Shown here: positions 1 to 64,000 of the stretch, piece by piece | Layout of the letters: each line of letters starts with the position of its first letter | Numbering within the stretch: the first letter of the stretch is position 1 | Virus record (IMG/VR): IMGVR_UViG_3300031993_000004 | Location: 32,001 to 96,000 of that record | Length of the DNA stretch: 64,000 bases | Source of the DNA: a virus | Taxonomy: Duplodnaviria > Caudoviricetes | Strand: one strand, 5' to 3' | The notes under the pieces: generated by a model | Databases searched by the model: none | What the model was told of the DNA's origin: nothing | Seen by the model: the letters and a program-made list of their open reading frames with translations, nothing else | Position numbers and translations under genes: made by a program

Positions 1-1
1 G

Positions 2-388
2 GTGCTTGGTCTCGGCGGAACTGGAATTCCTGACATGATGAAATGGTATTTGTGTCAGGTCTTTGATCTGTTCTCTGAAGAAGTAGATAGTACCTCGGGA
101 TATCCGAAATCTCCGGCTGAAGCAAAAGGACTGGCTCCAGCGTATTATCTTGATTCCAGCAAAATCGAGAAAGTCTTCGGTATTGACGAGAAGTCGATGT
201 ATTCTCATGATGTCAAAAAATCGGGACCGTTTCTGTCGTTGCTGTATATTATCTATACTTTTGATGAGAAGCATGTGACCGATTATGGCTTCTCGATATT
301 TGCATCCCATTTGACAGGAAAAGGAAAGACGATGATGGAAATCTTCAAGAAGTGGCTTGAATTCAATCCACCAGAAGATGATACATGA
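2..388 (+). CDS. hypothetical protein, 5' truncated by window edge
   Basis: Open frame from the window start; next gene follows with an RBS. Confidence 0.6.
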   Translation: MLGLGGTGIPDMMKWYLCQVFDLFSEEVDSTSGYPKSPAEAKGLAPAYYLDSSKIEKVFGIDEKSMYSHDVKKSGPFLSLLYIIYTFDEKHVTDYGFSIFASHLTGKGKTMMEIFKKWLEFNPPEDDT

Positions 389-401
389 TCGGAGGTAAAC
401 G

Positions 402-1343
402 ATGAACTGGAAGAAACGAAAGAAGCTTCGTAAGATCGCACATGCACATGGGAAATCCCATTATTATGAATGGAGAAGTGTAATTAAAGCACTATGCCAT
501 CTCGATTTATATATGACATATTGCAGAGAGAAACAAAGTGAATCTTGGCGAGTATTGGTCAGTAAAAAGATTGAATCGGCACATGGTGAATGGGATCATC
601 CTGTGAATGACATGGTTCAATGTGATGTTGTCATTCAGGACTATACGTCACCAAATCGGCTCAAACGTGTCTATACTCCAGAACAAATCTCTGGCATGGT
701 GGAGTCGTTCGATAAGAAGCTGAAACATGAAGAGATTACATTGGGACCATTGAAGGATGAACCGATGATTTCCGGATACATCACAGGAACTCGTGTTGAA
801 GTCGACAAGGATGGCCATGAACGAATTATCGCTATGGGGATAATTCGATGCGATGAAAAAGATGAACCGTTTGAAGCGTTGATGCATTCGGCCACGATTA
901 ACGAAAAAGATATTAATGGATTCAAACCGGGAGAACTTGCGCAATTCCCTCAGAAATTGGATTCAGCATGTCATAAATCGTGGATGGATATCAGATTCCC
1001 TCGTCCAGTAGTAATTCCAGAAGTTGCTGAGAAATTGAAATCCGAGAAGAATGAACTTATGTTGATTGCCGACGACTTGAAAAAGTTGGCAACTTACGAG
1101 ATGTCAATTCTCGGTATTACAAATCCGGCATCATGGAATACTGCTGTGTCGTCGCCTGTTGAAAAGAAAGAGGGGAAAGATATTGATGTGCTGACCATTA
1201 AGGAAGGTGCATCGACGGTTGTTCCTAAAGTTGATGGCGATATTAATTCATTGCTAAAATATCATGGCATTGTCGCTGGTTCTGACATGAAAGATGCCAT
1301 CAGATATGCTGGAAATTCGTGTGAAGCATCCGCATATGATTGA
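402..1343 (+). CDS. hypothetical protein, WKKR N-terminal motif family
   Basis: GGAGG RBS; N-terminus MNWKKRKKLRKIAHAHG is shared with paralogs. Confidence 0.75.
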   Translation: MNWKKRKKLRKIAHAHGKSHYYEWRSVIKALCHLDLYMTYCREKQSESWRVLVSKKIESAHGEWDHPVNDMVQCDVVIQDYTSPNRLKRVYTPEQISGMVESFDKKLKHEEITLGPLKDEPMISGYITGTRVEVDKDGHERIIAMGIIRCDEKDEPFEALMHSATINEKDINGFKPGELAQFPQKLDSACHKSWMDIRFPRPVVIPEVAEKLKSEKNELMLIADDLKKLATYEMSILGITNPASWNTAVSSPVEKKEGKDIDVLTIKEGASTVVPKVDGDINSLLKYHGIVAGSDMKDAIRYAGNSCEASAYD

Positions 1344-1356
1344 AGGGAGAATTCTG

Positions 1357-1589
1357 ATGGCTGAGAATAAACGACCTAAATGTGTTGACTGTAATGGTAT
1401 TCAGAAGAAGGTGGTCCGTATGGTTCGTGTGAAAACACAGGTTATCGATTTGAACTAGAAGACTTCTGCAGGGTTCCTGGAAATCCGATGATGATCAAAG
1501 GTCCGAAAACTTGGGTTCCAACATGGTGCCATAAATTCTGGAAAAGGGAGAAGGATTCAAATGATCGAAGAGATTGTAAAGAAGGCTGA
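1357..1589 (+). pseudogene. small Cys-rich protein broken by a 1-nt frameshift (or sequencing error)
   Basis: GGGAG RBS and MAENKRPKCVDC; restoring one A at 1393-1394 continues as KWYSEEGGPYGSCENTG...FC...WC to TGA 1587-1589. Confidence 0.5.
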
Positions 1590-1953
1590 CCTGAGTAAGG
1601 TTGCGTTTAAACCATTTTACTATCCGCTCGTGGCAATGATCCATCTGCTGTATGAACTTCCCGAGTGTGGATGTGCAGGATTGGGTCATGTTGTTATTGA
1701 TGATAACAATATCGATACCGGTTCGATCCAGCACACGCTTCATTGGACAACAGAGGGAGAAGATGCTAAACGCGTCGAAGCCCCTCTTGTCAGATGCATC
1801 ATGGAATACATGCTCCAAATGACAGAAGATGAACGAGCAGTGTTGTTCTATCTCATGGAAAACACAAACTGGGATGCAGAATCATTCGAGGATCCTGCTA
1901 TGTTTGATTATGCGAAAGAATATATCATTCCAAGAGAGGGTGAACAATCATAA
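1561..1953 (+). CDS. hypothetical phage protein
   Basis: ORF with RBS in a tightly packed operon. Confidence 0.7.
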   Translation: MIEEIVKKADLSKVAFKPFYYPLVAMIHLLYELPECGCAGLGHVVIDDNNIDTGSIQHTLHWTTEGEDAKRVEAPLVRCIMEYMLQMTEDERAVLFYLMENTNWDAESFEDPAMFDYAKEYIIPREGEQS

Positions 1954-2270
1954 TGCATTGGAAGAAAAGACATAAGTTCCGGAAGCTTCTGCACAGTAAG
2001 CTACGGAAAAAACGTTGGTGGATGTGGATACCCGAAGATTTCAAATCATATGCTGATTACAAACGATACATTCGTTCCTATTGTAGACGAAATGTACCAT
2101 GTCCACCAATGGATCCAGAAGTGAGAAAAGTCATAATTCAAGCCGAATGGAATGGAATGCCAATACGAAAATGGAATGAGCAATTTGAGGATCGGATAAT
2201 CCAAGGGATTGTCGATGCCGAAATAGATCGCAATGTATTGGGAAGCGATAAAAAGCACATCAAAAAATGA
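1953..2270 (+). CDS. hypothetical protein, WKKR family
   Basis: MHWKKRHKFRKL N-terminus; TAATG overlap with the previous gene. Confidence 0.7.
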   Translation: MHWKKRHKFRKLLHSKLRKKRWWMWIPEDFKSYADYKRYIRSYCRRNVPCPPMDPEVRKVIIQAEWNGMPIRKWNEQFEDRIIQGIVDAEIDRNVLGSDKKHIKK

Positions 2271-2289
2271 GTGAAAGGAGTGATCGTGG

Positions 2290-2556
2290 ATGGCAGAACC
2301 ACTTCCAAAAGATCCGATGGACGCAGTGACTGAAATTGTGATGACCGCATCACCAGAAGAACTCGTTCAGCGTATTCAAAATGCTGCTGCAATTGCATGG
2401 AGATTTGCTGGCTATGACGGCCAACATCATAAAGACTGGGTGATCGATAAGATGCTGCTGTACGTTCTCGGAGAAGAAGCATATCAAAAATTCGTCGAGA
2501 TGTACAATCATGGTGCTGATCCGTTGTCACGGTGGAAAACCGGTATCACACCTTAA
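2290..2556 (+). CDS. small hypothetical phage protein
   Basis: GAAAGGAG RBS upstream. Confidence 0.7.
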   Translation: MAEPLPKDPMDAVTEIVMTASPEELVQRIQNAAAIAWRFAGYDGQHHKDWVIDKMLLYVLGEEAYQKFVEMYNHGADPLSRWKTGITP

Positions 2557-2566
2557 GGAGGTCATA

Positions 2567-3001
2567 ATGAAAAAGCGAACAAAAATTAATCGCGCGCGAA
2601 GATATGGATTCGGAACCTGGAGTCAATATAAAGCCTGGAAACGGATTCTTGATTTCGGTGTGAAGCATGGCGGACAATGGTTCTATGAATGGTTTGTCGA
2701 ATGTAAACATCGTTCCGAAGCACATAAGGCCGGAACTGGGGTTGACATGTTGCTTATCACAACCAGTAAATCTGGAAAAGCTATCAAGCACATGCAGATT
2801 GCACAGGGGTGTTATCCGTCAGCAATGACATCATCAAATGACACACCAGACATCACGTTGCGTTTCACAGCGGACTTTCACAATGGTAAATGTACAACCG
2901 ATGTATTCCAGGAAGTGTATAACAGATATCAGGAATGGCTTGGAGGCATTCAAAGTCGGCCATATGATGACGAGAAAGGTGATTCAGATGAAACTGAATG
3001 A
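2567..3001 (+). CDS. hypothetical protein, WKKR-like N-terminus
   Basis: AAGGAGG RBS before ATG 2567; MKKRTKINRARRYGFGTW. Confidence 0.7.
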   Translation: MKKRTKINRARRYGFGTWSQYKAWKRILDFGVKHGGQWFYEWFVECKHRSEAHKAGTGVDMLLITTSKSGKAIKHMQIAQGCYPSAMTSSNDTPDITLRFTADFHNGKCTTDVFQEVYNRYQEWLGGIQSRPYDDEKGDSDETE

Positions 3002-3206
3002 TGTGATTTCTAAGCTACAAGCTCTTGCGGATGAGGGTTATGGGGACTATCACATCGAATTCGTATGTGATGCCACTCAGACATATTTCAATGACTCTGA
3101 ACATACATACGGCACTGACAGTCGAACATTCGATTTCGATGATCCGCATTGTAATCGTGAAGTCTATGACCAGCAAAGAATTATCCAGCTGCATTCAAAA
3201 TGGTAA
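2988..3206 (+). CDS. hypothetical protein
   Basis: GAAAGG RBS; overlapping operon gene. Confidence 0.6.
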   Translation: MKLNDVISKLQALADEGYGDYHIEFVCDATQTYFNDSEHTYGTDSRTFDFDDPHCNREVYDQQRIIQLHSKW

Positions 3207-3236
3207 TTACCATAATGAGGGGGTGAGTTATAAGCC

Positions 3237-3692
3237 ATGCACTGGAAGAAACGGAATCGGCGACGTAAGATCGCGCGGTCACATGGTTACACACACTGGA
3301 GGATCTGGAATAACCGTGTGAAAGCAAGCGTCCACATTGAACGGTATCAACATCTGCTGGAAAGTTGGTGTTCTCGTGACATCAAACATATTCTTTATGA
3401 ATTGAATACGACGGTTACGTTACTTGGACATCCTGAATACTGTATGACAGAAGAACAGTTCTGGGCACAATATAATGATCAACTCAATGAAATGATTTCC
3501 GCACAGGAAGCGTACGAAGATGAATGTATTATGCGATTCCTGGATAAAGAGTTCGATAAAAAAGAACAAAACGAATTTGATGGGGACACGATCGATGTCA
3601 TTCCCATCAAACATCAAACTCATGTTCCGACGAACGATAATGAGCCATTCTATAAGTCGGTCTTATACAGATCTGCATATGGATATAAATGA
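3237..3692 (+). CDS. hypothetical protein, WKKR family
   Basis: MHWKKRNRRRKIARSHGYTHW N-terminus. Confidence 0.7.
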   Translation: MHWKKRNRRRKIARSHGYTHWRIWNNRVKASVHIERYQHLLESWCSRDIKHILYELNTTVTLLGHPEYCMTEEQFWAQYNDQLNEMISAQEAYEDECIMRFLDKEFDKKEQNEFDGDTIDVIPIKHQTHVPTNDNEPFYKSVLYRSAYGYK

Positions 3693-3724
3693 AAAATGGG
3701 GGCGAAAGCCCCCATTTTTTTTTT
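3692..3724 (+). terminator. intrinsic terminator
   Basis: AAAAATGGGGGC-GAAA-GCCCCCATTTTTTTTTT. Confidence 0.85.
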
Positions 3725-3733
3725 ACATCTTAA

Positions 3734-3747
3734 ATGTATATTATTAT
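3734..3747 (+). promoter_or_regulatory. putative phage early promoter (TATATTATTAT motif)
   Basis: Recurrent motif found just after terminators and before operon starts. Confidence 0.55.
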
Positions 3748-3766
3748 CTCGAAAGGAGGCTCGCTT

Positions 3767-4327
3767 ATGAGTAAACTGAAATTGATGGAACGTCCCGAAG
3801 CCCGCCCGCAAGATGATGACAATCCAGCACATATCGTCTCAATGCTGTGCTACAACACGGAGGTGTGTCCACATTGCGGAAATGGTGGAAAGTTCATCGA
3901 AACAATTGAGGCGTCTCGTAAGGTAAAAACATATGGTTGCATTGTCCATGTTGATCAAGCATTCTTTAAAGGGAGATGCACGATGTGTGGACAAGTATGG
4001 ATCGAGACAGCTTACATCCCTGGCACACTGCGATTGAGTCTGACAACATTGAAGTTCATATGTAATAAGATAACATCTGTGGTTTGGTCTGCTATTAAAG
4101 TTGGATTTAATTTCTTCGTAAACCATATTCTCGCAAAAGTCATATACGGTATTGTACTATGGCTTGTCGTGAAGGGTGTTCGCGCATACGAATACTCGGA
4201 AGGAGAAAGTAATTTTAAAGAGATGCTAGCGGTATTTGGAATATTCTTAGTTCTTTTTCAAGCAGGATGGTATATTGCGCAAATAATATCGTTTTGCAAT
4301 AAAGTGAGGAGGAAGTTCTTTGAGTAA
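3767..4327 (+). CDS. Zn-ribbon plus membrane protein
   Basis: CPHC...CTMC; hydrophobic C-terminal helices; GAAAGGAGG RBS. Confidence 0.7.
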   Translation: MSKLKLMERPEARPQDDDNPAHIVSMLCYNTEVCPHCGNGGKFIETIEASRKVKTYGCIVHVDQAFFKGRCTMCGQVWIETAYIPGTLRLSLTTLKFICNKITSVVWSAIKVGFNFFVNHILAKVIYGIVLWLVVKGVRAYEYSEGESNFKEMLAVFGIFLVLFQAGWYIAQIISFCNKVRRKFFE

Positions 4328-4730
4328 CACGAAAGATTTTATTGATGGCGTTGCCGATAAATTATCCGTGCAGTTATCAAAAGCCGGCAACTTTGATAAG
4401 TTTTCACGGTGGACTGATCTCGAAAATGAGATTGAAACACTCATCTCTATCGTGCAATGCGATAACGGGTTGCCTGCAGTCGAGAGATTCCATGGTTCGT
4501 ACTGGATGTCTCGTATCAAATCTGCCATGATAGATTTGTCCGTGGATGCAACAGGTCAGGAAGGATTTGAAGTTGCGTGGGATAATCTCAAAAACGTATT
4601 AAAGGACGAATACGAGATCGCTAAGACAGGAAAAGGAATGTCAGCAGTGCGAGCAGCATGGGGTCTTCATTATATTCAGAAAGTCCAGGATATAATGAAG
4701 AGCCTTGAAAAAATATATGAGGAGGCATAA
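4320..4730 (+). CDS. hypothetical protein
   Basis: ORF with GAGGAGG RBS and TTG start. Confidence 0.65.
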   Translation: MSNTKDFIDGVADKLSVQLSKAGNFDKFSRWTDLENEIETLISIVQCDNGLPAVERFHGSYWMSRIKSAMIDLSVDATGQEGFEVAWDNLKNVLKDEYEIAKTGKGMSAVRAAWGLHYIQKVQDIMKSLEKIYEEA

Positions 4731-4732
4731 AT

Positions 4733-5680
4733 ATGACTTTTACGCAATTCAACCGCGCGATCTTTTGTACCCTGTACAACTATTTTGTGAAGGAAAAGAA
4801 GTACGATGCAGTGTATCCGGTGAGCGAACCGCCGGAGAATTATTACGATACAGACGCCATTATTCGGTTTTCCCATATAGAGTTCGGTGAACTCTATGTG
4901 TGGTTCTCACCGACTGGAGTGGTAATTGTTGATCCGAAGACAACAGAGATCATACGGTTTACTGCAACAACAGGCATCTTCAAGTATAGATATTCTAAAT
5001 GTTATCCAACTGCGCTGAATGGAACTTGGGAATCGGATCCTCTCAGATGGGATTCCCAACAGTTTTGGAATCTGTATAATCATGACAGACCTTTTCAGAA
5101 AATCTATGATATGCTTGCTGAACTAGAGATTATGCCGACTGATAGCACAAATAAACTTTGGGAAGATGCAATCGCACGTTATGGTGAATCCGAAATTAAG
5201 ATTGCACGAACCAGGACTGATATAATCAGATCGTGTAAAAATACTCGCTACATTTTTGCATCTGGTTTGACGAAGATCATCGGATTTATGACAATTCCGC
5301 TTGATAAGCTGTATATCGATACTGTCAACACAGGGTGTAATCATACCCGTGAATGCAATGGACACTTCAAGAATGGATATGACTCGTTGTGGATAAAGCA
5401 TTATGACTATTCGAGTACATACATGAATACACTTATCGGTGTATCATGCAACGAGAAAGGTGTTACCCGAGTTATCTGCGGCCGGTTCCGCAATGATAAT
5501 CCTTTGGTAATTCTCCAACTGGATGAACGGTTCTTCTTGATGATGCCGTATCCAGAAATTATCGGAAATGATAAAGCTTCGGAGCTCATATCCAATAGAT
5601 GGTGTGATTTGGTCATTTCAACAACATCAGAGTTTTGCACAACTGCAAACTATAATGTCAACAAGGAGGAATCACAATGA
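4733..5680 (+). CDS. hypothetical protein
   Basis: 315-aa ORF with RBS. Confidence 0.75.
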   Translation: MTFTQFNRAIFCTLYNYFVKEKKYDAVYPVSEPPENYYDTDAIIRFSHIEFGELYVWFSPTGVVIVDPKTTEIIRFTATTGIFKYRYSKCYPTALNGTWESDPLRWDSQQFWNLYNHDRPFQKIYDMLAELEIMPTDSTNKLWEDAIARYGESEIKIARTRTDIIRSCKNTRYIFASGLTKIIGFMTIPLDKLYIDTVNTGCNHTRECNGHFKNGYDSLWIKHYDYSSTYMNTLIGVSCNEKGVTRVICGRFRNDNPLVILQLDERFFLMMPYPEIIGNDKASELISNRWCDLVISTTSEFCTTANYNVNKEESQ

Positions 5681-6438
5681 GTCAACTTGAACGAACAGAA
5701 GGGATCAAAGCCGAATATGCTGTAACCATAAAACGGCACAGATGTGCCGCATGCGGCATTGAGGTCCCATATGACAATAAACCTGAATGGTGGCCGGATA
5801 ATGAAATCCATCTGTTTGCACGACTCCCGCTGTGCTGGAATTGTGTGATGGAAATCTTTCATGACATCGAACTTCATGAATTGCAGATTCCGCCGTCCAT
5901 AGTTACAAGCACCAGAGCTGAGGCAGAGAGACTGTTCGATGATCAGGAAGACAGATTCGCGGAAATCTGTGTCAGATGCCGTCATATGAAAGTCATTGAC
6001 ACAGATGCTATGGAGGTTAAACCAAAGACATACATTGTTGACCTGTATACGAAAAATCGAGAAGGTATCAAAAAATACTTCGAAAGCGATGCTTATGAAA
6101 GGATGTATAAGGAAGGATACCGCGTCCCGGTTGTGTATCCAATGCCGTCACAAAGTTCGTATGAAAATAATCCGTTGAATTATTTCACTTCACCAACGAA
6201 CTTTGCTGCGGTCGTTGATGAAATCTTATGGGATCATGACCCGGTGTGTCAACATGACAGGGTGAGGATTCGCCAGTACAATACTGCAATTGGTAAACAT
6301 CTTGATGCTACTATTGCAACGAATAAGACAGTGAAGCTGTGTCCAGTCTTCTCGGGTTCTATGAATCCGAACAGTGCCGAGTTTGATATATACCGCGTAA
6401 TTGCGTTCACATTGGAGGTGCCTAATGAGACAAATTAA
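5677..6438 (+). CDS. hypothetical protein with CxxC pairs
   Basis: CAAC, CWNC and CVRC motifs; ATGA overlap. Confidence 0.7.
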   Translation: MSQLERTEGIKAEYAVTIKRHRCAACGIEVPYDNKPEWWPDNEIHLFARLPLCWNCVMEIFHDIELHELQIPPSIVTSTRAEAERLFDDQEDRFAEICVRCRHMKVIDTDAMEVKPKTYIVDLYTKNREGIKKYFESDAYERMYKEGYRVPVVYPMPSQSSYENNPLNYFTSPTNFAAVVDEILWDHDPVCQHDRVRIRQYNTAIGKHLDATIATNKTVKLCPVFSGSMNPNSAEFDIYRVIAFTLEVPNETN

Positions 6439-7258
6439 TGCAGATGATTTCAAGTTTGTCACGATGATCCAGATTCGGTTTTATACCATGCCGATTCCGA
6501 AAGGTTTGTATGTATGCCCCGGTAAGACATATGATGCTCTTGTGACGAATGTAAATGAATCAGCGATCTCTATCCTGTTCACAGATGATAGCGGAGCTGT
6601 TATATCTAAGATGATTCCGTATGCAGCGATGAACACGGATGGTGTTAAGGTTATTCCTGTAATGACACACGTGCAAATCAGAAAAACCATGTATTCTCGC
6701 ATCCGTGATGCACAACGTTTTGCATCAGCTGTAAAGTTTGATTATACTGTGTACGAGCTTCTGAGATATGCTGGTTCATACTGTGATGAAAATGCGCTTC
6801 AGTATGCTAAGAAACTTAAACCGAAATCCGGAAAACTTGTACAGATTATTGATGAAGGTTTCATCACAGCTGTGCTGGGTGAGTTTGGATTATATGACTC
6901 GTCAAGTGATCTGCTTAGCATCGATCGGATTCCGTTTGCTATTGCTGATAATAAATCACACACTTATCGAGTGTTGCTCACAAAACATGAATACGGGCAA
7001 TATACATTCAATATTTCTGTCGGTGATAGATTCAACAAAGATTTTCACGGAAATGGTTTCCCGCCGGAAATGATGGAAGATAAGGGTACCTCAAATGGAT
7101 TTGGAACGCATTTCCAAGGGTTTGGTGAATTGGTCAAACTCAGTGCAGCGCACCCTGATTATCGTGCTGACGATACTCTTTCCAGCAATATTCAATCAAT
7201 ATTGATGCGGAAAATGGATCTGTCTGCTGCTGATGAAGAGAGGTCTGATCTGATATGA
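6425..7258 (+). CDS. hypothetical protein
   Basis: GGAGG RBS before ATG 6425. Confidence 0.7.
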   Translation: MRQINADDFKFVTMIQIRFYTMPIPKGLYVCPGKTYDALVTNVNESAISILFTDDSGAVISKMIPYAAMNTDGVKVIPVMTHVQIRKTMYSRIRDAQRFASAVKFDYTVYELLRYAGSYCDENALQYAKKLKPKSGKLVQIIDEGFITAVLGEFGLYDSSSDLLSIDRIPFAIADNKSHTYRVLLTKHEYGQYTFNISVGDRFNKDFHGNGFPPEMMEDKGTSNGFGTHFQGFGELVKLSAAHPDYRADDTLSSNIQSILMRKMDLSAADEERSDLI

Positions 7259-7683
7259 CAAAACGCCAGAAGAAAAAGTTGGCAAAACGGATGGGTTTGT
7301 TCCATTATCGAGATTACAAGTTTATCTGTAAGGCTCGAAAATGCATGGCGGACGTTGATAGTGCTATTGCGTTATGGAATGAGAAACACCGTGGGTGGAT
7401 CAACAGCATGCAGAAAGATTTTGAAGCAAAGATCGTAGCATTGTATCGCACAATGCTACGATCTGAATCGTCACTCGATGACATCAAAGATATGCTTCAA
7501 ATTTGTGAGAGCAGAAGGGCTGAAATAATACCCGATGATTATTTGGATCAATTGTCGCTGAGCGTATATAAAGCGAACAAAAGAATTCCTATCCCGTTGG
7601 ATATTATCTATACCCCTTCTCAAATCGATGAATTTGAAACAATGCTCAAAGCCGAAATGGAGAAAGAAGGTCTCGACAAATGA
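7255..7683 (+). CDS. hypothetical protein, WKKR-like basic N-terminus
   Basis: MTKRQKKKLAKRMGLFHY; ATGA overlap. Confidence 0.7.
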   Translation: MTKRQKKKLAKRMGLFHYRDYKFICKARKCMADVDSAIALWNEKHRGWINSMQKDFEAKIVALYRTMLRSESSLDDIKDMLQICESRRAEIIPDDYLDQLSLSVYKANKRIPIPLDIIYTPSQIDEFETMLKAEMEKEGLDK

Positions 7684-7758
7684 ATGATCCTGGTAAAGGA
7701 AACAGTATTCTCGATCATCATGACATATTATTCGGAGAAAAATCGATAATTAAAGGAG

Positions 7759-8469
7759 ATGAACATGATGACATTCATGATCACGACACATCGGTTACCG
7801 GGTGCCCGGGAGTATCTTCCAGACGATCTGGTGAAAACAATTCCATGGGATGCGTTTTACGTGAAGAGCATAATGGACATTGCTCGTCTGGAGGCGGCAT
7901 GTAAACCTACACCGATTCCGGAATGGACAGAATTTTGCAGAATATATCATGGACAATATAAATTCGGACATAGATTTATGGTCAATACACGACGTGTGTT
8001 CACATTCGAGTGTCCCGAATGTCATGCAAGTAGGGAGCTTCCGTATAATCTCATCCAAATGTATATCAAAAATGCTATTGCGGCTGACCGTCTCAGGTCT
8101 GGATATGCTCGTGTGTTCGGCGGTGGATTCACATGTGTGAATTGCAATTTGTATGTTGGATATCCATTCTGGGCAGGATGCGTTTCCGTGAAGCGTGTCA
8201 CATCATCAACAGTCGAACGTGCATCCAGTATAGGTGCTGACAACCTGAAAGATGAATTCAGTCAGTTTGATGATGAATACTGCTGGAATATATCAGATGA
8301 AATCGTACGGGAAATGCTGATATATGGCGACGCATTTTTTCGGAAGCCGTATTCCCATCATAAGTATTCCCATCATAAGTATCTCAGAGATCTCCATGTT
8401 CGCGGATATCATTCGAACAAAGGATTTCTTGAGAATAAGAAACCGTCCAAAAGGAAGCATCATCATTAA
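7759..8469 (+). CDS. Zn-finger-containing hypothetical protein
   Basis: CPEC and CVNC motifs; 15-nt tandem duplication (YSHHK twice) near 8349-8381. Confidence 0.7.
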   Translation: MNMMTFMITTHRLPGAREYLPDDLVKTIPWDAFYVKSIMDIARLEAACKPTPIPEWTEFCRIYHGQYKFGHRFMVNTRRVFTFECPECHASRELPYNLIQMYIKNAIAADRLRSGYARVFGGGFTCVNCNLYVGYPFWAGCVSVKRVTSSTVERASSIGADNLKDEFSQFDDEYCWNISDEIVREMLIYGDAFFRKPYSHHKYSHHKYLRDLHVRGYHSNKGFLENKKPSKRKHHH

Positions 8470-8483
8470 TAAAGGAGGATATT

Positions 8484-9254
8484 ATGGATGAACCGAAAGT
8501 TTTGACGTTTTCCGAAGCGTCAAAAATCGACATCATGGAGGATGAAACCGAACGTAAACGATTGTTGCGAGAGGCGAGACTGCTCAAAGAAGCATTTCCC
8601 GATAATTACATGAACATGGTGGGATATGAGAGATGTCAGTCTATGATCGAACGTTTAACCCGAAATATCGATTTAACCATGCAACACGCATCTCACTTCG
8701 CCAGACTTGATGAGGTGCTCGAAAAGCTCTTGCAACGTGTACAACTGAAACCGCTCGACTACGGTTACTGGTTGATGCGACAATCGAAAGCATATGAAAG
8801 GCCGTGCATGCAAAAGATTGCCGCCTGGGATTGTAAAAATCTGGCGATCGATTTGGATAATCATAAGCATACCAGCGAACTCAGCGTATTTAAGCCGGCA
8901 GCGTTGTATTTTGAATTTCCAGGATACAGTGGAACAATTCTATATATGCGCGCGTTTGCAGAAGGAAAACCAGGTTCGATTATCTTGGAAGTCGGTATTC
9001 AGGTTGTGGACAACCTCGAAGCATACGGTGTATATCACGAAGATCGCAAAGAATACGCGACAATTGAAACATGTAATTTCCAGCCGTATTACAAAAACAA
9101 ATGTTTCTCGTTTGCATTCGAAGACATCAATGAACGAGATGAACTTACATGTTTAAATATAGGCTACGTTGAAGGTGTCTGGCAAATTCTGACCGGAATT
9201 ATTAAGGATGGATACATGGATCTGTTCGGTTTTGAGGAAGGGGAAAACAAATGA
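8484..9254 (+). CDS. hypothetical protein
   Basis: AAGGAGG RBS; 256 aa. Confidence 0.75.
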   Translation: MDEPKVLTFSEASKIDIMEDETERKRLLREARLLKEAFPDNYMNMVGYERCQSMIERLTRNIDLTMQHASHFARLDEVLEKLLQRVQLKPLDYGYWLMRQSKAYERPCMQKIAAWDCKNLAIDLDNHKHTSELSVFKPAALYFEFPGYSGTILYMRAFAEGKPGSIILEVGIQVVDNLEAYGVYHEDRKEYATIETCNFQPYYKNKCFSFAFEDINERDELTCLNIGYVEGVWQILTGIIKDGYMDLFGFEEGENK

Positions 9255-10096
9255 AACTGATTGTATATGATCGGAGAGATGCCATCACATATATGGCTCC
9301 GATTATCACAAATGCATGCAGAGATTTCGCCAGCAAGGTAGCGCCACAGGGTGGTGGTGTCTATTCGCAGGTGACAGTCGATTTCAATTTGACATCGTTC
9401 GGATACACAATTAACAAAGTTAATCCGAAAACACTGATCACGGTCATGGTTGATTACAGTTATCATTGTCCAATGATCATCGTCGGTGTTCCATTTCTCA
9501 GAGACGATCTCTTCTTCAAAATTACATTCGTAAATACGAATGAAGATGTTGAAGATTATCCAGAAGAATGGGCATTCAAACTGGAATACTGCAGCGATCG
9601 GTGGGGTCACAATGTGATTGAAAGGAGAGCTATAGCGCTCTCAGTGTCACATTTAAGCGCGAAGTTCATCGAACTGGTCGAACTCATGGAACGGCTTGTG
9701 AACTTCGGAACCAGTAACACATTCATGACAATCTCAATGCAAGACAGATGTGATGCTGAAGAGGATGTGGGCGAAGAAGCTGACGAGGAGATTCCCGTCG
9801 AAGAATCGGATGAAACACCGGAAGAACAACCAGTTCACAAAATGCGAAGATTCGCCGGCATGATGCCCGTGAATGAAATCGAACGGACAGAGACATTCAA
9901 AGACAAATATGGGCATGAGGTTCGTATTGACGCAGGTCCGAACGGCTGGACAGTTAGATACGCAGATATGAGTTCCAATTACAAAGACGAGTCCATCGGC
10001 ACTGATGCAAACTTCAAGAATGCATATGACACTGCTGCGACTCGTGTTGGACCTCTCACACCTGTGAAAACGAAACAAAAAGAGGAGGAAGAGTGA
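9251..10096 (+). CDS. hypothetical two-domain protein with acidic linker
   Basis: ORF with ATGA overlap. Confidence 0.7.
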   Translation: MKLIVYDRRDAITYMAPIITNACRDFASKVAPQGGGVYSQVTVDFNLTSFGYTINKVNPKTLITVMVDYSYHCPMIIVGVPFLRDDLFFKITFVNTNEDVEDYPEEWAFKLEYCSDRWGHNVIERRAIALSVSHLSAKFIELVELMERLVNFGTSNTFMTISMQDRCDAEEDVGEEADEEIPVEESDETPEEQPVHKMRRFAGMMPVNEIERTETFKDKYGHEVRIDAGPNGWTVRYADMSSNYKDESIGTDANFKNAYDTAATRVGPLTPVKTKQKEEEE

Positions 10097-10097
10097 T

Positions 10098-11120
10098 ATG
10101 ATAATCATTCCCCAAGCCGCGATGTATCTTGATCTGACTGGTCTTACCCAGTATCAGATCATCGAACGAGCGGCACGGACTTGTTATAAGTCCGAAGACA
10201 AAATCACCGACGATTCTGCAGCAAAGATTGTTACGAGACTGGTGAAATCCGGTCATCTTGCGATGATCGAATTTGGCTATGTCTACATGAAGATTACCGG
10301 GATCGATTTCCTGGAATTCTTCCATGATAACAGACCACATTTCATTCACATGGCCGGCGAATATGCGGTCGGAAACTTCCGCGCATTCTATGACTGGTTT
10401 ACGATGATCCTGAATGGCAAATACAGTGCGGACCTCAGCTTCTATCTTGATGAAATGCTGGACCTCATCTGGGCTCTGAGTAAGAAGTATCCAGAGATCT
10501 ACAAAGATCTCTACGACAAACTTCATGCGAAGTTTGAACCGGACTACAAATTTCACGGCGTGATCAGTGATCCGGATGACATCACATATCCGTTCAGGTT
10601 CCTCAGTCGGGAAGACTTCATCAAAGATTTCAAGGAAGATAACAGCATGCCTTCTGCATGTCTGAGCCATCTGATTCCACATGTCATGATGTTCACTACA
10701 AACCGTGGTGTCACTCACGAGCTTGTCAGACATCGTGAGGAAGAAACCTATGCGATGGAGAGCACCCGATACTGCAAATATGACATCGAAAAGTTCGGTG
10801 GTGAGCTCACGATCATCGAACCGATGAAGGAGATCCGTGACAATCCGGAAGCTTATGAAAGATGGCTGAAGGATACCAGAGCTGATGAGGAATCATATAT
10901 GTGGTTTGTCAAGAATGGCATCTCTGCACAGGCCGCTCGTGGAAGACTTCCGCATGACATCAAGGCTGACATCTGGAACTGCTGTTTCGAGGAGCAGTGG
11001 CAGCATAAGACGGATCTTCGGTATCATGAGACTACTGGTCCCGCACATCCGCAGTTCAAAGAGCTGATGGCACTTGCTCTGCCGGATCTCAATAAATTCT
11101 CTGAAGGGAGAATCACGTAA
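10098..11120 (+). CDS. thyX: FAD-dependent thymidylate synthase
   Basis: IERAARTCYKS, SGHLAMIE, THELVRHR-x7-ESTRY, AARGRLP and AHPQ motifs. Confidence 0.93.
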   Translation: MIIIPQAAMYLDLTGLTQYQIIERAARTCYKSEDKITDDSAAKIVTRLVKSGHLAMIEFGYVYMKITGIDFLEFFHDNRPHFIHMAGEYAVGNFRAFYDWFTMILNGKYSADLSFYLDEMLDLIWALSKKYPEIYKDLYDKLHAKFEPDYKFHGVISDPDDITYPFRFLSREDFIKDFKEDNSMPSACLSHLIPHVMMFTTNRGVTHELVRHREEETYAMESTRYCKYDIEKFGGELTIIEPMKEIRDNPEAYERWLKDTRADEESYMWFVKNGISAQAARGRLPHDIKADIWNCCFEEQWQHKTDLRYHETTGPAHPQFKELMALALPDLNKFSEGRIT

Positions 11121-11680
11121 TGCCTATTCAGATCAAGCCGAGCGACTCTGCGGAAACTCCCGAGTACGGCAAGAAACTCGGTCAGGACATCCCGCCCCAA
11201 ACAGGCATCCGCTATTACGAAGGGGAACTGAGTGAATTTACTTCTGCGTCATTTGCCCCTCTGCCACGTCTTCCGAAAGGACGTACGTTTTGCTGTCATT
11301 GTTTGGCATTTTTAATCGATGTCCCGACAGAAATTTGCACCGTTCATGAAGTCTTTGAACAGTTGCCTGAATATATCCTATGCCATCTGTATAATGTGAT
11401 GGACAGAACTCCTCAACAAATTGAGTTCCAGATGAGAATGCTTGACCGGGATATCGACGATTTCGGAACAAAAGGAAAACTTCCCGGATGCAATGTTCCA
11501 GTGATCACAACTTCTCTCATCAATGAACTTGAAGGAGAAAAAGAACGGCTGAGCAATGATCTTGATTTCTGCAAATGGTGGCAAGGCGTTAAAGATACTC
11601 CACTCGGTGAAGCCGTCAAAACCGAACTCGTTAAACTCGTGAGACAGAAACGGGCTGGTGAAGAAACTATTTGGCTGTGA
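11120..11680 (+). CDS. hypothetical protein
   Basis: TAATG overlap with thyX. Confidence 0.65.
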   Translation: MPIQIKPSDSAETPEYGKKLGQDIPPQTGIRYYEGELSEFTSASFAPLPRLPKGRTFCCHCLAFLIDVPTEICTVHEVFEQLPEYILCHLYNVMDRTPQQIEFQMRMLDRDIDDFGTKGKLPGCNVPVITTSLINELEGEKERLSNDLDFCKWWQGVKDTPLGEAVKTELVKLVRQKRAGEETIWL

Positions 11681-11692
11681 GGTGAAAGATAA

Positions 11693-12037
11693 ATGATACA
11701 TGGAGGAACAGTCGTTCCGGAAGCACGACACCGTATGCATATTGATAGACATCATGAAAATGACTTATGGAAGATTGAGATTGCGGGTCATACTGCACTC
11801 ATATGTCCAACGGATTCCAATATCAAATATGTATATTATCGGGGATACTGGTTTCATCTCATCGTTGATGAATTCGTGTGTTTCCGGGATGACACGCAAG
11901 AAACATTGCGCAAACGTTTCGATGACACCATCGCCAGCGAGCTCCTGAAATATATCGAGGAGCATCATATCCACTTTGACGAGGAGGGATCTGATGGTAA
12001 CGTACACAGTACAAAAACAGACTCTGAAACTGATTGA
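11693..12037 (+). CDS. hypothetical protein
   Basis: ORF with RBS. Confidence 0.6.
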   Translation: MIHGGTVVPEARHRMHIDRHHENDLWKIEIAGHTALICPTDSNIKYVYYRGYWFHLIVDEFVCFRDDTQETLRKRFDDTIASELLKYIEEHHIHFDEEGSDGNVHSTKTDSETD

Positions 12038-12221
12038 CACATATACGACCCAAGAGCAAAAAGAAGTCTTGGGTCGGCCTATGGAGATCACTACTCGGGT
12101 CAAGAAATATATCGGTTCTGTAGATCGTCAGAATGAAGAACCGTTGACACCAAGTGACATGCAACGAATCGAACCCGCGATCGTTTTGGTGCCGGAAATC
12201 ATCAGTGTCAAATATTTGTGA
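11994..12221 (+). CDS. hypothetical protein
   Basis: GGAGGG RBS before ATG 11994. Confidence 0.55.
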   Translation: MVTYTVQKQTLKLIDTYTTQEQKEVLGRPMEITTRVKKYIGSVDRQNEEPLTPSDMQRIEPAIVLVPEIISVKYL

Positions 12222-12225
12222 TATT

Positions 12226-12265
12226 TAATGGGGTGGCGAAAGCCACCCCATTATACTTTATTTTT
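12226..12265 (+). terminator. GC-rich hairpin, probable terminator
   Basis: AATGGGGTGGC-GAAA-GCCACCCCATT followed by a T-rich tract. Confidence 0.7.
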
Positions 12266-12281
12266 GGAGGATGATATAGAA

Positions 12282-13037
12282 ATGAAGAATGTCAGATGTT
12301 ATCCATTCCAACAGTTCACGTATGAACCGTACACGCAAAGACAAAAGACTCCGACATATTACAATGATATCGTGACGCATTACACAGTGACTTATGGTAT
12401 CGAAGACAAATTCTTTCAAGATGATGTCATTGTTGGTGTTCAATTCGAGCCGAGTGATAATGAGCATGACATCATCAATTTCATGAACATTGTCATGGGA
12501 AATCCGCATGTACGTGCGATTGTAGTAGATGATACGGCTATCGACAAAAACATGAGGGACTATGCAGTTCGATCAAATATCGACTACAAATATCCGAAGT
12601 CAGACTTTGTGTATATGAAAGAAAACGCTTATCACAATAGAACATGCTATGTTCGGCCGCCCGAGTTATGCAAATTATATGATGATATGAAAGAGCGTAT
12701 CTGGAAGGCTTTCGAGAAACGTATATCATGGAACATCAGCGAACTTCTCGTCATCAAAGACGAATCTCATTTGTATTCACAGGAAGCATCGATTGATGTA
12801 AAGTTTTCTGATGAAAATCGTTCGTGTCATGTCTGTTTCAAAAATCCGGATAGATTATTCGATGAGCGTTGTATCAAAATCCAGATTAATGGACGAAGTT
12901 CTTTGGACATAAATGATACTGAAAATCGGGTAAATCCAAAACGTGGGATCGAATACAGTGACGATTCATGGTTGACAAAAGTTCAGCGATTCTTTATTGA
13001 TGATCTGAATAAGTTCATCCGGCATTATGTGGATTGA
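12282..13037 (+). CDS. hypothetical protein
   Basis: GGAGG RBS. Confidence 0.7.
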   Translation: MKNVRCYPFQQFTYEPYTQRQKTPTYYNDIVTHYTVTYGIEDKFFQDDVIVGVQFEPSDNEHDIINFMNIVMGNPHVRAIVVDDTAIDKNMRDYAVRSNIDYKYPKSDFVYMKENAYHNRTCYVRPPELCKLYDDMKERIWKAFEKRISWNISELLVIKDESHLYSQEASIDVKFSDENRSCHVCFKNPDRLFDERCIKIQINGRSSLDINDTENRVNPKRGIEYSDDSWLTKVQRFFIDDLNKFIRHYVD

Positions 13038-13056
13038 TATCAAGGAGGATATAAAA

Positions 13057-14730
13057 ATGCCTGCAGAGAAACACAATTTCAAATTTCGTCCTGAAGATTA
13101 CTTCAAAACCGGAAGACCCTATGAGATGACAATGGCGACCAACACGCACATCTTCAAAGAACTGACAGAAGGTCGCAGTTTTGTAAATGAATGTGGAGAT
13201 GACGCATGCGGACATTTCAGAACGACCGTAATTTGTGATGGTTTCACTGGAGACAACACAGAAGTGAGCTTCATTTATTACGACGAAGAAATGCATATGA
13301 CAAATCATTTTCTGTTGTCCGCTGATGTTTTGGCCAAGTCTATTGGCCTTCAGCCCAATGGCAAATTGATCGACAGCAATCGTGACGATTATGTCTGTCT
13401 TACAAGAATCCCCGCGGAATCATGGAAAGGCGGACCTACCGAAGATTGTTTTGGCAGTATTTCCGGTAATGTTCCATCATTCATGCTCGAGTACGTTATT
13501 CAGAAAAATGATGATGATATTACTGGAGATGAATATGAAATCGGAAAAGCCTACTATATTAAGGCCGGCAGGGTAATTCCTGGCTATTCTATCCAGGACA
13601 GATCTGTGATTTGTGGATGCGTTGGCATATTTATCGGATATGATGAAAATAAATTTGCCAGATTCTTTGTCGCATACGGCAATGATTTCGCTCAAGCCAT
13701 TGAAATGAAATTCGAATTCTCGAGAGACTACATCAGACAGTGGGAACTCAGCATTACTGAAATGCCGATGATTAATCATGTAGAAACCATCGAAAATCCA
13801 ACTGAGAATAATCATGAATATGTTATATGCAACAACGGAAACGTTGTAAATCTTCCTATAAAGAAATACACGTTCAGACATGATAAAGATGACGAACCAT
13901 ATTTCGTCCCGGGTATGCCGTATGTCTTGGCATGTATTCAGGATGGTGAATTCTATCAACGAATCAAAACACAAGCAATTGCGAGATGTGAGCTCGGCGA
14001 AACCGATGCTGTCGACAACATGCTTACAGAACTGCGCGAGTTTACGCAGAATCCGGATGGGTCATATGAGAGAGTCCCGGGTTGGTGCACACTGACAATT
14101 GCTACGTTTAAAGAATTCACCGATGACTATACTCGTGCATGGTTCTATGTCAGCATGTATGGAAAAATGTGCACATTTTATATTACCGCAGATGAAGTGA
14201 TGCGGAATATTGACGAAAATGCATGGACTTTTCATCATGACGATAAAAAGAAAATGGGTGAGTTGTTCTGGTTGATAAAACTGGATCGTCTGCCGGCTTT
14301 GTATAATATGACATTCATCAATACGCTTGGTTCATCCGGTATATATGATTCTATCGTATGCCCTTCACATGTCATCAAAACACACTGTGCGAAATTCGAT
14401 ACGAATTTGTTTAAGTTCGGTCATGCATATTGGATTCAGAGTGATTATTATAAAGAAATGCAGTGTGATGTAAAAGATACTATTGCATTGGCTGTTGGCT
14501 CTGGTGTCATTGCATTGTTTATCGGATATGATGAACACGACACATACGCACGATTCATATTTGTACTGAACGGAGCGGGAGAAGACAGCGAGGTTCCGGC
14601 GATGACATGTACCGCCAATTATACTCTGGAAAAACTCAAGAAAGACAAAATCAACATTACGCATATATCTCCGGATAATGCAAAACACTTGATTGATTTC
14701 TGCAAATCACGTATCGAAGAGGTGAAATAA
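13057..14730 (+). CDS. hypothetical protein with about four internal repeated domains
   Basis: Recurring YFKTGRPY, YEIGKAYY, YFVPGMPY, FKFGHAYW and FIGYDE..ARF motifs. Confidence 0.75.
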   Translation: MPAEKHNFKFRPEDYFKTGRPYEMTMATNTHIFKELTEGRSFVNECGDDACGHFRTTVICDGFTGDNTEVSFIYYDEEMHMTNHFLLSADVLAKSIGLQPNGKLIDSNRDDYVCLTRIPAESWKGGPTEDCFGSISGNVPSFMLEYVIQKNDDDITGDEYEIGKAYYIKAGRVIPGYSIQDRSVICGCVGIFIGYDENKFARFFVAYGNDFAQAIEMKFEFSRDYIRQWELSITEMPMINHVETIENPTENNHEYVICNNGNVVNLPIKKYTFRHDKDDEPYFVPGMPYVLACIQDGEFYQRIKTQAIARCELGETDAVDNMLTELREFTQNPDGSYERVPGWCTLTIATFKEFTDDYTRAWFYVSMYGKMCTFYITADEVMRNIDENAWTFHHDDKKKMGELFWLIKLDRLPALYNMTFINTLGSSGIYDSIVCPSHVIKTHCAKFDTNLFKFGHAYWIQSDYYKEMQCDVKDTIALAVGSGVIALFIGYDEHDTYARFIFVLNGAGEDSEVPAMTCTANYTLEKLKKDKINITHISPDNAKHLIDFCKSRIEEVK

Positions 14731-15357
14731 ATGAGCACATGGACATTTCCGGTTGATGAAAATGGAAAGCTTGACATGACGGCTGCGTCGCTGGAGGACC
14801 TTGAAGCTGCATTCCGGATAAGACGCAGAGCGGAAGGTGAGCTGACTAGGTTGGAAGATCCTGAAGGAGATATCGAGCAAATTGAGACTGACATTGGTCT
14901 CAACGAACGCGAGTGGGCAAACATAAAGTCATATTACGAAACTCGCATCAAACAAATGAACGATAAAATGCAGAATCCGCGTTGTAATTCCAACAAAAGT
15001 GTTCTTGCGATTGTACACCATATTGAAGTTCTAAACGCAAATCTTGAGGCGCACGAAAAAGAATATCGTGAAAAACAAGAAGCCTTGCAGAAAGAACTCA
15101 ATAAGCTTCAAGATACAAAGAAAGCATGCAAAGCCGTTTTACCGTTTGATTTGGCTCAGATCCGAGTGTACGCGGCAAACAAGTATCACTGTGATGTCTC
15201 AAAAGGTTATCCCCATCCAGGTGCATTTGCGGATCCCCTTTGTCATGATCATGTAAATCGATATGTGTCGGATTGTGCGAAGCTGCAATGGCATGAAGGG
15301 TGGGAAAACGGCACATCTGTGTACCCGGAGAATCCACCGGATGGGAGGATCGTATAA
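14731..15357 (+). CDS. coiled-coil hypothetical protein
   Basis: E/K/Q/L-rich heptads. Confidence 0.7.
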   Translation: MSTWTFPVDENGKLDMTAASLEDLEAAFRIRRRAEGELTRLEDPEGDIEQIETDIGLNEREWANIKSYYETRIKQMNDKMQNPRCNSNKSVLAIVHHIEVLNANLEAHEKEYREKQEALQKELNKLQDTKKACKAVLPFDLAQIRVYAANKYHCDVSKGYPHPGAFADPLCHDHVNRYVSDCAKLQWHEGWENGTSVYPENPPDGRIV

Positions 15358-15977
15358 TGGGATATTACAACGGACGTTATTATGACTACGACGATGAGAA
15401 ACGCATGTTGATCGGAGCATGCACAATCATTGCGATTATCATCGCTATCATTCTCTTCTTCTGTTTCCGTTCTCATGATTACGCAATCGATGTCAAGAGT
15501 GTCCAGTGGGTGTGGACAGTTAACATTGAGGAGCTGAAAGTTGTGCATAAAACCGGCGAATCATACGCTCCATCCAATGCATACAATGTGAGACCATACA
15601 CAGATACTGTGACAAAGCATCATAAAGATTCAAATGGTCATGAATGGACGACTACCGAGCTGGTAACGAAATACGATTATGACATCAATAAATGGATCAA
15701 GACGCGTGAGGTAATGAATGCGGGAACTGACAAGAATCCCGCATTCAAAGAATTCACTCTGAAAGAATCAACACGGAGTGACAATCTCGGTGCAGAGCGA
15801 GAAGCAAATCGTGAGAAGCATTACTATGCGCACGGACCGCAACATCGGTCTGATAACACGACTTGGCATCACATCGAAATCTCTGCAGATATCTGGGGTT
15901 CTCTTCGGGTCGGTGACGAGTTGATGTACTCGAAACGAAATGTCGGGAAACCGTATGACATCCGTATTGCGCAGTGA
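15357..15977 (+). CDS. membrane-anchored protein
   Basis: N-terminal transmembrane helix IGACTIIAIIIAIILFFCF. Confidence 0.7.
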   Translation: MGYYNGRYYDYDDEKRMLIGACTIIAIIIAIILFFCFRSHDYAIDVKSVQWVWTVNIEELKVVHKTGESYAPSNAYNVRPYTDTVTKHHKDSNGHEWTTTELVTKYDYDINKWIKTREVMNAGTDKNPAFKEFTLKESTRSDNLGAEREANREKHYYAHGPQHRSDNTTWHHIEISADIWGSLRVGDELMYSKRNVGKPYDIRIAQ

Positions 15978-16106
15978 GGTAACAGCATGAACGATGACTA
16001 TTATAAGACAATAAAATTTTTCTGTTTTGCAATCATATGGTCAATCACATGGTTGATTATCGGGGTGCTGGTATGGGCGTTCGTCTAATAAGTGAGGAGG
16101 TATGGC

Positions 16107-16451
16107 ATGAGCGAAAAGTTTGGATGGCGGACATCGGTTACTGCGGAAGAGGTTCCTAGTCCTACGGAACGGGTTGGCATGATAATCAGTATAATCTGTA
16201 TTCTTGCAATATTGGGTTTGACTGGGTATATCTGGTATGCCGATAAATATGGAAATCATAAGTTGGCTCCGAAGGAAAGTGCACTCATTACAGAGATATC
16301 TACGTATGATTACATCGTCATTGACGGTATCGAATACGCAACGAAAGATATCTGTGAAATCGATTCCGATTGGCCGTATATGACAATGACACTGGATGAC
16401 AAGCAGACCGTTGTCAGGTTCAACGCACATGAGTTTACGTTGCACAATTGA
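16107..16451 (+). CDS. membrane protein, YDYIVIDG family
   Basis: TM helix plus a domain shared with 16463-16927 and 62723-62989. Confidence 0.7.
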   Translation: MSEKFGWRTSVTAEEVPSPTERVGMIISIICILAILGLTGYIWYADKYGNHKLAPKESALITEISTYDYIVIDGIEYATKDICEIDSDWPYMTMTLDDKQTVVRFNAHEFTLHN

Positions 16452-16462
16452 GGAGGTTGCAT

Positions 16463-16927
16463 ATGGTTTACAGATCACCTGACGATGATGGCTTTGATAT
16501 GTCGAAGCTTCAAGCAGAATCGGCCAAGAATCCTCCACTGAGCTGCCCTGCGGATATAGAGCTCCCACCACCAATTTTTGAACCATCGGGCGATCCTCCT
16601 GACACTGGTTTCGGGTGGGCAATTGTAATTATCCTATCACTGTTGCTGTTGTCTGGCGTACTGTTTTGGCCGAAAAATCATAAATCCGGACAAGGTGGTG
16701 AATCGAAGCTCACGACAGAAGAAGCGCTTCTCGTGGAGATTTGTGAATATGATTACATTGTGATCAATGGCGTCTCATATCCGACCAAAGACATTAGTGA
16801 GATTGACACAAAGGACTATCCAAATTTGACAATGAAGCTGAACGACTTTCAGTATGTTGTGAAGTTTGATGCTCACAATTTCATATTACGGAACGAGGGT
16901 GTTTCATATGAAGAAGTGGAGAATTGA
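16463..16927 (+). CDS. membrane protein, YDYIVIDG family
   Basis: Tandem paralog: EICEYDYIVINGVSYPTKDISEID. Confidence 0.7.
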   Translation: MVYRSPDDDGFDMSKLQAESAKNPPLSCPADIELPPPIFEPSGDPPDTGFGWAIVIILSLLLLSGVLFWPKNHKSGQGGESKLTTEEALLVEICEYDYIVINGVSYPTKDISEIDTKDYPNLTMKLNDFQYVVKFDAHNFILRNEGVSYEEVEN

Positions 16928-17050
16928 TCTCGGTGACATTCTGGAAGCAATTCTATGGATTGTCTTCTGGGCTCACATGACCGTGTGTTCTGCAATCATC
17001 ATCTATACGTTGTGGGTCACATGGTCGGATATGTTTAGGAGGAATCTCGG

Positions 17051-17587
17051 ATGAAAGTCTACATCAAAAACCTTTCCATTATTCAGGATATCATCCAACG
17101 CTGGTATTCTGTATATAAAGAACGATACATTCACAATTACGAGATGACGTCATTTATCAACCCCAATGATTCACCAATCTGGTTATTCAAAACACTGCAT
17201 CTCTATCCGCAGATTGTGTTGATCAGTCTCGATCATGATAGAGGATATGCGATCTGTATATTTGACATGGAACGATATAATGACAAGCTTGTGAAAAATA
17301 ATGACGGTTCCATTGATTATGCCGCGAGTCGGAAAGCGCTCCTCAAGGATTGGTCGATTCTGATTCTAAAGGACTCCATTATGTTCCGGTATAAAACAGA
17401 CGAGTATCCGTCGAAGCAATGGGATGAGTCATGGCAAGGTACCATGTTATCAATGTATCAGGATATCGTGCGTGCAAATGATATCTTCGCAAAGGAAGAA
17501 TATCTCGATCCAACTGTGAAAAAGGAGGATTCGGATGGAAGTACTGCAGAACAGGAAGATGAAGAACCCGTTTCTGATCAAGGGTAA
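17051..17587 (+). CDS. hypothetical protein
   Basis: AGGAGG RBS. Confidence 0.65.
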   Translation: MKVYIKNLSIIQDIIQRWYSVYKERYIHNYEMTSFINPNDSPIWLFKTLHLYPQIVLISLDHDRGYAICIFDMERYNDKLVKNNDGSIDYAASRKALLKDWSILILKDSIMFRYKTDEYPSKQWDESWQGTMLSMYQDIVRANDIFAKEEYLDPTVKKEDSDGSTAEQEDEEPVSDQG

Positions 17588-17807
17588 ACCATGTATCGTC
17601 GTACCAGCATCACCTCATGTAATCCGGATCTTTTACGATGAACATGTGTATGACGTATTATTTGATGACATCGAACTTCATAAATGGGTGACATCATCTG
17701 GGACAGAATGGAGACGACAGTACATCAAAGACATGTTGGAGACAAAATTGATTCCGACAGAATCCGTAATTCGAAATGCATCCATTGAGGATGGATATCT
17801 CGCATAA
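17535..17807 (+). CDS. hypothetical protein
   Basis: AAGGAGG RBS. Confidence 0.6.
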   Translation: MEVLQNRKMKNPFLIKGKPCIVVPASPHVIRIFYDEHVYDVLFDDIELHKWVTSSGTEWRRQYIKDMLETKLIPTESVIRNASIEDGYLA

Positions 17808-17819
17808 GGAGGAACTTGA

Positions 17820-18152
17820 ATGGACATTGACGTTGATGCCGTGACCAAAATCATGGCCGAATGTGTGGCCCAAGAACATGAGATCGATGATATGATCGCA
17901 TATCTCGATGCTGTTTCATTATTCATGCCGTCTGCTGCTGATGAGCTGACCAATGAACAGGTGGTCGCTCTCGAGGTGATTACCAAGTACCATCAAAAGC
18001 AGAAACGTCGACTCGTCGTTTCGAAAGAAAAGGTACACGAGCGGTTCACCCATGCACGGGCTGATTATATGGAGCTTATCAATCAGGCTAAAGCGAAGCA
18101 GAAAACCGAAGGAGGATCTGATGACAATTGTACGGACGATCACGGTCGGTGA
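17820..18152 (+). CDS. hypothetical protein
   Basis: AAGGAGG RBS. Confidence 0.65.
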   Translation: MDIDVDAVTKIMAECVAQEHEIDDMIAYLDAVSLFMPSAADELTNEQVVALEVITKYHQKQKRRLVVSKEKVHERFTHARADYMELINQAKAKQKTEGGSDDNCTDDHGR

Positions 18153-18528
18153 CTTCAAATTCAAAAAGGGTGAGGTTTACGCAATCCAGCTGTTTGTGCG
18201 GGAGCTTCTTGAGAAAGAAATGTGTAATCCATATCCACTGTTGAATGATGCTGCTAAGGAACTTCTGAAACCGAGTCCTGATGATACGCCTGTCGGTTCC
18301 GAAGATATCACGCGACAAATGGTCGCTCGGTCTTTGATGGACGGTGTTGTGTACGGTGTATTTGAACGGTATACTGCAAAAGGTTGTGAGTTCAGTATCA
18401 GATACAACAACTCTACAGTATTTCTGTTCATCCCGGATGATTGGTTTGTGCTGGATGAATTCCACCAGCATATGGGCATCGGTAAAGTTCTTAGTGTCAG
18501 ACCGATGATTCATCATGAAAAGGAGTGA
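18121..18528 (+). CDS. hypothetical protein
   Basis: GAAGGAGG RBS before ATG 18121. Confidence 0.65.
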   Translation: MTIVRTITVGDFKFKKGEVYAIQLFVRELLEKEMCNPYPLLNDAAKELLKPSPDDTPVGSEDITRQMVARSLMDGVVYGVFERYTAKGCEFSIRYNNSTVFLFIPDDWFVLDEFHQHMGIGKVLSVRPMIHHEKE

Positions 18529-18536
18529 ATGTAATC

Positions 18537-18908
18537 ATGACTAATGAAACGAAAATCCCGTATGGTGTAATCACTACACCGCAGTTTGACACGAGCGTGT
18601 TGATCCCGGGTTCAGTGCTTATTATTACACGTTGTAAAGAAGACAAGGCATGTCTCAAATTCTGGACCAGAGAGGGAATTTTGCGCGATACGTCAATGAT
18701 TGTTGAGATGAAGAAGGGGGATGAAATTGTCTGCATGATCGAGTCTGTAAGTGCACACTACTTACATGTATTTGGGCGTGTAAGTGAAGGAATCACCGGT
18801 ATCATGGAATTCAATATTGAAAGTATCGTTGATGATGGATGGCGTATCTCACCAACCAACATATATTCCATAGGAGATGGGACACAAGGTGTCGGAGATG
18901 ATGAATGA
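18537..18908 (+). CDS. hypothetical protein similar to the C-terminal domain of 19135-20556
   Basis: TTPQFDTSVLIPGSVL versus TTRPVFDAKAIPPGSVI. Confidence 0.65.
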   Translation: MTNETKIPYGVITTPQFDTSVLIPGSVLIITRCKEDKACLKFWTREGILRDTSMIVEMKKGDEIVCMIESVSAHYLHVFGRVSEGITGIMEFNIESIVDDGWRISPTNIYSIGDGTQGVGDDE

Positions 18909-19150
18909 AACACGAAAGTTTTGAAGAATTCATCAACCGTGTATCTGATGAACAACATCAGGACATTGATGATTATGATGGATTTATGACGCATTTACGG
19001 CGCTATTCAGCATGCAAAGAAATGCAAGAAATAAAGAAAGCTAAAAGACTTGCGATCATATCAATGATTCTTTGCGGAATTGTTGTCATCAGCGTAGTGA
19101 TCCGTGTTATGATGAGATTGAAAGGAGTGATAGCATGCCTGACGTTGTGA
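18905..19150 (+). CDS. small membrane protein
   Basis: C-terminal TM helix. Confidence 0.6.
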   Translation: MKHESFEEFINRVSDEQHQDIDDYDGFMTHLRRYSACKEMQEIKKAKRLAIISMILCGIVVISVVIRVMMRLKGVIACLTL

Positions 19151-20556
19151 AGAAAATCCGGTTGTCAGATGATGAGTTGGTGATTGCGATCATAAAAGCC
19201 ATTACGGAGTCATTTGCGAGACCGGAACTGCACCAACTGTACAACTCCCTTATGATTGCTGATTGTCCATTGGAGTATGATCCGACGTATGTATCGTATC
19301 ATGTTAATGTATCTGATAAGCGAAATGATCGGTTTGAAAACCCATGTTTTATTACGGTATATTATAAGGGTGCTGCGATATATACCGTATACTGGGGATA
19401 CGTTAATGAACGCTGTCGTCGTATCATGATAAGTGTTTATGGCATCGGCTTTGATGATAACAAAGAGACTGTTTTGCAGGAAGAAATAACGGCTTCAGAG
19501 TTCGTGATTTTTGAATACAGGTCGACAACGTTGTATGATCGGATTGCTATCAAACCAATTGTCAATCTGATTCGTAATGCGACGCTCGCAGTTCTGGCGC
19601 TCAATAACAATCAGATGCTTGTTGATTCCGCGCAGAAGGTCGTCAATGAATTCTCTGAGCCGATTGAAACTTCATCGAAGGCCGTCGAACCGGCGCCTGT
19701 TGTAATCAACAAAGTTTCGTCTCCTGACATACCGAAACGAGAACTCACTGCTGCAGCAATGTACGAGAGACTGAACCGAGGCTTGTCAAAATACTGCGAA
19801 AATGCGAATTCCAGAGCATCTATTACTGGAAACTTTGTCGCGATGGCACTTGGTATTCGGGACGGGTCTTATGCAGGTAAACTCGGATTGTCAACATATT
19901 ATAGCAGCAATGAGTTCGGGCTTACGATTGTTGACACTGGTGATATTCCGGGGCAAGGTACGAAAGTCTGTTCAGTCATTGTGCATGCTCTATCCAAAAA
20001 TACGGATATTGATCATGCTGACATCGCTGAAATGGTACTTCGGACATATACGCACGGCAACACGTCGGTCGCGAATGAACATCACATTTGCCGTATATTC
20101 AAAGACGGATCTATCAGATGGATAGGCGATAACGATTGCAGAGGAAACGCAAACATTTTCCTGTACTACTTCGCAATCGGGCTGTACAATCTGCTGGTTG
20201 GATATGACGCTGAATATACGTCTCCGGACCCGAAGAACATGATTGTTCCTACCGGCGTTACAACCCGTCCGGTGTTTGATGCAAAGGCGATTCCTCCAGG
20301 ATCCGTAATCTTGATGCATATTTTGAAGCATCATCCAGATTGGCCGATGGGTTTATGGGAAGTCGGACACAATTACAACTGCTACATTCGGAAATATCGT
20401 GATAATGATTGCATTACCGAAATTTCATGTGTTGATCATCGGTATGGCGACATCATTGAGCGAAGACTCACTGTTGCAGAAGTTACTGACGGTTATGTTG
20501 AGATCACGGTTGTTCGACCCGAACGTCCGGATCCGGACGAAACCGAACAATATTAA
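19135..20556 (+). CDS. hypothetical protein
   Basis: GAAAGGAG RBS before ATG 19135. Confidence 0.75.
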   Translation: MPDVVKKIRLSDDELVIAIIKAITESFARPELHQLYNSLMIADCPLEYDPTYVSYHVNVSDKRNDRFENPCFITVYYKGAAIYTVYWGYVNERCRRIMISVYGIGFDDNKETVLQEEITASEFVIFEYRSTTLYDRIAIKPIVNLIRNATLAVLALNNNQMLVDSAQKVVNEFSEPIETSSKAVEPAPVVINKVSSPDIPKRELTAAAMYERLNRGLSKYCENANSRASITGNFVAMALGIRDGSYAGKLGLSTYYSSNEFGLTIVDTGDIPGQGTKVCSVIVHALSKNTDIDHADIAEMVLRTYTHGNTSVANEHHICRIFKDGSIRWIGDNDCRGNANIFLYYFAIGLYNLLVGYDAEYTSPDPKNMIVPTGVTTRPVFDAKAIPPGSVILMHILKHHPDWPMGLWEVGHNYNCYIRKYRDNDCITEISCVDHRYGDIIERRLTVAEVTDGYVEITVVRPERPDPDETEQY

Positions 20557-20588
20557 ACCTCCAATTTCGTGAGGTCTATTCACAAACA

Positions 20589-20616
20589 ATAGGGCGGGGA
20601 AACCCGCCCTATATTT
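20589..20616 (+). terminator. hairpin, probable terminator
   Basis: ATAGGGCGGG-GAAA-CCCGCCCTAT. Confidence 0.65.
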
Positions 20617-20670
20617 CACAACCTTTAAAGAACATCTTCATACCATATTTCTTTGAAGGGAGAAAATAGC

Positions 20671-22041
20671 ATGGCGACCAAGAAAAAGCAGACTCTACTG
20701 GACGAGGATCTGGCATCAACGCTAGATTTTATGACAATCATCTCAAATGGTGGTACGTCCAGAGTGTTCTCCAAGAATACGCTGATCGATTACTCGTATT
20801 CAACTGGCATTCCGATCATCGATTATGCACTCGGATATGAAGTAAACGTATATGATGGGGATCGTTTCGTAAAGAAACGCACATGTCTGGGTCTTCAGGC
20901 CGGCTCTTTTAATGTTGTCACTGGACGCACACAAGCGTACAAGACAACCATCTGTATCAAGATCATCGCAGAAATCGCGTACAAGTATGGTGGAAACATT
21001 GTACACTATGATGCGGAACAGAGACTTGTTCTGCAACGTGCAAAGAATCTCTCGAAGCTTCCTGGTGACTGGTTCACTGGGGATTATCCAAGATATTCTC
21101 TGCGATCTGGCGCAATCGGATTCGATACACTTCAGAATGATATTGCAGAGATCTATTCTGCAAAGATGCAGAATAAACAATATCTGCTCCAGGATACAGG
21201 AGAGGTTGACGATCAGAATCGTCCCATCAAGCTGATGCCACCGACTGTTGTGTTCTTGGACTCTTTGCAGGATGTCATTGAGAAAGAATACAATGTTGAC
21301 GACAAGAAGTGGGTCGAGGATTCCAAGGAACTTCGTGGCAATATGTACGGCGCACAGTCCGCGAAGACCATCCGAGGTTTGCTGACTGACATTCTTCCGA
21401 TGCTGAAAGAAGCGAACATCATTCTGATCGCAATTGCGCACAAGACATCCAATATGTCTCTCAATCCGTTTGCTGGTGTCAAAAAGCAATTCCAGTATGG
21501 TTCTAATGATGAGAGAATCTCTGGTGGTTCCGCAGTTGAGTTCAACGCATCTTCTGTTATGAACTTCTCTGGTCTGGTATCTGAAGATTCTCGTTATCAT
21601 GAATCGACAGATGGATTTGAGGGTAACACCGTTCTGTTTGAACCGACAAAGTGTTCGACGAATGAATCAGGTAATGTCAAGACAGGTCTTGGCTTCAACA
21701 TCATTATTGATAAACGCAGAGAAGGTGTTGACAATATTCGGACACTGATCGAGTATCTCAAACAGAAAGGACGTCTGAAAGGAAACAAAGCCGGCTATCG
21801 TGTCACCGACACAAATGGTGAACCGATTTCCGATAAGTTTACATGGAAGACATGTCACGATGATTTCAAGGCAGACCCGCATATGTACAGAACATTCATG
21901 TTGACTGCTCGTGAAGAGCTTGAGAAACTGATCGCAAAGGCTCCTGTTGATGTTATGGGAACAATTAAACCGTTCTCAATGGATGACATCATCGATGATC
22001 TGGCTGTTTCTGTTGATGCGGAAATGGCATCGGCAAAATGA
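20671..22041 (+). CDS. uvsX: UvsX/RecA-like recombinase, jumbo-phage type
   Basis: YSTGIPIIDYALG; Walker A variant GRTQAYKT (aromatic before Lys as in T4 UvsX GPSKSFKS); YDAE; Walker B VVFLDSL; SGGSAVEF. Confidence 0.85.
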   Translation: MATKKKQTLLDEDLASTLDFMTIISNGGTSRVFSKNTLIDYSYSTGIPIIDYALGYEVNVYDGDRFVKKRTCLGLQAGSFNVVTGRTQAYKTTICIKIIAEIAYKYGGNIVHYDAEQRLVLQRAKNLSKLPGDWFTGDYPRYSLRSGAIGFDTLQNDIAEIYSAKMQNKQYLLQDTGEVDDQNRPIKLMPPTVVFLDSLQDVIEKEYNVDDKKWVEDSKELRGNMYGAQSAKTIRGLLTDILPMLKEANIILIAIAHKTSNMSLNPFAGVKKQFQYGSNDERISGGSAVEFNASSVMNFSGLVSEDSRYHESTDGFEGNTVLFEPTKCSTNESGNVKTGLGFNIIIDKRREGVDNIRTLIEYLKQKGRLKGNKAGYRVTDTNGEPISDKFTWKTCHDDFKADPHMYRTFMLTAREELEKLIAKAPVDVMGTIKPFSMDDIIDDLAVSVDAEMASAK

Positions 22042-22083
22042 GTTTTGCTTTTGTTGCATACAAAAAATGCATGATTTTGAGGA

Positions 22084-22122
22084 TAAATTGGGGCGCATTT
22101 GCGCCCCAATTTGTTCTTTTTT
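22084..22122. terminator. terminator between convergent gene blocks
   Basis: AAATTGGGGCGCA-TT-TGCGCCCCAATTT followed by a T tract. Confidence 0.75.
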
Positions 22123-22275
22123 ACAAAAAAAAGAGAGATCGATGTTTGGGATGGATGCGGGTGGGAACCCGCGAACATCAATCTCTCTTCAGTGAAACAA
22201 TATGCAGCTCAGTAGATCTATCTACGGTGCTCTAATCATTCTTACACCTCCTTTCACACGTAACGATTGCGGGGT

Positions 22276-22608
22276 TTAATCCACAATCGTTATGTAGTTT
22301 TCCTCTAGACGGTTAACACCTAACTCATCGACCTCGGTATGATAGCCGAGGTCGGCCAACTTTATTGTTTTTATGTCAGGATGCTCTGTAATGTATTCTT
22401 TGATCAGCTCGGAGAGCTGTCTTTTGATTTTCCTCTCTCTCCTTTTCTGGAGATAGATCAGAATTTTTGTCGGTTCGATCGGCCGACGACGACCATTGTT
22501 GCGCTTGTTAAGCGCTGTAGAAATGATATGAATCACGGCCACAATTGTGGCGCCAATAATGGCGCCAATCATAAATCTTTGAATGATTGTTGTATCAAAC
22601 ATGTTCAT
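22276..22608 (-). CDS. membrane protein
   Basis: TM helix; GGGAGG RBS. Confidence 0.65.
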   Translation of the reverse strand: MNMFDTTIIQRFMIGAIIGATIVAVIHIISTALNKRNNGRRRPIEPTKILIYLQKRRERKIKRQLSELIKEYITEHPDIKTIKLADLGYHTEVDELGVNRLEENYITIVD

Positions 22609-22815
22609 TGCCTCCCTTAATTTCTCGGCAGTATCCTGTCAAGGATACTTACACAAACGGATACCAGCATGGCCATGATCATGGCCGTGCCGGCGAGTTT
22701 ATAGTCTTTTATTTTTGCTTTAGGTCTTTTCATAGATTGTTTCCTCACTTTCCGACCATTACAGGTCTATATTTCATTATAAATATATACATACGAAAAT
22801 GCGGAATCTTATCAG

Positions 22816-22845
22816 AAAAAACGGGCGATTGTTCGCCCGTTTTTT
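22816..22845 (-). terminator. intrinsic terminator
   Basis: AAAAAACGGGCGA-TTGT-TCGCCCGTTTTTT. Confidence 0.75.
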
Positions 22846-23264
22846 CACTCTTCTTCGACCGACGCTGTATCTGCCGGAATGATACCGCAACAGTCCGCCG
22901 CGAATCGTATTGCTTCGATAATCCTACCGCAGCATACCATTCCACAAATAATCATTTGTCCACCTGTCTCCATATCCGGGTTCACCGACTCATAATTGTC
23001 GGCGACTGCCAGAGACTCGATTGCTGTGGCCGTATCAATCAGCTCGACGCAGCCAAGAAGCTCGTTGATAATGGCCTCAGCGGGATCTGGCGCTGCCAGC
23101 AGATACTCGGCCTTTTGCACACCAAATACATAGTATGCAAGTTTGACAGCAGCTTCCTTCGTCTCACGATTAGTGCTGTCTGCAGAAGCCAGAATGCAGA
23201 TAGTCATCGCAGCATTCTCGAAGTCATTCGAGAATACCTTTCGTCCATTGATCAATCTTTTCAT
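22845..23264 (-). CDS. hypothetical protein
   Basis: ORF with GAGG RBS, ending at the terminator. Confidence 0.65.
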   Translation of the reverse strand: MKRLINGRKVFSNDFENAAMTICILASADSTNRETKEAAVKLAYYVFGVQKAEYLLAAPDPAEAIINELLGCVELIDTATAIESLAVADNYESVNPDMETGGQMIICGMVCCGRIIEAIRFAADCCGIIPADTASVEEE

Positions 23265-23291
23265 AGATTTCCTCGCTTTCCGGAGTCGGGT

Positions 23292-23492
23292 TTAGTCCCC
23301 CGTGTAATTCCACAGAGAACCATAAAACTTTCTGATGTACTCATACTCTGCTTGAGTAATGAGTCCATCTGACAGCGCGTGCCCAAAGGCATCGCAACGG
23401 GACATCTGCACAGGAACGCTATTGTATTTCCTTTCGAAGGTGATATACATCCTGTGGATGTCATATTCTGTTGGCATGGAAAGTTCATTCAT
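23292..23492 (-). CDS. hypothetical protein
   Basis: ATGA overlap within operon. Confidence 0.6.
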   Translation of the reverse strand: MNELSMPTEYDIHRMYITFERKYNSVPVQMSRCDAFGHALSDGLITQAEYEYIRKFYGSLWNYTGD

Positions 23493-23896
23493 TTGAAATC
23501 ACGCTCCCATCCTCCAACATAACTGAGGAGATGCTCCAAGTCCTTGAGCTTCTTCTCATGCTCATTGAGCATTGACACAAGGTCGAAATAATTTTCGGTA
23601 CAATCTGTCAATTCGTAGACTGCCTTTCGGCAGGCCATATCCGCTTTATCAACGGATGCGAACCTCCCGAGTACAGCTTTCGCTGTGTCAATAAATTCCC
23701 GCTCAATGCTCATCGCCATGTTGAGTTTTCCGGCAAGATTACGGGCATCGTGCCGGATGGACTCTTCGAGTCCTCTGATTTCATTTATGCTTGCCATAGT
23801 GGTCCTCACTTTCTGCTCCGATAGGAGCTCGCGACGGCGTTTGATCATTACGCCGTCTATGTTTGTATTCTGAAGGTTGATATTATCTTCCTTCAT
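23489..23896 (-). CDS. coiled-coil hypothetical protein (true start probably downstream)
   Basis: ORF directly after the promoter motif. Confidence 0.6.
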   Translation of the reverse strand: MKEDNINLQNTNIDGVMIKRRRELLSEQKVRTTMASINEIRGLEESIRHDARNLAGKLNMAMSIEREFIDTAKAVLGRFASVDKADMACRKAVYELTDCTENYFDLVSMLNEHEKKLKDLEHLLSYVGGWERDFK

Positions 23897-23918
23897 AATA
23901 ATAATATATATACAGAAA
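23895..23918 (-). promoter_or_regulatory. putative early promoter motif
   Basis: Reverse strand reads TTTCTGTATATATATTATTATTAT. Confidence 0.55.
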
Positions 23919-23940
23919 TCGTGTTTCTAAGAAAAAACGA

Positions 23941-23968
23941 ATTGGGTGGGGCTTGCCCCACCCATATT
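23941..23968 (-). terminator. hairpin after the ligase gene
   Basis: TGGGTGGGG-CTTG-CCCCACCCA with an A run on the + strand upstream. Confidence 0.7.
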
Positions 23969-23971
23969 CAT

Positions 23972-25909
23972 TCAAAACGGTTGAAACAGAAAGTACGGAA
24001 CCATATCCCGTGTATAAATCGGAATATTCAGTTCTTTTGCTTTCATTACTTTTTCGGACATGTAATCATTATCAGGAACAATAAGACCTTGAATAGTCTT
24101 TGCGAACCCACCGATTTCCCAGCCGTTTTCTTCAAGCTGTGATTCGAGTTGTTTATCACGGAATCCTGTGAAGCACAACCTTCCCTTTTTCGTGATAAAC
24201 TTCGGAAGCGGCGGTTTCAGTTTATCCGGTACCCATTCCATGAGATATTGGATTTCGTCCTTGTTTCGCAGATAACCTGACACAATACGTTGGATTTTAC
24301 CCTCACCAACATTCGGAATATATCCATGCATCATGATAAAATAATCGAGTGTCCCATCTTTCAGAACTTTGATGATGTTATCATATCCACAGGCATCGAT
24401 GATTTGTTTCCAGGTCTTCTCATCCGTGTCATTAAATGGCAATGCTCCAAGGAAACGTTCCAGAGTTGCTTCAGACAATGCTTTGTCAACGCTAGCAACC
24501 ATATTGTCATATGATGTATATCCGAATCCAGGTGTTTGTGCAATGCAGTCATCCCATTTCCGTAGATCATACAAATCTGAGATGCATGTCACAAATTCGT
24601 TGTCATACAGCTTCGTGATGACTCCTTCGCCGAGACCAACCATTCGCATCTTTTCAGCATGACGGATGATAGAACCCAGCTTCAGACCTTTACAATTTGG
24701 ATTCTGACAACGAACGATCGTCGAACTCAAATAATCCAACGGTGCACCGCAAATCGGACATTTATCGGGTAACGGGATAGGATAATCACCATCATGATAT
24801 GAGTCAATGAAATATGGCACGATGTTGTACATAATCCGCACAGTATCATTATGTCGGAGATTCATTTCTTGCACACGCTTCAGTGTAGACAATGTCACAT
24901 GATCTACTGACACATTTCCGAATTTCACGGGTGGATTCAGAATCGCCACAGGTGTGATACGTCCTTGTTTACCAAACTGAAATTGAATGGTTTCAAGTTT
25001 TGCTTCTTGAATATCTTTCAGAATCTTGATTGCAATTTCCAGATTCGGATTTACATATAACGGCATTGTGACATTCCGATCACCAATAACACCATCCGCG
25101 AGAACCGATACAACAACACCATCAACAGAATATGTTCCATCCAATCCGAAATTGTCCATATAATGCGTCGCCCCATGTGTCAGCAACTCATCAATGGTTG
25201 TCTGTATGGAACCATATTGAAGTGCTCCGGTCCAACCAGAACGGATCCGTCCAACATAACTTGGAAGAGCATTCGGAAGATACTGTTTTCCGTTCATATA
25301 TCCGCGTAATGGAATCAGCGAAATCAGTTTTGAAATATTCGGATCACGCAGTTTGAAGTTTGCCGTAACAGCATCTCTTGGACGTGTATAACGTTGATTC
25401 AATCCGGACATAATGAATTTCTCGTGTGACATGATCGCTTCGAATTTGATTGAATCGGATTTGTCATAATATCCCCATAAGACTTCATTCAAAACCCAAT
25501 CCACTCTGTCTTCAAAGATTTCGGTTACGTCCATCGAAGTGCCGTCATCAACGTCACCACGCGTAAAAAATCTTTTTGTCTTGACATCAAATGCCACAGA
25601 ACAACCATCGAACTTCGGTTGAACTGCAACCGTGTGATTATCTGTCAGATGATTCTTTTCCGTCCATGCTTTATATGTCAACAAACCATCGCGCCACGGT
25701 TCAATGACACCGTATGCTTTTGGTAACGTACCCACGATATCATTTACAGATGAAGATTGTTTTTGTCTCATGAACGGACGATTCTTTTCTCCATGCTCTT
25801 TCAAATATTCTTCGAGAAGCATGTCATACTCTTCATCTGATATCAAAGGTTGGCCGTTTTGATATGCTCGAATATATTCATCAAGCTGTTCTTTTGTGAT
25901 TGCCATCAT
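23972..25909 (-). CDS. ligA: NAD-dependent DNA ligase
   Basis: ISDEEYD (domain Ia), KFDG adenylation motif, TRGD, DGVV, GRITPVA OB fold, CPICG..CQNPNC Zn finger, HhH and C-terminal BRCT (CFTGFRD). Confidence 0.95.
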   Translation of the reverse strand: MMAITKEQLDEYIRAYQNGQPLISDEEYDMLLEEYLKEHGEKNRPFMRQKQSSSVNDIVGTLPKAYGVIEPWRDGLLTYKAWTEKNHLTDNHTVAVQPKFDGCSVAFDVKTKRFFTRGDVDDGTSMDVTEIFEDRVDWVLNEVLWGYYDKSDSIKFEAIMSHEKFIMSGLNQRYTRPRDAVTANFKLRDPNISKLISLIPLRGYMNGKQYLPNALPSYVGRIRSGWTGALQYGSIQTTIDELLTHGATHYMDNFGLDGTYSVDGVVVSVLADGVIGDRNVTMPLYVNPNLEIAIKILKDIQEAKLETIQFQFGKQGRITPVAILNPPVKFGNVSVDHVTLSTLKRVQEMNLRHNDTVRIMYNIVPYFIDSYHDGDYPIPLPDKCPICGAPLDYLSSTIVRCQNPNCKGLKLGSIIRHAEKMRMVGLGEGVITKLYDNEFVTCISDLYDLRKWDDCIAQTPGFGYTSYDNMVASVDKALSEATLERFLGALPFNDTDEKTWKQIIDACGYDNIIKVLKDGTLDYFIMMHGYIPNVGEGKIQRIVSGYLRNKDEIQYLMEWVPDKLKPPLPKFITKKGRLCFTGFRDKQLESQLEENGWEIGGFAKTIQGLIVPDNDYMSEKVMKAKELNIPIYTRDMVPYFLFQPF

Positions 25910-26184
25910 TTGTCTCCTTTTTTAGGTTTCGGGTCACGCAATGTAGTTCCCCATTTCGCAAATTTTCGAATGTTTTTTCTTGTGGGTTTTAACCAATCAA
26001 TGCCACACTCGTGCGATGAGAAGAATATCCAGCAGATTTCGAGATGGCGTGCCGAACATGTGATTTCACCATGCTTTGCCAACCATACTGCAATCTTCCA
26101 CAAATCATGCGGATGATTTGAAAATTCCATAAGATTCGGAATCAGAAATTCTTCCGGCAGCGTAAACTTTCTACCCCATAACAT
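25906..26184 (-). CDS. hypothetical protein, paralog of the C-terminus of 26188-26676
   Basis: WLAKHGEI..ARHLEICW..W.KP..FAKW versus WLREYGEL..ARLARYW..W.DP..FAEW. Confidence 0.6.
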   Translation of the reverse strand: MLWGRKFTLPEEFLIPNLMEFSNHPHDLWKIAVWLAKHGEITCSARHLEICWIFFSSHECGIDWLKPTRKNIRKFAKWGTTLRDPKPKKGDK

Positions 26185-26187
26185 TTC

Positions 26188-26676
26188 TCACAACTCCTTT
26201 TCTGAGAGCCATTCCGCGAAATCTTGCATATCGCTTTTGTCAGGGTCTCTCCATTCATAAATACCGCGATCACACAGATAATCATCCCAGTATCGGGCCA
26301 ATCTCGCCGGACCAATATTCAATTCGCCATATTCTCGAAGCCATTTCATCATCTTGTCACACGCTTTCACGGCGAATGCATATCGTGTTCCACAGAGTTC
26401 GTGATACGATTCAGGGAACAGTGTGAATGCGGTCTTTGGCTTTTTATTAGCCTTTTCCGTTTTGATCTGTTCAACATCTTTTCGCACAGGTTGAATCATA
26501 TCATCAATGCAATTCAGACCTGTCAATATCAGATGACAATATCGATTGATATTTTCCTTCGAAATATTGAGTGCTTTGATTTCACGAATTTTTTCCATAA
26601 CAAGATTCGTGTATTCATCTTGATTGTCACAGTCATCATTGCGTGCACCCATTGGGCCACCATATACACTTGACAT
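26188..26676 (-). CDS. hypothetical protein
   Basis: AAAGGAG RBS. Confidence 0.7.
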   Translation of the reverse strand: MSSVYGGPMGARNDDCDNQDEYTNLVMEKIREIKALNISKENINRYCHLILTGLNCIDDMIQPVRKDVEQIKTEKANKKPKTAFTLFPESYHELCGTRYAFAVKACDKMMKWLREYGELNIGPARLARYWDDYLCDRGIYEWRDPDKSDMQDFAEWLSEKEL

Positions 26677-26710
26677 TTACATTCTCCTTTCAAAATAAAA
26701 AGTTATGAGG

Positions 26711-26734
26711 AAGTGGGGGCTTTCGCCCCCACTT
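26711..26734 (-). terminator. hairpin, probable terminator
   Basis: AAGTGGGGGC-TTTC-GCCCCCACTT. Confidence 0.65.
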
Positions 26735-26739
26735 ATAAC

Positions 26740-27015
26740 TCATAAACCAAACGCTTTCGGTCCGATAATCTCGTTTGCTTTTGGCTCTGTGGTATTTGCT
26801 GTACAGAACTGAGAGAACGGAGACATCGGATCAACCTGGGGACCTTCTTCATCCTGGAATATGACCGGGAATGGTTGCCCAGTCCCGACCGGAAGTAAAC
26901 CTTTTTCCATATCTCGCAAGATTGATGCGAAATCGGAAGTTCCTTTGTATGCATGATACGGGGTCATCTCATGACCTCGACTTGCATCCCTGGCTGATAC
27001 AAGTATATTTGACAT
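26740..27015 (-). CDS. hypothetical protein
   Basis: GAAAGGAGG RBS. Confidence 0.6.
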   Translation of the reverse strand: MSNILVSARDASRGHEMTPYHAYKGTSDFASILRDMEKGLLPVGTGQPFPVIFQDEEGPQVDPMSPFSQFCTANTTEPKANEIIGPKAFGL

Positions 27016-27072
27016 GTATCATCCCTCCTTTCGTACCAATCATATATGTCTGCAAGAAAGAAAAATCTGGGT

Positions 27073-30000
27073 TTATACGCTGAATCTAGAAGGTCTCTGT
27101 TGCGGGGTCGATTCAGGCGTGCTGTAGAACTTGTTATACGTCTCGTTCTTAGTCTTTGCAGTCTGATCGTTCTCGATACGAGCGGCATCAGACTCCTCAG
27201 TCTTCTTCAGCAGTTCCTGATTCATACCCATGATCTGGTTGATATCATATTGCATTGCGGAAATCCACGCTTTGCAGGTCTTCACAACCGTAGTCAGAAT
27301 CTTAACACCCTTGTCATAGCGCTTCTGATCCGTGTAGTAGATAGAATCAGATTGTTGCGTCATTGCATCCATGCCAATCAGAACACTGTTGACATATTGC
27401 ATGAAGCGAGACCATCTGTCGCATCTGATACGGATTTCGTTCAGAGTGTTATTGCTCTTTCCAGCTTGGTTTGTCGTGTCTGAATAACCGAACAACGCCT
27501 GTGATACACGTTGTTCAGTATCAGAGTCTTGCGGCACAACGAATGCAGACTTGACGAGATGAGCACCTGCCAGAAGTTCTGCACCACGCTCCATATTTCC
27601 GCGAATATCCAGCTTCGGATCTCTCGGAAGAGACGTGACATCTGCAGGAATATTGTCGTTGTTCAGTTTGATGTGCAGGTATTGTGCACAAGCCTCGACG
27701 GTATCATACGCAAGTGCGAGTAACGTATCGAGATGTTCATCAACATAGGAAGACTCCGGGAAGTTCAGATTGATGAAATAGAAGAAATACTTCTGCTCGA
27801 AGATTCCCTGCATGCCGTACTGCTGAATGAAACGCTTGATTGACCGAGAATGATTTCTGATTCTGTTACAGAATTCGACAAACTTTCGAATGAGTGTCAT
27901 TAGTGTTTTGATGACAAATCCGATTGCGGAACGGAGCAGCTGAATGGGTCCACGTCTGTTTGCTTTTGACAACGGATGCTTCTCTGATTTCGCCGCCGTA
28001 GAATCATACACGGCTTCCTGCATCAAACAGCTCTCGACAAATACATCAACGGCTTTGTCAACGTCTTCTGGTGATGAGTTGCCGGATTCCAGAATGATTT
28101 CTGTACTCTGATACATTGCGTCAAACATCATAAGTGCAGATTCCAGCGTCTGGACGTCTTCCTTGAGAGAAGCAATCTCTTCACCATCATCACTGATGGA
28201 AATGGAACCGCGGATATGGCACTTATCGATTGCAGTTTGCATAGCGGTCTCTTCGTCCATACCCATTTCAAGGAGTTCCTGATATTCGGATTTGACATCC
28301 GGATCCTTCGGTTCGTACTTTTCACCGGTGAGTTCGCACTTTGCATACAGAAGTTGCTCCATATGGAAACGTTCTTCATTTGCAATGTCTGCATACAGCC
28401 GGCGGAGAACATCGACGTTGGTTTCCTTAGCTCCGTCCATGTATTCGTTCATTGCATCGGCTTCGGAAGCCATCAGCTTCATCAGAATGGTGACTTCTTT
28501 CTGATCGTAATCGTTCTGCATGTCGGATGTATCCTTGCCGAATTGACCGAGGTCAACATTGTCGGCATCGAGATTCTCATCCGGTTGTTCGACAGCAGCT
28601 TTATCTGCAGCGGACATCCGATCCTTCAGATAACCTGGAATCTCTTCCAACTCAGGCGGGGTCTTTTCAGTGTCCCATCTGCTCGGCATCGAAGTTGATG
28701 GAGTTTCATTATCATCCCCGGCATCGTCATCTTTTGGCTCGTTGTCCTCAGACTCATCATCCCACTCAACATCGTCGAGCGGTGTCTCTTCGACGGAGAT
28801 GGATTCTTCTGTTTCGTCACCGTTCTCTTCGTCATCGAGGTCCAGATCACCGATTGTGATATCTTCCATATCTTCGGTTTCGGACAGGTTCTCTGCTTTC
28901 TTGGACTCGGTAATCATCAGATCTTCTGTCTGATCCATTCGATATCCCTCCTTGGTTAACATTGTTTTCTTGGCCTCACCATCATAGACCATTTTGCATT
29001 TGGTCATAATCCATTTGCAGAAGTCATCTGCTGGTGTACCATAATCGATTTTGGCATCCGTGTAATCCCACACTCCGTAATTGAGATCCTGGTTGTCATA
29101 CTCTGCAGAAACTTCTGCGACGTATTTGAAGATCTCTTCCAGAGAATCAAAAGTCTTTTGACGCTCGTAACCCCATTCATCAACAACACGTTTGAATGCT
29201 TGTTCGAGATAAATGAATTTACCATTTAATGGAACGACACATATTGTATGGGTGTTTATAATGGTTTTTCCGTCAGTTTTGGTAAAGTTCATGAAGTATT
29301 TTTTGTATGGTACCCCGAATGCTTCGAGATATCCAGCTTCATATTCAACCATATCCCAACAGTTACCGCCACCGGCTTCATCAACTTCTTGACTTGAATG
29401 GAATACCCAATGCTTCTGATAATCCGCTTCGGATACATTACCTGTTTGCAACCTGCCATCTTTGATCAAACCGTACTTGAACTTCTTCATGTCGATGCAG
29501 AGATCAGAGATAACACGTTCTGGTGAATAATCAAACTTTGTACCCTTCTCAAGTACTTTCGGTTTGACAACCCAATGCCATTTATATGTGAAATAATTAC
29601 GGTCATCTTTTTGACCTTTAGCCGTTGGAACGACAGCTTTTCGTTTCACATTGGATACTTGGTCAACTTTAATTACACCGTACAGTTTCAGCCGCACGGG
29701 TTCCATGATCCATACTTCGCGTGTAACATTTGCATCATAGACGAGTTTCTCGTTAACGAGTTCTTTTGTCGTTTTATGCTTGTATTCCTTCCATGGTTTT
29801 TCAGGAATATAAACATACATCTTGTCGAATTGGTCTGGATTCTGTCTCGGAAGATTCACAGTGATGCCATTCAACGCACCTTCGATAGACGTCGAGAAAC
29901 AAACGCGTGGAGTTGTGTTATCTTCAAATCCGGTTTCTTCGGGATTATATGGATCCAAATAGTCTGGAACACGCGGTTTCCATACTTGACCATCGTTATG

Positions 30001-32904
30001 CTTCTCATGCGACACATGAAATACCATCTTATCAGAGAATGGATTCACACCGTTCTTGATATCCTGGATAGCTCCCTCTTGAACCGGTTTTGATTTATCA
30101 AATCGCATGACCAATCCACCATGATCATTTTCCATGTCAACAATGAAACCGAGAGACTTATACAGTTTCTGTGCACGTTTGTTAGACTTCATTACCTGGA
30201 GCAGGATTTTGTCATGAGTCTTGATGTCCTTCTTGATGATATCCGAACCAATTCCAAGATTCCGATATTCCGGTTTGATGTAAATATGTGCGAGATACCA
30301 CCAATCACGTTTTCCTTCACGAAGTCCATAGTAGTTGGTTTCATATGCCTGATAAACACCGACGTCTTTCCCATCAACTACAATGATTTTGGTGTGACCG
30401 ATACTATCCTTAACATCCTGCTTAATATACCGCTGAACTTTTGGATCGTCTTTGTTTTCACCGACAGTCTCCAATTCAGACTGATATACCAAATCCAAAT
30501 CGGATTCTTTTGCTTTTCTCATCACATATTTTGAGGGTGTGGCATATTCATCCATGAAGGATTCTTTCACAACTTTCGGCATGGGGTTTGCATTGATTGT
30601 AACAATATCGGATTTAAGATAAGTTTTTGAAAAGTTCTTTTCGTAGAATATTCGTTCCATTGTTTCGAGATACATATCCCACAACATCTGATATGATATA
30701 GCTGGTATACCATTGGACTTTATCTCGTCCTCAGGTATGATATAGCCAATATAAACATACAATGGACGTCCGACTTTGTCCTCCATATACTGTTTGGCAT
30801 TGGGATGTCTTCCATCCGGATCATATGTCTCAGGTTGATAACCAACCTTATTTGCAAGATCAGCCAGGAATATGTATAACAGCGCTGTATAGAATCCATT
30901 TGCATATGTCACATTAACATGCATTTCTCTATCATAATACTTATCAAAGCATCTGATATTCTTGCCGATCAGTGTCTTATATGCCATTTCGCTATTGATA
31001 ATAGCTGTTGGTATCAATGCACCTCGAGAATGGAAATCGTTATAAAACGTTCGTCCATAGAAATACGGATACACTTGGATAGTATTTGAGCCAGACTGGT
31101 TATTTGCAGTGAGGGCGTTTTCCAAAGCGTGAATAATGTTTTTGTCACCGTTTTGGGAGTCTTCGATATCCTTCATCAAAGACATATATTCCGTGAGTAG
31201 GTTCTTTAGTGCGGTGACCGTCTTTTCTGGCAAATTTTCTCTACCAAGGATTGAATTAATTTCATTCGTTTTTGTTTTGATATCATTCAAAACTTGCTTT
31301 GGATTTTCGATGATCTGTTCATTATTACTTCTGATGTCATCGAGTTCATATTGGAGTTCACGTACATTGATTTCATCCGCATCATCGGAATTAATTTGAT
31401 CAATAACGCGACCAGCAATATTATTCAACCCATCAACATCAGTTTTCGTTTTCGCCGGGGAATCCCAACCGAAGAACGCTTTGATTTTATCAATTAGCCA
31501 TCTGACAGCACCACGGCACCATTCGATTATTCTTGCGATCAAGCTTCTCCGTTGAATCACTTCGGCTTCAAAAACCAACATTGATGACAACGCTTGACCA
31601 TAGTCGATGTAGGATTCACACCATTCTTTTACAGCCGTTGGATTATACTTGTCAACAAGTTCGTTTGCGAAGTCAGCAACGACATGAGACGCTTGCATCA
31701 GTGCAATACCTTTGCGTTTGTGTAGTATATCCGGGATTCCCTTGTAAACCGGAGTAACTTCGACGTTGGGTCCGACGATGTTTACTTCAATCGCAACGTC
31801 CGGCTTCATCCGAGATTTAATAGTAAACTTCGGAATCAGCGAACCGCCAATGAATTCAAAGTCATTCCCCAACAGATTCATCAGTTGGTTTTTGACATTT
31901 AACAGTGACGCCGTACATGCCGCTTCTTGAACAGGAAGATCTCCCATATTCATCGCCAATTGATAATCTTCATCACTCAGCAGGCCGTGCTCTTTCATAT
32001 ATGGGATATCCAGTTTCGGATCCCATGGGAGTACTTTTGACATATCATTGACATCAGCCAACAGTGTTGAATTGAATGTCCGATTGTCCAGCCGTACCAT
32101 ATATGAATTCATCATATTTGCATTGCGGAAATATGAATGAGAAGAATCAAGTGTTCCGAGCTCTTGGAAGATTCCAGCTTGTGGATCCATCAGGTACGCA
32201 TAATCCTGGATATTCACAACCAGAAATTCATGACCACCTTCAGAATCCTTCCAATTCACATGAACATACCATCTGGAATCAACCGCACCACGTACAGTAT
32301 CAATCAGATTTCTCTGTGATGTAAACTTTTGCCGAACCGGATTCTTGACGACTGTTTCACCTATGATCTCCAAAGCGGGATCGCGCGGTGAATAGATTGG
32401 ACGCGGAAGTACATGCATTCCGCGGCATTGTGCTTCAGCGCACCATACACAAAGTTGGCAGTTCTGATTGCCTGTTGGTGGTTTGGAATCTGCCTCCACC
32501 TTTGTTTTGATTTGGTTGACAATGGTTCTGGCGCGATCAATCGTCAATGCCTCGACTTCTTTCATACCATGCAGACGCGCGAACAGCTCGTCTTTTCCTT
32601 CGAGATACGGCGCCATCAGATGTGGCGCAACATTACCTCGACTGGTTCCGTCTGACATTGGTGGTACCTGTTCAGCAATCTTCTTGACTGCATCCATACC
32701 AGATGTATCAACACCTTCTTCGTTCGCACGTCGAAGGATCTTGTTTGCAAGTGTTTTCTTTTCAGATGTTGTGATATCACCATGGTTGATCAGTCGTGCT
32801 GCAGATTCGATATGCTCTGGATTATCCAACGGATATTTACGTTTTCCGGGAACACCAAACTCATTTTTTGGAATATTTTGGCGTTCTTTTGATGAGATTG
32901 ACAT
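27073..32904 (-). CDS. giant polyvalent multi-enzyme protein, probably virion-associated: DUF6582-like, papain-like (Tox-PL) peptidase, GNAT, ART-like, transglutaminase-like, ferritin-like and head-protein domains
   Basis: RBS before ATG 32904; FGVPGKRKYPL; NQNCQLC..GGHEF..MDPQ; HIYIKPEYRNLGIGS..SNKRAQKLYKSLGF; FHVS..PRVCFSTSI..REVW; GNCWD..THT..YLE; EADAMNEY..EERFH. Confidence 0.8.
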   Translation of the reverse strand: MSISSKERQNIPKNEFGVPGKRKYPLDNPEHIESAARLINHGDITTSEKKTLANKILRRANEEGVDTSGMDAVKKIAEQVPPMSDGTSRGNVAPHLMAPYLEGKDELFARLHGMKEVEALTIDRARTIVNQIKTKVEADSKPPTGNQNCQLCVWCAEAQCRGMHVLPRPIYSPRDPALEIIGETVVKNPVRQKFTSQRNLIDTVRGAVDSRWYVHVNWKDSEGGHEFLVVNIQDYAYLMDPQAGIFQELGTLDSSHSYFRNANMMNSYMVRLDNRTFNSTLLADVNDMSKVLPWDPKLDIPYMKEHGLLSDEDYQLAMNMGDLPVQEAACTASLLNVKNQLMNLLGNDFEFIGGSLIPKFTIKSRMKPDVAIEVNIVGPNVEVTPVYKGIPDILHKRKGIALMQASHVVADFANELVDKYNPTAVKEWCESYIDYGQALSSMLVFEAEVIQRRSLIARIIEWCRGAVRWLIDKIKAFFGWDSPAKTKTDVDGLNNIAGRVIDQINSDDADEINVRELQYELDDIRSNNEQIIENPKQVLNDIKTKTNEINSILGRENLPEKTVTALKNLLTEYMSLMKDIEDSQNGDKNIIHALENALTANNQSGSNTIQVYPYFYGRTFYNDFHSRGALIPTAIINSEMAYKTLIGKNIRCFDKYYDREMHVNVTYANGFYTALLYIFLADLANKVGYQPETYDPDGRHPNAKQYMEDKVGRPLYVYIGYIIPEDEIKSNGIPAISYQMLWDMYLETMERIFYEKNFSKTYLKSDIVTINANPMPKVVKESFMDEYATPSKYVMRKAKESDLDLVYQSELETVGENKDDPKVQRYIKQDVKDSIGHTKIIVVDGKDVGVYQAYETNYYGLREGKRDWWYLAHIYIKPEYRNLGIGSDIIKKDIKTHDKILLQVMKSNKRAQKLYKSLGFIVDMENDHGGLVMRFDKSKPVQEGAIQDIKNGVNPFSDKMVFHVSHEKHNDGQVWKPRVPDYLDPYNPEETGFEDNTTPRVCFSTSIEGALNGITVNLPRQNPDQFDKMYVYIPEKPWKEYKHKTTKELVNEKLVYDANVTREVWIMEPVRLKLYGVIKVDQVSNVKRKAVVPTAKGQKDDRNYFTYKWHWVVKPKVLEKGTKFDYSPERVISDLCIDMKKFKYGLIKDGRLQTGNVSEADYQKHWVFHSSQEVDEAGGGNCWDMVEYEAGYLEAFGVPYKKYFMNFTKTDGKTIINTHTICVVPLNGKFIYLEQAFKRVVDEWGYERQKTFDSLEEIFKYVAEVSAEYDNQDLNYGVWDYTDAKIDYGTPADDFCKWIMTKCKMVYDGEAKKTMLTKEGYRMDQTEDLMITESKKAENLSETEDMEDITIGDLDLDDEENGDETEESISVEETPLDDVEWDDESEDNEPKDDDAGDDNETPSTSMPSRWDTEKTPPELEEIPGYLKDRMSAADKAAVEQPDENLDADNVDLGQFGKDTSDMQNDYDQKEVTILMKLMASEADAMNEYMDGAKETNVDVLRRLYADIANEERFHMEQLLYAKCELTGEKYEPKDPDVKSEYQELLEMGMDEETAMQTAIDKCHIRGSISISDDGEEIASLKEDVQTLESALMMFDAMYQSTEIILESGNSSPEDVDKAVDVFVESCLMQEAVYDSTAAKSEKHPLSKANRRGPIQLLRSAIGFVIKTLMTLIRKFVEFCNRIRNHSRSIKRFIQQYGMQGIFEQKYFFYFINLNFPESSYVDEHLDTLLALAYDTVEACAQYLHIKLNNDNIPADVTSLPRDPKLDIRGNMERGAELLAGAHLVKSAFVVPQDSDTEQRVSQALFGYSDTTNQAGKSNNTLNEIRIRCDRWSRFMQYVNSVLIGMDAMTQQSDSIYYTDQKRYDKGVKILTTVVKTCKAWISAMQYDINQIMGMNQELLKKTEESDAARIENDQTAKTKNETYNKFYSTPESTPQQRPSRFSV

Positions 32905-32917
32905 GATAACACTCCTT

Positions 32918-34108
32918 TCATCTTTTTGTTGTAGCCAATATTTGTTCATTGAATCGTATCAATCCTTCTGCCAAAGCATTTGCTTCGGTTTTCAGAATCA
33001 TGTATCCATCAACAAGAGCTGACATTGAATATGCAAATTGCGCCGATAATGATCTAAGATTTTCAACAATGTTTGTTTCTTCATCTGTCAATTGTCTTTT
33101 CTTAACCGTCTGAATTCGATCATGTACATCGTAATTGATCAAACCTTTATATGCATAATCCCCGCCGCCGACTCCAGTATTATAGTCGGCATCATCTTTT
33201 GCAGGAGATAGTTGAATAAGGGCTTCGAGTTTGTCACAAAATGAATCTGCACGCTTTACAACATCATCATATTCTTTTGATATCTCATTATAACGCTCAG
33301 AAAACTCCTCAATATCAATGGGATTTCTGATTGACATTCGATTTGAAGAACCTTTACGGAGAGCATCTGCTCGTTCACCATGATGCCAATATCCATAATA
33401 TCCGTTTGTAAAATGATATCCCTCCATGTCGGGTGGACGTTTGCCATTCCATATCCCAGATTTATCAGGAATTCCTGGAATTGGTGCACCATCATTGACA
33501 CCGGATTCAATCGATCTGTCAAAATGCTTTGCAATTTTATCGAATGCTGTAGATTCATCATCGACCATCCACAACCATCGATCCAGTAAACGATTCATGA
33601 CATCAATGTAGTTTTCGATAGAATAAACAGCATCATGGCTATTTGTTGGCGTTGCTGTACGTCCTTCTTTTAATAAGACTGCCGAGTATATTATACTCTT
33701 CTCGAAGTCAATCTCAATGGCGATTTGCTCTCCATGGAAGGTTCCTGTCTGCTTCATATGACGTTTACCCGGAGGAATTGCGGGAATATTATTCTTCTTA
33801 CGGCGATACGCTTCGACAGCTTTCTGAAGTTTCCTTGCAACAAAATTATGTCTCAACAACGATCGGACACCTCTTACGAATTTCCTGATCAGGTCTTTTA
33901 TTACACGCAAAATCTTTGTCAGAATGCTTTCTTTGCTTGTTTCAGTTTTGGATTCCATGAATATATCATGTATTTCCGTTGAATCATCACAGAATTCCAG
34001 CATAGTTGCATACTTTGAATAGCTATCTATCAGGGATAACATCACATCGGTAGATGCATACAATGAGTTCACATCTATATTATCAATCTGGTCAAGCAAT
34101 GTGTTCAT
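32918..34108 (-). CDS. probable internal head (virion) protein, paralog family
   Basis: Shared N-terminal propeptide-like region ending IFME-S, followed by KESILTKIL. Confidence 0.65.
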   Translation of the reverse strand: MNTLLDQIDNIDVNSLYASTDVMLSLIDSYSKYATMLEFCDDSTEIHDIFMESKTETSKESILTKILRVIKDLIRKFVRGVRSLLRHNFVARKLQKAVEAYRRKKNNIPAIPPGKRHMKQTGTFHGEQIAIEIDFEKSIIYSAVLLKEGRTATPTNSHDAVYSIENYIDVMNRLLDRWLWMVDDESTAFDKIAKHFDRSIESGVNDGAPIPGIPDKSGIWNGKRPPDMEGYHFTNGYYGYWHHGERADALRKGSSNRMSIRNPIDIEEFSERYNEISKEYDDVVKRADSFCDKLEALIQLSPAKDDADYNTGVGGGDYAYKGLINYDVHDRIQTVKKRQLTDEETNIVENLRSLSAQFAYSMSALVDGYMILKTEANALAEGLIRFNEQILATTKR

Positions 34109-34175
34109 TGTGACAGCTCCTTTCAGATTTAAGGTTACAGAAACGTTTTAACGATGTGCTACTAATCTCATGCTC

Positions 34176-34192
34176 TATATATATATTATTAT
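34176..34192 (+). promoter_or_regulatory. putative early promoter motif
   Basis: TATATATATATTATTAT. Confidence 0.55.
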
Positions 34193-34304
34193 GCTGAATA
34201 ACGAGGAAACTGTTCAATTGTATACTCGATTATTCGAAAAAACAATATTGAGTTTGCGCCACAAAGATCTGGTGCTGCTACGTAAGAAAGTGAGGATATC
34301 TATC

Positions 34305-34634
34305 ATGAGGAGAACATTCAAAGTTTGCGGTCATACCACCGCACCGGTGACGATCGAAATACCTGGATCGACAGTCCAATGCAAGCTCTCGAAAGAGCTT
34401 ACAAAGTTAGAAGTCAAGGACGTTCTGTGCGGAGCATTCATCGGCAATTTCTGCGGGAAAAACAGAGCACTTCAGAAATCAATTGTTTCCAGAACATCGT
34501 TCGGGACTCTGTCTATTAAGAACGGCAAATTCTCAATTGTTATCAGTTCCGATAATGTATCAACATCGTTCTGGGAGGAAATCCTGGACGATGTCGCTGA
34601 CGGTAAATTCACGTTTACCGTCAGCGCTGCGTAA
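34305..34634 (+). CDS. hypothetical protein
   Basis: GAGG RBS before ATG 34305. Confidence 0.6.
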   Translation: MRRTFKVCGHTTAPVTIEIPGSTVQCKLSKELTKLEVKDVLCGAFIGNFCGKNRALQKSIVSRTSFGTLSIKNGKFSIVISSDNVSTSFWEEILDDVADGKFTFTVSAA

Positions 34635-34642
34635 GGAAGGGG

Positions 34643-35044
34643 GTGTTGAAAATGGGATCCGGCGGGATTCGTGGGACATTCGTCCCAACTAGCGAATATG
34701 AAAATGCGGCGTACACGATCTCTTTATTGTTCTTCGGAACAGATTCGATCGTAATTGAAACCGCTAAAAAGGTCTTCCATGCGACCGATCTTCATATGTA
34801 TGTGACCGGAGGTGACTGGCGAAAAGCTAGTCGCAAATTGCTCGCAAGTTATTGTGAGCTGTTAGATCCGGGCGTGTTTATAAGATCATTGTGTATCGCA
34901 GATCTACCGATGTACAGTGATCTTGTTTCGCCATGTGTTATGGATGAAATCTGTGGTGCATTGGCGAGGAATCGCCCACACCGTGCACTGGGATACGCAT
35001 TCGCCGAAATCGGTGAACCGTATCCGTATGAGGATATTGAATGA
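34643..35044 (+). CDS. hypothetical protein
   Basis: ORF ending at a terminator. Confidence 0.6.
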   Translation: MLKMGSGGIRGTFVPTSEYENAAYTISLLFFGTDSIVIETAKKVFHATDLHMYVTGGDWRKASRKLLASYCELLDPGVFIRSLCIADLPMYSDLVSPCVMDEICGALARNRPHRALGYAFAEIGEPYPYEDIE

Positions 35045-35047
35045 GAT

Positions 35048-35082
35048 TATGGGGGCGCATTGCGCCCCCATATCTTTTTTTC
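35048..35082. terminator. terminator between convergent genes
   Basis: TATGGGGGCGCA-T-TGCGCCCCCATA followed by a T tract. Confidence 0.8.
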
Positions 35083-35095
35083 TTATGATTCGAAA

Positions 35096-36127
35096 TCAGA
35101 CATTGTTATTCCATTTAGCTTGGGAATAATCAGGTTCATCATACATGCCATCCCAGAAAACATCGTCGTCATCCTCAGGATCAACGTTGCGTTTTGTTGG
35201 GGCCTTCTTGGCATCTTTTGAAAGTGACTTCAACCGTCTGACAAGCTCACTGCCCTTTGTTGACCATTGACCCATGATTCTGTAGAACTCGGTTACACGT
35301 TGAGTATCATACTTGTCAAGAGTCGCATCGGCATCAGGGTCTGCATCATATTTCTGAATTGCTTTCATTCCAGTCTGAATTGTCTTCTGACACTTCTTGA
35401 TCATGGTGATAAGCAGTTTTGCTTCCGCCCTGTTAACATCATTACTTGTGTACGCGTTGGTATCCCAATCGTTGATAGAAGTCTTAATCTCGGATACAAG
35501 TGCAGTTTGCTCTTTCATACACCATGCGACAGAGGATGCAACACTATGCTTCTGATCTTCTGGAGTTCTGTCAGTAAACATGAATCTCGATTGTGTCATA
35601 CCACAGATATCTTCGATCAAATCTGCGATATTAGCGACGGTATCGAAAACAAAATCGGCATTGAATGGAAGTTCAATGATTTCATTACGATCTTTCTCGC
35701 GCTGTTTTTCATCAATATTGTTTTGCAGATTCCGAAATGCCATGACAATGTAATCGCCAATCAATTTGACAACTCGCAAGGCAATCCGCAGGCCTGTGGC
35801 AATCAAACGCGGAATGAACAGAAGAATCTTCTTGACCAGACTTTCTCTGTTGAGGTCTGCATTTCCCAGTGGAGACTGGTTGACGGCATTAAAGGCTTTG
35901 TCAAACTTAGTATCCGGTCCTTTGATCTTGATAGAACCATCGGGCCGTTTTACACCTTCCTGGAAAATCGAAAACTCGGAGAGGTCTGCATTCGAATCGC
36001 AGTTCTCAAGAACTGCATACATCTTGGCATAGGATTCTGTCAGAGCCATGACAGTGTCAAGTTCGGCGTCTTCCACAGACCGGTTGATATTCTCAACCGA
36101 TTCGAGGATCACATTTGTAGATTCCAT
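35096..36127 (-). CDS. probable internal head protein, paralog family
   Basis: NVILESVENINRS..YAKMYAVLENCD..FSIFQE-G; closely similar to 36143-37144. Confidence 0.7.
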   Translation of the reverse strand: MESTNVILESVENINRSVEDAELDTVMALTESYAKMYAVLENCDSNADLSEFSIFQEGVKRPDGSIKIKGPDTKFDKAFNAVNQSPLGNADLNRESLVKKILLFIPRLIATGLRIALRVVKLIGDYIVMAFRNLQNNIDEKQREKDRNEIIELPFNADFVFDTVANIADLIEDICGMTQSRFMFTDRTPEDQKHSVASSVAWCMKEQTALVSEIKTSINDWDTNAYTSNDVNRAEAKLLITMIKKCQKTIQTGMKAIQKYDADPDADATLDKYDTQRVTEFYRIMGQWSTKGSELVRRLKSLSKDAKKAPTKRNVDPEDDDDVFWDGMYDEPDYSQAKWNNNV

Positions 36128-36142
36128 TTTGCGAACCTCCTC

Positions 36143-37144
36143 TCATGTCTCGAGATCAGATTCATCAGCAGGAGTCAGTTCTTCTGGTTCGATGTCCTTG
36201 ATTTTGGAATTAGCGGTTTTCGCTTCTTGTTCAAGCGCTTTCAAACGCTTAGCAAGTTCAGAACCCTTTTCAGCCCATGTTGTCATGACTTTTCTGAATC
36301 TTTCTGTTTCTCGTTCAAGGTCTTTATCATCTTCACTATCAGTATCCGCCTTATAATTACCAGAAGCAAACTTGTTGATCATTTTGGTATATTTGTTCAA
36401 CTTCTTCTGTGCGGATTTTATTTCCTTCAGTGTGTTCTTTGCGTCATATCTGGTCATCTCAGTTGGTTCGTACGCCCTATCATCAAAGACTTCCAGATTC
36501 TTTTCAATGTTTGTAATGAGTGCAGGGTCGCGGTAAAATGCATAGTGAATGGCCAGTGCGAGATTATATTCATTATCTTTTTCCCATCCGAAGACCTCTT
36601 TGTCATCATAAGTCATTGCAGTGGCATTATAAACATCACGGTCACATATGTATTTAAGAAGCTCGGTCAGTTCCATAACTGTTGTAAAAACGAACTCCAA
36701 ATTGAAATTGAGTTCGATCATGTCTTCCTTGTCACGCGCATCACGTTTTGCATTGATCGCATGAATTGCAAGAGCTCCTCCCACAGCAATGAGGCTTCCG
36801 ACAAATGACAAGAGAAGTGTTATAATCCCTAACGCAAGCTTGATAACAAATGTGATCAGACGCGGCAGGAACATCAGAATTCTCTTTGCAAGACTTTCTG
36901 ATTTATAACCAATTGGGTCCGAGTTAAGTTCTCGATCGATCTTGCTCCGAGGTTTGTATGTTTTGATAGAAGCTTCCTGGAAAATGTCGAACTCAGAAAT
37001 GTCCGTGTTTGCATCGCAATGTTCGAGAATCGAATACATTTTTGCATATGCATTAGAAAGTGCCAGAATCGTTTCCAGTTCAGCATTCGCGGCAGACTGA
37101 TTCAGATTCTCAACGGATTCAAGAATAACATTCATAGTATCCAT
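36143..37144 (-). CDS. probable internal head protein, paralog family
   Basis: NVILESVENLNQS..YAKMYSILEHCD..FDIFQE-A. Confidence 0.7.
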   Translation of the reverse strand: MDTMNVILESVENLNQSAANAELETILALSNAYAKMYSILEHCDANTDISEFDIFQEASIKTYKPRSKIDRELNSDPIGYKSESLAKRILMFLPRLITFVIKLALGIITLLLSFVGSLIAVGGALAIHAINAKRDARDKEDMIELNFNLEFVFTTVMELTELLKYICDRDVYNATAMTYDDKEVFGWEKDNEYNLALAIHYAFYRDPALITNIEKNLEVFDDRAYEPTEMTRYDAKNTLKEIKSAQKKLNKYTKMINKFASGNYKADTDSEDDKDLERETERFRKVMTTWAEKGSELAKRLKALEQEAKTANSKIKDIEPEELTPADESDLET

Positions 37145-37172
37145 AGAGATATTCTCCTTTCATAAAGAATAA

Positions 37173-37206
37173 ATAAAATATGGGGGCCCATGGGCCCCCA
37201 TATTTC
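37173..37206 (-). terminator. intrinsic terminator
   Basis: AAATATGGGGGCCC-AT-GGGCCCCCATATTT. Confidence 0.75.
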
Positions 37207-37219
37207 ATCGTAGATAGAC

Positions 37220-37483
37220 TCACTGATCGGGGTCCATGAAGCGACCCGGCTTCGGAGAAGTTGCCGGTTCAGGCTGCTTGTAACCGATTGCGAGGTCAGA
37301 CTCCTCGATCTCAGGATCGAACTGACCGCTCTTCAGTCTGTTGTTACCAGTCACGATGTTCGCCGGATCGAAGCCGTTGAACTTCTGCTGGAAGAGATCA
37401 GAATAGCTGGAAGAAGAGGCATTGTAGCTTTCCTGCACCATGCTGCCCTGATCCATCGGATCGAACTCGAAATCATTTCTCAT
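37220..37483 (-). CDS. small probable virion protein
   Basis: GAAAGGAG RBS; MVQE-S motif; biased codon usage. Confidence 0.6.
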   Translation of the reverse strand: MRNDFEFDPMDQGSMVQESYNASSSSYSDLFQQKFNGFDPANIVTGNNRLKSGQFDPEIEESDLAIGYKQPEPATSPKPGRFMDPDQ

Positions 37484-37498
37484 GATAAGGTGCTCCTT

Positions 37499-38869
37499 TC
37501 AGAATTTTTCATTCTCACCATACATCTCAATCAGAAGTTTGTTGATGTACAACTGATTGATGGTGATTAATAATCGGTAGGTGTTCGCATAATTAACATT
37601 CTGAATGATCAGCATACGACGTTCCCAGTCGACGCAATAACCATCCAAGATCAGTGACCGATTTTCCCGGAGATGTACATTGATGAACAATTCCGGGTTC
37701 AAATGATTCTTCAAATGATAGTCGATCAGGTTGTTAATCGTCTTGCCAAGACCATTGCCGATGAATACCTCTTTCTCACCCCAGTCCAATTTCACAATCG
37801 GACGGGAATGGATCTTCCATCCGTATAACAATGGGAAATCTTTCTCATTGAACACATCAGAGAAGATCGGAATAGAGATAGAAGATTGCGGTGGTTCATA
37901 TGCCCGGAATGGACCGGGATTTGGAACAGACAGATCAAACAAACCGATTGTGTTGAATTCGCAACGGATCGTGAATGTGATCGGACAATCACTCTCGGTT
38001 TGTCCTGTCTTGTTGACCTGGTTGTATGACAGATCATGAATGCTGCACAGCAACGAGGTCATATAATATGAATAGAACGCATCCTTGTGGCGTCCAGATG
38101 AGAATCTGTACGAAACGGGATACACGCTATTCATATTGAGATAGTCAACAAATTGCGAAACATTTCCATCTTCATCTTTCACAGGGATTCCCGCATAACG
38201 CGAGGTCTCGTTCAAGAATCCATCTGGTAATGCCAATTCCAATGCGGTGTCAACGTCGAAGAATCCACCATCAGTCGGTATCTTGTTTATCAAATACGAA
38301 GCCCAACGGATTTGTTCCGTTATGCTACGGAATGACAGTACGAAATCAAAATACATGACAACGCGATTGATCTTCCCTCGCCACTCGATTCCCTTCCGTT
38401 TGTCAAAGAATAACTTTTCCATCTCGGAGCGATTCTGAAATCGGTTGGAAGTTGTGGACCAAAGCGTTGTTGCATATGATCCCGCAGCCAACCGATTATC
38501 CAAACCAGACAACGAGATCCGAGGATTGACGATACACATCGGGTATGGCTGTGTTCGAATTTGTTTCGGTGTATGACGAAGTTGACGGTGTGCGATCCGA
38601 GTGGAAGGCAACGCCGTCTCGAAGGTTTTTGATGGAAACATATCCAATACGAACTGCAGCATGATTGCCGTCACGTTTCCAATCGTATGCGCCATGTCCG
38701 TGCCTGATTGACAAGCTAACGAAAGCTCGTAACCGTGTGGCATGTATTCCGGCGACAAACTGTTCAATTGGTACGTACGTCCTGGATTCGATATGTTCCG
38801 ATCGGTGATGCCCTCATTGACTACATTCTGATTATCGCGATTCGGATGCATTTCATCATAATGAATCAT
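37499..38869 (-). CDS. putative virion structural (tail/baseplate-associated) protein
   Basis: 456-aa beta-rich ORF in the late block next to a gp53-like gene; family assignment is inferred. Confidence 0.55.
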   Translation of the reverse strand: MIHYDEMHPNRDNQNVVNEGITDRNISNPGRTYQLNSLSPEYMPHGYELSLACQSGTDMAHTIGNVTAIMLQFVLDMFPSKTFETALPSTRIAHRQLRHTPKQIRTQPYPMCIVNPRISLSGLDNRLAAGSYATTLWSTTSNRFQNRSEMEKLFFDKRKGIEWRGKINRVVMYFDFVLSFRSITEQIRWASYLINKIPTDGGFFDVDTALELALPDGFLNETSRYAGIPVKDEDGNVSQFVDYLNMNSVYPVSYRFSSGRHKDAFYSYYMTSLLCSIHDLSYNQVNKTGQTESDCPITFTIRCEFNTIGLFDLSVPNPGPFRAYEPPQSSISIPIFSDVFNEKDFPLLYGWKIHSRPIVKLDWGEKEVFIGNGLGKTINNLIDYHLKNHLNPELFINVHLRENRSLILDGYCVDWERRMLIIQNVNYANTYRLLITINQLYINKLLIEMYGENEKF

Positions 38870-39294
38870 GTCATATTCCTCGCAATCAGTACTGATAACA
38901 CCTCGGTGAATTTCGCGACGTTATAGTACTTGATGAACTCGAAGTTGAACTTCGTAATGGACGGACAACGATTCAGAATCATCAATGGACGCCACATGTT
39001 TGTGGTGCCATAACGTTCGTATGCGCATAGTTTAGGATTCTGGTTGTACCGTACATCGAACTTCTCCGTCGTGTACATGTTGGGATATGACTCCAACAAA
39101 CGGAAGAAATCCAATGGTAGATATGATACAACAGCATCCCAAATCTTTGCGTCAAGTTCGTCGTCGATCCGAAGATCTTCTTCTTGTATCAACCTCACAG
39201 AGTTGGCGATGTTGTCCAACGTGAATAGATCAGACCTGATGTTTGCAATCAATGAGGGACTGAACGTTTTTTCATCAGAGGTCATCGTATTCAC
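38866..39294 (-). CDS. baseplate wedge protein, T4 gp53/LysM-like
   Basis: NPKLCAYERYGTTNMWRPLMILN matches the gp53-type pattern. Confidence 0.65.
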   Translation of the reverse strand: MNTMTSDEKTFSPSLIANIRSDLFTLDNIANSVRLIQEEDLRIDDELDAKIWDAVVSYLPLDFFRLLESYPNMYTTEKFDVRYNQNPKLCAYERYGTTNMWRPLMILNRCPSITKFNFEFIKYYNVAKFTEVLSVLIARNMT

Positions 39295-39308
39295 ATCCTC
39301 TCATGAAG

Positions 39309-39593
39309 TTATTGCACGCGGACATACATGTTGAAGACATCGTTATCGTCACACACAAGCGTTGCTTGCATATTTGCATCTTGATTCTCAATACATCTAG
39401 ATTCGGTTAGAATCCGGATCGGAGCAGAGAATGACTCTGTCGTGGTAATAGAACCAGTTTGAAAATTAGCGGATGCAAATACAGGTGAAACGATTTCGAC
39501 GATGTCTCCATCCTCAATATGTCCGCGTGACTTGATAATGCAGGTGGAAGTATGAGGAACTTTGAAAGACATTTGCCGGTTTTGCAGCAGCAT
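39309..39593 (-). CDS. hypothetical protein in the late operon
   Basis: ORF between structural genes. Confidence 0.6.
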   Translation of the reverse strand: MLLQNRQMSFKVPHTSTCIIKSRGHIEDGDIVEIVSPVFASANFQTGSITTTESFSAPIRILTESRCIENQDANMQATLVCDDNDVFNMYVRVQ

Positions 39594-39620
39594 AGTAAAT
39601 CAACGTCCCTTCATAGAAGA

Positions 39621-40766
39621 TTACTCTTCAGCTGCAGCAGCCTCTTCACCAGTATCAGCCACATCACCAGTACCGGTTGCGACATGACCCAGAGCAGCAA
39701 CAGCATCGGAGAAGGTCTTGACGACCATGTCAGAAGAACGCTCGATGGAACCTGCCCATTCCTTTGCGTTTGCATTGATCTTGTCGAAGTTCTTGGAGAT
39801 CTTCTTTGCCGCGCGATCTTCGGAAGCTGCATGACGACGAGACTCGGAATCACACAGAGCGCGGATATTCTGCTCAGCGCCACTCTTCTTGGTAGCGGTT
39901 GCAGACTTGACGATGCCGTCGGAGATCTGACGAGCAACGTACGTGTAGGTGATCAGCCATGCGATGTCATCAGCATCTGCAGACTTCGTAGTGGTGATCT
40001 TGCCCAGCGGCTTCACGTTGGTACCCTTCTGCAGTGCCTTATACAGTGCAGCTGCATCCGGAACGCCGCCCTTGGAGAAACCGGTCTTCGGATCGTTGAC
40101 CGCAGTCGGGTCTCCGCCGACGAATCTGGAACCCCAGGCCTTCATTGTCTTGACGAAGTTCTTGTCGAGAGACAGGACTTCCTGAACGGTAGGATCTTCG
40201 ATACAGTCACCGATGCTCAGTCCGAAGACTGCAGCCAGGTGTGCCATCGCGTTACCGTAGTTGAAAATCAGATTCTCAGCACCGGACTCAGTCGGGAACG
40301 GAACGGAGAACTTGATCTTGTTGCCGACCTTTCTGTTAGCAGCGAACTCGCGAACGAGTGCCTTGCCGAGAGGTCTTGCAAAGGAGATCATAAAGTTACC
40401 GGAGTTGGCAGCAGAAGTGGAAATACCATACTTCTTGCCAAGGCCGATAATTGCCTTCATATCGCGGTCTGCAGCAGCCTTAACTTTTCTTGCATTCTCG
40501 ACGAGAACGTCGTAAATGCCGATCAGCTCCTGAGCAACAGCTTCAGATGCCAGGCCAGGTGCTTCAGCCGGATCAGTCGGAAGACCGGAAGCTTCAGCAG
40601 CCTCAGCCGCTTCCTGGATAACAGAATTTTCAGCGTCTGCGAGCAGAGATGCATATTCATACATCATCGACGCAACATCAACACGACCGGCGGCAAACTT
40701 TGCATTGACATTATGCATGCTTGCATCGCCAGTGTCGAGATCGAGGAGAATTTGTGAAAATCTCAT
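39621..40766 (-). CDS. abundant Ala-rich virion/internal head protein
   Basis: Propeptide-like N-terminus ending VIQE-A; strong codon bias. Confidence 0.65.
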   Translation of the reverse strand: MRFSQILLDLDTGDASMHNVNAKFAAGRVDVASMMYEYASLLADAENSVIQEAAEAAEASGLPTDPAEAPGLASEAVAQELIGIYDVLVENARKVKAAADRDMKAIIGLGKKYGISTSAANSGNFMISFARPLGKALVREFAANRKVGNKIKFSVPFPTESGAENLIFNYGNAMAHLAAVFGLSIGDCIEDPTVQEVLSLDKNFVKTMKAWGSRFVGGDPTAVNDPKTGFSKGGVPDAAALYKALQKGTNVKPLGKITTTKSADADDIAWLITYTYVARQISDGIVKSATATKKSGAEQNIRALCDSESRRHAASEDRAAKKISKNFDKINANAKEWAGSIERSSDMVVKTFSDAVAALGHVATGTGDVADTGEEAAAAEE

Positions 40767-40861
40767 ATTATCTGATTCCTTTCTATTTGATTATATCTAC
40801 AATAGAATCTACGATAAGAGCCCCCTGATACCGCAGTTTCCATGTAAATTACAATTTGGTG

Positions 40862-41200
40862 TTAGCCGGAAAGATTATCTCTCATTTCCAGCTTATAGCG
40901 GTCGATCAATTGGTTCGCTTGATCTTTATACTTGTTGATGACATCGCATCTACACTTGCGGTGAGACATGCCGGCACGTACCAGTGCGGCATAATCAGGA
41001 TCATCATTACGCTTTGCCAGCATCAGTGCAACAGTTGATGTCGCAACATTGTTGATGGAGTCCTCGGTGAGATTGATTGTGTTCTTCACATCGAGTCCAT
41101 TACTCTTTGCCAGATTCTGCAGTTGCTGATTCTGTGTGAGATGTGTCATGATCTTTCCGACAACCTGCAGCATTGCGTCGTCAGTATAAACTTCACTCAT
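40862..41200 (-). CDS. hypothetical protein
   Basis: GAAAGGAG RBS. Confidence 0.7.
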   Translation of the reverse strand: MSEVYTDDAMLQVVGKIMTHLTQNQQLQNLAKSNGLDVKNTINLTEDSINNVATSTVALMLAKRNDDPDYAALVRAGMSHRKCRCDVINKYKDQANQLIDRYKLEMRDNLSG

Positions 41201-41323
41201 TTTGATCGTCTCCTTTCATTCAAAAATATATCCAAGACTGAGCCGGATATTACCATAACGTGGCACTATATATAGTACGAATCAAAAAAAAAAGACAGAG
41301 ATACTATTATAATATCTCCGTCT

Positions 41324-41587
41324 TTAAAATGGTACCTCACATGGCAGTGGATTCTCGTAATGGATAATTTCTTTGCTGTTCATAATGACCATGTCATAGT
41401 TGCCAGACAACAATTGAGCTGCATAATATTCCATCTCACGCAATGCGGCTTCTTGTCTGTCATCATTGACGGCGATATGTTTTCTGTATGCCTTCAATAA
41501 TGCATCAAGTTGTTTGGCATAATATTCTATCTCAGATGAATATATGACCGGCAATTTGTCAGCATTTTTATTTACCATGATATCCAT
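41324..41587 (-). CDS. hypothetical protein
   Basis: GAAAGGAG RBS. Confidence 0.65.
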   Translation of the reverse strand: MDIMVNKNADKLPVIYSSEIEYYAKQLDALLKAYRKHIAVNDDRQEAALREMEYYAAQLLSGNYDMVIMNSKEIIHYENPLPCEVPF

Positions 41588-41679
41588 TGTATAACTCTCC
41601 TTTCTAGGGTGAACAAATTTTCTAATATGCCATCGGTATATTTCAAATTGAATATATATCTACGGAAAGGAAGAAAAAT

Positions 41680-42195
41680 ATGTTTGACATGGAAAACCAT
41701 GAACTGATCGCAAAGTTCATAAATGAAAGAAAACCAGAGTCGTACGTTGCCCCGTTATACATCAAAATGTATAATGAACGATACGACCTTTGCGAAATCA
41801 CACAGATTGACAATTTCACACCTTCTGGTTGTAAGATTGGATTCGGTGCGCACTTCTCGCTGATCGACAAATATTCATTCCCGGATAATATGCTGCGCGC
41901 ATTCGAACCGGTTGAAGCATTCACAACATTTGACGAAGAACGGAATCTGAGTGATCGTTATATCATTATCGAAACAGGTATCGTTGATTTGTCAATTGAT
42001 TCTGAAACCGGTACATTTGCAGACAAACAATCCGACGGTACTGTGGTGGAAATTACGCAACGGGTTGTTTACAATAAAGCTGTATTGGAGCAAATGGAAT
42101 ATTACCAGAATATGTTGCTTGATTTCCTATCCAAACAGCAAGAAGAAATCCGTAAGAAACGTTTGGCTGCAGCAATGTCTGAATATGCCTCTTGA
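41680..42195 (+). CDS. hypothetical protein
   Basis: GAAAGGA RBS. Confidence 0.7.
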   Translation: MFDMENHELIAKFINERKPESYVAPLYIKMYNERYDLCEITQIDNFTPSGCKIGFGAHFSLIDKYSFPDNMLRAFEPVEAFTTFDEERNLSDRYIIIETGIVDLSIDSETGTFADKQSDGTVVEITQRVVYNKAVLEQMEYYQNMLLDFLSKQQEEIRKKRLAAAMSEYAS

Positions 42196-42285
42196 TCATT
42201 TTTTATTTTCATGAATATATATACTTGCATTGACGGAGTCAGGTGCCAGTGTAAGATTAAATAGAAAATTGAAAGAGGTGATTAC

Positions 42286-43218
42286 ATGGATGCAGCATTG
42301 GCAGAATTCAAAAGAAGATTATTGGCGACAGGTTTGTTTATGAAAGTTTCCGCAAAAGGACAGTATCGGTGTAAGACATGTCCGTATTGTGGTGATACAA
42401 ACAAACACATGTATGTGAAAATCGATTTGGATTCTGATATGCCTGTTGTATGCAAATGTCATAAATGCAATGCCGGCGGATTATTGAAACAAGATTGGTT
42501 GGATTATTTTGGAATCGATGATATTCAAGTCCCAAAGATGAAAGGTACACGACGAGTCTTTGGCAAGAACGGAGATACAACAATTCCAGAATTGATTGAT
42601 TTCGACAAAGATCAGGATGCGATTCAAATATGCCGCGATTATATTCTGAAACGTGTCGGAGAAACACCAACTGCGGGTGATCTAAAAGCATTCCAATTCA
42701 TAGGCAATGTTGAATCCTATGTGACAGCATATCTCGGCGGAGATACACGCGGATTACGAAATCGAGTTTGGTTCTGTTTGAATACCGGAAACATCATCGG
42801 AAGACGTCTGGATGATATCGATTCATTTAGATGGGTCAAAAAGAATTATAATGGTGATTCCAAAGGCCGCGGATTATATGTCATCAAGAAACCTGCTGAT
42901 ACATTACAGACAATCAATGTTTGTATTTGTGAAGGAATTATGGACGCAATCGGATTGTACTATCATGCTCATGTAAACAATGCGTTCTTCATTGGATGTA
43001 TGGGCAGTGAGTATAAAGCGGCGTTGAAGTATGTCATTGATCATGGTATCTTTGGAGAAAGTGTGAACATTCGGATTTACAAAGACCCCAACATCAATTA
43101 TGTTGATATCCCTAAACGGTATCGACGCATGTTCAAATCGATATCCATTTATAAGAATGCATTCGGAAAAGATTTCGGTGTTCCAGAAGATGAAATCGAA
43201 TTCGAGAAGTGTATGTGA
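42286..43218 (+). CDS. DNA primase (T4 gp61/DnaG-like)
   Basis: CPYCGD..HMY..CHKC Zn finger; IIGR; TOPRIM motif ICEGIMDA. Confidence 0.85.
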   Translation: MDAALAEFKRRLLATGLFMKVSAKGQYRCKTCPYCGDTNKHMYVKIDLDSDMPVVCKCHKCNAGGLLKQDWLDYFGIDDIQVPKMKGTRRVFGKNGDTTIPELIDFDKDQDAIQICRDYILKRVGETPTAGDLKAFQFIGNVESYVTAYLGGDTRGLRNRVWFCLNTGNIIGRRLDDIDSFRWVKKNYNGDSKGRGLYVIKKPADTLQTINVCICEGIMDAIGLYYHAHVNNAFFIGCMGSEYKAALKYVIDHGIFGESVNIRIYKDPNINYVDIPKRYRRMFKSISIYKNAFGKDFGVPEDEIEFEKCM

Positions 43219-43250
43219 TGGGGGCTTCGGCCCCCATCTATTTATTTTTT
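43217..43250 (+). terminator. intrinsic terminator
   Basis: GATGGGGGC-TTCG-GCCCCCATC followed by a T-rich tract. Confidence 0.8.
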
Positions 43251-43253
43251 CTC

Positions 43254-43270
43254 CATATGTATATTATTAT
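43254..43270 (+). promoter_or_regulatory. putative early promoter motif
   Basis: CATATGTATATTATTAT. Confidence 0.55.
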
Positions 43271-43328
43271 ACTGAACGGATCAAAGAATTTTCCGTTACA
43301 ATTTCTTTTTGCCGAAAGGAGTAATATC

Positions 43329-44216
43329 ATGGATTTCAATTATGGGTCTACAAACTTCCAGGTTGACACAACGAGTCTGCAAAACAATGTGCACAACCAC
43401 AAACCGGAATACGCATTTAAATATGAAATGCGGATGGCTACTGGTGATGCCAAACCCGAGTCCAGTTTAAAACAACTTGATCAAATTTACGATGTGGACA
43501 TCGAGAACCTTCAGCGCGATCGGGACGGTCTCCAAGCAAATGCTGACAGAATCGCCACAGAAATTGGCGAAAAATATGCCGATTCATGCCGAGCAGGAAT
43601 TCTGTCAATCAATAACAGGATTGATTGCATTAATTCATGCCGTACCGCTGCAAAATCGATTGCTGAACTCACGGAAGAAATCGAACAGAGACTCGGTCTC
43701 AAACTGTTTGCGGATTCACATCCGTCGTCAACACATTGGACTGCAGAAAGTGTATACACAATCGGAGAATCGCCGCTTCTTATTGTGCTTTCCGTGTACT
43801 GTATGAACACAACCGGAAATCACATTCATTTTGTATACCAGGTTGGATGGATACTCTTGACAACAGATCATCCAGAGTATCTCGCACGGCACACGGATGA
43901 CGAGAGCTATGCCGAATGGCTTGAAGGCGGCATCATGGCACATCGCTATGAATCAATATCAGGGTCCATCGTAAACATCAACAATCGCGTTGGATGTTTT
44001 CAAAGCCGCAATTATACTGCAAAAGACGGCGAGCCACTTTGCAGCACATTCGTTATGGCGAATCTTGCAGATATTCCGGACTATGAAGCCGCGAAGATTC
44101 GTCAAATTAGAGATATCATGGATGATATCCTGGAAAGTAAGGCATCCACTTTGATCTATGGTGTCGGAAGCGCCGTGTTGAGGAGTAATGATGATGGACA
44201 AAATGACAATATTTGA
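43329..44216 (+). CDS. hypothetical protein
   Basis: GAAAGGAG RBS before ATG 43329. Confidence 0.7.
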   Translation: MDFNYGSTNFQVDTTSLQNNVHNHKPEYAFKYEMRMATGDAKPESSLKQLDQIYDVDIENLQRDRDGLQANADRIATEIGEKYADSCRAGILSINNRIDCINSCRTAAKSIAELTEEIEQRLGLKLFADSHPSSTHWTAESVYTIGESPLLIVLSVYCMNTTGNHIHFVYQVGWILLTTDHPEYLARHTDDESYAEWLEGGIMAHRYESISGSIVNINNRVGCFQSRNYTAKDGEPLCSTFVMANLADIPDYEAAKIRQIRDIMDDILESKASTLIYGVGSAVLRSNDDGQNDNI

Positions 44217-44622
44217 TCGGCTTCGGGATTATGAAGATGATGCGAAGCATCTCTTTTCCGATGATGAAAGAAATGAAATCTGTTCCGTGTACAGTGGAGA
44301 ATGTGCTGCAGGTGTATTTGTTGTCTTCAAATTCTCGCGACACATAAAGAAACTGAGAATGTACAAATATAAACTCAGTGATGGAACAGAGAACATCGGA
44401 TACATTTCGAATTATAATATTTTGATTTGTATCGCAACAGATCAATATACGCCGGCAACGCAGTTCATGTTGCTGTCCGATGAAGATATCCGCAGTGCTA
44501 TCAAAGGCCTGTATATCAACGGCCCGTTTACACAGGTTGACTGCGCGGCATTTTTGGATGTCTCGCAGTCGACTGTTTCAAATATCGCAAGAGAAATAAA
44601 GGAGGAATTGAGTAATGCATGA
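44188..44622 (+). CDS. C-terminal helix-turn-helix DNA-binding protein
   Basis: FTQVDCAAFLDVSQSTVSNIAR. Confidence 0.7.
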   Translation: MMMDKMTIFDRLRDYEDDAKHLFSDDERNEICSVYSGECAAGVFVVFKFSRHIKKLRMYKYKLSDGTENIGYISNYNILICIATDQYTPATQFMLLSDEDIRSAIKGLYINGPFTQVDCAAFLDVSQSTVSNIAREIKEELSNA

Positions 44623-45454
44623 TGCCGAATTAATGCTGACTGCTATCCGTCAGGATGGTGAACGACTCCGGCACAAAAGATTTCATCTCAAATCTTTTGA
44701 TATGCCTGACATCAAAAGACAGTTTCCTGATGCGTACGAGACAAAGATCGGATACCAAAGACTGATCGAAGAAATCGGGCGGATCGAGTCGATCCGGGAT
44801 TTCGATGAACAGCATATTGACGATTATAAGAGAATCTCTGATACGGTCGATAAGATCGTGCGGGAACTGGATTTCACGGCCATTCAGACCGGTGATCACA
44901 TCCGAAATTTTGAATTTCCGGTATCTATTACCAGCGGCCTGGATGTGGATGACGAAGAATCTACACCCAATACGCTGACTGGTGTCATGTACCGGATCCG
45001 GCAAATCACATCCTGTAATTCTAGATCGGTATTTTATGCACCAGCCACATATTGTGGAATGGTGTTTGAATTTTCAATTCAGCATAAATACACAGCACTG
45101 AACGAACAGACCATTGTCAATTCCATATGGACAAGAGAAAAATATGACATCACTGGAATCAAGTTACTTATTTCAGCGATCCCGCTTGACAAAAGCGCAT
45201 TTCTTGAAGAGTGGTTGCCTGCACTGAATCTGGAGAAGAACTTGGGCTCAAAGGGCGCAAGGGTCATTTTTGCAATTGATCCGGAACGGGGAACCCTTGA
45301 ATACCCTGATAAGAACAGGCTTATCATTCCGGCGTGGAATTACTATAACCAGTCTGTTGCTGAAGGCCTGATTGACAACGCTGTAAAACATATCAGTGAG
45401 TCGTGCCTGGATGTTTTCTTTCCGAAGCCCGCATCTGAACCCGTCACCGAATAA
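44615..45454 (+). CDS. hypothetical protein
   Basis: AAGGAGG RBS. Confidence 0.7.
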   Translation: MHDAELMLTAIRQDGERLRHKRFHLKSFDMPDIKRQFPDAYETKIGYQRLIEEIGRIESIRDFDEQHIDDYKRISDTVDKIVRELDFTAIQTGDHIRNFEFPVSITSGLDVDDEESTPNTLTGVMYRIRQITSCNSRSVFYAPATYCGMVFEFSIQHKYTALNEQTIVNSIWTREKYDITGIKLLISAIPLDKSAFLEEWLPALNLEKNLGSKGARVIFAIDPERGTLEYPDKNRLIIPAWNYYNQSVAEGLIDNAVKHISESCLDVFFPKPASEPVTE

Positions 45455-45476
45455 AGAACCCCAAGGAGGAATCCAA

Positions 45477-46616
45477 ATGCCAGCCAAATACCTCAGACCA
45501 TCAAAACCGACATATTATCTAAGCTTTGCTGAAACCGCAGCAAGACGCTCCACTTGCTTGAAACGACGATATGGTGCGGTCATCGTTAAAGATGACCGCA
45601 TCATTTCAACCGGATACAATGGAGCGCCGCGTGGTCGGATAAATTGCGTTGAGATCGGGTGTCCGCGTTTGAATGTTCCAAACAATACAGAATACTCAAC
45701 ATGCCGGTCCGTCCATGCCGAAGCAAACGCAATGTTACACGCCGAATATACTGACATGATCGGATCGACATTATATCTGTATGGGTATGATGTCGTGAAA
45801 GACGAGCGTGTTAAAGATTGCGAACCATGTCCCATGTGTAAGCGCATGATCATTAATGCGCAAATCAAAGATGTCGTTGTATATGACAGAGATCTGAATG
45901 TCAAAACCTTTCATGTGAAGGACTGGACATTACCATGCAACGACGATTCCATTCCTGAGAAAGAACCGGAACTCTCCGATCCGGCGACGACGCCGTCCGA
46001 AGATACTCTGGACGTTGTTCTCATGAATAACGTTGAATCATCTAACGATGAAACAATACCATTTCTCGCGTCATCAAAACATCTTGAAGAGCTGATTGAG
46101 AAAGATCCCCAAACACAGATAACCGACGTGGATATATTGATGCGGTGTTACACGTTGTACCGCGATTCATTACGGTTTGCAATGTCAAATACGAACATGC
46201 CATTAGCATTGACAGAACTTTGTGTCTGCTTCTATGCTGGACACGGACATGTGGGCCTTGTAAATCAGAGTGCAATATCCAACTTCATGCTTGATTATGC
46301 GGGTAAAACGTTGCCTGCATATATTGATACATGTGTGCGAAATGCATTGTACAAATGCAGTCGATTCGAATGTGTCAATAACCGGTTGAGCTTTAGTTAT
46401 AATGGTAGATGGGGCGAAATCAGAAAGACAATTGATGCAACGGCTTACAAATATTTGCTTCCGGCAATTCGCGTCAGACGTGCGTTGTTACATGCAGGCT
46501 TCCTGGACGCAAATACCGAGAATCTATTGCTGAAGCTTCAGCGATATCTGAAGGAACGAAATGCGTTCCACGAAAGCACGCCGTGGGAACCCGGCATCCA
46601 ATATCCGATTTACTGA
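45477..46616 (+). CDS. dCMP deaminase with a C-terminal extension of unknown function
   Basis: RSTC, GAVIV, TGYNG, HAEANA and PCPMC motifs. Confidence 0.9.
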   Translation: MPAKYLRPSKPTYYLSFAETAARRSTCLKRRYGAVIVKDDRIISTGYNGAPRGRINCVEIGCPRLNVPNNTEYSTCRSVHAEANAMLHAEYTDMIGSTLYLYGYDVVKDERVKDCEPCPMCKRMIINAQIKDVVVYDRDLNVKTFHVKDWTLPCNDDSIPEKEPELSDPATTPSEDTLDVVLMNNVESSNDETIPFLASSKHLEELIEKDPQTQITDVDILMRCYTLYRDSLRFAMSNTNMPLALTELCVCFYAGHGHVGLVNQSAISNFMLDYAGKTLPAYIDTCVRNALYKCSRFECVNNRLSFSYNGRWGEIRKTIDATAYKYLLPAIRVRRALLHAGFLDANTENLLLKLQRYLKERNAFHESTPWEPGIQYPIY

Positions 46617-46654
46617 TACAAATACTTGCAGTGCCCGCCATATGGCGGGCATTG

Positions 46655-48690
46655 TAATGTAATGGTACGGTATGGAAGAGTTCGGTAGGGTCTTGCTCCG
46701 TTCTGTGTGGGTGGAGTGCGCTGTAGTTCTGTTCCGTGTAGGTGAAGTGCACTGTAGTCCTGTTCGGTGCAGGTAAAGTCTGGGATGGTTCTGGTAAGTT
46801 TAGCAATGTGATTGCACGGTTAGGCAAACTGCCGCATTGTCTAGCTACGTATTGTGACTGTGGTGCTGCGGTTTCGCGATGTAACCTGTGGTATCGTATG
46901 GGCATGGTATCGTTGAATTCAGTAATGATTCGTTCGGCGATGTGATTGTGATGCGGTGTACCATACCGTCGCGTGGAGGTAGTGTGGGGCAGAGTGGTGA
47001 CGTGCATCGTTATGATATGTGAAGCAACTGTAAAGAGTCGTGGAGTATCGCTATGTCAAGGCAAGGCACAGTATTCTCTCGTCATGTCTCGTGGCGTCAA
47101 TGTAGTGTAGTATAGTGTGCCGTGGCGTAAAGGTACAGCGGGGCTTTGTCAAGTAATGTAACGGTAAAGTGGCGCGGTGTAAGGTCACATCGCGTTTTGT
47201 CACGTTGCGTTTCGGTAAAGTAATGTATTGTCTTGTATCGTTGGGGTGAGGTCCGGTAAGGTGCGTTATCGTAAGGCGGTGTGGCGTACAGTAAAGGTAC
47301 TGTAATGTCGGGCGCTGTCACGTTACGGCAAAGTGAATTCTGGTATGGTGACGTAACGTAAATGTTTCGTAATGTTTCATTTAGCAACGTAATGGCATAG
47401 TGAAGTCTGGTATGGTGCCGTGATGTAATGGCAAAGTGCTGTGAAGTTATGTATGGTAAAGGTATGGTTGCGTCCGGTAAGGCGCAGTAGTATATTGTGA
47501 CGTGAATGTAAGGTAAAGTGGGGTATGCTTATGTGAAGCAGCGACCCAGTAATTCAGTCACGGTATGGCGACGTAACGTAGAGTATCGTTACGTGGGGTT
47601 ATGGCAAAGTGTTGGTTAGCTTCGTACAGCTCAGTCATGCAACAGTGAGGTTTGGCAGGGTTGGGTAAAGTCATGTAAAGGCAGGGTGAGGTGTGGCAGA
47701 ATAACGTGTGGCAATGTCACGTAACGGTGAAGAATGGTGCAGTGTTGAGTTGTTCCGTTAAGTGATGGCACGGTGTTGATTAGCTTCGTACAGCTCAGTC
47801 GCGCAACAGTGAAGTGAAGTAGCGCACGGTGGAGCTATGTAAAGGCAAGGCGGGGTGTGGCGTTGAACTGTTGAGCTCTGTCACTGTGAGGTGAGGCGTG
47901 GTAGCGAGCGTATGGCAATGCCTCGTAAGGTATTGGTATGGTATGGCTGTGTCTCGCAGAGTGATGGTTAAGTGATGTTGTGTTGAGTGTTGTATCGTTT
48001 GGCCATGGCATGGTGTCGTATCGTATGGTCACGGTCGGTTCTGTAAAGGCAAAGTACGTTGTCGTCTGGTGGAGTCTCGTGGTGTCAATGTAGTGTAGTG
48101 CTCAGCGATGTCAGGTTACGGTAACGGTACGGTGCTGTTTGGTAGAGCTTAGTTTAGTAAAGGTACAGCATGGTTATGTACTGATTGATTGAGTAATGCG
48201 CTGTAATGGCATGGTTCGGTCCGGTCCTCTCCTGTTATGTAATGGCATGGTGGAATGTTGTGACGTAATGCCACGTAAGGTCTTGCAACGCAATTGTACA
48301 GCATTGTCTGGTCTAGTGCGGCCAAGTGCTGTCTGGTCTCGGTATGGTATATTCCAGTCACGATCTTTGCGGTTAGGTGTTGTGTTGTAAAGGTGCGGCA
48401 GGGTTGCGCGAGGTGCCGTTGCGTAATGCTTCGTGAGGTAATTGTACAACATTGTCTAGTTTTGGTATGGCGTAGAGACGTTCCGTAACGGTGATGTGAT
48501 GTGTAGTTCCGTCGGGTATAGTAAAGGTATGGTTCTGCGAGGTGTTCTGAAGTATTGTGAGGTCAGGTCTAGGTAAGGTAATACATCGTAAGATGCAGAA
48601 CTGTCTGGGGATGGTACAGCACATCAAAGTTATGTACTGCAAAGTTGTGTCTCGGCGCAGCTCAGTGACGATCCGCTTTGTGAAGTAACC
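46655..48690 (+). repeat. NGY-NN pentamer array 1, putative guide-RNA array
   Basis: 5-nt periodic GT/GC with regular +1 phase shifts; G/T-skewed and non-coding. Confidence 0.85.
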
Positions 48691-48705
48691 TGAAGTTCAG
48701 ATTTG

Positions 48706-48743
48706 AAAAAAGATGGGGCGCATCACGCCCCATCTTTTTTCTT
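48706..48743 (+). terminator. intrinsic terminator closing array 1
   Basis: AAAAAAGATGGGGCG-CATCA-CGCCCCATCTTTTTT. Confidence 0.85.
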
Positions 48744-48744
48744 G

Positions 48745-48766
48745 AATTTCATATATATATCATTAT
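48745..48766 (+). promoter_or_regulatory. putative early promoter motif
   Basis: AATTTCATATATATATCATTAT. Confidence 0.6.
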
Positions 48767-48836
48767 AGGGAATGGGATTTCAAAATCTCATTAAGCTTTA
48801 TTCCGTACGGAATCGAATCAGAAAGTGAGGAGAAAA

Positions 48837-50255
48837 ATGAGCAACCCAATCAAAAAGCGCATTGAAAAAATTGCTGACACATGCGCAATGTCAGCAGAGC
48901 ACTATCCGTTGCTGGAAAACTGGTTTCAGTGCACAGCAGAAACTGCTCGCGAGATTGAACGCTCGCAAATCAAATCTCTCGAAGAATTTGACAGCGTGGC
49001 ACTGGCATTGTCGGCACTGAGATCGGACATTCCAATCATTGACCGGTCCACTTTGAATGAAGGTATCGATGCATTACGGTCTGCATGCGCCAGATATTCG
49101 TCAGCCACCGATGAATTCTCTCCGTTCAACGCGTTAATTGCGCAGTCGTGCAATACGTTGATCGTTGTGGGTGAAGAGATCATCGGAGCACTCACCAATC
49201 TCAAAATTCTTGAGATTGCACTCGGCATCGGCACAATGGTCCCACGTGATGCTCCGGAAGAAGACGTGGCGACAACGGAACAGGAAAAAATCGAACAGAT
49301 TTGTTCCGCACCGGTACCGGCTGAAATCACCGTCACTTTACCGGCATCAGATAAGACTATCGTTCTTTCACAATGTGATGCAACTATTCTCGAACCCATC
49401 TTTGCCCAGAGAGAACAGGAACTGCAGGAGCCGATTCCGGAAGAAGACGCGGCGGCAACGGAACAGGAAAAAATCGAACAGATTTGTTCTGCACCGGCTG
49501 ACGAATGTGAGGAAAACAGTGGCTATACTGTTTTCGGAATTCCGATCGAGCAAATCGGAGTATCCCAGGAAGAAATCAAACGTGTTACAACAGATATTCC
49601 AGATCCGCCGAAGCCTAAGAAGAAACCCAATGAACCACGTAAAGTGGGAGTGCTGGATGTCCCGACTGGGTTTACCGCGCTCAAAGTTCCGGGTTTCCCG
49701 GATGACAGATTCATGTTGTCTGTAGATAATCAAATCGTTGACCGTCGGACAGGGCGGAAGATCAAAGCAACTCTCAGACACGGGGTTGAATATGTCAAGC
49801 TTTTCCATCCGAGAGATGAACATGGGGAACAACAGTTTGTCGAGTTCCCGCTCGCGGATCTGATCTCAAAATCTACATCTACAGCGGCATTGCCGCTTCC
49901 GAAACCTGCAATGACGGAGGAAAAAGACGACACATTTGTGTACGTCGATTGGTTTCCAGGAATACCTGCTCGGAAATATAAGGTATATGCCTCAGGAAAG
50001 GTATACGATACTGTACACAAAGAGTTTATACCCTATGACAGGAAGAACGAGTCTATTCGACTTACAGATTCGGATATCGAATCCCGCACGATTGGGGTTC
50101 ATGCGGTTGTCAAGGCGCTGAAACGGCAGTCACTCGTATGGCAGGCTTTCCATAAAGAATACCGGAATCAATCCAGGGTGTACATCTCTTTCAGAGATGG
50201 AAACAGACAGAATTGTGCACTCGACAATCTGTATATCGGAAGATCTGCAAAATAA
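48837..50255 (+). CDS. protein with an internal repeat and a C-terminal NUMOD4/HNH-like (degenerate) domain
   Basis: PEED.A.TEQEKIEQICSAP twice; YKVYASGKV..LVWQAF..ISFRDGNRQNCALDNL. Confidence 0.7.
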   Translation: MSNPIKKRIEKIADTCAMSAEHYPLLENWFQCTAETAREIERSQIKSLEEFDSVALALSALRSDIPIIDRSTLNEGIDALRSACARYSSATDEFSPFNALIAQSCNTLIVVGEEIIGALTNLKILEIALGIGTMVPRDAPEEDVATTEQEKIEQICSAPVPAEITVTLPASDKTIVLSQCDATILEPIFAQREQELQEPIPEEDAAATEQEKIEQICSAPADECEENSGYTVFGIPIEQIGVSQEEIKRVTTDIPDPPKPKKKPNEPRKVGVLDVPTGFTALKVPGFPDDRFMLSVDNQIVDRRTGRKIKATLRHGVEYVKLFHPRDEHGEQQFVEFPLADLISKSTSTAALPLPKPAMTEEKDDTFVYVDWFPGIPARKYKVYASGKVYDTVHKEFIPYDRKNESIRLTDSDIESRTIGVHAVVKALKRQSLVWQAFHKEYRNQSRVYISFRDGNRQNCALDNLYIGRSAK

Positions 50256-50330
50256 TTCCACGGCAAAATCGTCGTGCGGGTATCTTTCGTACTGAATGAT
50301 ACCCGCATGATAATATAGGAGGTAACCCTT

Positions 50331-51263
50331 ATGACAACTGCATATGAAAAATACGAAGATGTGACCGGAAACAAAGATGCTTTCATCAACCAGATAAAGT
50401 GTCATCCGGATTTCAGCGAATCATTAAATATGATCGTATGCGAACCGTCAATTTTCTATGCCGCGTCAGATGAACTTAAATCCGGCACTGTTTCGTTTGA
50501 GCATCAGTGCACGGGCCACATTCATCGCGCAACAGAGTTGGATCCCGCCAGAAAACGTGCAGCGTACGTGCTGTATCATAATAGCACGACAATGCCATAT
50601 TCAAAAGCCAAAGAACTTGCGGCTTTTGATATTGAGTCTGCGCTGGATCTGTCTTCTCTGTATCATATTGCGGAAAAGCTTGACGATAAGTTCTTCATAT
50701 TGGCTTATATGAAGCAATATGCTCGGAACGGAATCATTACGCACACGAAACCTCATATATTTGTCGCCGATATTGTGGAAGATACGGAGTATATGGACGT
50801 CACATACGCGGACGGCGTATTTTCTTCTCATCCTTCGGGTCACCACAAACGTGTATACCAACTATCCGACATTTCCGACATGCTGACTGTTGGAGATGAA
50901 ATCGTAATTGGTGATAATGCACGTGAGGAATTATCGAATGAACAGACGAAAGCCTGGTGTGATCGTCACGTAAATTGCTTGCTCCGATCTGACGGCATTC
51001 CGAATCTGGATTTGTACCATTTGTATTATTTGGATGCTGAGGTTGCTGAATATGTGGCAGAAAAGCTAAACGCAATTCCAAAAATGAGGATGCGTGTATG
51101 CAGACAATGTCATTCTTCATTCCTTCTTTCAGAATCGGAAATGCAATGGTATGCCGATAAGGGATTCAAACTCCCGAATCGATGCGGTGTATGCCGTTCT
51201 GACGAAAAACGAAGGAGACGAGAAGCAGAACGCGAAGAGTATTTCCGCGATCTGCTTTTCTGA
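50331..51263 (+). CDS. protein with a C-terminal zf-trcl-type zinc ribbon
   Basis: CRQCHSSFLLSESEMQWYADKGFKLPNRCGVCR. Confidence 0.75.
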   Translation: MTTAYEKYEDVTGNKDAFINQIKCHPDFSESLNMIVCEPSIFYAASDELKSGTVSFEHQCTGHIHRATELDPARKRAAYVLYHNSTTMPYSKAKELAAFDIESALDLSSLYHIAEKLDDKFFILAYMKQYARNGIITHTKPHIFVADIVEDTEYMDVTYADGVFSSHPSGHHKRVYQLSDISDMLTVGDEIVIGDNAREELSNEQTKAWCDRHVNCLLRSDGIPNLDLYHLYYLDAEVAEYVAEKLNAIPKMRMRVCRQCHSSFLLSESEMQWYADKGFKLPNRCGVCRSDEKRRRREAEREEYFRDLLF

Positions 51264-51305
51264 TATAATTGCCCATATGTACAACATGTATGTATGGGCA
51301 AAGAT

Positions 51306-51376
51306 GGGTTCGTAGTTTAATGGCAAAACAACGGTCTCCAAAACCGTTGATTGGGGTTCGATTCCCTGCGGACCTG
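51306..51376 (+). tRNA. tRNA-Trp(CCA)
   Basis: Cloverleaf; ACGGT-CTCCAAA-ACCGT. Confidence 0.9.
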
Positions 51377-51474
51377 TCAAAATAAAAGGGAGTTAAGTCG
51401 TGGCGGTTTGAATCTGCTTTTAAGGTTCGGAGTGTACCGCACCACGCTAGCCCAAAGTCCATAAACACTCATCT

Positions 51475-51558
51475 GCTGGTGTGGCGAAATCGGCAGACGC
51501 AGTAGACTCAAAATCTACCGGTGGCGATACCATGTGGGTTCGAGTCCCACCACCAGCA
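51475..51558 (+). tRNA. tRNA-Leu(CAA)
   Basis: GTAGA-CTCAAAA-TCTAC; long variable arm. Confidence 0.92.
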
Positions 51559-51559
51559 T

Positions 51560-51646
51560 TCATCACAGGAGATGAGAAGTTCCAGCACTTCTTCGTGGTC
51601 CCTCAATGAAACTGCGTAGTTTAAGGGTAAAACCCCCTGTGTTGAT
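51560..51646 (+). ncRNA. circularly permuted tRNA-like RNA (Y RNA/YrlA-like candidate)
   Basis: T-like arm, loop-closed acceptor stem and D arm, enclosed by a CACAGG/CCTGTG stem. Confidence 0.45.
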
Positions 51647-51706
51647 TCAAGGCGACATATCATGGTCTGGTGGTGGCAAAAGATGACACAGAAAAGGAGA
51701 AACGGT

Positions 51707-52066
51707 ATGGAACTGAAAAGACAAATGCCCGAGCAGCATGATGTTGTGACATTCTATATTAACAGCGATGAGTTTAACACCATGATGCTCAATCATACTG
51801 CAAACGAGTTTGTTGCGCAACGACTCAATGGCATTGCGATCAAAGAGAATGATCTGATTGTCATATATGTCGATCGCGGACAAACGCACAATCTGTCGGC
51901 AGAGCTGATGAAACAATTGATGAAATCCCTTGTCGATCAGCTTGGCTGCAAAGTTATATGCATGCCAGCTGTCGCACATCTCTCGGTTGAATCCAAAAAG
52001 GATTTCATTAATATGCTGAGAGAAACTATCATATATCTTGAAAAAGGCGATGACGAAAATAATTGA
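51707..52066 (+). CDS. hypothetical protein
   Basis: AAAGGAG RBS. Confidence 0.65.
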   Translation: MELKRQMPEQHDVVTFYINSDEFNTMMLNHTANEFVAQRLNGIAIKENDLIVIYVDRGQTHNLSAELMKQLMKSLVDQLGCKVICMPAVAHLSVESKKDFINMLRETIIYLEKGDDENN

Positions 52067-52204
52067 GAGCGATTGGCGATAGTGCGTGAATCGCGGTGGT
52101 ATGTTGTGTGGAACTAATTTCCAGGGGAGTTTCGATTCCAGACGAGGATCCTGGAGAAATAGAATGTCGAGGCCGTAAGATCTAGAAGCACATCATATTG
52201 TCAT

Positions 52205-52347
52205 CATTACCTCGTATGCAAGTGGTCAAAAGCAGTCTACCTTTGGTAGGTAGAGAAGACTCTCCACCCGGGATATCCGGCCGGGTATCGGGTTAAAACT
52301 CGCAATCGCGAGGGGGAGTACGCGGGTTCGAATCCCGCCGGGTAATG
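52205..52347 (+). ncRNA. tRNA-like RNA with a branched, greatly expanded variable region
   Basis: CATTACC/GGTAATG closing stem; D-like arm; GCGGG-TTCGAAT-CCCGC T arm. Confidence 0.55.
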
Positions 52348-52367
52348 TTGCTCAATTCTATATAGGC

Positions 52368-52440
52368 CGGGGTGTAGCGCAGTTGGTAGCGCGCCTGCTT
52401 TGGGAGCAGGATGCCGCAGGTTCGAATCCTGTCACTCCGA
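52368..52440 (+). tRNA. tRNA-Pro(TGG)
   Basis: CCTGC-TTTGGGA-GCAGG. Confidence 0.93.
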
Positions 52441-52448
52441 TTTCCCAT

Positions 52449-52532
52449 GCTACTGTGGCGAAATTGGCAGACGCAAGAGACTTAAAATCTCTCGGTGGAT
52501 ACATCTTGTGGGTTCAAGTCCCATCGGTAGCA
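52449..52532 (+). tRNA. tRNA-Leu(TAA)
   Basis: AGAGA-CTTAAAA-TCTCT. Confidence 0.9.
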
Positions 52533-52587
52533 TTCAAAGGCACTTACAGCAATTCTCAAATAATGATGAATGAACGATGTGCCTTGA

Positions 52588-52665
52588 GGTGAAGTAGCTC
52601 AGGTGGTAGAGCGTCGGGAGTGTAACTCCTGCAGGGATGTTAGGTTCGAGCCCTAACCTTCACCA
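52588..52665 (+). tRNA. atypical tRNA, probably Tyr(GTA)
   Basis: GGTGAAG/CTTCACC acceptor; CGGGA-GTGTAAC-TCCTG; short variable arm. Confidence 0.6.
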
Positions 52666-52782
52666 TCCACGTCCTGTCGGAACCTGTGTACGCAGGCCAA
52701 TTCCACAAATAAAAGGATATACGGCGCCAAATGACCGTGACGGTCATGTATATCCCTCTCGGCAGGCTCCGTGGTGCCATAT

Positions 52783-52860
52783 GCCAGTGTAGCTCAGTTG
52801 GTCGTTAAGAGCAGCTCCTTCATACGGAGAAGGTCGGTGGTTCGAATCCACTCATTGGCA
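52783..52860 (+). tRNA. tRNA with CAT anticodon (Met or Ile2)
   Basis: CTCC-TTCATAC-GGAG; enlarged D loop. Confidence 0.8.
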
Positions 52861-52884
52861 TTCATTTTTTCATCAATTGAGTAG

Positions 52885-53450
52885 TAAACAAAAGCCCATT
52901 CAAAGGATGGGTAAGCTTTACCAAGGAAATCGTTGCAGTGCACAAGGATAAGAGTATTGCGATATGCTGCATTCCTAGTATCGGACGAGTACGAAACCTT
53001 GGTTGTGTCATTGGCGCTATTAAGAAGCGTCTTCCCGAAAAGAGCCTCAACGTAAGATCCAGTAGAAGAATCCATAGTCTGGTGCATATCTCGGTCTGTG
53101 GATTGCGATGTAACTGGTGGGAAAAGGATGATACGGGAATCTCCTGAGTAGTGGCGAGCGAAAGGGATCCACAAGAGAGCATGGGGACACGATCCGAACA
53201 CGTGCTTGTGAGTGGTCAAAATCGCCCTGGAAACGGGCATGGGCAGTTATGAAAGATGATGAAAAGATGGCGACGGTTGTGTGCAGTCCAGACCATTTGG
53301 TTGGCGTGGGATACTAAGGAATCACCAGACTGCATATGAACCTAGATTGTTGTGTAAGCGGGAACGCACTGGCCACCTAGCGAGCCAGGTATACCGGAGG
53401 ATTCCGGCGAACATAATTGAAGTGAGACGCTCTATAATCTACACAACAAT
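52885..53450 (+). ncRNA. large structured ncRNA candidate
   Basis: About 570 nt between tRNAs with many helices, no credible ORF and a 23S rRNA-like motif. Confidence 0.5.
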
Positions 53451-53451
53451 T

Positions 53452-53527
53452 GGGGCTGGGCAGGAACACACGTGGCCAGGGTGGCGTTACGACGTTGCCT
53501 TACGGGTTCGAATCCCGTCACAGCTCT
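53452..53527 (+). ncRNA. anticodon-less tRNA-like element
   Basis: GGGGCTG/CAGCTCT acceptor with G3:U70; canonical T arm; UACG-capped stem. Confidence 0.45.
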
Positions 53528-53530
53528 TCT

Positions 53531-53603
53531 GACTCGGTAGCCAAGAGGCAAGGCAAGGGAGTGCAAATCCTAGATGCGTCGTGTTCGAATCCGACCCGAG
53601 TCT
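53531..53603 (+). tRNA. tRNA-Cys(GCA), slightly atypical
   Basis: GACTCGG/CCGAGTC acceptor; loop GTGCAAA; U73. Confidence 0.75.
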
Positions 53604-53610
53604 TTTTTTT

Positions 53611-53686
53611 GGGGTATTAGCTCAGACTGGATCAGAGCACCTCCCTTCTAAGGAGGGTGTCGTGGGTTCGAATCCTACATACCCCA
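53611..53686 (+). tRNA. tRNA-Arg(TCT)
   Basis: CCTCC-CTTCTAA-GGAGG. Confidence 0.9.
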
Positions 53687-53698
53687 TTCAACATTCCG

Positions 53699-53724
53699 AA
53701 ATTTCATATATATATTATTATTAT
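53699..53724 (+). promoter_or_regulatory. putative early promoter motif upstream of the ncRNA candidate
   Basis: AAATTTCATATATATATTATTATTAT. Confidence 0.6.
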
Positions 53725-54417
53725 GAAGGAAGATAACATCTTCCTTTACGCGCGACACCAGCGCAGCACAACGACAAACAAGACCGAACACGGCGGTCGG
53801 ACGATCCCGAAATATGGGATTGTCCTAGGGTCACTAGGCTAACCCAAAGCAAATGCTAGCCTAGTCAGTTCGACAGCAACTGTTAGGGGTCAACCCGAAA
53901 AGCTGTAGTAATCGCATGTCCTATCCGCAATGTATTGAAGCATTGTGTAACCCATGATAGGATTCCTGTATCACTCGCCTCTGGGAGTGATAGGAGTAGG
54001 CTCACACATTACGCCGAGACGCGAACAAAGAAGGCAGGTCGACTTCGCTTTCCTGCTGAGCGGTCAGAGGAATACCCATACATCCGTGGTGGGATGTGAC
54101 AGTGCGTTGTGGAGAAAAGTTATGGGGTTTCTCCGCCAATCGAAAATCGATTGCCTAGGGGGATGGGATGAGATCCATCGTCTGAGCACCTGCGTGAAGA
54201 ATATCTCAAACCAAGACAGACGTGGTCCACTGGCGGCCGCGCTTGGTCGGGTGTGCGGTTGCACCCAACGGAATGTGTCCGATTGCGGATAGGTCATTCG
54301 GGTTAAAACACGCTAATTAGCGTGCCGGCTGGGCCTGGATCCGAACCGGGCACAACAACGAGGAAGGATACTGAGTGGGATTGCGTGTGACAATCCCACT
54401 CATTATTCTTCTTATAA
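53725..54417 (+). ncRNA. large (~700 nt) structured ncRNA candidate
   Basis: Own promoter and terminator; many hairpins; 12-bp long-range pairing 53919-53930 with 54282-54293. Confidence 0.55.
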
Positions 54418-54426
54418 AGCGGGAGT

Positions 54427-54457
54427 GTCGGGGCCGATCCGGCCCCGAACTCTTTTG
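54427..54457 (+). terminator. intrinsic terminator
   Basis: TCGGGGCCG-ATC-CGGCCCCGA followed by a T tract. Confidence 0.7.
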
Positions 54458-54511
54458 ATCTATTTTTTATATTATATAGCGGGGGAGACCCCGCAGAAAG
54501 TGAGGATCATC

Positions 54512-55066
54512 ATGAGACCGACTAGACAAGAAATCAAATCCGTTGCAAGACGGAGAAGAAATCCGAATGGCGCATCGCGCGCCATCATCACAGCAGACGA
54601 TGTCCGCCAGTTGGCGGAAAAGCCCGTTCTGGAGTTGATGGGTTTGTTCCGCAGATGCTCCGGGACAAACGAAAGCGGTTTGGAGACCCTGTTCGGGGTC
54701 AAGAATGCTGCTCTTGACCGGGAGGCCCTTGAGCTGCTTGAGCCGATGTTCTTTCGTTATTTTGAACCGTTCTGTTTCAAAACAGAACGGTTCAACTCAT
54801 GGGAATTCAACATCCCCACGAGTGAACTACACGGTCTCGTGTATCTGGCAGATTATGACAACGAATTTGTGATAATGTCCCAATACGAAATAAGAAACAC
54901 TGGGGATGTAATCGATGTTGAAATCATCGGAATCGATAATGATTTCAGCACGGTAACCGTTTCCACGGGAACGAACTTCTCGTGGGGACAAACCGTCTGT
55001 TACTCCTACGACAGCTTGAGAGAAGCATATTTCGCTGCTGTCATTGAGCGAAGGTGGGAAAATTGA
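54512..55066 (+). CDS. hypothetical protein
   Basis: GAGG RBS before ATG 54512. Confidence 0.65.
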   Translation: MRPTRQEIKSVARRRRNPNGASRAIITADDVRQLAEKPVLELMGLFRRCSGTNESGLETLFGVKNAALDREALELLEPMFFRYFEPFCFKTERFNSWEFNIPTSELHGLVYLADYDNEFVIMSQYEIRNTGDVIDVEIIGIDNDFSTVTVSTGTNFSWGQTVCYSYDSLREAYFAAVIERRWEN

Positions 55067-55073
55067 GTGATTC

Positions 55074-55111
55074 AGGGGCGCTTCGGCGCCCCTCACTTTA
55101 TTTTTTTTTTT
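55074..55111 (+). terminator. intrinsic terminator
   Basis: AGGGGCGC-TTCG-GCGCCCCT followed by a long T tract. Confidence 0.85.
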
Positions 55112-55122
55112 GATATTCTGAT

Positions 55123-55142
55123 ATTTCATATATATATTATTT
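55123..55142 (+). promoter_or_regulatory. putative early promoter motif
   Basis: ATTTCATATATATATTATTT. Confidence 0.55.
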
Positions 55143-55199
55143 TTGTGCAAAGGAAGTGATCATTCCAATGCAAATAATAAGAAAGTGAGGAAAAAAATT

Positions 55200-55973
55200 A
55201 TGAGCATTATGAAAGACCCCGTAATCTGGTATACTCTCGATGATTTCTATGACAGAAATGTGACATGTGTTTCACTGACACGAGAAGCATGTGACAAGAT
55301 GTTTGACAATCATAATGATGAATTAAAAGCAGATGGATTCCAACCACATCCGGAATCGGACAGAAAGGATCTTGTTCAGAGTATCGCACTGACCGGAGAC
55401 CTGACGATATACTATTGTGTCGCAGGATACTATAGTGGACAAAGCGTGGTCGGTGCATGTTTACAAAATCAGCTTGAGGAAATGCAAGCATTTGTCGATA
55501 GGCTCAATGCCCAGCACGGTGACAACTTTTTCCACATTGAAAAAGTCACGCTCGGACTTTCTCAAAATACGGACAAGACGTACTATGGTGTCCGCCTTCC
55601 GATCATTTCCGATATTCCGGATGGTTATTGGAATACATACAAAAACGTGTCTATGGACAATCTCGAGAACTTCCTGGTTCCAAAGGTTGAAGTTTGTACA
55701 GGAGATGATATTGAAGACTTCAACAAATACGGAATGGCGCGCCCCGAGATTTACAATCTCACAGTTGATCAACTGTGTATGACAGACGGAAGTGTCAAGT
55801 ATCTGTACAAGTACACAGTCCGCTGTTATGCGACTGACGATGTTCAGGCATTGAAAATTGCTACGGAAGCATTATCTCAGTATCTGTATGAAAAGAGATG
55901 CAACGAACCGCAAACAATGCCTGATCCGAACAGAATAACGACATGGGATACTGGTGATCCTGAAGAACATTAA
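55200..55973 (+). CDS. hypothetical protein
   Basis: GAGG RBS. Confidence 0.7.
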   Translation: MSIMKDPVIWYTLDDFYDRNVTCVSLTREACDKMFDNHNDELKADGFQPHPESDRKDLVQSIALTGDLTIYYCVAGYYSGQSVVGACLQNQLEEMQAFVDRLNAQHGDNFFHIEKVTLGLSQNTDKTYYGVRLPIISDIPDGYWNTYKNVSMDNLENFLVPKVEVCTGDDIEDFNKYGMARPEIYNLTVDQLCMTDGSVKYLYKYTVRCYATDDVQALKIATEALSQYLYEKRCNEPQTMPDPNRITTWDTGDPEEH

Positions 55974-55987
55974 TGGAGGTTTAAAAA

Positions 55988-56704
55988 ATGGGCACTCAAG
56001 ATAGAAATCAAGAACTGGTAAGATCCAGATTTATAATGGCAAAACCACTGTATCTGAGCACAGTTGAAAAATGGGCAAAAGAACCCGCTGAAAACAAGAA
56101 CGGGTTCACAGAGCAAACCAGAGCTATCTATGCATCAGCAGCCGAGGAGGCTGAGAAGGAACATATTGATGGAAATGCAGTCCAGGTTTGCGAGCTGATC
56201 TTTGCGGAAAAAGAAGATGGTGCTGAGCGCATCATTTCCAGAATTCCGTTTCTGGTGACGTATCAATATAAAGAATCCCCGTATGGGAAAGGCGAACATG
56301 ACTGGTTCGCAACACCAAAAATGTATAACGTACACTCGTGGGAATACGGCACACCACAGATCGCATCCCCGCCGCTCAAAAAAGAGCAAAATTCTCACGC
56401 GGATTATTTGTGTTCTGCGGTCTTTACGATGCACGCTGTCATCAGAAGTGTCGCTCGTTCAGTGGCAGCAAACTCAAGCATCCCGTATAATTCAGAAATT
56501 ACAGACGGATGGTTACAAGATTCAGGCGCTGCACACGAATTCATTGTTCGTGCAAAATACTTATTGCACGACTGGTTTGAAAAACAGCATAAGCAGAGCA
56601 GATCTCCGATTGATCAGGATACCATCAATCAGAATGCAGCATTTCTGATGAGATCACTTGCTGCTCTTACAAATTCCACAGATGAAGGAGATGTTTCCAA
56701 ATGA
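55988..56704 (+). CDS. hypothetical protein
   Basis: GGAGG RBS. Confidence 0.7.
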   Translation: MGTQDRNQELVRSRFIMAKPLYLSTVEKWAKEPAENKNGFTEQTRAIYASAAEEAEKEHIDGNAVQVCELIFAEKEDGAERIISRIPFLVTYQYKESPYGKGEHDWFATPKMYNVHSWEYGTPQIASPPLKKEQNSHADYLCSAVFTMHAVIRSVARSVAANSSIPYNSEITDGWLQDSGAAHEFIVRAKYLLHDWFEKQHKQSRSPIDQDTINQNAAFLMRSLAALTNSTDEGDVSK

Positions 56705-57636
56705 TGAAAGCTGTGCTCCGATTAACATATAATGGCGTTGAACACAACATCATTTGTGAAGGCCGTTCAATCTATCCGGATTGTCTGGTTGAAGATGATG
56801 AACACCTGTATGTATACGAACTCTCAGAAAGATTAATCGAATGGCAGACAATTGTCGATGGCAAACCTTTGTGGCGGATTCATGTGACACATGATCCGTC
56901 CAAGAATGCGAAGTTATTCATTGTCACAAAATCGTCTCTTCGAAAAATATTCAAGCTGGACCCAATCGATGAGTACTGGATTGATGTTGAGGAAATCATT
57001 CCGTTTGATGATGATAAAGAGCACCCGTATTCGTATTCTTACGATGAGCGTGGTGAATATTTCGTCACAAATCCATTTTTACAAGATATGCCGGAATATC
57101 CGTTTGATCGGGATGAACTGACAAAAGCATATACAGAAATCATCGGGAATGAAGTCCTCGGGGATTCTTGTGCGGACGAACTGATGACTGAACTGGTTTG
57201 CTCTGGAGAGATTATTAATGCCGCCGGAGATTTCCGTATATGGACAGAAGAGGAAAATACCTATATTCTTCATCTGCCTTCTGGTACCATCGTTGGATGG
57301 TATAAGTTCTTCCATATCGGCAGATGCAATTTCTGTAATAAGCCTAATATGACAATTGCTGATTTGCGTCAATTCTTTATGCTACTGCGCAATCAGCTTC
57401 TCAAAGAACCTGATCGTGTAACTGATCCTATCATTCCGAAAGTTGCTGTTACGGAAATCGATCGCAATACGTATCCGGGAGATCCAAACGAGGATGTCAT
57501 TCTTGATATGTCGTCCATGTATCCGAAAATTGGAATCGTGATTCCGTCGGAGCATACGACATCTGATGGAAAGATCATCTATCATGGTGAACAAGGTCCC
57601 GATGAAGGAGACGATTATGAAACAGACGACAATTGA
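56701..57636 (+). CDS. hypothetical protein
   Basis: AAGGAG RBS; overlapping start. Confidence 0.7.
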   Translation: MMKAVLRLTYNGVEHNIICEGRSIYPDCLVEDDEHLYVYELSERLIEWQTIVDGKPLWRIHVTHDPSKNAKLFIVTKSSLRKIFKLDPIDEYWIDVEEIIPFDDDKEHPYSYSYDERGEYFVTNPFLQDMPEYPFDRDELTKAYTEIIGNEVLGDSCADELMTELVCSGEIINAAGDFRIWTEEENTYILHLPSGTIVGWYKFFHIGRCNFCNKPNMTIADLRQFFMLLRNQLLKEPDRVTDPIIPKVAVTEIDRNTYPGDPNEDVILDMSSMYPKIGIVIPSEHTTSDGKIIYHGEQGPDEGDDYETDDN

Positions 57637-58216
57637 CCAAATCCGTGAGGTTGTAAGAGACTGCATTGAACAAGATGCAGTCCACGGAAGTGCGATTCAT
57701 TGGGATCTTGGAAAAGATTCCGATGGAAATGACCGTTTCTATGTGACATGGGGAAAACCCGGCGAATACACTCTCATCGGAGTAGAAAACAACATCGGAG
57801 TCGAAAACGCTTTCGTATATATCGTGCATGACTATGACACGGGTGAATCTATGCGATTCTTCGCGGATCATATCGAATCCGATCCAAAAAGATGGAACGA
57901 TTCCGGTGAACCCGACTTCGCGTCAGAAGGTCTATCAACATTGGCTACCGAGCTGATTACGATGATAGACACCCCCGAATATGATCTGTACGGAACCATC
58001 TTTGAAAAACACGAAGATGGTTCGTATTATCTTACCGAAGAGGCTGCTGCTGAGCAGGAACGACGCGAAAAAGAACAGCGTTTACGGAATTCCAAACCGG
58101 ACTGTATGCCAACAAATGCTGAAATGGGCGTGCAGCTCCTCACTCATCTGATATCGCAAGAAGCTTTATCGGCAAAACATTTATTACCACCTAAAGCAGG
58201 GGAGGGAACAAAATGA
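57617..58216 (+). CDS. hypothetical protein
   Basis: AAGGAG RBS before ATG 57617. Confidence 0.7.
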   Translation: MKQTTIDQIREVVRDCIEQDAVHGSAIHWDLGKDSDGNDRFYVTWGKPGEYTLIGVENNIGVENAFVYIVHDYDTGESMRFFADHIESDPKRWNDSGEPDFASEGLSTLATELITMIDTPEYDLYGTIFEKHEDGSYYLTEEAAAEQERREKEQRLRNSKPDCMPTNAEMGVQLLTHLISQEALSAKHLLPPKAGEGTK

Positions 58217-58683
58217 GACTATGTGCTGGTTACGACGGGAGAACCTGTGTCCGGAATATGACCATGTTCTTGATGGCAGTTTTCTCGACGAAAATCTCCG
58301 AATACGCCATGAAGAAACTTGGTGACAAACACGACAATTTCTCGTGCCACCTCTTCGAAGAGGGTGCCGGCATTATGATCAGTGCGTCCCATGATGCGAA
58401 TGATGATCCAACGTTTTATCCCATGTATCGTGTGACTGTTAACGACGACCGTAATACTGTATACGTCGTATACGGTGATGACATCGTCACATTCCGTATT
58501 AAGACGACGGCGATTGGAACTGGAATTTCATGCTCAGATTATTCCAACATCAAAGATCCGATCGCATTGGAACATATCACGGAATTGCGTCAATTGATCC
58601 AGGATGCGATGAAGACGATCGTCGGCCCGATGGCAGCACTCGCCATAATGCCTGATGAAGGGATTGATCATGATGCATCGTAA
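58213..58683 (+). CDS. hypothetical protein
   Basis: GGAGG RBS; ATGA overlap. Confidence 0.65.
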   Translation: MRLCAGYDGRTCVRNMTMFLMAVFSTKISEYAMKKLGDKHDNFSCHLFEEGAGIMISASHDANDDPTFYPMYRVTVNDDRNTVYVVYGDDIVTFRIKTTAIGTGISCSDYSNIKDPIALEHITELRQLIQDAMKTIVGPMAALAIMPDEGIDHDAS

Positions 58684-59305
58684 GCCAATAAAGTACGAAC
58701 CCGTCAAGCCGTCTGTGTTTGACGGGTTCAAACTCGATCTGATTGTGATTGTAATCCTTATTATAATCGCAGGGGTCTGCACAATTATTACGACCCCAAG
58801 AACTAACAAAACCATGTCATCTGCTGATACAGCAGAAATCACGACCACGTGCACGACTTCAACTACCGTTATGACCACCACTACAACGGTTACGACTGTA
58901 ACAACTACGACAACCGAAATGACAACAACCACCACAACCACTTATGATCCAAAGGAACGCCTAATCGATTATGGCAACTTTACTGCCACTTATTATCATG
59001 GCAGATATACAAATCCATGTCCTGGTGGATCCGGACGGATGCTTCTGGACTGTACACCAAAAGACGATGAAATCAAAGGCAGTGTTGCTTGTCGACGGAT
59101 TCAAGAAGATTACGGATATAACGTAAACGGAAGAACCCGTGTTTATCTCGAAATGGACAGTCATCCTGAAATGGACGGCTGGTATTTCGTCGATGACGCG
59201 TGCGAGAAGCTCACAATTGTAGACTTTTATTTCATCGAATATGAGGATTGTCCATGGTGTGGTGATATACCACCATCTGTACACTTGTGGATGGAAGTCT
59301 CATAA
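58670..59305 (+). CDS. membrane-anchored protein with Thr-rich stalk and 3D/DPBB-like cell-wall domain
   Basis: TM helix; poly-Thr linker; FTATYY..SVAC..YFVDDAC..IVDFY. Confidence 0.65.
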   Translation: MMHRKPIKYEPVKPSVFDGFKLDLIVIVILIIIAGVCTIITTPRTNKTMSSADTAEITTTCTTSTTVMTTTTTVTTVTTTTTEMTTTTTTTYDPKERLIDYGNFTATYYHGRYTNPCPGGSGRMLLDCTPKDDEIKGSVACRRIQEDYGYNVNGRTRVYLEMDSHPEMDGWYFVDDACEKLTIVDFYFIEYEDCPWCGDIPPSVHLWMEVS

Positions 59306-59306
59306 C

Positions 59307-60092
59307 TGTCTAGTTTGGGTAAAGTGCTGCGAGGCGCAGTATGGTCGTGGTGTTGCACGGTCCAGTATGACATTGTTTTGTCGAGCAACTGTATAGCGGT
59401 GTATTGTCAGGTTTTGGTACTGTGGCGTTAGGTTCAGCACGGTCTCGTCTGGTACTGGTTTAGTATTGCCGAGCAGCGCAACGTATAATGCAGTGACGGT
59501 GTAGTCATGTCTGATGTGGTCGAGTCAAGTCAAGGTTAAGCTGCGTTCGGTGCAGGTGCCGTTCAGTTGTGGTGTAGTCGAGGTTTGGTAAAGTACTGTA
59601 CAGCTAAGTATCGTCAATGTGTTGTCAAGAACGGTTCCGTGATGTTAAGGTTAGGATACGTGCCGTATGATACCGTGAAGGTATGGTGCAATGAGCTCAA
59701 GTGTTGTTATGACACGTGCATTTCTGTAAAGGTTAAGCTCTGTGACGCATTGCATCTCGTGATTGTAAAGGAAAGTGTCATGCAGAACAGTGCAGCGTAG
59801 TTTCTGTGCTGTTATATCTTGTCCAGCGTGGTTAAGGTCGGGTACGGTCCCGCATTGTTCTGTTTGGTAATGTAATAGCGTAGTACAGTTAGGTTGTGTT
59901 ACGTAGAGCAACTGCATAGTGATCTGATGTAGGGTCGTGTCACGGTCGGTGATGTAATGTACAGCATAGGTATAGTTCCGTATAGTATCGTTCAGCCATG
60001 TTCAGTTGCGGTAGAGTAAAGTTGAGCGACGTGTGGTAGGGTAACGGTGGAGTGTTGTGTTGTCACGTGAAGTCAAGTAATAGTAATGGTAA
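59307..60092 (+). repeat. NGY-NN pentamer array 2, upstream of the RAMP gene
   Basis: For example ggtaa agtgc tgcga ggcgc agtat; 5-nt period with phase shifts. Confidence 0.85.
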
Positions 60093-60140
60093 ACACACTC
60101 ATCACAATTCTTTCGTAATATGAGATTTGAAGAAATTCTG

Positions 60141-60163
60141 AAATCTCATATATATATCATTAT
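60141..60163 (+). promoter_or_regulatory. putative early promoter of the RAMP gene
   Basis: AAATCTCATATATATATCATTAT. Confidence 0.6.
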
Positions 60164-60268
60164 GATGATCCGGAGACAAATTCTCACCCCCACCCGGATC
60201 AAAAACAAACAAATTCACAAATTCAATGGGTTTAAAGTGGGGGACAACCCGGAAAAGGAGCGCATATT

Positions 60269-61033
60269 ATGGCAAACAAGAAAGACGCTGCAGAAGCAGC
60301 AGCAACAACCACCACGGTCGAGAAGAAGGCACCTGCGAAAAAGAAGGCAAAATCTGATGGGCCTCAAAAGTATTACATGACGACAGTTGAGGTAACTTTC
60401 ACGAACGAGCTTCTGGCCACCAACAGCGCGGATCCGGATATCTATTCCGCGTATCTCGCGTCACTCGCAAGTGACGAAGACCGCAAGGCGGAACTCGAGC
60501 GTCTCGGCCTCGCAGAGGTTGATGAGAAGGGTATGACGGTTTTCCTCAGAAACAAGGAAAACCCGATGATCCCTCAGCTCAAGGCATATACATGGCTCGG
60601 GTTCCTCAAGGCCCGCAGCCGTGCACAGGCAAAGATCGACGGAAATCCGATCGTTGGAATGACCGCATATATCAAAGAAATCGATGACCGCATTGCGGTA
60701 TCTCCGAAATTCATTGATCTGGAGCTCCCGGAAGGAGCAGCTGTTGACACTCTGCAGCGTCCGCTTCGTGCGCAAACCATGCAGGGTGACCGTGTCGCTC
60801 TCGCAAAGTCTGAGACTGTTCCGGCTGGCACAAAGTGCCGCTTTACCTTCAGAACCGAAACTCTTGAAGGTATGAAGCTTGTTGAAGCCTGCCTCAGATA
60901 CGGCGCTATCCATGGTACAGGCCAGTGGAGGAATGCCGGTTACGGCACCTTCACATATAAGATCATCGATAGATGGTCGGAGGTCGAAGAGCCGATCGTT
61001 CTGTCTGAAGAGGACTTCCCTGTCCGCGCATAA
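60269..61033 (+). CDS. solo Cas7-group RAMP-fold RNA-binding protein (Vipr-like)
   Basis: N-terminal strand VEVTFTNELLAT; LGFLK helix; RPLRAQT..ALAKSETVPAGT; C-terminal Gly-rich loop GTGQWRNAGYGTF typical of RAMPs. Confidence 0.8.
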   Translation: MANKKDAAEAAATTTTVEKKAPAKKKAKSDGPQKYYMTTVEVTFTNELLATNSADPDIYSAYLASLASDEDRKAELERLGLAEVDEKGMTVFLRNKENPMIPQLKAYTWLGFLKARSRAQAKIDGNPIVGMTAYIKEIDDRIAVSPKFIDLELPEGAAVDTLQRPLRAQTMQGDRVALAKSETVPAGTKCRFTFRTETLEGMKLVEACLRYGAIHGTGQWRNAGYGTFTYKIIDRWSEVEEPIVLSEEDFPVRA

Positions 61034-61048
61034 TACTCACAAGATCGA

Positions 61049-61082
61049 AATTGGCGGTGTCTATATGGCACCGCCAATTTTC
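61049..61082 (+). terminator. hairpin between the RAMP gene and array 3 (terminator or processing site)
   Basis: AAATTGGCGGTGTC-TATAT-GGCACCGCCAATTT. Confidence 0.6.
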
Positions 61083-61104
61083 TATGCTACCACAATGGCT
61101 TAAC

Positions 61105-61415
61105 AGTAACGGCACAGTTTCGCGGGGTCAAGTGCAGTCCAGTCGTGGTATGGCATTGTTTACTAATGTCTCGTGGAGTTTTGGCATGGTGTGGTTTCGC
61201 TGTGTGGCGTGCTGTCAAGGCAGGGTATTGTACTATGACGCATTGTCGCGTATTGGTTACGTAATGTGAGACATGGTTATGTGTCGTAAAGGCATTGTGG
61301 AGTACGGTAATGTTGTGCTTAGTCATGTTATGGTATAGCAGCGGTTGGTGAGGTGTTGCTGTGTGGCGTTTCGGTATTGTGATGTTCCGTGTCGTGGAGC
61401 AGAGTAATTGTGACA
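61105..61415 (+). repeat. NGY-NN pentamer array 3: eight units of 36 or 41 nt
   Basis: Units start GGY at 61111, 61147, 61183, 61219, 61255, 61291, 61332 and 61373. Confidence 0.88.
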
Positions 61416-61436
61416 TCACTGTATACCATATAATAT

Positions 61437-61556
61437 TCCGGGATGGTGGAACTGGCAGACACAGCGCCTGGCTAATAGTGGTTATTCACTGGCGAAAACG
61501 CGAGGTTTGGCGAATAACCGAACCAAATCATCTGGGTTCAAATCCCAGTCTCGGAT
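61437..61556 (+). ncRNA. tRNA-like RNA with aberrant anticodon and variable arms
   Basis: TCCGGGA/TCTCGGA acceptor; Leu-like D arm; CTGGG-TTCAAAT-CCCAG T arm. Confidence 0.55.
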
Positions 61557-61677
61557 TCAGGCTGAACTGCGCATTGGTTTCACAATCGTGTCACCATATT
61601 AGTCGTGTATGTTTTGCCGGTTTGGTTTGCAGTGGTGGTGCTAAGGCATTCACACCACCACTGCTTTCCAGACGAAC

Positions 61678-61751
61678 GGGCCTCTAGCTCAGACGGTTAG
61701 AGCAGTGGACTCATAATCCATTGGTCCAGGGTTCGAGTCCCTGGGGGCCCA
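61678..61751 (+). tRNA. tRNA with CAT anticodon (likely Ile2)
   Basis: GGGCCTC acceptor; GTGGA-CTCATAA-TCCAT. Confidence 0.88.
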
Positions 61752-61794
61752 TCATCTATATAATTAGCGAAGGGGAGTACAACATAATATTTGA

Positions 61795-61880
61795 GGAGAG
61801 GTGTCCGAGTGGCTTAAGGAGCCAGTCTTGAAAACTGGTGATACGGAAACGTACCGTGGGTTCAAATCCCACTCTCTCCG
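61795..61880 (+). tRNA. tRNA-Ser(TGA)
   Basis: CCAGT-CTTGAAA-ACTGG; long variable arm; G73. Confidence 0.93.
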
Positions 61881-62376
61881 TCAAACTCTAAGACGTCTGA
61901 TTTCGCAGACGCGTGCTTCCTTTTCGGCTTTAAACCGCCTGGCATGCCGATTCATGACCAGGTATAAAAAACAGTCCGTGTGTATCGAAACCGGCCAATG
62001 ATCTTAGGCCGGATCGCGCCCGCCGCCTGCAGATCGCGGCATTGAGCTCTTATCTCCGTGAGAGTTGGCGCTACTATGTGAGAGACACGGACTACCGCTG
62101 GGGTTTACATAAATGCGGTTTACCCAGCACCAGCTTATTGCCAGAGGCAACAGCTGCCGGCTTTGCTGTTGTCTTTGCTCAGATAAGGGCCTAGTATTCA
62201 GGAATTTACAAAGCGGGTTATGCTTATTGAGGTTTCAGAGAGCGCCGCAATGGATGCGCTTGAAGATGTCGTTCATCTCTAAATCCAATGTGTTCATGTT
62301 GCGGAAGCACAACAACAACCACAACGACCACAGATGCTCGGCTTCCCCGCTAAAGAATATGAAAAACGCTCAATTT

Positions 62377-62448
62377 GCACGTGTCGTACAGTGGGCAGTA
62401 TACCAGCCTTCCAAGCTGGGGATGAGGGTTCAATTCCCTTCACGTGCT
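62377..62448 (+). tRNA. tRNA-Gly(TCC)
   Basis: CCAGC-CTTCCAA-GCTGG; U73. Confidence 0.88.
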
Positions 62449-62722
62449 TCGACGATGATGGTTTGATTTCTGACATTTACGGGTTATGTATTAACCGGTC
62501 GATGTATTGACAGATACATATGGCAGAATGATACTATCACCGTCGCACTCCGTATAAACCGTAGGGGTAGAGGCACCCACCCCTGCGGTTTTGCTCTTTA
62601 CTGTAAATTCTTGCAGTTTGTCCATTCTGCAAGGATCTGCATGAAGATACCTCCAGACGCGCAGGAGTTCTCACGCTAGCTAAGAGGACTCCTGCACTGC
62701 GTCGCCTGAGAAAGGAGAAACT

Positions 62723-62989
62723 ATGAATGATGATCTCAAAAAATGCTTGACAAGCGTTGCAGCATTGATCGCAATATTCATTCTCTGCTCTGCGCTCGGA
62801 TCATGTTGCACAGAGCAGGATATACGTGATTACACGTATATCTATGTCGATGGACAACAATACATGACATCAGATATTGTTGACATAAGTTATATCCCTC
62901 TCCGCTACGGCAATGACGCCGTGACATTCAAGCTCAAAGACGGAACTGTTATACGCACACAATCTAATGATTATACTCTCAGCAATTAA
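62723..62989 (+). CDS. small membrane protein/lipoprotein, YDYIVIDG family
   Basis: GAAAGGAG RBS; TM helix plus YTYIYVDGQQYMTSDIVDI. Confidence 0.65.
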   Translation: MNDDLKKCLTSVAALIAIFILCSALGSCCTEQDIRDYTYIYVDGQQYMTSDIVDISYIPLRYGNDAVTFKLKDGTVIRTQSNDYTLSN

Positions 62990-63001
62990 GCGTTTCCATA
63001 T

Positions 63002-63073
63002 TGGAGTATGGCCAAGCGGCAAGGCATCAGACTTTGACTCTGACACGCGCTGGTTCGAATCCAGCTACTCCAA
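63002..63073 (+). tRNA. tRNA-Gln(TTG)
   Basis: TCAGA-CTTTGAC-TCTGA; U1-A72. Confidence 0.9.
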
Positions 63074-63213
63074 CTCAATATCTTTTATCTCGGCACCAAA
63101 TGATTTTTCAACACTCGTTTTGGTGCGCAGTCTTCACTTTCTATACTGATTTCATTTGATTTCAGTTGTCCACGGTTTCGACATCTTCCGTGGACATTCT
63201 TTTTTAAGAAATA

Positions 63214-63252
63214 TGGAGCGGGGCAATGCCCCGCTCCTTCTTATTTTTTTTT
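63214..63252. terminator. terminator between convergent units
   Basis: GGAGCGGGGC-AAT-GCCCCGCTCC followed by a T tract. Confidence 0.8.
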
Positions 63253-64000
63253 ATATCTGAGACCATTCATGAGATTCCTGATCGTATACTTTCAGATCAA
63301 CACGACCAGTTGTTGTGTTCTCATCCATGAGCAACATCTTGTAATTTACTGGGTCGCCATCTTCATTCAACACATCTGTTGTGTTTCCGACGTTTGCACC
63401 GCGGAGTATTGACATTCTGACAGGCGTGAATTCACGTCCGTCATCAGGAGCACTACTCTTCAGCTTGTATGTTCCTGTCGCAGGAATGCTTGGGAATACA
63501 AGTCTCCAAGAACCTCTTGGTGCTTTGGATGTAAGTACGGATCCACCGGCATTGTCAGAAAAGAGCTTCACGAATTCCGGTTGCTGATAGATCTCTGATG
63601 TAGTATCCGCAGTAGAATATGCCGGAGAATTCGAATACACATTGTATATTGAATGTGCTGATACAGAACCAGCATTTTCAATAATTGATGCATGTGTGGT
63701 TCCAGCCGCGTCGCAAACCTCAACGGATTCCCAACTCAGCTTTTCACGTACAACATACAGATCACGTGTATGTGCATTCACATAATACTTTTCATGCACA
63801 TCAGACATTGGATCGAACATCCATACCATCGGACCAACATGTGGAACATTCCACATGATCGTTGTTTGTGTATTGGTATGAACATATTCCGGAGATACCA
63901 GATCATTGCCAGGAAGCATGGACGTTTTGTCTGTTGACTGGAGATTGTTCAATGAACGATGGACGACGCCATATTCAAATTCAAAATTCAATGAATCTGA
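63251..64000 (-). CDS. C-terminal part of a protein truncated by the window edge (possibly structural)
   Basis: Frame stays open to the window end. Confidence 0.6.
   Translation of the reverse strand, partial: SDSLNFEFEYGVVHRSLNNLQSTDKTSMLPGNDLVSPEYVHTNTQTTIMWNVPHVGPMVWMFDPMSDVHEKYYVNAHTRDLYVVREKLSWESVEVCDAAGTTHASIIENAGSVSAHSIYNVYSNSPAYSTADTTSEIYQQPEFVKLFSDNAGGSVLTSKAPRGSWRLVFPSIPATGTYKLKSSAPDDGREFTPVRMSILRGANVGNTTDVLNEDGDPVNYKMLLMDENTTTGRVDLKVYDQESHEWSQI

What the first reader, a model, noticed from the sequence alone, without database searches (positions are those of the whole stretch)
46655..48690. Orphan 2-kb pentamer array about 11.5 kb from the RAMP gene
It has the same NGY-NN grammar, strand and junction motifs as arrays 2 and 3. 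It lies after the dCMP deaminase gene and is closed by a strong terminator at 48706-48743. At about 36 nt per unit it would hold roughly 55 units, which would be the main guide reservoir acting in trans. Gene callers fill it with spurious Thr/His/Pro-rich antisense ORFs, so it is easily missed.
Basis: partly seen in the sequence, partly recalled or inferred. Interest (0 to 1): 0.82.

Follow-up and report, generated by a model that had tools for sequence, protein, structure and literature searches.

The report
Distal VIPR guide-RNA array, jumbo phage
This 2-kb gene-free tract in a 278-kb phage is a real array of about 50 short guide RNAs written in five-base repeats, and it belongs to the CRISPR-like VIPR silencing system first described in 2026 preprints, so it is a large and unusually placed example of a kind that is already known.

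Summary
Window 46654-48700 (+) holds about 400 N-G-Y-N-N pentamers (G 92%, Y 94%). A one-base insertion every 31-51 nt, at a GT(A)AN|GGYA junction, divides them into 51 units of 5-10 pentamers. A strong terminator closes the tract.

The genome has two more such arrays, and both flank ORF 60269-61033. That ORF folds as a Cas7/RAMP protein and is the only gene of its family in the genome.

This matches VIPR systems, described in three 2026 bioRxiv preprints: a Vipr RAMP protein plus GGY/NN pentamer guide RNAs, including tail-less "staggered" arrays. Related phages carry same-strand arrays next to the gene in 78 of 80 loci. A 72%-identical relative has an array at the same dCMP-deaminase site, but it is only 643 bp long and shares no units.

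Transcription, processing and targets are not shown: exact gapped-pattern scans and local searches found no convincing target.

The kind is known, and this scan has already logged VIPR systems in at least 59 other genomes. Particular to this locus are the array's size (the longest of about 115 arrays I surveyed), its 11.6-kb distance from vipr, and the N-G-Y repeat, which goes with an Asp-to-Gln change in the G-loop.

The parts
45396..46616 (+). dCMP deaminase gene with a long C-terminal extension. It lies directly upstream of array 1.
   Evidence: Pfam dCMP_cyt_deam_1 at 2.4e-18 and phrog_174 at 1.2e-40. The syntenic gene in relative L006 is also followed by an array.
46626..46657 (+). GC-rich hairpin at the 5' edge of array 1. 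It may be a leaky terminator or a 5' structural element.
   Evidence: Inverted repeat I2, 16-nt arms, 88% complementary. An analogous hairpin precedes array 3.
46654..48700 (+). Array 1, the finding: about 400 N-G-Y-N-N pentamers in 51 units of 5-10 pentamers, separated by +1 junctions GT(A)AN|GGYA. It is read as a tail-less 'staggered' VIPR guide (vrRNA) array.
   Evidence: Rfam finds no known RNA family here, and there is no ORF longer than 177 aa.
48705..48741 (+). Intrinsic terminator that closes array 1.
   Evidence: 16-bp perfect stem, 5-nt loop, T-run. The same arrangement follows the syntenic array of L006.
48749..48766 (+). Phage promoter-like motif TCATATATATATCATTAT, placed to serve the next gene.
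   Evidence: 11 copies in the genome at up to 3 mismatches, typically after a terminator and before a gene.
48825..50255 (+). 476-aa protein with an HNH-endonuclease-like C-terminus, directly downstream of array 1. Any link to VIPR is unproven.
   Evidence: phrog_959 HNH endonuclease at 2e-5, residues 382-473. A 451-aa gene occupies the same position in L006, between the array and the zf_Tbcl gene; I did not test whether the two proteins are homologous.
59305..60095 (+). Array 2: 19 units with the same grammar, upstream of vipr.
60146..60163 (+). The same promoter-like motif, in front of vipr.
   Evidence: Exact copy of the motif.
60269..61033 (+). vipr homologue: a 254-aa stand-alone Cas7-like RAMP with G-loop HGTGQWRNAGYGTF.
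61050..61078 (+). Hairpin plus T-run after vipr, at the 5' edge of array 3.
   Evidence: Read from the sequence.
61085..61425 (+). Array 3: 8 units of 7-8 pentamers, followed by tRNA genes.

Best explanation
Array 1 is a guide-RNA (vrRNA) array of a VIPR system.

Proposed mechanism, with the basis for each step:
1. It is transcribed on the + strand as the 3' part of the dCMP-deaminase transcription unit, or from an unrecognised promoter, and transcription stops at the 48705 terminator (inferred).
2. The single Vipr protein, encoded 11.6 kb away, binds the RNA one protomer per pentamer. It holds the invariant G and Y and exposes the two following bases, N3 and N4 (taken from the SUSP1 cryo-EM work).
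3. The extra base at each GT(A)AN|GGYA junction breaks the 5-nt register. This delimits about 50 separate tail-less guides of 5-10 repeats (10-20 reading bases), with or without RNA cleavage (inferred).
4. Each filament reads double-stranded DNA with the published 'two read, one skipped' code and blocks transcription of genes of competing mobile elements or of the host (inferred; no target was found).
For: Shown here:
- Pentamer grammar with strongly conserved G and Y and free other positions, plus regular +1 junctions.
- All three arrays share strand, grammar and junction logo, and nothing similar occurs elsewhere in the genome.
- There is one Vipr-family gene, with a confident Cas7 fold.
- There is no Cas1 in the genome and no CRISPR-like repeat-spacer array in the window.
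- 78 of 80 IMG/VR loci with a homologue have a same-strand array within 700 bp. Closer jumbo-phage relatives have arrays flanking the gene.
- A 643-bp array sits at the syntenic dCMP-deaminase site of a 72%-identical relative, with the same terminator and promoter motif but no shared unit.
- Between strains with identical Vipr, the arrays are 68-84% identical while the flanks are 94-99% identical. N3 and N4 change less (10 and 9 substitutions) than the position before G (20) and Y (18).
- N3N4 dinucleotide usage best fits sense codon positions 1-2, in 237 of 300 bootstraps for this phage's arrays and 300 of 300 for 862 guides of relatives. That is what the skip-the-wobble code predicts.
- No self-targets were found.
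- The G-loop aligns to SUSP1 Vipr. W178 and R179, which hold G2 and Y3, are kept as invariant W220 and R221. D177, which reads G1, is Gln219 here, and G1 is not conserved in these repeats.

From the literature: the VIPR mechanism, the staggered arrays and the alternative YNNNG repeats.
Against: - No RNA data, so transcription and processing are not shown.
- No promoter was recognised upstream of array 1.
- Sequence homology to the published SUSP1 Vipr is limited to the G-loop (hhalign probability 15.6%).
- There is no 3' tail or pseudoknot like the one on the characterised type II vrRNAs.
- The published staggered arrays were themselves not validated experimentally.
- The units are short: 12-20 reading bases, against 18-32 in SUSP1.
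- No accessory (vap) gene was recognised.
Confidence: 0.85

Rival explanations
1. Array 1 is a decoy or sponge rather than a set of working guides. A long Vipr-binding RNA could titrate or redirect the Vipr of rival co-infecting phages, or buffer the phage's own Vipr, much as satellite 'solo vrRNAs' do.
For: Solo vrRNAs that hijack a foreign Vipr are described. Array 1 is separated from vipr, and no target was found for any unit.
Against: The phage has its own Vipr gene. Array 1 has exactly the grammar and junctions of the vipr-flanking arrays. Its variable dinucleotides look like codon positions 1-2, which a pure sponge would not need. The published solo vrRNAs still work as real guides, aimed at decoy sites.
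Confidence: 0.07
2. The tract works at the DNA level or is a non-functional satellite: a decayed pentanucleotide microsatellite, or a protein-binding or structural DNA region such as an origin or packaging site, unrelated to the RAMP gene.
For: It is a tandem repeat with internal segmental duplications. Predicted RNA folding energies are ordinary, with z-scores from +0.6 to -2.9, like the coding flanks.
Against: A decaying microsatellite would lose all positions equally. Here G and Y stay at 92-94% while three positions are free. The tract also shows strong strand asymmetry, a terminator, regular +1 punctuation with a conserved junction, and co-occurrence with a RAMP gene in 78 of 80 loci.
Confidence: 0.04
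3. The tract encodes protein on the minus strand, through the Thr/His/Pro-rich ORFs that gene callers report.
For: Minus-strand ORFs of 65-177 aa exist, and similar ORFs were called as genes in related contigs.
Against: There is no 3-nt periodicity, and period 5 cannot maintain a reading frame. The ORFs are short and fragmented, and the unit content is completely different in a 72%-identical relative.
Confidence: 0.02

Closest known systems
VIPR systems with 'staggered' vrRNA arrays (bioRxiv 10.64898/2026.04.26.720920, fig. S18 legend; alternative YNNNG repeats in its Methods)
   Same: A lone phage-encoded RAMP; same-strand arrays of pentamers with a constant G-Y core and variable bases; consecutive guides offset by one nucleotide; no ribozyme or tail between them.
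   Different: Here one array of 2.05 kb and 51 units lies 11.6 kb from vipr. That is outside the 20-kb window, centred on vipr, that the authors analysed. The genome is a 278-kb jumbo phage carrying three arrays and 78 units in all. The preprint did not validate staggered arrays by RNA-seq, and I could not see its figure.
Type II VIPR of Escherichia phage SUSP1 (Vipr YP_009199429.1 + vap1 + four vrRNAs; cryo-EM in 10.64898/2026.04.26.720927)
   Same: Pentamer guide grammar, which I read directly in SUSP1. The G-loop motif G-x-G-[D/Q]-W-R. One protomer per repeat is the likely binding mode.
   Different: SUSP1 has GGY with both G conserved, 9-16 repeats, a 3' pseudoknot tail, and a sigma-70-like promoter that I read upstream of one vrRNA. 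This phage has N-G-Y, 5-10 repeats, no tail and a long polycistronic array. Asp177 is replaced by Gln. No vap was recognised. Outside the G-loop, sequence similarity is not detectable.
Solo or orphan vrRNAs of satellites and vipr-null phages (bioRxiv 10.64898/2026.10.15.759431)
   Same: Guide arrays that are not next to a vipr gene and must use Vipr supplied in trans.
   Different: Those are defined as having no Vipr on the contig or within 20 kb, are single tailed vrRNAs, and borrow a rival's protein. Here the cognate vipr is on the same genome, 11.6 kb away, and the array has about 50 units.
Class 1 CRISPR-Cas backbone (Cas7/Csm3 on crRNA; type III and type VII structures)
   Same: The fold of the protein (Foldseek E 8e-9 to type VII Cas7 and Csm3) and a periodic protein-RNA filament with flipped bases.
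   Different: No repeat-spacer array, no Cas1 and no other cas genes. The period is 5 rather than 6, and the guide is non-contiguous.

Membership tests
VIPR (Vipr + vrRNA) | Stand-alone RAMP protein (RRM core, G-loop, thumb) outside any CRISPR-Cas locus | tested here: met
   The AF2 model has pLDDT 83.5. Its top Foldseek hits are all Cas7/Csm3, with 169 at E<=1e-3. The G-loop gives a weak match to Csm4 and Cas7. There is no Cas1 in the genome and no CRISPR-like repeats in the window.
VIPR (Vipr + vrRNA) | Non-coding tandem pentamer repeats with a constant GGY (or related) core and hypervariable NN | tested here: met
   N-G-Y-N-N with G 92% and Y 94%. This is the YNNNG variant mentioned in the preprint's Methods. 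No units are shared with a 72%-identical relative.
VIPR (Vipr + vrRNA) | Arrays on the same strand as vipr and adjacent to it | tested here: met
   Met for arrays 2 and 3 and for 78 of 80 related loci. Array 1 itself is 11.6 kb away and joins the system only through identical grammar and junctions.
VIPR (Vipr + vrRNA) | Sequence homology to published Vipr proteins | tested here: inconclusive
   hhalign of the 64-sequence family profile against SUSP1 agp039 aligns only the G-loop (27 columns, probability 15.6%, E 0.0017). tblastn at E<=1 finds no SUSP1 hit. The preprint's PSI-BLAST hit list is not available to me.
VIPR (Vipr + vrRNA) | Accessory vap gene in the operon | tested here: not met
   Neighbouring ORFs have no Pfam or PHROG hit of a DNA-binding or nuclease kind. 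The preprint says loci 'typically' include vap, so this is not strictly defining. The HNH-like gene after array 1 is only a lead.
VIPR (Vipr + vrRNA) | Guides match natural DNA targets under the 1-nt skip (xNN) rule, with no self-targets | tested here: inconclusive
   No self-targets above shuffled controls. Exact-pattern scans of viral, metagenome and genome collections gave 0-2 hits each, at chance level and mostly out of frame. Codon-like N3N4 composition supports the rule indirectly. The authors' search at >=80% match with mismatches could not be run.
VIPR (Vipr + vrRNA) | vrRNAs are expressed and co-purify with Vipr | not testable with these tools
   Needs RNA-seq or RIP-seq.
Type II VIPR (SUSP1-like) | Each vrRNA ends in an invariant structured 3' tail (pseudoknot) and is transcribed separately | tested here: not met
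   There is no repeated tail between units. Units abut at a 1-nt junction, and Rfam finds no structured family in the array. This locus is therefore not type II; it fits the staggered architecture instead.
CRISPR-Cas (class 1) | Repeat-spacer array plus adaptation and effector cas genes | tested here: not met
   No direct repeats of CRISPR type in the window. No Cas1 in the genome. There is only one RAMP gene.

The most novel reading that the evidence does not exclude
The +1 hexamer junction GT(A)AN|GGYA may itself be the punctuation of the array. By breaking the 5-nt register, it would stop one Vipr filament and start the next. A single 2-kb transcript would then yield about 50 tail-less mini-guides of only 10-20 reading bases, without a ribozyme, a pseudoknot cap or a dedicated nuclease. 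This would give a jumbo phage a multi-locus arsenal of about 78 guides, the largest natural VIPR guide set I saw, partly stored far from vipr.
Probability: 0.35. Interest if true: 0.6.

Novelty: new member of a known kind. Interest (0 to 1): 0.4.

Why it matters
VIPR is a newly described RNA-guided DNA-silencing system, proposed as an ancestor of CRISPR. Its 'staggered' array form has not been validated experimentally.

- This locus is a clean, large natural example: 51 + 19 + 8 units served by one Vipr gene.
- Arrays can lie more than 10 kb from vipr, so surveys limited to a 20-kb window centred on the gene will undercount guides, especially in jumbo phages.
- It offers a simple testable idea for how guides are delimited, by a one-base register shift.
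- It offers a protein-RNA covariation: Asp to Gln in the G-loop goes with loss of the first conserved G. This could help predict repeat grammar from Vipr sequence.
- The antisense ORFs called in such arrays are annotation artefacts worth flagging.

Tried and rejected
**Before finding the VIPR papers**
- I considered a sponge RNA for a ring-shaped RNA-binding protein (TRAP/CsrB-like) and a DNA bending element. I dropped both once the RAMP link and the literature were in hand.

**Target search under the published xNN rule**
- This phage's 73 guides against its own genome showed no excess over shuffled guides.
- Guides of three relatives against this genome showed none.
- 266 guides of at least 8 repeats, from 114 arrays, against 1.7 Mb of related phage loci had the same mismatch distribution as shuffled guides.
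- Exact IUPAC scans with guides of 9-10 repeats:

| Collection | Hits per scan |
|---|---|
| viral contigs | 0, 0, 1, 0, 2, 1 |
| metagenome contigs | 0, 0 |
| genome contigs | 1 (a marine Aquimarina) |

- These hit counts are about what chance predicts. Two fall in the wrong codon register (L008, L093), one is ambiguous (L094), one (Aquimarina) is a marine genome whose frame I did not check, and the single in-register hit (L095) lies in a 63% GC contig.

**Third variable base (before G)**
- I tested whether it also carries codon position-3 information. In this phage it is independent of N3N4 and stop codons are not depleted, so I rejected this.

**RNA structure**
- MFE z-scores of the array are ordinary. 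Rfam finds only the window's tRNA genes, none of them in the arrays.

**Guide peptides**
- I decoded the guides into degenerate peptides and recognised no motif with confidence. One unit reads I/M-S-P-P-P-Y-N/K, which recalls the methyltransferase (S/D)PPY motif. It has an extra Pro and an irregular pentamer, and the resemblance is from memory only.

**Other dead ends**
- The search for related loci with the downstream 476-aa protein found nothing in viral contigs.
- The genome search cannot reach the metagenome contigs or draw relatives for a virus record.

Full report
**What is in the sequence**

Window 46654-48700 has no ORF longer than 177 aa on either strand. Its GC skew is +0.40. Base identity at lag 5 is 0.44, against 0.25 in the flanks, and decays slowly over lags 10-20. 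There is no 3-nt signal.

An HMM parse gives about 400 pentamers N-G-Y-N-N, with G 92% and T 74% + C 20%. Successive G's are 5 nt apart 343 times and 6 nt apart 53 times. The register advances by +1 almost without exception. The tract is therefore a concatemer of 5n+1-nt units: 51 units of 5-10 pentamers, mean 7.6.

Aligning all 86 junctions of the three arrays gives G-T-(A)-A-N | G-G-Y-A. A G before the G-Y core is frequent only at the first pentamer of a unit.

A GC-rich hairpin (46626-46657) sits at the 5' edge, and a perfect 16-bp terminator (48705-48741) at the 3' edge. The terminator is followed by a motif, TCATATATATATCATTAT. This motif recurs 11 times in the genome in front of genes, including vipr.

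**Genome context**

The window is part of a 277,583-bp phage genome rated 100% complete. It carries a UvsX-like recombinase, an NAD-dependent ligase, a dCMP deaminase and 11 tRNA genes in the window.

A lag-5 scan and a strict regular-expression scan find only three arrays in the genome, all on the + strand and all in this window: 46.65-48.70 kb, 59.31-60.10 kb and 61.09-61.43 kb. Of 46 perfect runs, 43 lie in these arrays, and shuffled genomes give 3-5 runs.

**The protein**

ORF 60269-61033 (254 aa) has no Pfam or PHROG hit. It has 308 homologues in the 90% clusters and 2,157 representatives in the 50% library.

With a 64-sequence alignment, AlphaFold2 gives pLDDT 83.5 and pTM 0.78. Foldseek returns only Cas7-type RAMPs: type VII Cas7 at E 7.7e-9, then Csm3, Cmr and Cas7-11, with 169 hits at E<=1e-3. 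phmmer against PDB sequences picks up the glycine-rich loop of Csm4 and Cas7 weakly.

This is the only gene of the family in the genome. There is no Cas1 and no CRISPR-type repeat.

**Identification**

The first (10.64898/2026.04.26.720920) describes Viral Interference Programmable Repeat systems. Its main points are:
- A minimal phage-encoded RAMP (Vipr) works with vrRNAs made of YNNGG pentamers.
- GGY is constant, and the NN dinucleotides read double-stranded DNA while skipping every third target base.
- Seven types are defined.
- Alternative repeat forms occur, including YNNNG.
[quoted passage not shown] This is the one architecture not confirmed there by RNA-seq.

The second (…720927) shows one protomer per repeat. 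G1 is read by D177, G2 is stacked on W178, and Y3 is held by R179 of the G-loop.

The third (10.64898/2026.10.15.759431) describes 'solo' vrRNAs, which lie more than 20 kb from any vipr or on vipr-null elements.

I read the SUSP1 locus directly. It has GGTNN repeats followed by a tail; a sigma-70-like promoter is readable upstream of one of them.

Profile comparison of my family with SUSP1 Vipr aligns only the G-loop (probability 15.6%). The alignment is GVGDWR against GTGQWR. W and R are invariant in my family, and the Asp is a nearly invariant Gln. This parallels the repeats here, which keep G2 and Y3 but not G1. The covariation is an inference from a short alignment.

**Comparative evidence**

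- Jumbo-phage contigs with 72% and 59% identical Vipr have same-strand arrays with 5/6 spacing on both sides of the gene.
- In the 72% relative, the gap between the dCMP deaminase gene and the 451-aa gene at the position of this phage's 476-aa gene holds a 643-bp, 18-unit array. It ends in the same kind of terminator and promoter motif, so the distal site is conserved. The length differs three-fold and no unit is shared.
- Two strains with identical Vipr protein have flanks 94-99% identical but arrays only 68-84% identical. Per roughly 184 sites, substitutions number 20 at the position before G, 18 at Y (T/C), 12 at G, and only 10 and 9 at N3 and N4. The sample is small. It is consistent with N3N4 being the constrained, information-bearing bases.
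- Of 80 IMG/VR loci with a homologue (542 found), 78 have a same-strand array within 700 bp. One jumbo contig has only distal arrays, 7.5 kb upstream and 2.5 kb downstream, and one locus has none.
- The longest adjacent array in the survey is 1,750 bp, so the 2.05-kb array here is the longest of about 115 I surveyed.
- More distant gut-phage homologues keep the ...AA-N|GG... junction.

**Is it a guide set?**

Indirect support:
- N3N4 dinucleotide usage fits sense codon positions 1-2 better than the five other frame and strand models. This held in 237 of 300 bootstraps for this phage and 300 of 300 for 862 guides of relatives.
- That is what the published 'skip the wobble base' rule predicts.
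- The base before G is independent of N3N4 and does not avoid stop codons. It behaves as a free spacer.
- There are no self-targets.

Direct target identification failed:
- Local searches show no excess over shuffled guides.
- Nine exact gapped-pattern scans of the viral, metagenome and genome collections gave 0-2 hits each, about what chance predicts, and none was convincing.
- Mismatch-tolerant searches of large collections were not possible with these tools.

**Rivals**

- A sponge or decoy role cannot be excluded, but it is less economical.
- A DNA-level or junk satellite does not explain position-specific conservation, strand bias, punctuation, the terminator and the RAMP association.
- Antisense coding is incompatible with period 5.

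**Verdict**

The system is a member of a kind published in 2026, and this scan has already logged it in at least 59 other genomes.

Particular to this locus:
- the size of the array and its distal placement;
- the three-array, 78-unit arsenal in a jumbo phage;
- the tail-less +1-punctuated architecture;
- the N-G-Y repeat paired with a Gln G-loop.

Noticed in passing
window 48749-48766, 60146-60163, 53704, 55126, 34175, 43253 and five more sites in the genome: The AT-rich motif TCATATATATAT[C/T]ATTAT occurs 11 times at up to 3 mismatches, usually just after a terminator and 20-60 nt before a gene start. It is probably a phage-specific promoter. The same motif follows the syntenic array in relative L006.
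   Followed up: partly
window 48825-50255: The 476-aa protein directly after array 1 has an HNH-endonuclease-like C-terminus (phrog_959, 2e-5). A 451-aa gene sits at the same position in L006. Some published VIPR types use HNH accessory proteins, so this could be a vap-like partner or just a homing endonuclease.
   Followed up: no
window 58655-59305; L001 6598-7224: The 216-aa ORF that ends where array 2 begins has a 70%-identical homologue in the related phage, and that homologue is also immediately followed by a small pentamer array. It has no family hit and is a possible accessory gene.
   Followed up: partly
window 47588-47697 vs 47752-47861; 47054-47111 vs 48042-48099; 48274-48312 vs 48422-48460: Multi-unit blocks inside array 1 are duplicated at 74-78% identity, and the copies differ mainly at the three variable positions. 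The array seems to grow by segmental duplication followed by divergence.
   Followed up: partly
L026 1329-2515 and 13144-14271 (IMGVR_UViG_3300033463_000005, 258.5 kb): Another jumbo phage from the same metagenome has a Vipr homologue (37% identity) with no adjacent array. It has two arrays of about 1.1-1.2 kb, one 7.5 kb upstream and one 2.5 kb downstream. Distal arrays may be typical of jumbo phages.
   Followed up: partly
window 48209-48244: One guide decodes to I/M-S-P-P-P-Y-N/K, reminiscent of DNA methyltransferase motif IV, (S/D)PPY. It has an extra Pro and one irregular pentamer. The resemblance is recalled from memory and was not tested.
   Followed up: no
window 51305-53687 and 61678-63074: Two clusters of tRNA genes, 11 in all by ARAGORN and 12 by Rfam, lie on the same strand as the arrays. 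Array 3 runs straight into the second cluster, so this is an RNA-gene-rich region. The spacers between the tRNAs contain no pentamer arrays.
   Followed up: yes
window 45396-46616: In the dCMP deaminase ORF, the deaminase domain occupies residues 38-167 and is followed by about 240 residues of unknown function. The ORF length is similar in L006 (374 aa).
   Followed up: no
L003 6243-7337: The related jumbo phage (Vipr 59% identical) encodes a tubulin-family protein a few kb upstream of vipr, as nucleus-forming jumbo phages do. I did not check whether this phage has one.
   Followed up: no

Follow-up and report, generated by a model that had tools for sequence, protein, structure and literature searches.

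We identified, in the genome of a rumen jumbo phage, a gene for a single Cas7-like protein that is flanked on both sides by same-strand arrays of pentanucleotide units, and we conclude that this locus is very probably a VIPR system. VIPR (Viral Interference Programmable Repeat) is an RNA-guided DNA silencing system, first published in 2026, in which one protomer binds each repeat, the GGY bases are sequestered, the NN bases are exposed and the target is read with a period of 3; as a result, rival elements, a satellite recombinase among them, are silenced at the level of transcription (bioRxiv 2026.04.26.720920,.720927, 2026.10.15.759431). The characterised members of the Vipr family bind double-stranded DNA, and the rules were worked out on two closely related type II systems only, those of Escherichia phage SUSP1 and of a Pseudomonas fulva prophage (bioRxiv 2026.04.26.720920,.720927, 2026.10.15.759431). 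The explanation that we propose as a whole, a VIPR system by which a rumen jumbo phage silences rival Ruminococcus elements, we hold with good confidence, on the basis of the protein fold, the array anatomy, the clade-wide linkage of gene and array, the pattern of base-contacting residues and the sequence matches. To a narrower proposal we give an even chance: that the G-Y-N-N-N guides spell unbroken target DNA, often one codon per subunit and in the sense orientation, forming a library of ~76 guides against Ruminococcus elements.

The source phage has a genome of 277,583 bp (rated fully complete, 100%, by CheckV; its ends overlap by 247 bp), of which we analysed one stretch of 64 kb, hereafter the window (Table 1). 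A family profile search of the whole genome found vipr in a single copy. Residues 1-32 of the protein form a Lys/Ala-rich disordered tail, and the AF2 model (mean pLDDT 80.2) presents an RRM core, a thumb (beta-hairpin at residues 160-184) and a Gly-rich G-loop at residues 216-228, the C-terminal feature from which the original prediction had recognised the 254-aa ORF as a RAMP. A second RRM domain is absent from the model, which is that of a minimal RAMP. Foldseek ranked backbone subunits of the Cas7 family highest, with type VII Cas7 at the head (8yhe_E, E 2e-8), followed by Csm3 and Cmr4. VIA-align gave top Z values of 12.7, 12.0 and 11.9, the highest being to Csm3 (9g9a_D, rmsd 3.9 over 165 residues); Csm3, Cmr4 and type VII Cas7 span Z 11-12.7 over residues 31-243, and Cas7-family backbone subunits overall span 9.5-12.7. 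The Foldseek search of the 254-aa model against the PDB returned no solved Vipr structure among its matches.

The gene appears to stand alone, as had been predicted from the window. Cas1 (PF01867) had no match in the complete genome, in a search that was positive in seven control genomes, and Tandem Repeats Finder detected no CRISPR-like array in the window. With one RAMP gene, no Cas1 in the genome and no CRISPR array in the window, the locus lacks the partner subunits and the repeat-spacer array of a class 1 CRISPR-Cas effector. No nuclease partner was found at the locus, and the neighbouring ORF 58655-59305, the one neighbour scanned, had no Pfam match above threshold. In VIPR systems an accessory gene, vap, in an operon with vipr is typical, not universal; we found none adjoining vipr, and no conserved neighbour gene recurs in the window and in the jumbo phages most closely related to this one, two in number.

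Table 1. Features of the vipr locus and the distal array (positions within the window).
Feature	Position	Strand	Characteristics
Distal-array bound, 5' side	46631-46652	+	Hairpin, from RNA folding
Distal array	46644-48699	+	~2.05 kb, ~400 units, 49 runs with at least 5 units; same type as the flanking arrays
Distal-array bound, 3' side	48705-48741	+	Strong predicted terminator, from RNA folding
Upstream vrRNA-like array	59297-60093	+	~155 G-Y-N-N-N units in 28 runs (19 with at least 5 units), single-base junctions
Seven-unit guide	60011-60045	+	Three-base read-out matches a small prophage gene of Ruminococcus sp. YRD2003 (PHROG 19490 family), 20/21
Hairpin between upstream array end and promoter-like motif	60118-60150	+	Weak; fold z = -2.2
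AT-rich 18-nt promoter-like motif, 5' of vipr	60146-60163	+	Sequence recurrence; putative promoter
vipr gene	60269-61033	+	254-aa single-RRM RAMP (Cas7-like)
Terminator-like hairpin and short U run	61047-61081	+	-26.8 kcal/mol, z = -6.0; 14 nt past the vipr stop
Downstream vrRNA-like array	61106-61414	+	8 guides, each with 7-8 units; single-base junctions; G-Y at the head of 92% of units
Seven-unit guide	61256-61290	+	Read-out is in-frame, sense Tyr-Asn-Glu-Met-Tyr-Val-Lys of the catalytic domain of a large serine recombinase

The period of the arrays is clear-cut. For G, the autocorrelation at lag 5 is 0.40 both in 59307-60093 (z = 11.2, 2000 shuffles) and in 61106-61414 (z = 7.0), and it is -0.05 inside the vipr ORF; across the whole window, 300-nt tiles with a lag-5 value above 0.25 are confined to both flanks and to 46600-48700. 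Genome-wide, the long period-5 arrays are the upstream, downstream and distal ones, all on the strand of vipr, and a further stretch of 160 nt (165181-165341 of the genome) passed the period-5 filter. In a phase-aware segmentation, G stands at the unit head in 92-93% of units and is followed by a pyrimidine in 88-92% (T over C at ~4:1), with the remaining three positions near-uniform; about 12% of the upstream-array units have degenerate heads without G-Y. The base that precedes the unit G is itself G in just 14-17% of units, and the description of the flanks as N-G-Y-N-N was therefore correct.

Both flanking arrays are written in several registers: runs of mostly 5-11 pentamers follow one another with exactly one extra base between runs (G in 23 junctions, T in 6 and A in 2). 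The upstream array begins directly after the stop codon of ORF 58655-59305, and the ORF list contains no convincing + strand ORF within it. The three arrays, in which we found neither tails nor Rfam ribozymes, together hold ~76 guides in ~3.2 kb, ~27 of these guides being in the flanks; since the genome has one vipr gene, the distal array most likely feeds the same Vipr protein. A vrRNA is a repeat tract with a conserved structured 3' tail (type II) or has a staggered, ribozyme-separated or single architecture, and tail-less staggered arrays are the subject of Fig. S18 of bioRxiv 2026.04.26.720920; judged from the legend of that figure, our tail-less runs with single-base junctions fit the staggered architecture. 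Guides built as tail-less, ribozyme-free runs of 5-11 pentamers, with a single linking base from one run to the next, appear to be new here.

The promoter that had been ascribed to vipr was borne out as a recurring sequence and remains putative as to function: the 18-nt motif has 11 genomic occurrences at three mismatches or fewer, five of them at one mismatch or fewer, with an exact copy at 48749, just 3' of the distal-array terminator, and near-copies at 53704 and 55126. The downstream array stands 3' of the terminator-like hairpin that follows vipr, a position that we counted against the proposed expression of its guides.

The link between gene and array holds across the clade. We gathered 308 Vipr homologues, and 2141 cluster representatives at 50% identity, mostly from gut and rumen phages. 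Same-strand period-5 G arrays directly adjoin the gene in 79 of 80 IMG/VR homologue loci, as the original prediction would have it, and the arrays of all the linked loci lack a G ahead of the unit G; protein identity among these 80 homologues is only 38-46%. In 83 related loci, runs of 5-8 pentamers are joined by one base, which is G in 83% of junctions and lies in a conserved sequence context. The commonest neighbour of vipr in the smaller relatives is an SSB gene (41 of 83 loci), a homologue of which is absent from the phage genome. The guide at 60011-60045 is the sole one common to the phage and the related jumbo phage L081; the content of the arrays thus appears to turn over completely between close relatives, with the scaffold kept.

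We noticed that the residues expected to hold the constant bases follow the constant bases themselves. In SUSP1 Vipr, G2 is held by a thumb Arg and a G-loop Trp, Y3 by a G-loop Arg, and G1 by an Asp and a His (bioRxiv 2026.04.26.720920,.720927, 2026.10.15.759431; residue numbering verified on KT454805). An hhalign comparison of the G-loops equates Asp177, Trp178 and Arg179 of SUSP1 with Gln219, Trp220 and Arg221 of the phage Vipr, and an alignment by eye equates the thumb residues Arg138-Pro139 with the invariant Arg164-Pro165; the hhalign match of the family alignment to SUSP1 Vipr is a weak one that covers the 27-residue G-loop region only (E 0.002, probability 13%). All 43 relatives in the alignment have Gln, Trp and Arg at positions 219-221, an Asp at the position of Gln219 occurs in 0 of ~267 family members, and no counterpart of His17 of SUSP1 was seen in the phage protein. 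Read in this way, the contacts to G2 and Y3 (Arg164, Trp220 and Arg221) would be kept and those to G1 replaced, in agreement with arrays whose G-Y is constant and whose first G is lost.

Variant motifs as such are already mentioned in the literature. Repeats of the types YNNNG, NNNNG and NNNGG occur in the text of bioRxiv 2026.04.26.720920 (YNNNG and NNNNG in its Methods) and WGT/NN and TGH/NN clusters in that of 2026.10.21.760802; published work comprises seven VIPR types, 667 loci and a set of 670 Vipr proteins. The resemblance to VIPR that had been pointed out is confirmed by papers that describe such an architecture, and the variable first base, which had been put forward as perhaps a distinct code variant, is already on record there. 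The portions of text available for these two works contain no pairing rule, targets or residue-level explanation for the variant motifs. What appears to be new here is that the residues for G2 and Y3 are kept and the G1-reading Asp is replaced by Gln, together with two 20/21 Ruminococcus matches of gap-free triplet read-outs and the synonymous third bases of the recombinase guide described below.

These matches come from guides on either side of vipr. For the upstream guide at 60011-60045, the L081 variant matches the same YRD2003 site at 21/21 first bases and at 22/24 over its full eight units, and the sole difference between the two guides is a unit that also varies between prophage alleles. 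A guide of the relative L082 matches at 19/21, 4 kb off, in the gene for a Gp2.5-like SSB of the same YRD2003 prophage replication module, with a chance expectation that we estimate at ~0.008 on the YRD2003 contig. The downstream guide at 61256-61290 reads out a conserved motif of the recombinase catalytic domain, a site present in 41 of the 161 genomes of the YRD2003 genus; its best matches, in two genomes, are 20/21, and all mismatches fall at the third base. In all three credible matches the guide has the sense of the coding strand.

Decoded units exceeded reversed or shuffled controls in DNA of Ruminococcus, a plausible host genus, for only 2 of ~27 flanking guides, neither match being perfect (most guides had no target in the collections searched), and to this extent the proposal that such units match mobile-element or prophage DNA better than controls was upheld. 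The first Ruminococcus match came from a scan in which ~0.5 chance matches were expected and which also gave a second, probably chance, match in Gallibacter. Weaker matches on the YRD2003 contig (16-17 of 18 bases) were discounted as close to what chance would give. IMG/VR was scanned for exact copies of three triplet read-outs (guides 59681, 61184 and 61256) and for an amino-acid-degenerate form of 59681, and JGI metagenomes for exact copies of 61256; neither collection gave a match. A BLAST-type search of the 161 genus genomes with seven upstream-array guides returned junction-spanning or AT-rich noise only; a third-base-blind search with guide 61184 gave one chance match, the same number as its reversed control, and a pattern search that allowed up to two mismatches gave none for the duplicated distal-array guide. 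The distal-array guides had no match in the DNA compared, including the YRD2003 contig and related prophage stretches. The latter, from ~35 other genomes, held no further guide matches, and gave no sign of several phage guides converging on one element.

The two recombinase contexts have housekeeping genes on the sides inspected, so that the recombinase target may be a chromosomal and not a mobile-element gene. Overall, we judge it likely from the matches that the guides target mobile elements.

Whether the third base of each unit is actually read is a question on which we lean only barely towards yes. The alternative is the ordinary VIPR rule, under which pairing is confined to the two bases that follow the pyrimidine, and the fifth base, no longer recognised by the protein, is not read, the target base opposite it being skipped. 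The 3-nt target period is the same under both rules, so that every match found fits the ordinary one as well; moreover, every mismatch to the recombinase is at a third base, and SUSP1 vrRNA4 likewise passes over the wobble position in a recombinase gene (bioRxiv 2026.04.26.720920,.720927, 2026.10.15.759431), and WGT/NN is treated as a fixed trinucleotide plus NN in 2026.10.21.760802. Against it stands a search of the 161 genomes with the third base of guide 61256-61290 left free: of 45 sites, 42 were the recombinase site, and all six informative third bases were synonymous with the target codons (p ~0.006, given the array base composition). This test rests on one guide, and the synonymous third bases could be a relic of guide origin and not a sign of pairing. 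Among AT-initial units of the phage guides, ATG is enriched over ATH at the start of guides: it accounts for 14 of 21 first units and for 17 of 62 internal units (Fisher p = 0.002). The prophage-gene match of guide 60011-60045 agrees at 7/7 third bases, an agreement biased by the match having been found with the full-length pattern. Finally, the G1-reading residue is replaced clade-wide, a change that frees the base without showing its later role. Depletion of in-frame stop codons, taken as a test of a codon-aligned read-out, gave a mixed picture across the clade (TAA and TAG depleted, TGA enriched) and was not used as evidence. A cross-targeting comparison of the 83 related loci and the phage genome under 24 decoding rules (paired positions, skips of 0-3) yielded array copies only, and for this reason the local data cannot choose a decoding rule. 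On balance we regard the ordinary rule as possible but doubtful, and consider the chances evenly poised that, in the clade with Gln for Asp, the base no longer held pairs with the target position left unread in canonical VIPR and each protomer reads one full triplet.

From these observations we infer a course of events that comprises transcription, processing, formation of a ribonucleoprotein, DNA binding, silencing and third-base pairing. The phage would transcribe the pentamer arrays, and cleavage of the transcripts at the single-base junctions, or close to them, would yield tail-less guides of ~30-50 nt (5-11 pentamers). One Vipr protomer would bind each pentamer, with G and the pyrimidine sequestered by Arg164, Trp220 and Arg221 and the other three bases offered to double-stranded DNA, so that five guide bases would read three target bases. 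The pocket for G1 appears to have been lost in the clade (Asp to Gln), and the base released in this way probably pairs with the target base passed over in canonical VIPR; because of this proposed pairing, the target would be read as contiguous triplets. The non-contiguous targeting code of the original prediction would accordingly stand on the guide side, which is gapped, and fall on the target side, which seems continuous. The filament would settle on a gene of the prophage replication module and on the large serine recombinase of the Ruminococcus host and block their transcription, as in the SUSP1 experiments.

Other roles for the locus can be set against this one. The nearest solved folds are those of the RNA-targeting Csm3, Cmr4, type VII Cas7 and Cas7-11, and the arrays might by analogy hold antisense guides that act on mRNA, as the backbones of type III and type VII CRISPR do. 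We find this very improbable, given that the guides share the sense of the coding strand in every credible match, and could for this reason pair with template DNA and not with mRNA, that the characterised family members bind dsDNA, and that a nuclease partner was not found at the locus. Regulation of the phage's own genes, for example an early-gene shut-off, would agree with the many distal-array read-outs that start with ATG, like gene starts, and with an upstream array that appears to lie in the 3' portion of an operon of the phage. It deserves very little credence, however, because no guide of the three arrays matched the phage's own genome of 277 kb above chance level (best 15/18), and the published VIPR systems likewise showed no self-targeting. 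Equally hard to credit is the idea that the RAMP gene works without the arrays, these being repeats that are in decay or have no function, or else a feature at the DNA level: the upstream units that have lost G-Y might speak for decay, but same-strand linkage persists in nearly all loci despite the low protein identity, the junction architecture is conserved, guide content turns over on a kept scaffold (with one guide common with L081), and the arrays lie on the gene strand only.

A VIPR system that silences rival elements therefore remains our preferred explanation, and it places the locus in a very large, uncharacterised VIPR branch, set apart from type II by its constant motif, by its guide architecture and probably by the number of bases that it reads. 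Should the third base be read, each protomer would contribute 6 bits of specificity in place of 4, and a gap in the target would no longer be required, which changes both the search for natural targets and the reprogramming of such systems. This would amount to a second, denser VIPR code, with three of five bases informative and a simple structural switch open to engineering; the change from Asp to Gln offers a concrete, testable explanation of the variant code. A jumbo phage seems to devote ~3.2 kb to guides against prophage and recombinase genes, still candidate targets, of its likely host, and the published idea of VIPR as an inter-virus weapon would be extended to the rumen and to giant phages.

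Compared with the Cas7 backbones of CRISPR systems (Csm3, Cmr4, type VII Cas7 and Csf2), the phage Vipr shares the RRM core, the thumb hairpin and the Gly-rich loop and, by prediction, the polymerisation on a guide at a fixed step with a thumb that flips bases at regular intervals. It differs in the step, which is 5 nt here and 6 nt there, and in the number of guide bases out of the duplex per unit, predicted to be two here and one there. It also lacks a repeat-spacer array, a Cas5, Cas6, Cas8, Cas10 or Cas11 partner and adaptation genes, and its guide specificity lies between fixed dinucleotides, whereas theirs lies in a continuous spacer.

The type II VIPR systems of SUSP1 and P. fulva are closer. 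These too have a phage-encoded minimal single-RRM RAMP with thumb and G-loop, no cas genes or CRISPR array, same-strand pentanucleotide arrays on both sides of the gene, one pentamer per protomer (predicted here), the conserved Trp-Arg of the G-loop and Arg-Pro of the thumb, and three target bases per unit, with targets in rival integrated elements that include an in-frame recombinase (candidate targets here). They have a constant G-G-Y, in contrast to the constant G-Y and three variable bases per unit found here. In SUSP1 the G1-reading Asp takes the place of our Gln, His17 has no counterpart here, each of four vrRNAs has its own promoter and a structured 3' tail with a pseudoknot, and this stands against runs joined by one base in three arrays here. 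No vap adjoins the vipr described here, which carries the 32-residue Lys/Ala-rich N-terminal tail; its sequence similarity to theirs is confined to the G-loop, and it belongs to a 277-kb jumbo phage of a rumen Firmicute. With the non-canonical VIPR variants, as far as they are described in the available text, our locus shares the pentamer period, the degenerate position of the first G and an adjacent gene for a Vipr-like fold, and with their staggered arrays it shares the tail-less form and the offset of one base between neighbouring guides.

The virus record is a single contig of 277,583 bp with a 247-bp terminal overlap and a CheckV completeness of 100%; rumen metagenomes contain contigs closely related to it. 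Its genome holds one copy of vipr, the gene of a 254-aa protein, whose ORF-poor flanks carry, on both sides, a G at every fifth base. At a lag of 5, G has an autocorrelation of 0.40 in both the upstream and the downstream array (z = 11.2 and z = 7.0 vs shuffles, respectively) and -0.05 within the vipr ORF. Phase-aware segmentation gave a unit composed of G, a pyrimidine and three free bases: 88-92% of the units have the G-Y head, with T about four times commoner than C, the three remaining positions are near-uniform in base composition, and another G precedes the unit's G in only 14-17% of cases. The arrays do not form one long register; runs of mostly 5-11 pentamers (each run being one guide) follow one another with a single additional base, most often G, in between. 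A third, distal array of this kind lies on the same strand between a hairpin and a strong terminator; it includes several near-duplicate guide pairs, and many of its read-outs (the three free bases per unit, joined) start with ATG. Apart from these three, the genome contains no long period-5 array; a 160-nt stretch outside the window also has a lag-5 G signal that passes the filter threshold. Cas1 is absent from the genome by a search that scored in controls, and no CRISPR-like repeats were found within the window, so that the original prediction, which described a solo RAMP gene between pentamer arrays, was correct in every checkable point.

Features of the vipr locus, of the phage genome and of related or matched loci (window coordinates unless stated)
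Feature	Position	Strand	Remark
vipr	60269-61033	+	254 aa
Upstream array	59307-60093		
Downstream array	61106-61414		
Distal array	46644-48699	+	2.05 kb, 11.5 kb upstream of vipr, ~49 guides
Shared guide	60011-60045		upstream array
Recombinase guide	61256-61290		downstream array
AT-rich motif copies	48749, 53704, 55126, 60146	+	further copies elsewhere in genome
Terminator-like hairpin	61047-61081		-26.8 kcal/mol
ORF 5' of upstream array	58655-59305	+	216 aa
tRNA clusters	51305-53687; 61678-63074	+	
Period-5 stretch	165181-165341 (genome)		160 nt
SSB genes of related viral loci	L003:5817-6221; L030:5219-5767; L007:4834-5598		same strand as vipr
Matched large serine recombinase	G514:C6 ~88.9-90.5 kb; G541:C28 1825-3429		genomes of the YRD2003 genus; extracts L139/L140 and L142

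The window has tRNA genes in two clusters (ARAGORN counts 11 and Rfam 12), the second beginning ~260 nt 3' of the downstream array. The ORF directly 5' of the upstream array encodes a protein that combines a hydrophobic segment with a long Thr-rich linker and a C-terminal domain containing Cys. This ORF has no family match, is not kept beside vipr in relatives and is no candidate for vap, the accessory gene of published VIPR operons.

Pairing of gene and array is a property of the family. A word-indexed search returned 308 Vipr homologues, and a full profile search yielded 2141 at E <= 0.001 among 1.84 billion cluster representatives; the best-scoring matches of the family profile, P0122 (458 aa) and P0123 (432 aa), are natural proteins in which two Vipr-like domains, each with a G-loop, are fused in tandem. 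Among 80 IMG/VR loci sampled at 38-46% protein identity, 79 have a period-5 G array directly adjoining the homologue gene, on its strand (upstream, downstream or both), and none of these arrays has a G in front of the unit's G. The one locus whose gene has no such array up to 4 kb away, on a 225-kb contig (L050), may have its array farther away, by analogy with the distal array of the present phage. Across 83 loci the runs comprise 5-8 pentamers with single-base junctions (G at 83%), and the junction context is conserved: after the G-Y head, the last unit tends to A-A-N and the first unit to A-N-N. The content is free, as this phage has only one guide in common with its relative at 72% identity, the jumbo phage L081. 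A conserved scaffold with free content beside a RAMP is the look of a guide-RNA array. The 73-kb contig L055 has ~3.5 kb of pentamer arrays (~600 units) around vipr, inside 8.6 kb. A same-strand gene for a single-stranded DNA-binding protein (SSB, PF00436) lies near the vipr-array unit in 41 of the 83 related loci, and no homologue was found in the present jumbo phage; the SSB may act as an accessory partner or just mark the neighbourhood of the replication module.

Vipr has no Pfam match. An AlphaFold2 model based on 43 homologues (mean pLDDT 80) retrieved with Foldseek, as top matches in the PDB, only Cas7-family backbone subunits: type VII Cas7 (E 2e-8), followed by Csm3, Cmr4 and Cas7-11 domains. 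An independent all-against-all structural search covered residues 31-243 and gave Z scores of 12.7 for Csm3 (9g9a_D), 12.0 for Cmr4 and 11.9 for Csm3 (6ae2_B). In this model a single RRM core is accompanied by a helical insert, a beta-hairpin thumb (160-184) and a Gly-rich loop; residues 1-32 form a disordered Lys/Ala-rich tail, absent from shorter relatives. In the reported structure of Vipr from Escherichia phage SUSP1, His17 and Asp177 read the first G of GGY, the second G is held by Arg138 and Trp178, and the pyrimidine by Arg179 (10.64898/2026.04.26.720920,.720927, 10.64898/2026.10.15.759431). We located these residues, together with Lys33, in the 195-aa gene at 28474-29061 of SUSP1 (KT454805), as named in the structure paper. 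In a profile alignment Asp177-Trp178-Arg179 lies opposite Gln219-Trp220-Arg221 of the present Vipr, and the thumb Arg138-Pro139, aligned by eye, corresponds to the invariant Arg164-Pro165. Gln, Trp and Arg of the G-loop are invariant in the 43 aligned relatives, none of ~267 family members has Asp at the Gln219 position, and no counterpart of His17 was seen. From this alignment we infer that the contacts to the kept bases (G and Y) are conserved and those to the lost first G are gone, so that the Asp-to-Gln change and the missing His would explain why the arrays are G-Y rather than G-G-Y.

The majority of the guides have no target in the collections searched, and none matches the phage's own genome (best 15/18 bases). 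The read-out of the shared guide, the only one common with L081, was scanned against 185,579 species genomes and matches the rumen isolate Ruminococcus sp. YRD2003 and also Gallibacter; since ~0.5 chance matches are expected in such a scan, the Ruminococcus match alone proves little. Its YRD2003 site lies on a 220-kb contig, in a small gene of the PHROG 19490 family that adjoins a prophage replication module (helicase, primase-helicase, family A polymerase, Gp2.5-like SSB and exonuclease). A guide of another related locus, L082, matches the SSB gene of this module in 19/21 bases, 4 kb from the first site, with an estimated chance expectation on the contig of ~0.008; on the whole contig, reversed controls gave 1 match and shuffled controls 0. 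Between this phage and L081 the shared guide differs by one base, and the unit concerned also varies between prophage alleles.

The recombinase guide matches 20/21 bases in two genomes of the YRD2003 genus, in codon frame and sense orientation, at a conserved catalytic-domain motif of a 534-aa large serine recombinase (Resolvase, Recombinase, zinc-ribbon and DUF4368 domains). Because 41 of the genus's 161 genomes have the matched site, the gene may be chromosomal or domesticated rather than part of a mobile element. We looked at two contexts, whose inspected sides carry housekeeping genes: peptidyl-tRNA hydrolase and Mfd on one side and rhamnogalacturonan lyase on the other in one genome, cell-wall genes in another.

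The published rule and a contiguous one both imply three target bases per unit and differ only in the pairing of the fifth guide base; full-length pattern searches cannot separate them, because a match of the third base was demanded. We searched the 161 genomes with the recombinase guide leaving every third base free, and 42 of the 45 matches are the same recombinase site, whose alleles vary at wobble positions. The six informative third bases of the guide all fall within synonymous sets, including the G of a Met codon (calculated chance ~0.006, with the array's own base composition); no allele agrees at all six, the best agreeing at five. Independently of databases, A-T-initial units of this phage's guides are ATG in 14/21 first and 17/62 internal units (p = 0.002), an excess due chiefly to the distal array and without significance in relatives. 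Stop codons gave mixed statistics. We conclude that the third base carries target information, for which pairing would be the simplest reason; the evidence is thin, and we put the chances of pairing at about even.

The upstream array starts directly 3' of the stop codon of the last gene in a same-strand row that begins behind the AT-rich motif copy at 55126, and may therefore be the tail of that transcript. This 18-nt motif has 11 genome copies at <=3 mismatches, five of them within one mismatch, directly follows a terminator and precedes a gene at two sites, and probably represents one promoter class of the phage; vipr has its own copy at 60146. The downstream array begins 25 nt 3' of the strong terminator-like hairpin of vipr, and its transcription would thus need read-through or an unrecognised promoter. 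No ribozymes or tails were found in the arrays, and the conserved junctions are natural candidates for processing sites.

The likeness to VIPR pointed out in the original prediction was right, and its interpretation stands: the locus is a real and well-supported VIPR system. VIPR, described in 2026, comprises a minimal phage-encoded RAMP (Vipr) and guide RNAs (vrRNAs) of GGY/NN pentamers, with one protomer per repeat, GGY sequestered, NN pairing with double-stranded DNA and every third target base skipped, and it silences transcription of rival phages and satellites (10.64898/2026.04.26.720920,.720927, 10.64898/2026.10.15.759431). This clade most likely follows that mechanism: one protomer would bind each pentamer, G-Y would be flipped into the protein with three bases exposed, and the filament would pair with target genes on the template strand and block their transcription. 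Some VIPR types have YNNNG, NNNNG or NNNGG repeats, and staggered arrays with a one-base offset between neighbouring guides exist (10.64898/2026.04.26.720920); a later preprint mentions 21 clusters with non-canonical motifs, e.g., WGT/NN (10.64898/2026.10.21.760802). The kind of system is thus already on record, and so is the variant motif, which is only named: in the text of these papers we found no pairing rule, targets or structural explanation for it. New here are the junction architecture, the proposed Asp-to-Gln explanation of the lost first G, the first candidate Ruminococcus targets and suggestive evidence for whole-triplet reading in this branch. The recombinase guide echoes the SUSP1 guide that silences a satellite recombinase, both being in codon frame.

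What the first reader, a model, noticed from the sequence alone, without database searches (positions are those of the whole stretch)
61111..61408. Higher-order grammar: arrays are concatemers of 5n+1-nt units
Array 3 parses into eight units. Each opens with GGY (GGYA in seven), runs 6-7 pentamers and closes with one hexamer: ggcac agttt cgcgg ggtca agtgc agtcc agtcgt | ggtat ggcat tgttt actaa tgtct cgtgg agtttt | ggcat ggtgt ggttt cgctg tgtgg cgtgc tgtcaa | and so on, with lengths 36,36,36,36,36,41,41,36. The same +1 phase-shift junctions (GTAAAGGY, GTAATGGY, GTAACGGY) recur in arrays 1 and 2 with 31-46-nt units. Inference: the hexamer marks guide boundaries or processing sites, acting like a CRISPR repeat without repeat identity, and unit length sets filament length.
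Basis: partly seen in the sequence, partly recalled or inferred. Interest (0 to 1): 0.85.

Follow-up and report, generated by a model that had tools for sequence, protein, structure and literature searches.

The report
Staggered VIPR guide arrays, jumbo phage
The odd "five-letter steps with an extra letter every 30-50 bases" are real: they mark off about 85 short guide RNAs of a recently described CRISPR-like phage system (VIPR), and several of these guides spell out genes of dormant viruses living in Ruminococcus gut bacteria.

Summary
Observation confirmed. All three + strand arrays (46648-48700, 59315-60088, 61109-61408) are runs of N-G-Y-N-N pentamers. Phase slips are almost always +1 (81 of 85) and evenly spaced: 82% of units hold 6-10 pentamers, against 25% for random placement.

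This is a VIPR system (2026 bioRxiv preprints). The 254-aa ORF between arrays 2 and 3 has a Cas7/RAMP fold. The 5n+1 grammar matches what the preprint's Fig. S18 legend calls "staggered vrRNA arrays" overlapping by 1 nt, which it did not confirm by RNA-seq. This scan has already filed the same architecture on other phage genomes.

Added here: natural targets. The unit at 47245-47296 matches 26 of 27 contiguous bases of a prophage ssDNA-binding gene (PF10991), including one in Ruminococcus flavefaciens FD-1. Four window guides and four guides of the closest relative hit this prophage family; none hits control DNA. Matches start at a unit's first pentamer and stop before its hexamer, so the junctions are guide boundaries. 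The third base of each variable triplet also matches, unlike the published two-base, one-skip code.

Verdict: a new member of a known kind.

The parts
46648..48700 (+). Array 1: about 55 head-to-tail guide units of N-G-Y-N-N pentamers, 11.5 kb from the vipr gene
   Evidence: HMM segmentation: steps 5 x344, 6 x53, 4 x1, 9 x1. The stretch is non-coding and has no Rfam family.
46700..46779 (+). Tandem duplication inside array 1 with period 31 (= 6x5+1), about 2.6 copies at 83% identity; looks like unit-sized duplication
   Evidence: Tandem Repeats Finder. The units called here are 26 and 31 nt.
47245..47296 (+). Guide unit 17 of array 1. Its nine variable triplets read GAG CCG AAG GCG ATC AAG GGT GGC ACA. 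The junction pentamer (AAA) and the shared G follow.
   Evidence: 26/27 contiguous identity to the prophage SSB gene in L142 and in Ruminococcus flavefaciens FD-1 (L227). The two-base pattern is exact in 47 IMG/VR contigs and 33 bacterial genomes. The target gene is PF10991.
48705..48741 (+). Strong intrinsic terminator closing array 1
   Evidence: 16-bp stem with 8 GC pairs, followed by a T run.
59315..60088 (+). Array 2: about 23 units, starting directly after the stop codon of the upstream gene and ending before the vipr promoter-like motif
   Evidence: steps 5 x126, 6 x21, 4 x1, 9 x1.
59649..59680 (+). Guide unit 11 of array 2 (five triplets, TAG TAC GCC ATG ACC)
   Evidence: 15/15 contiguous match to provirus G006 at position 6292, E about 2e-3. 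This is a weaker hit.
60010..60046 (+). Guide unit 21 of array 2 (AGA AAA TGA GAC GTG AGG). A guide matching in 13 of 14 two-base positions sits in the closest relative's array.
   Evidence: 17/18 to provirus G006 at 51107, inside a 74-aa ORF. The L001 guide at 9250-9290 matches the same site 20/21. The similarity between the two guides is seen.
60147..60163 (+). Promoter-like motif CATATATATATCATTAT upstream of vipr, also present upstream of the ORF after array 1
   Evidence: 7 matches in the window against 0.5 expected, with exact copies at 48750 and 60147.
60269..61033 (+). vipr gene: 254-aa RAMP/Cas7-like protein (P0001) with a Lys/Ala-rich disordered N-terminus and the G-loop GTGQWRNAGYG
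   Evidence: No Pfam or PHROG family. AlphaFold pLDDT 79. Best PDB folds are type VII Cas7 and Csm3, E 1.8e-8. The G-loop aligns to that of SUSP1 Vipr. More than 300 homologues, all unannotated.
61051..61081 (+). Hairpin plus T run between vipr and array 3
   Evidence: Read from the sequence. The terminator scan did not list it.
61109..61408 (+). Array 3 (the finding): eight units, 61111-61146, 61147-61182, 61183-61218, 61219-61254, 61255-61290, 61291-61331, 61332-61372 and 61373-61408
   Evidence: RNA folding is no better than shuffles (z -0.44), as expected for a single-stranded guide. No significant target was found for these eight units in the DNA held.

Best explanation
The three arrays are multi-guide RNA genes of a VIPR system (Viral Interference Programmable Repeat) in a 277.6-kb jumbo phage.

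Proposed mechanism:
- The 254-aa Cas7-like Vipr protein coats the transcript with one protomer per pentamer. It grips the constant G-Y and presents the variable bases.
- Each unit is one guide. It opens with a canonical GGY(A) pentamer, runs 5-9 further pentamers, and ends with a pentamer that carries one extra base.
- The extra base moves the next G-Y out of register. A filament growing along one unit therefore cannot continue into the next, and a new one starts on the following GGY.
- The G just before that GGY is in phase with the old unit and is also the first G of the new unit. This fits the preprint's '1-nt overlap'.
- The junction thus does the work of a CRISPR repeat without a conserved repeat, a 3' tail, a ribozyme or a per-guide promoter.
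- The guides are directed at temperate phages of Ruminococcus and other Clostridia, above all their DUF2800-SSB-PolA replication module. By analogy with characterised VIPRs, the effect would be to silence a resident or competing prophage.

Status of each step:
- Shown here: the grammar, its conservation, the RAMP fold, the target matches and where they stop.
- Inferred from the preprints: RNA binding with one protomer per repeat, DNA binding and silencing.
- Inferred by me: register break as the stop signal.
- Unknown: whether the RNA is physically cut at the junctions.
For: Grammar and its statistics.

Conservation: the arrays lie only on the vipr strand and only at three places in the genome. 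The same grammar appears in 36 distinct arrays next to Vipr homologues of 37-72% identity: steps 5 x2918, 6 x515, 4 x18; unit CV 0.33 against 0.87 for shuffles.

Protein: RAMP fold. G-loop W-R is conserved with SUSP1 Vipr, whose G1-binding Asp is Gln here (with residue roles from 10.64898/2026.04.26.720927). That fits the loss of the first G in internal pentamers.

Published description: 10.64898/2026.04.26.720920 reports YNNNG-type repeats and staggered arrays.

Evolution: substitutions between arrays of phages with identical Vipr are twice as frequent at phases 0 and 2 (7.3%, 7.5%) as at phases 1 and 3 (3.2%, 3.5%); phase 4 is 5.0%. The arrays are 90-92% identical where flanking genes are 95-98.5%. 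There is a 31-nt whole-unit indel.

Targets:
- A 26/27 match to the prophage SSB gene.
- 8 of 107 guides of this phage and L001 give E<0.01 hits in the prophage family, against 0,0,0,1 in four triplet-order shuffles and 0 in 4.3 Mb of control positions.
- With the published two-base reading, only a 1-nt skip is enriched (8 against 2.9, P 0.003). Skips of 0 and 2 are at chance.
- The discovery guide was left out of the tests.

Boundaries: flank identities and window starts; guide-definition comparison.
Against: - There is no RNA evidence at all: expression, strand, ends and processing are untested.
- Only 4 of 70 window guides have a significant target, and none of the eight units of array 3 does.
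- The target family was found with one pattern scan, and the further tests use DNA chosen because of that hit. The discovery guide was excluded from them.
- Dropping the junction pentamer from the guide was decided after seeing the first hit.
- One 8-pentamer two-base match runs across a junction (units 20/21, P about 0.08). In some SSB variants the previous junction pentamer also matches (TG = Trp codon). Read-through of a junction is therefore not excluded.
- Sequence similarity to the founding Vipr is confined to the G-loop (hhalign probability 18%).
- No conserved accessory (vap) gene was found.
- I could read only the legend of Fig. S18, not the figure.
Confidence: 0.8

Rival explanations
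1. It is a VIPR array, but the +1 bases are not guide boundaries. They would be periodic register corrections or hinges within one long filament, for example to relieve helical strain. Guides would then be read in any window of the array, including across junctions.
For: An in-frame exact two-base match of 8 pentamers crosses the unit 20/21 junction (P about 0.08). The SSB match extends one pentamer upstream across a junction in the Trp-containing variants. The average step of 36/7 = 5.14 nt is close to half a DNA helical turn (my arithmetic).
Against: In 13 significant hits, triplets flanking the units match at 31-41% against about 91% inside. Four of 5 independent unit-agnostic hits start at pentamer 0 of a unit. 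Junction-straddling guide definitions are at chance. Junctions carry their own signature, GG and A. Whole-unit indels and duplications of 31 nt occur.
Confidence: 0.1
2. The periodicity acts at the DNA level: a bent or protein-wrapped DNA region, a replication or packaging element, or a decoy for a host DNA-binding protein. It would not be a guide RNA.
For: No RNA data exist. The roughly 5.14-bp mean period is near half a helical repeat. A genomic language-model survey found that period-10 A-tract arrays do exist in prokaryotic intergenic DNA (10.64898/2026.10.21.760802).
Against: The signal is strictly strand-specific and always on the strand of an adjacent RAMP gene, in 36 arrays of diverse phages. 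Array 1 ends in a strong + strand terminator. The variable positions spell 15-27-nt stretches of foreign prophage genes, which a structural DNA element would have no reason to do. The variable positions evolve more slowly than the 'free' positions.
Confidence: 0.04
3. The target matches are chance or compositional, so the boundary argument collapses. The arrays would still be VIPR arrays, but with unknown targets.
For: The first hit came from scanning a very large collection with 16 specified bases, and about 9 unrelated hits were also returned. A 9-pentamer two-base match alone would be expected about 0.5 times by chance (my estimate). Three two-base-only exact hits were not E<0.01 hits under the contiguous reading, and the one at unit 47328 matches none of its six third bases by my reading, so they may be chance.
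Against: 26/27 contiguous identity has E about 1e-8 in the DNA searched. Eight guides hit against 0-1 for shuffles, and there are no hits in twice as much control DNA. Guides of L001, L002 and G001, none of which is the discovery guide, hit the same prophage family, several in the same DUF2800-SSB module. Similar guides in this phage and L001 match one and the same site.
Confidence: 0.05

Closest known systems
VIPR systems with 'staggered vrRNA arrays' and YNNNG-type repeats (bioRxiv 10.64898/2026.04.26.720920, methods and Fig. S17/S18 legends)
   Same: Stand-alone RAMP gene in a phage. Flanking same-strand arrays of pentanucleotide repeats with a constant G-Y and variable positions. [quoted passage not shown] Targets lie in other mobile elements.
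   Different: The preprint text gives no unit-length statistics, junction consensus or targets for this architecture, and says it was not confirmed by sRNA-seq. This locus is very large (about 85 units, one array 11.5 kb from vipr). The third variable base also matches the targets. The Vipr protein has a Lys/Ala-rich N-terminal extension. The VIPR type (I-VII) could not be assigned.
Type II VIPR of Escherichia phage SUSP1 (vipr = KT454805 28474-29061, minus strand)
   Same: One small RAMP protein. Guides made of G-G-Y/N-N pentamers in a single phase. Anti-mobile-element targets. G-loop W-R motif.
   Different: SUSP1 vrRNAs are separate transcripts of about 100 nt: 9-16 in-phase GGYNN repeats, each followed by a conserved pseudoknot tail of about 40 nt. 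Here there is no tail and no per-guide promoter, internal pentamers keep only G-Y, and guides are 6-10 pentamers set off by a +1 slip. A vap gene follows vipr in SUSP1; none is evident here.
Class 1 CRISPR arrays with Cas7 backbone filaments (types I, III, VII)
   Same: RAMP fold (best structural matches). One protomer per fixed number of guide bases with periodically flipped bases. Arrays hold many guides against foreign DNA.
   Different: There are no repeat-spacer units, no cas1/cas2/cas6 and no conserved repeat. The period is 5 nt, not 6. Guide information is interleaved with the protein-binding bases rather than separated from them.
TRAP and other ring proteins that read spaced triplets (Bacillus trp leader: 11 G/UAG triplets with 2-3-nt spacers; from my own knowledge)
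   Same: A 5-6-nt periodic triplet pattern on RNA, read by an oligomer.
   Different: TRAP sites are a single regulatory site of 11 repeats in a leader, not kilobase arrays. No TRAP-like gene is present. The variable bases here encode foreign sequences. I considered this early and dropped it.

Membership tests
VIPR system | Vipr protein: minimal single-RRM RAMP with a glycine-rich loop and thumb | tested here: met
   AlphaFold model pLDDT 79.4. The top 50 PDB matches are all Cas7/Csm3/Cmr-type RAMPs, best E 1.8e-8. The G-loop GTGQWRNAGYG aligns to GVGDWRP-RFG of SUSP1 Vipr. Weak phmmer hits fall on the G-loops of Csm4 and Cas7.
VIPR system | Tandem pentanucleotide repeats with a constant GGY (or the related YNNNG/NNNGG/NNNNG) and hypervariable positions | tested here: met
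   Phase 1 is G 92% and phase 2 is Y 95%; the other three phases are variable. This is the YNNNG form named in the preprint's methods.
VIPR system | Arrays in long intergenic regions next to vipr, on the same strand, in a phage | tested here: met
   Arrays 2 and 3 flank the gene and array 1 is 11.5 kb away; all are on the + strand. The genome is a 277.6-kb virus record. The arrangement is conserved in 36 related arrays.
VIPR system | Variable positions specify natural targets in competing mobile elements | tested here: met
   Guides match proviruses with a DUF2800-SSB-PolA module. 8 of 107 guides hit against 0-1 for shuffles, and none hits control DNA.
VIPR system | Noncontiguous code: two guide bases per repeat, one target base skipped | tested here: inconclusive
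   Read as NN, only the 1-nt skip is enriched. But the 'skipped' base equals the guide's next base in 81 of 93 triplets of the significant hits. At sites chosen mainly on NN it is 8/9, 5/7, 5/6, 7/7 and 6/7, against 0-3 of 7 at chance-level sites. Sequence alone cannot say whether that base pairs.
VIPR system | vrRNA is expressed and co-purifies with Vipr; the RNP binds dsDNA and silences transcription | not testable with these tools
There is no experimental access.
VIPR system | Accessory vap gene beside vipr | tested here: inconclusive
   No conserved neighbour was found across relatives. The ORF after array 1 (48825-50255) has a weak HNH-like C-terminus (PHROG 959, E 2e-5) and is syntenic only in the closest relative.
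VIPR type II (SUSP1-like) | Each vrRNA ends in a conserved structured 3' tail (pseudoknot) | tested here: not met
   Units abut directly. There is no conserved 40-nt element between them. Folding of array 3 is no better than shuffles. SUSP1's own arrays show the tail.
VIPR staggered array (Fig. S18) | Successive vrRNAs in frames offset by one base, sharing a 1-nt overlap | tested here: met
   81 of 85 slips are +1. The base before each new GGY is G in 74% of junctions, lies exactly 5 nt after the last G of the old frame, and is also G1 of the new unit. I matched this to the legend only; the figure was not available.
CRISPR-Cas | Repeat-spacer array plus adaptation genes (cas1/cas2) | tested here: not met
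   There are no direct repeats beyond the pentamer pattern and no CRISPR family in Rfam. The vipr ORF and three neighbouring ORFs give no Cas family in Pfam or PHROGs.

The most novel reading that the evidence does not exclude
In this YNNNG-type, tail-less VIPR clade each pentamer may carry three target bases read contiguously (G-Y + NNN, no skipped base), not the published two-plus-skip. A single extra nucleotide would then be the whole punctuation that splits one long transcript into dozens of independent guides, with no repeat, tail, ribozyme or dedicated nuclease. The near-perfect copies of target DNA with G-Y inserted after every third base (26/27, 20/21) would also imply either selection on all three bases or a templated way of making new guides.
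Probability: 0.35. Interest if true: 0.75.

Novelty: new member of a known kind. Interest (0 to 1): 0.45.

Why it matters
VIPR was described only in 2026. Its 'staggered' arrays are the one architecture the authors did not confirm experimentally.

This locus supplies what is needed to test them:
- A clean eight-unit array (61111-61408).
- A junction consensus.
- Unit-length rules.
- Concrete natural targets, including a 27-bp site in the SSB gene of a prophage of the culturable Ruminococcus flavefaciens FD-1.

The targets suggest that rumen and gut jumbo phages carry 50-100 guides against resident temperate phages of their hosts, and they point to Ruminococcus as the likely host.

If the third base is really read, the code differs from the published one. 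That would matter for anyone predicting VIPR targets or building compact multiplexed guide arrays.

Tried and rejected
- **TRAP-like or RNA-sponge reading, and a DNA-curvature reading.** I considered both first. I dropped them once the RAMP fold and the VIPR papers were in hand.
- **Rfam.** Only tRNAs were found.
- **Targets in the phage's own genome and in relatives.** I searched 80 Vipr-bearing loci and three complete relatives (G001-G003). There was no enrichment under skips 0, 1 or 2, and no contiguous hits.
- **Shared guides between this phage and relatives.** None beyond chance, except the array 2 unit at 60010, which closely resembles an L001 guide.
- **Exact IMG/VR scans.** Three other long guides, with 22, 20 and 18 specified bases, gave no hits.
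- **Convergence test on 10-kb target loci.** With short guides and 1 mismatch allowed, it was swamped by chance hits replicated across homologous loci.
- **Sliding two-base windows that ignore units.** 11 runs against 7.9 expected; not significant.
- **Three two-base-only exact, in-frame hits.** These were unit 47328 to an AAA_23/SbcC-like gene, unit 47395 to a 229-aa ORF, and array 3 unit 61147 to a 212-aa ORF. They were enriched as a set (P 0.004). None was an E<0.01 hit under the contiguous reading, so I treat them as unproven.
- **Reading the variable triplets as ORFs.** Stop-codon depletion was weak: 19 against 29 +/- 4.
- **Codon phasing of targets.** Only about half of the significant hits are in frame, so codon phasing is not a rule here.
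- **Supplementary files of the preprint.** Not held.
- **DNA for the two other contigs carrying P0001.** Not available.

Full report
**What is in the sequence.** The region 61111-61408 and two larger stretches (46648-48700, 59315-60088) are non-coding. They consist of pentamers with G at one fixed position (92%) followed by a pyrimidine (T 75%, C 20%); the other three positions vary. A phase-tracking HMM with a background state finds exactly these three arrays in the whole 277,583-bp genome, all on the + strand. Steps between successive G positions are 5 nt (520 times), 6 nt (81), 4 nt (2) and 9 nt (2).

**Is the grammar more than chance?** '5n+1' is automatic once the slips are +1. The informative facts are these:
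- Slips are +1 in 81 of 85 cases.
- Spacing is regular. The CV of unit size is 0.30, against 0.89 for shuffled steps. 82% of units have 6-10 pentamers against 25%. No unit exceeds 11 pentamers, where random placement gives a longest unit of about 31.
- The junction has a modest signature, G-T-n-A-h-G|G-Y-A. GTAANGGY is four times over-represented, and 23 of its 28 copies lie in the arrays.
- The base before each new unit's G-Y is G in 74% of junctions against 25% elsewhere. It lies 5 nt after the last G of the old frame. So it is both in phase with the old unit and the first G of a canonical GGY in the new one.

**What it is.** The 254-aa ORF between arrays 2 and 3 has no Pfam or PHROG family. 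It has more than 300 unannotated homologues in phage contigs, some of 260-295 kb. Its AlphaFold model (pLDDT 79) matches Cas7/Csm3-type RAMPs (E 1.8e-8).

A literature search then found the 2026 preprints that define Viral Interference Programmable Repeat systems:
- A minimal RAMP (Vipr) polymerises on an RNA of GGY/NN pentamers, one protomer per repeat.
- The RNP recognises dsDNA through the NN bases, with one target base skipped.
- The methods name alternative repeats (YNNNG, NNNGG, NNNNG).
- The Fig. [quoted passage not shown] That architecture was not among those confirmed by sRNA-seq.

The junction anatomy above fits that legend. The founding SUSP1 locus, fetched for comparison, differs: it has in-phase GGTNN runs, each followed by a conserved tail. 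Its Vipr aligns to P0001 only over the G-loop, GVGDWRP against GTGQWRN. The structure paper assigns the Asp to the first G of GGY. It is Gln here, and invariant in the clade, which fits the loss of that G in internal pentamers. This last point is inference.

**Conservation.** Loci around 83 homologues (37-72% identity) contain 36 distinct arrays, always on the vipr strand. Their grammar is the same: 5-nt steps 2918, 6-nt 515, 4-nt 18; unit CV 0.33 against 0.87.

Four contigs encode an identical Vipr (L115-L118). Their arrays are 90-92% identical where neighbouring genes are 95-98.5%. Substitutions are about twice as frequent at phase 0 and at the Y position (almost all T<->C) as at the G and the first variable base. 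One array has a clean 31-nt insertion of a unit. Array 1 itself holds a 31-nt-period tandem duplication. Units therefore behave as evolutionary modules.

**Targets.** Searches of the phage's own genome, Vipr-bearing loci and three related large phages found nothing. Exact two-base-plus-skip patterns of three long guides gave no IMG/VR hits.

The inner eight pentamers of the unit at 47245-47296 gave 56 hits. Of these, 47 lie in frame in one conserved gene (..EPKAINGGTPKYSVSLII..). That gene is the Enc34-type ssDNA-binding protein PF10991, in a DUF2800-SSB-PolA module of 49-58-kb records that IMG/VR mostly classes as proviruses.

The same pattern hits 33 prophages in bacterial genomes. Many are in Ruminococcus (three R. 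flavefaciens assemblies, R. callidus, several Ruminococcus sp.), and most of the rest are in other Oscillospiraceae and Clostridia. There are also 17 scattered hits, which is about the chance number.

I then fetched five complete target genomes and tested the other guides:
- With the discovery guide excluded, three guides had exact in-frame two-base matches, against 0.34 expected (P 0.004). There were none in the phage's own genome, its relatives or the Vipr loci.
- The closest relative (L001) also had three, against 0.21 expected.
- Only the 1-nt skip was enriched.

**A three-base reading.** Take the two variable bases plus the next base (phase 0) as a contiguous triplet. The unit at 47245 then reads GAG CCG AAG GCG ATC AAG GGT GGC ACA. 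That is identical at 26 of 27 positions to the SSB gene in L142 and in R. flavefaciens FD-1.

Under this reading:
- Significant hits (E<0.01) in the prophage family were 4 of 70 window guides, 4 of 37 L001 guides, 2 of L002 and 2 of G001.
- Four shuffles of 107 guides gave 0,0,0,1 hits.
- Twice as much control DNA gave none.
- The array 2 unit at 60010 and a closely similar L001 guide match the same site in provirus G006, at 17/18 and 20/21.
- Third-base identity in the hits is 81/93.

That last figure is partly circular, because the hits were selected on all bases. However, sites that qualify on the two-base criterion split cleanly. One group has 5-8 of 6-9 third bases matching, and the other has 0-3 of 7. 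I conclude that the third base is very probably target-derived. Whether it pairs is open. Only about half of the hits are in the codon frame, and both strands are hit, so codon phasing is not a rule here.

**Do the junctions bound the guides?**
- In the 13 significant hits, identity is about 91% inside the unit (its own junction pentamer excluded). In the flanks it is 12/39 and 16/39 in the two triplets upstream, 13/39 in the unit's own junction pentamer and 13/39 in the next unit's first triplet, all close to chance.
- A unit-agnostic scan of all 6-triplet windows (at least 17/18 matching) found five independent matches. Four begin at pentamer 0 of a unit. The fifth is at the expected chance rate.
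- Junction-straddling guide definitions are not enriched.

Counter-observations: one 8-pentamer two-base match crosses a junction (P about 0.08), and in Trp-containing SSB variants the preceding junction pentamer also matches.

**Mechanism proposed.** One transcript per array, with a strong terminator after array 1, would be coated by Vipr. Each unit nucleates on its GGY(A) start and extends for 6-10 protomers. The extra base at the hexamer displaces the next G-Y from the protomer pockets, so the filament ends there. Exposed junction bases may then be trimmed by host nucleases, or the RNA may stay as beads on a string. The resulting 15-27-bp specificities are aimed at resident temperate phages of the host. 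By analogy with characterised VIPRs, the aim would be to silence their replication module. The grammar, the fold, the targets and the match boundaries are shown here. Binding, silencing and one protomer per repeat come from the preprints. The register-break stop is my inference.

**Limits.**
- No target was found for array 3 itself.
- Only a minority of guides is explained.
- Some analysis choices were made after the first hit.
- The preprint's figures and supplements were not available.
- The VIPR type could not be assigned.

**Verdict.** The kind of system and the staggered architecture are already described, and this scan has already found them on other phage genomes. New here are the quantified grammar, the natural targets, the likely Ruminococcus host, and evidence for three target-matching bases per pentamer.

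Noticed in passing
window 48750-48766 and 60147-60163 (also 53705, 34176, 43254, 55127): A conserved AT-rich motif, CATATATATATCATTAT, sits just upstream of vipr, of the ORF after array 1 and of a few other genes. There are 7 matches against 0.5 expected. It is probably a phage promoter class. None lies directly upstream of an array, so how the arrays are transcribed is unclear.
   Followed up: partly
window 60269-60375 (residues 1-35 of P0001): The Vipr homologues of the jumbo-phage clade (238-299 aa) carry a disordered Lys/Ala/Thr-rich N-terminal extension. It is absent from the homologues of about 200 aa in 30-80-kb phages. It might add unspecific nucleic-acid affinity.
   Followed up: no
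window 48825-50255: The 476-aa ORF right after array 1 has a weak HNH-endonuclease-like C-terminus (PHROG 959 E 2e-5; Pfam HNH_3 below cut-off). The array-then-ORF synteny is kept in the closest relative L001 only. It is a possible accessory (vap-like) gene or a homing endonuclease.
   Followed up: partly
window 47606-47650 and 47771-47815: Two near-identical stretches of about 40 nt (..ttagcttcgtacagctcagtc.(t/c)gcaacagtga.gt..) lie inside array 1, 165 nt apart. This looks like a duplicated pair of units in which the G-Y pattern is partly degenerate (AGC/CAG pentamers).
   Followed up: no
window 51305-53687 and 61678-63074: Two tRNA clusters (12 tRNAs by Rfam, 11 by ARAGORN). The second starts 270 nt after array 3.
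   Followed up: no
window 45396-46616: A dCMP deaminase domain (residues 38-163) is fused to a C-terminal region of about 240 aa with no family. Array 1 begins directly after a hairpin that follows this gene.
   Followed up: no
L184:11064-11288 (provirus G006): The site matched both by the window guide at 60010 and by the similar L001 guide lies inside a 74-aa ORF of the provirus (..AIKKMSREELQAF..), out of the codon frame. The function of this small protein is unknown.
   Followed up: partly
G003 / L049 and other Vipr-bearing loci: About half of the loci that encode a Vipr homologue showed no array with the HMM trained on this phage. Their repeats may follow another consensus or lie outside the fetched flanks.
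   Followed up: no
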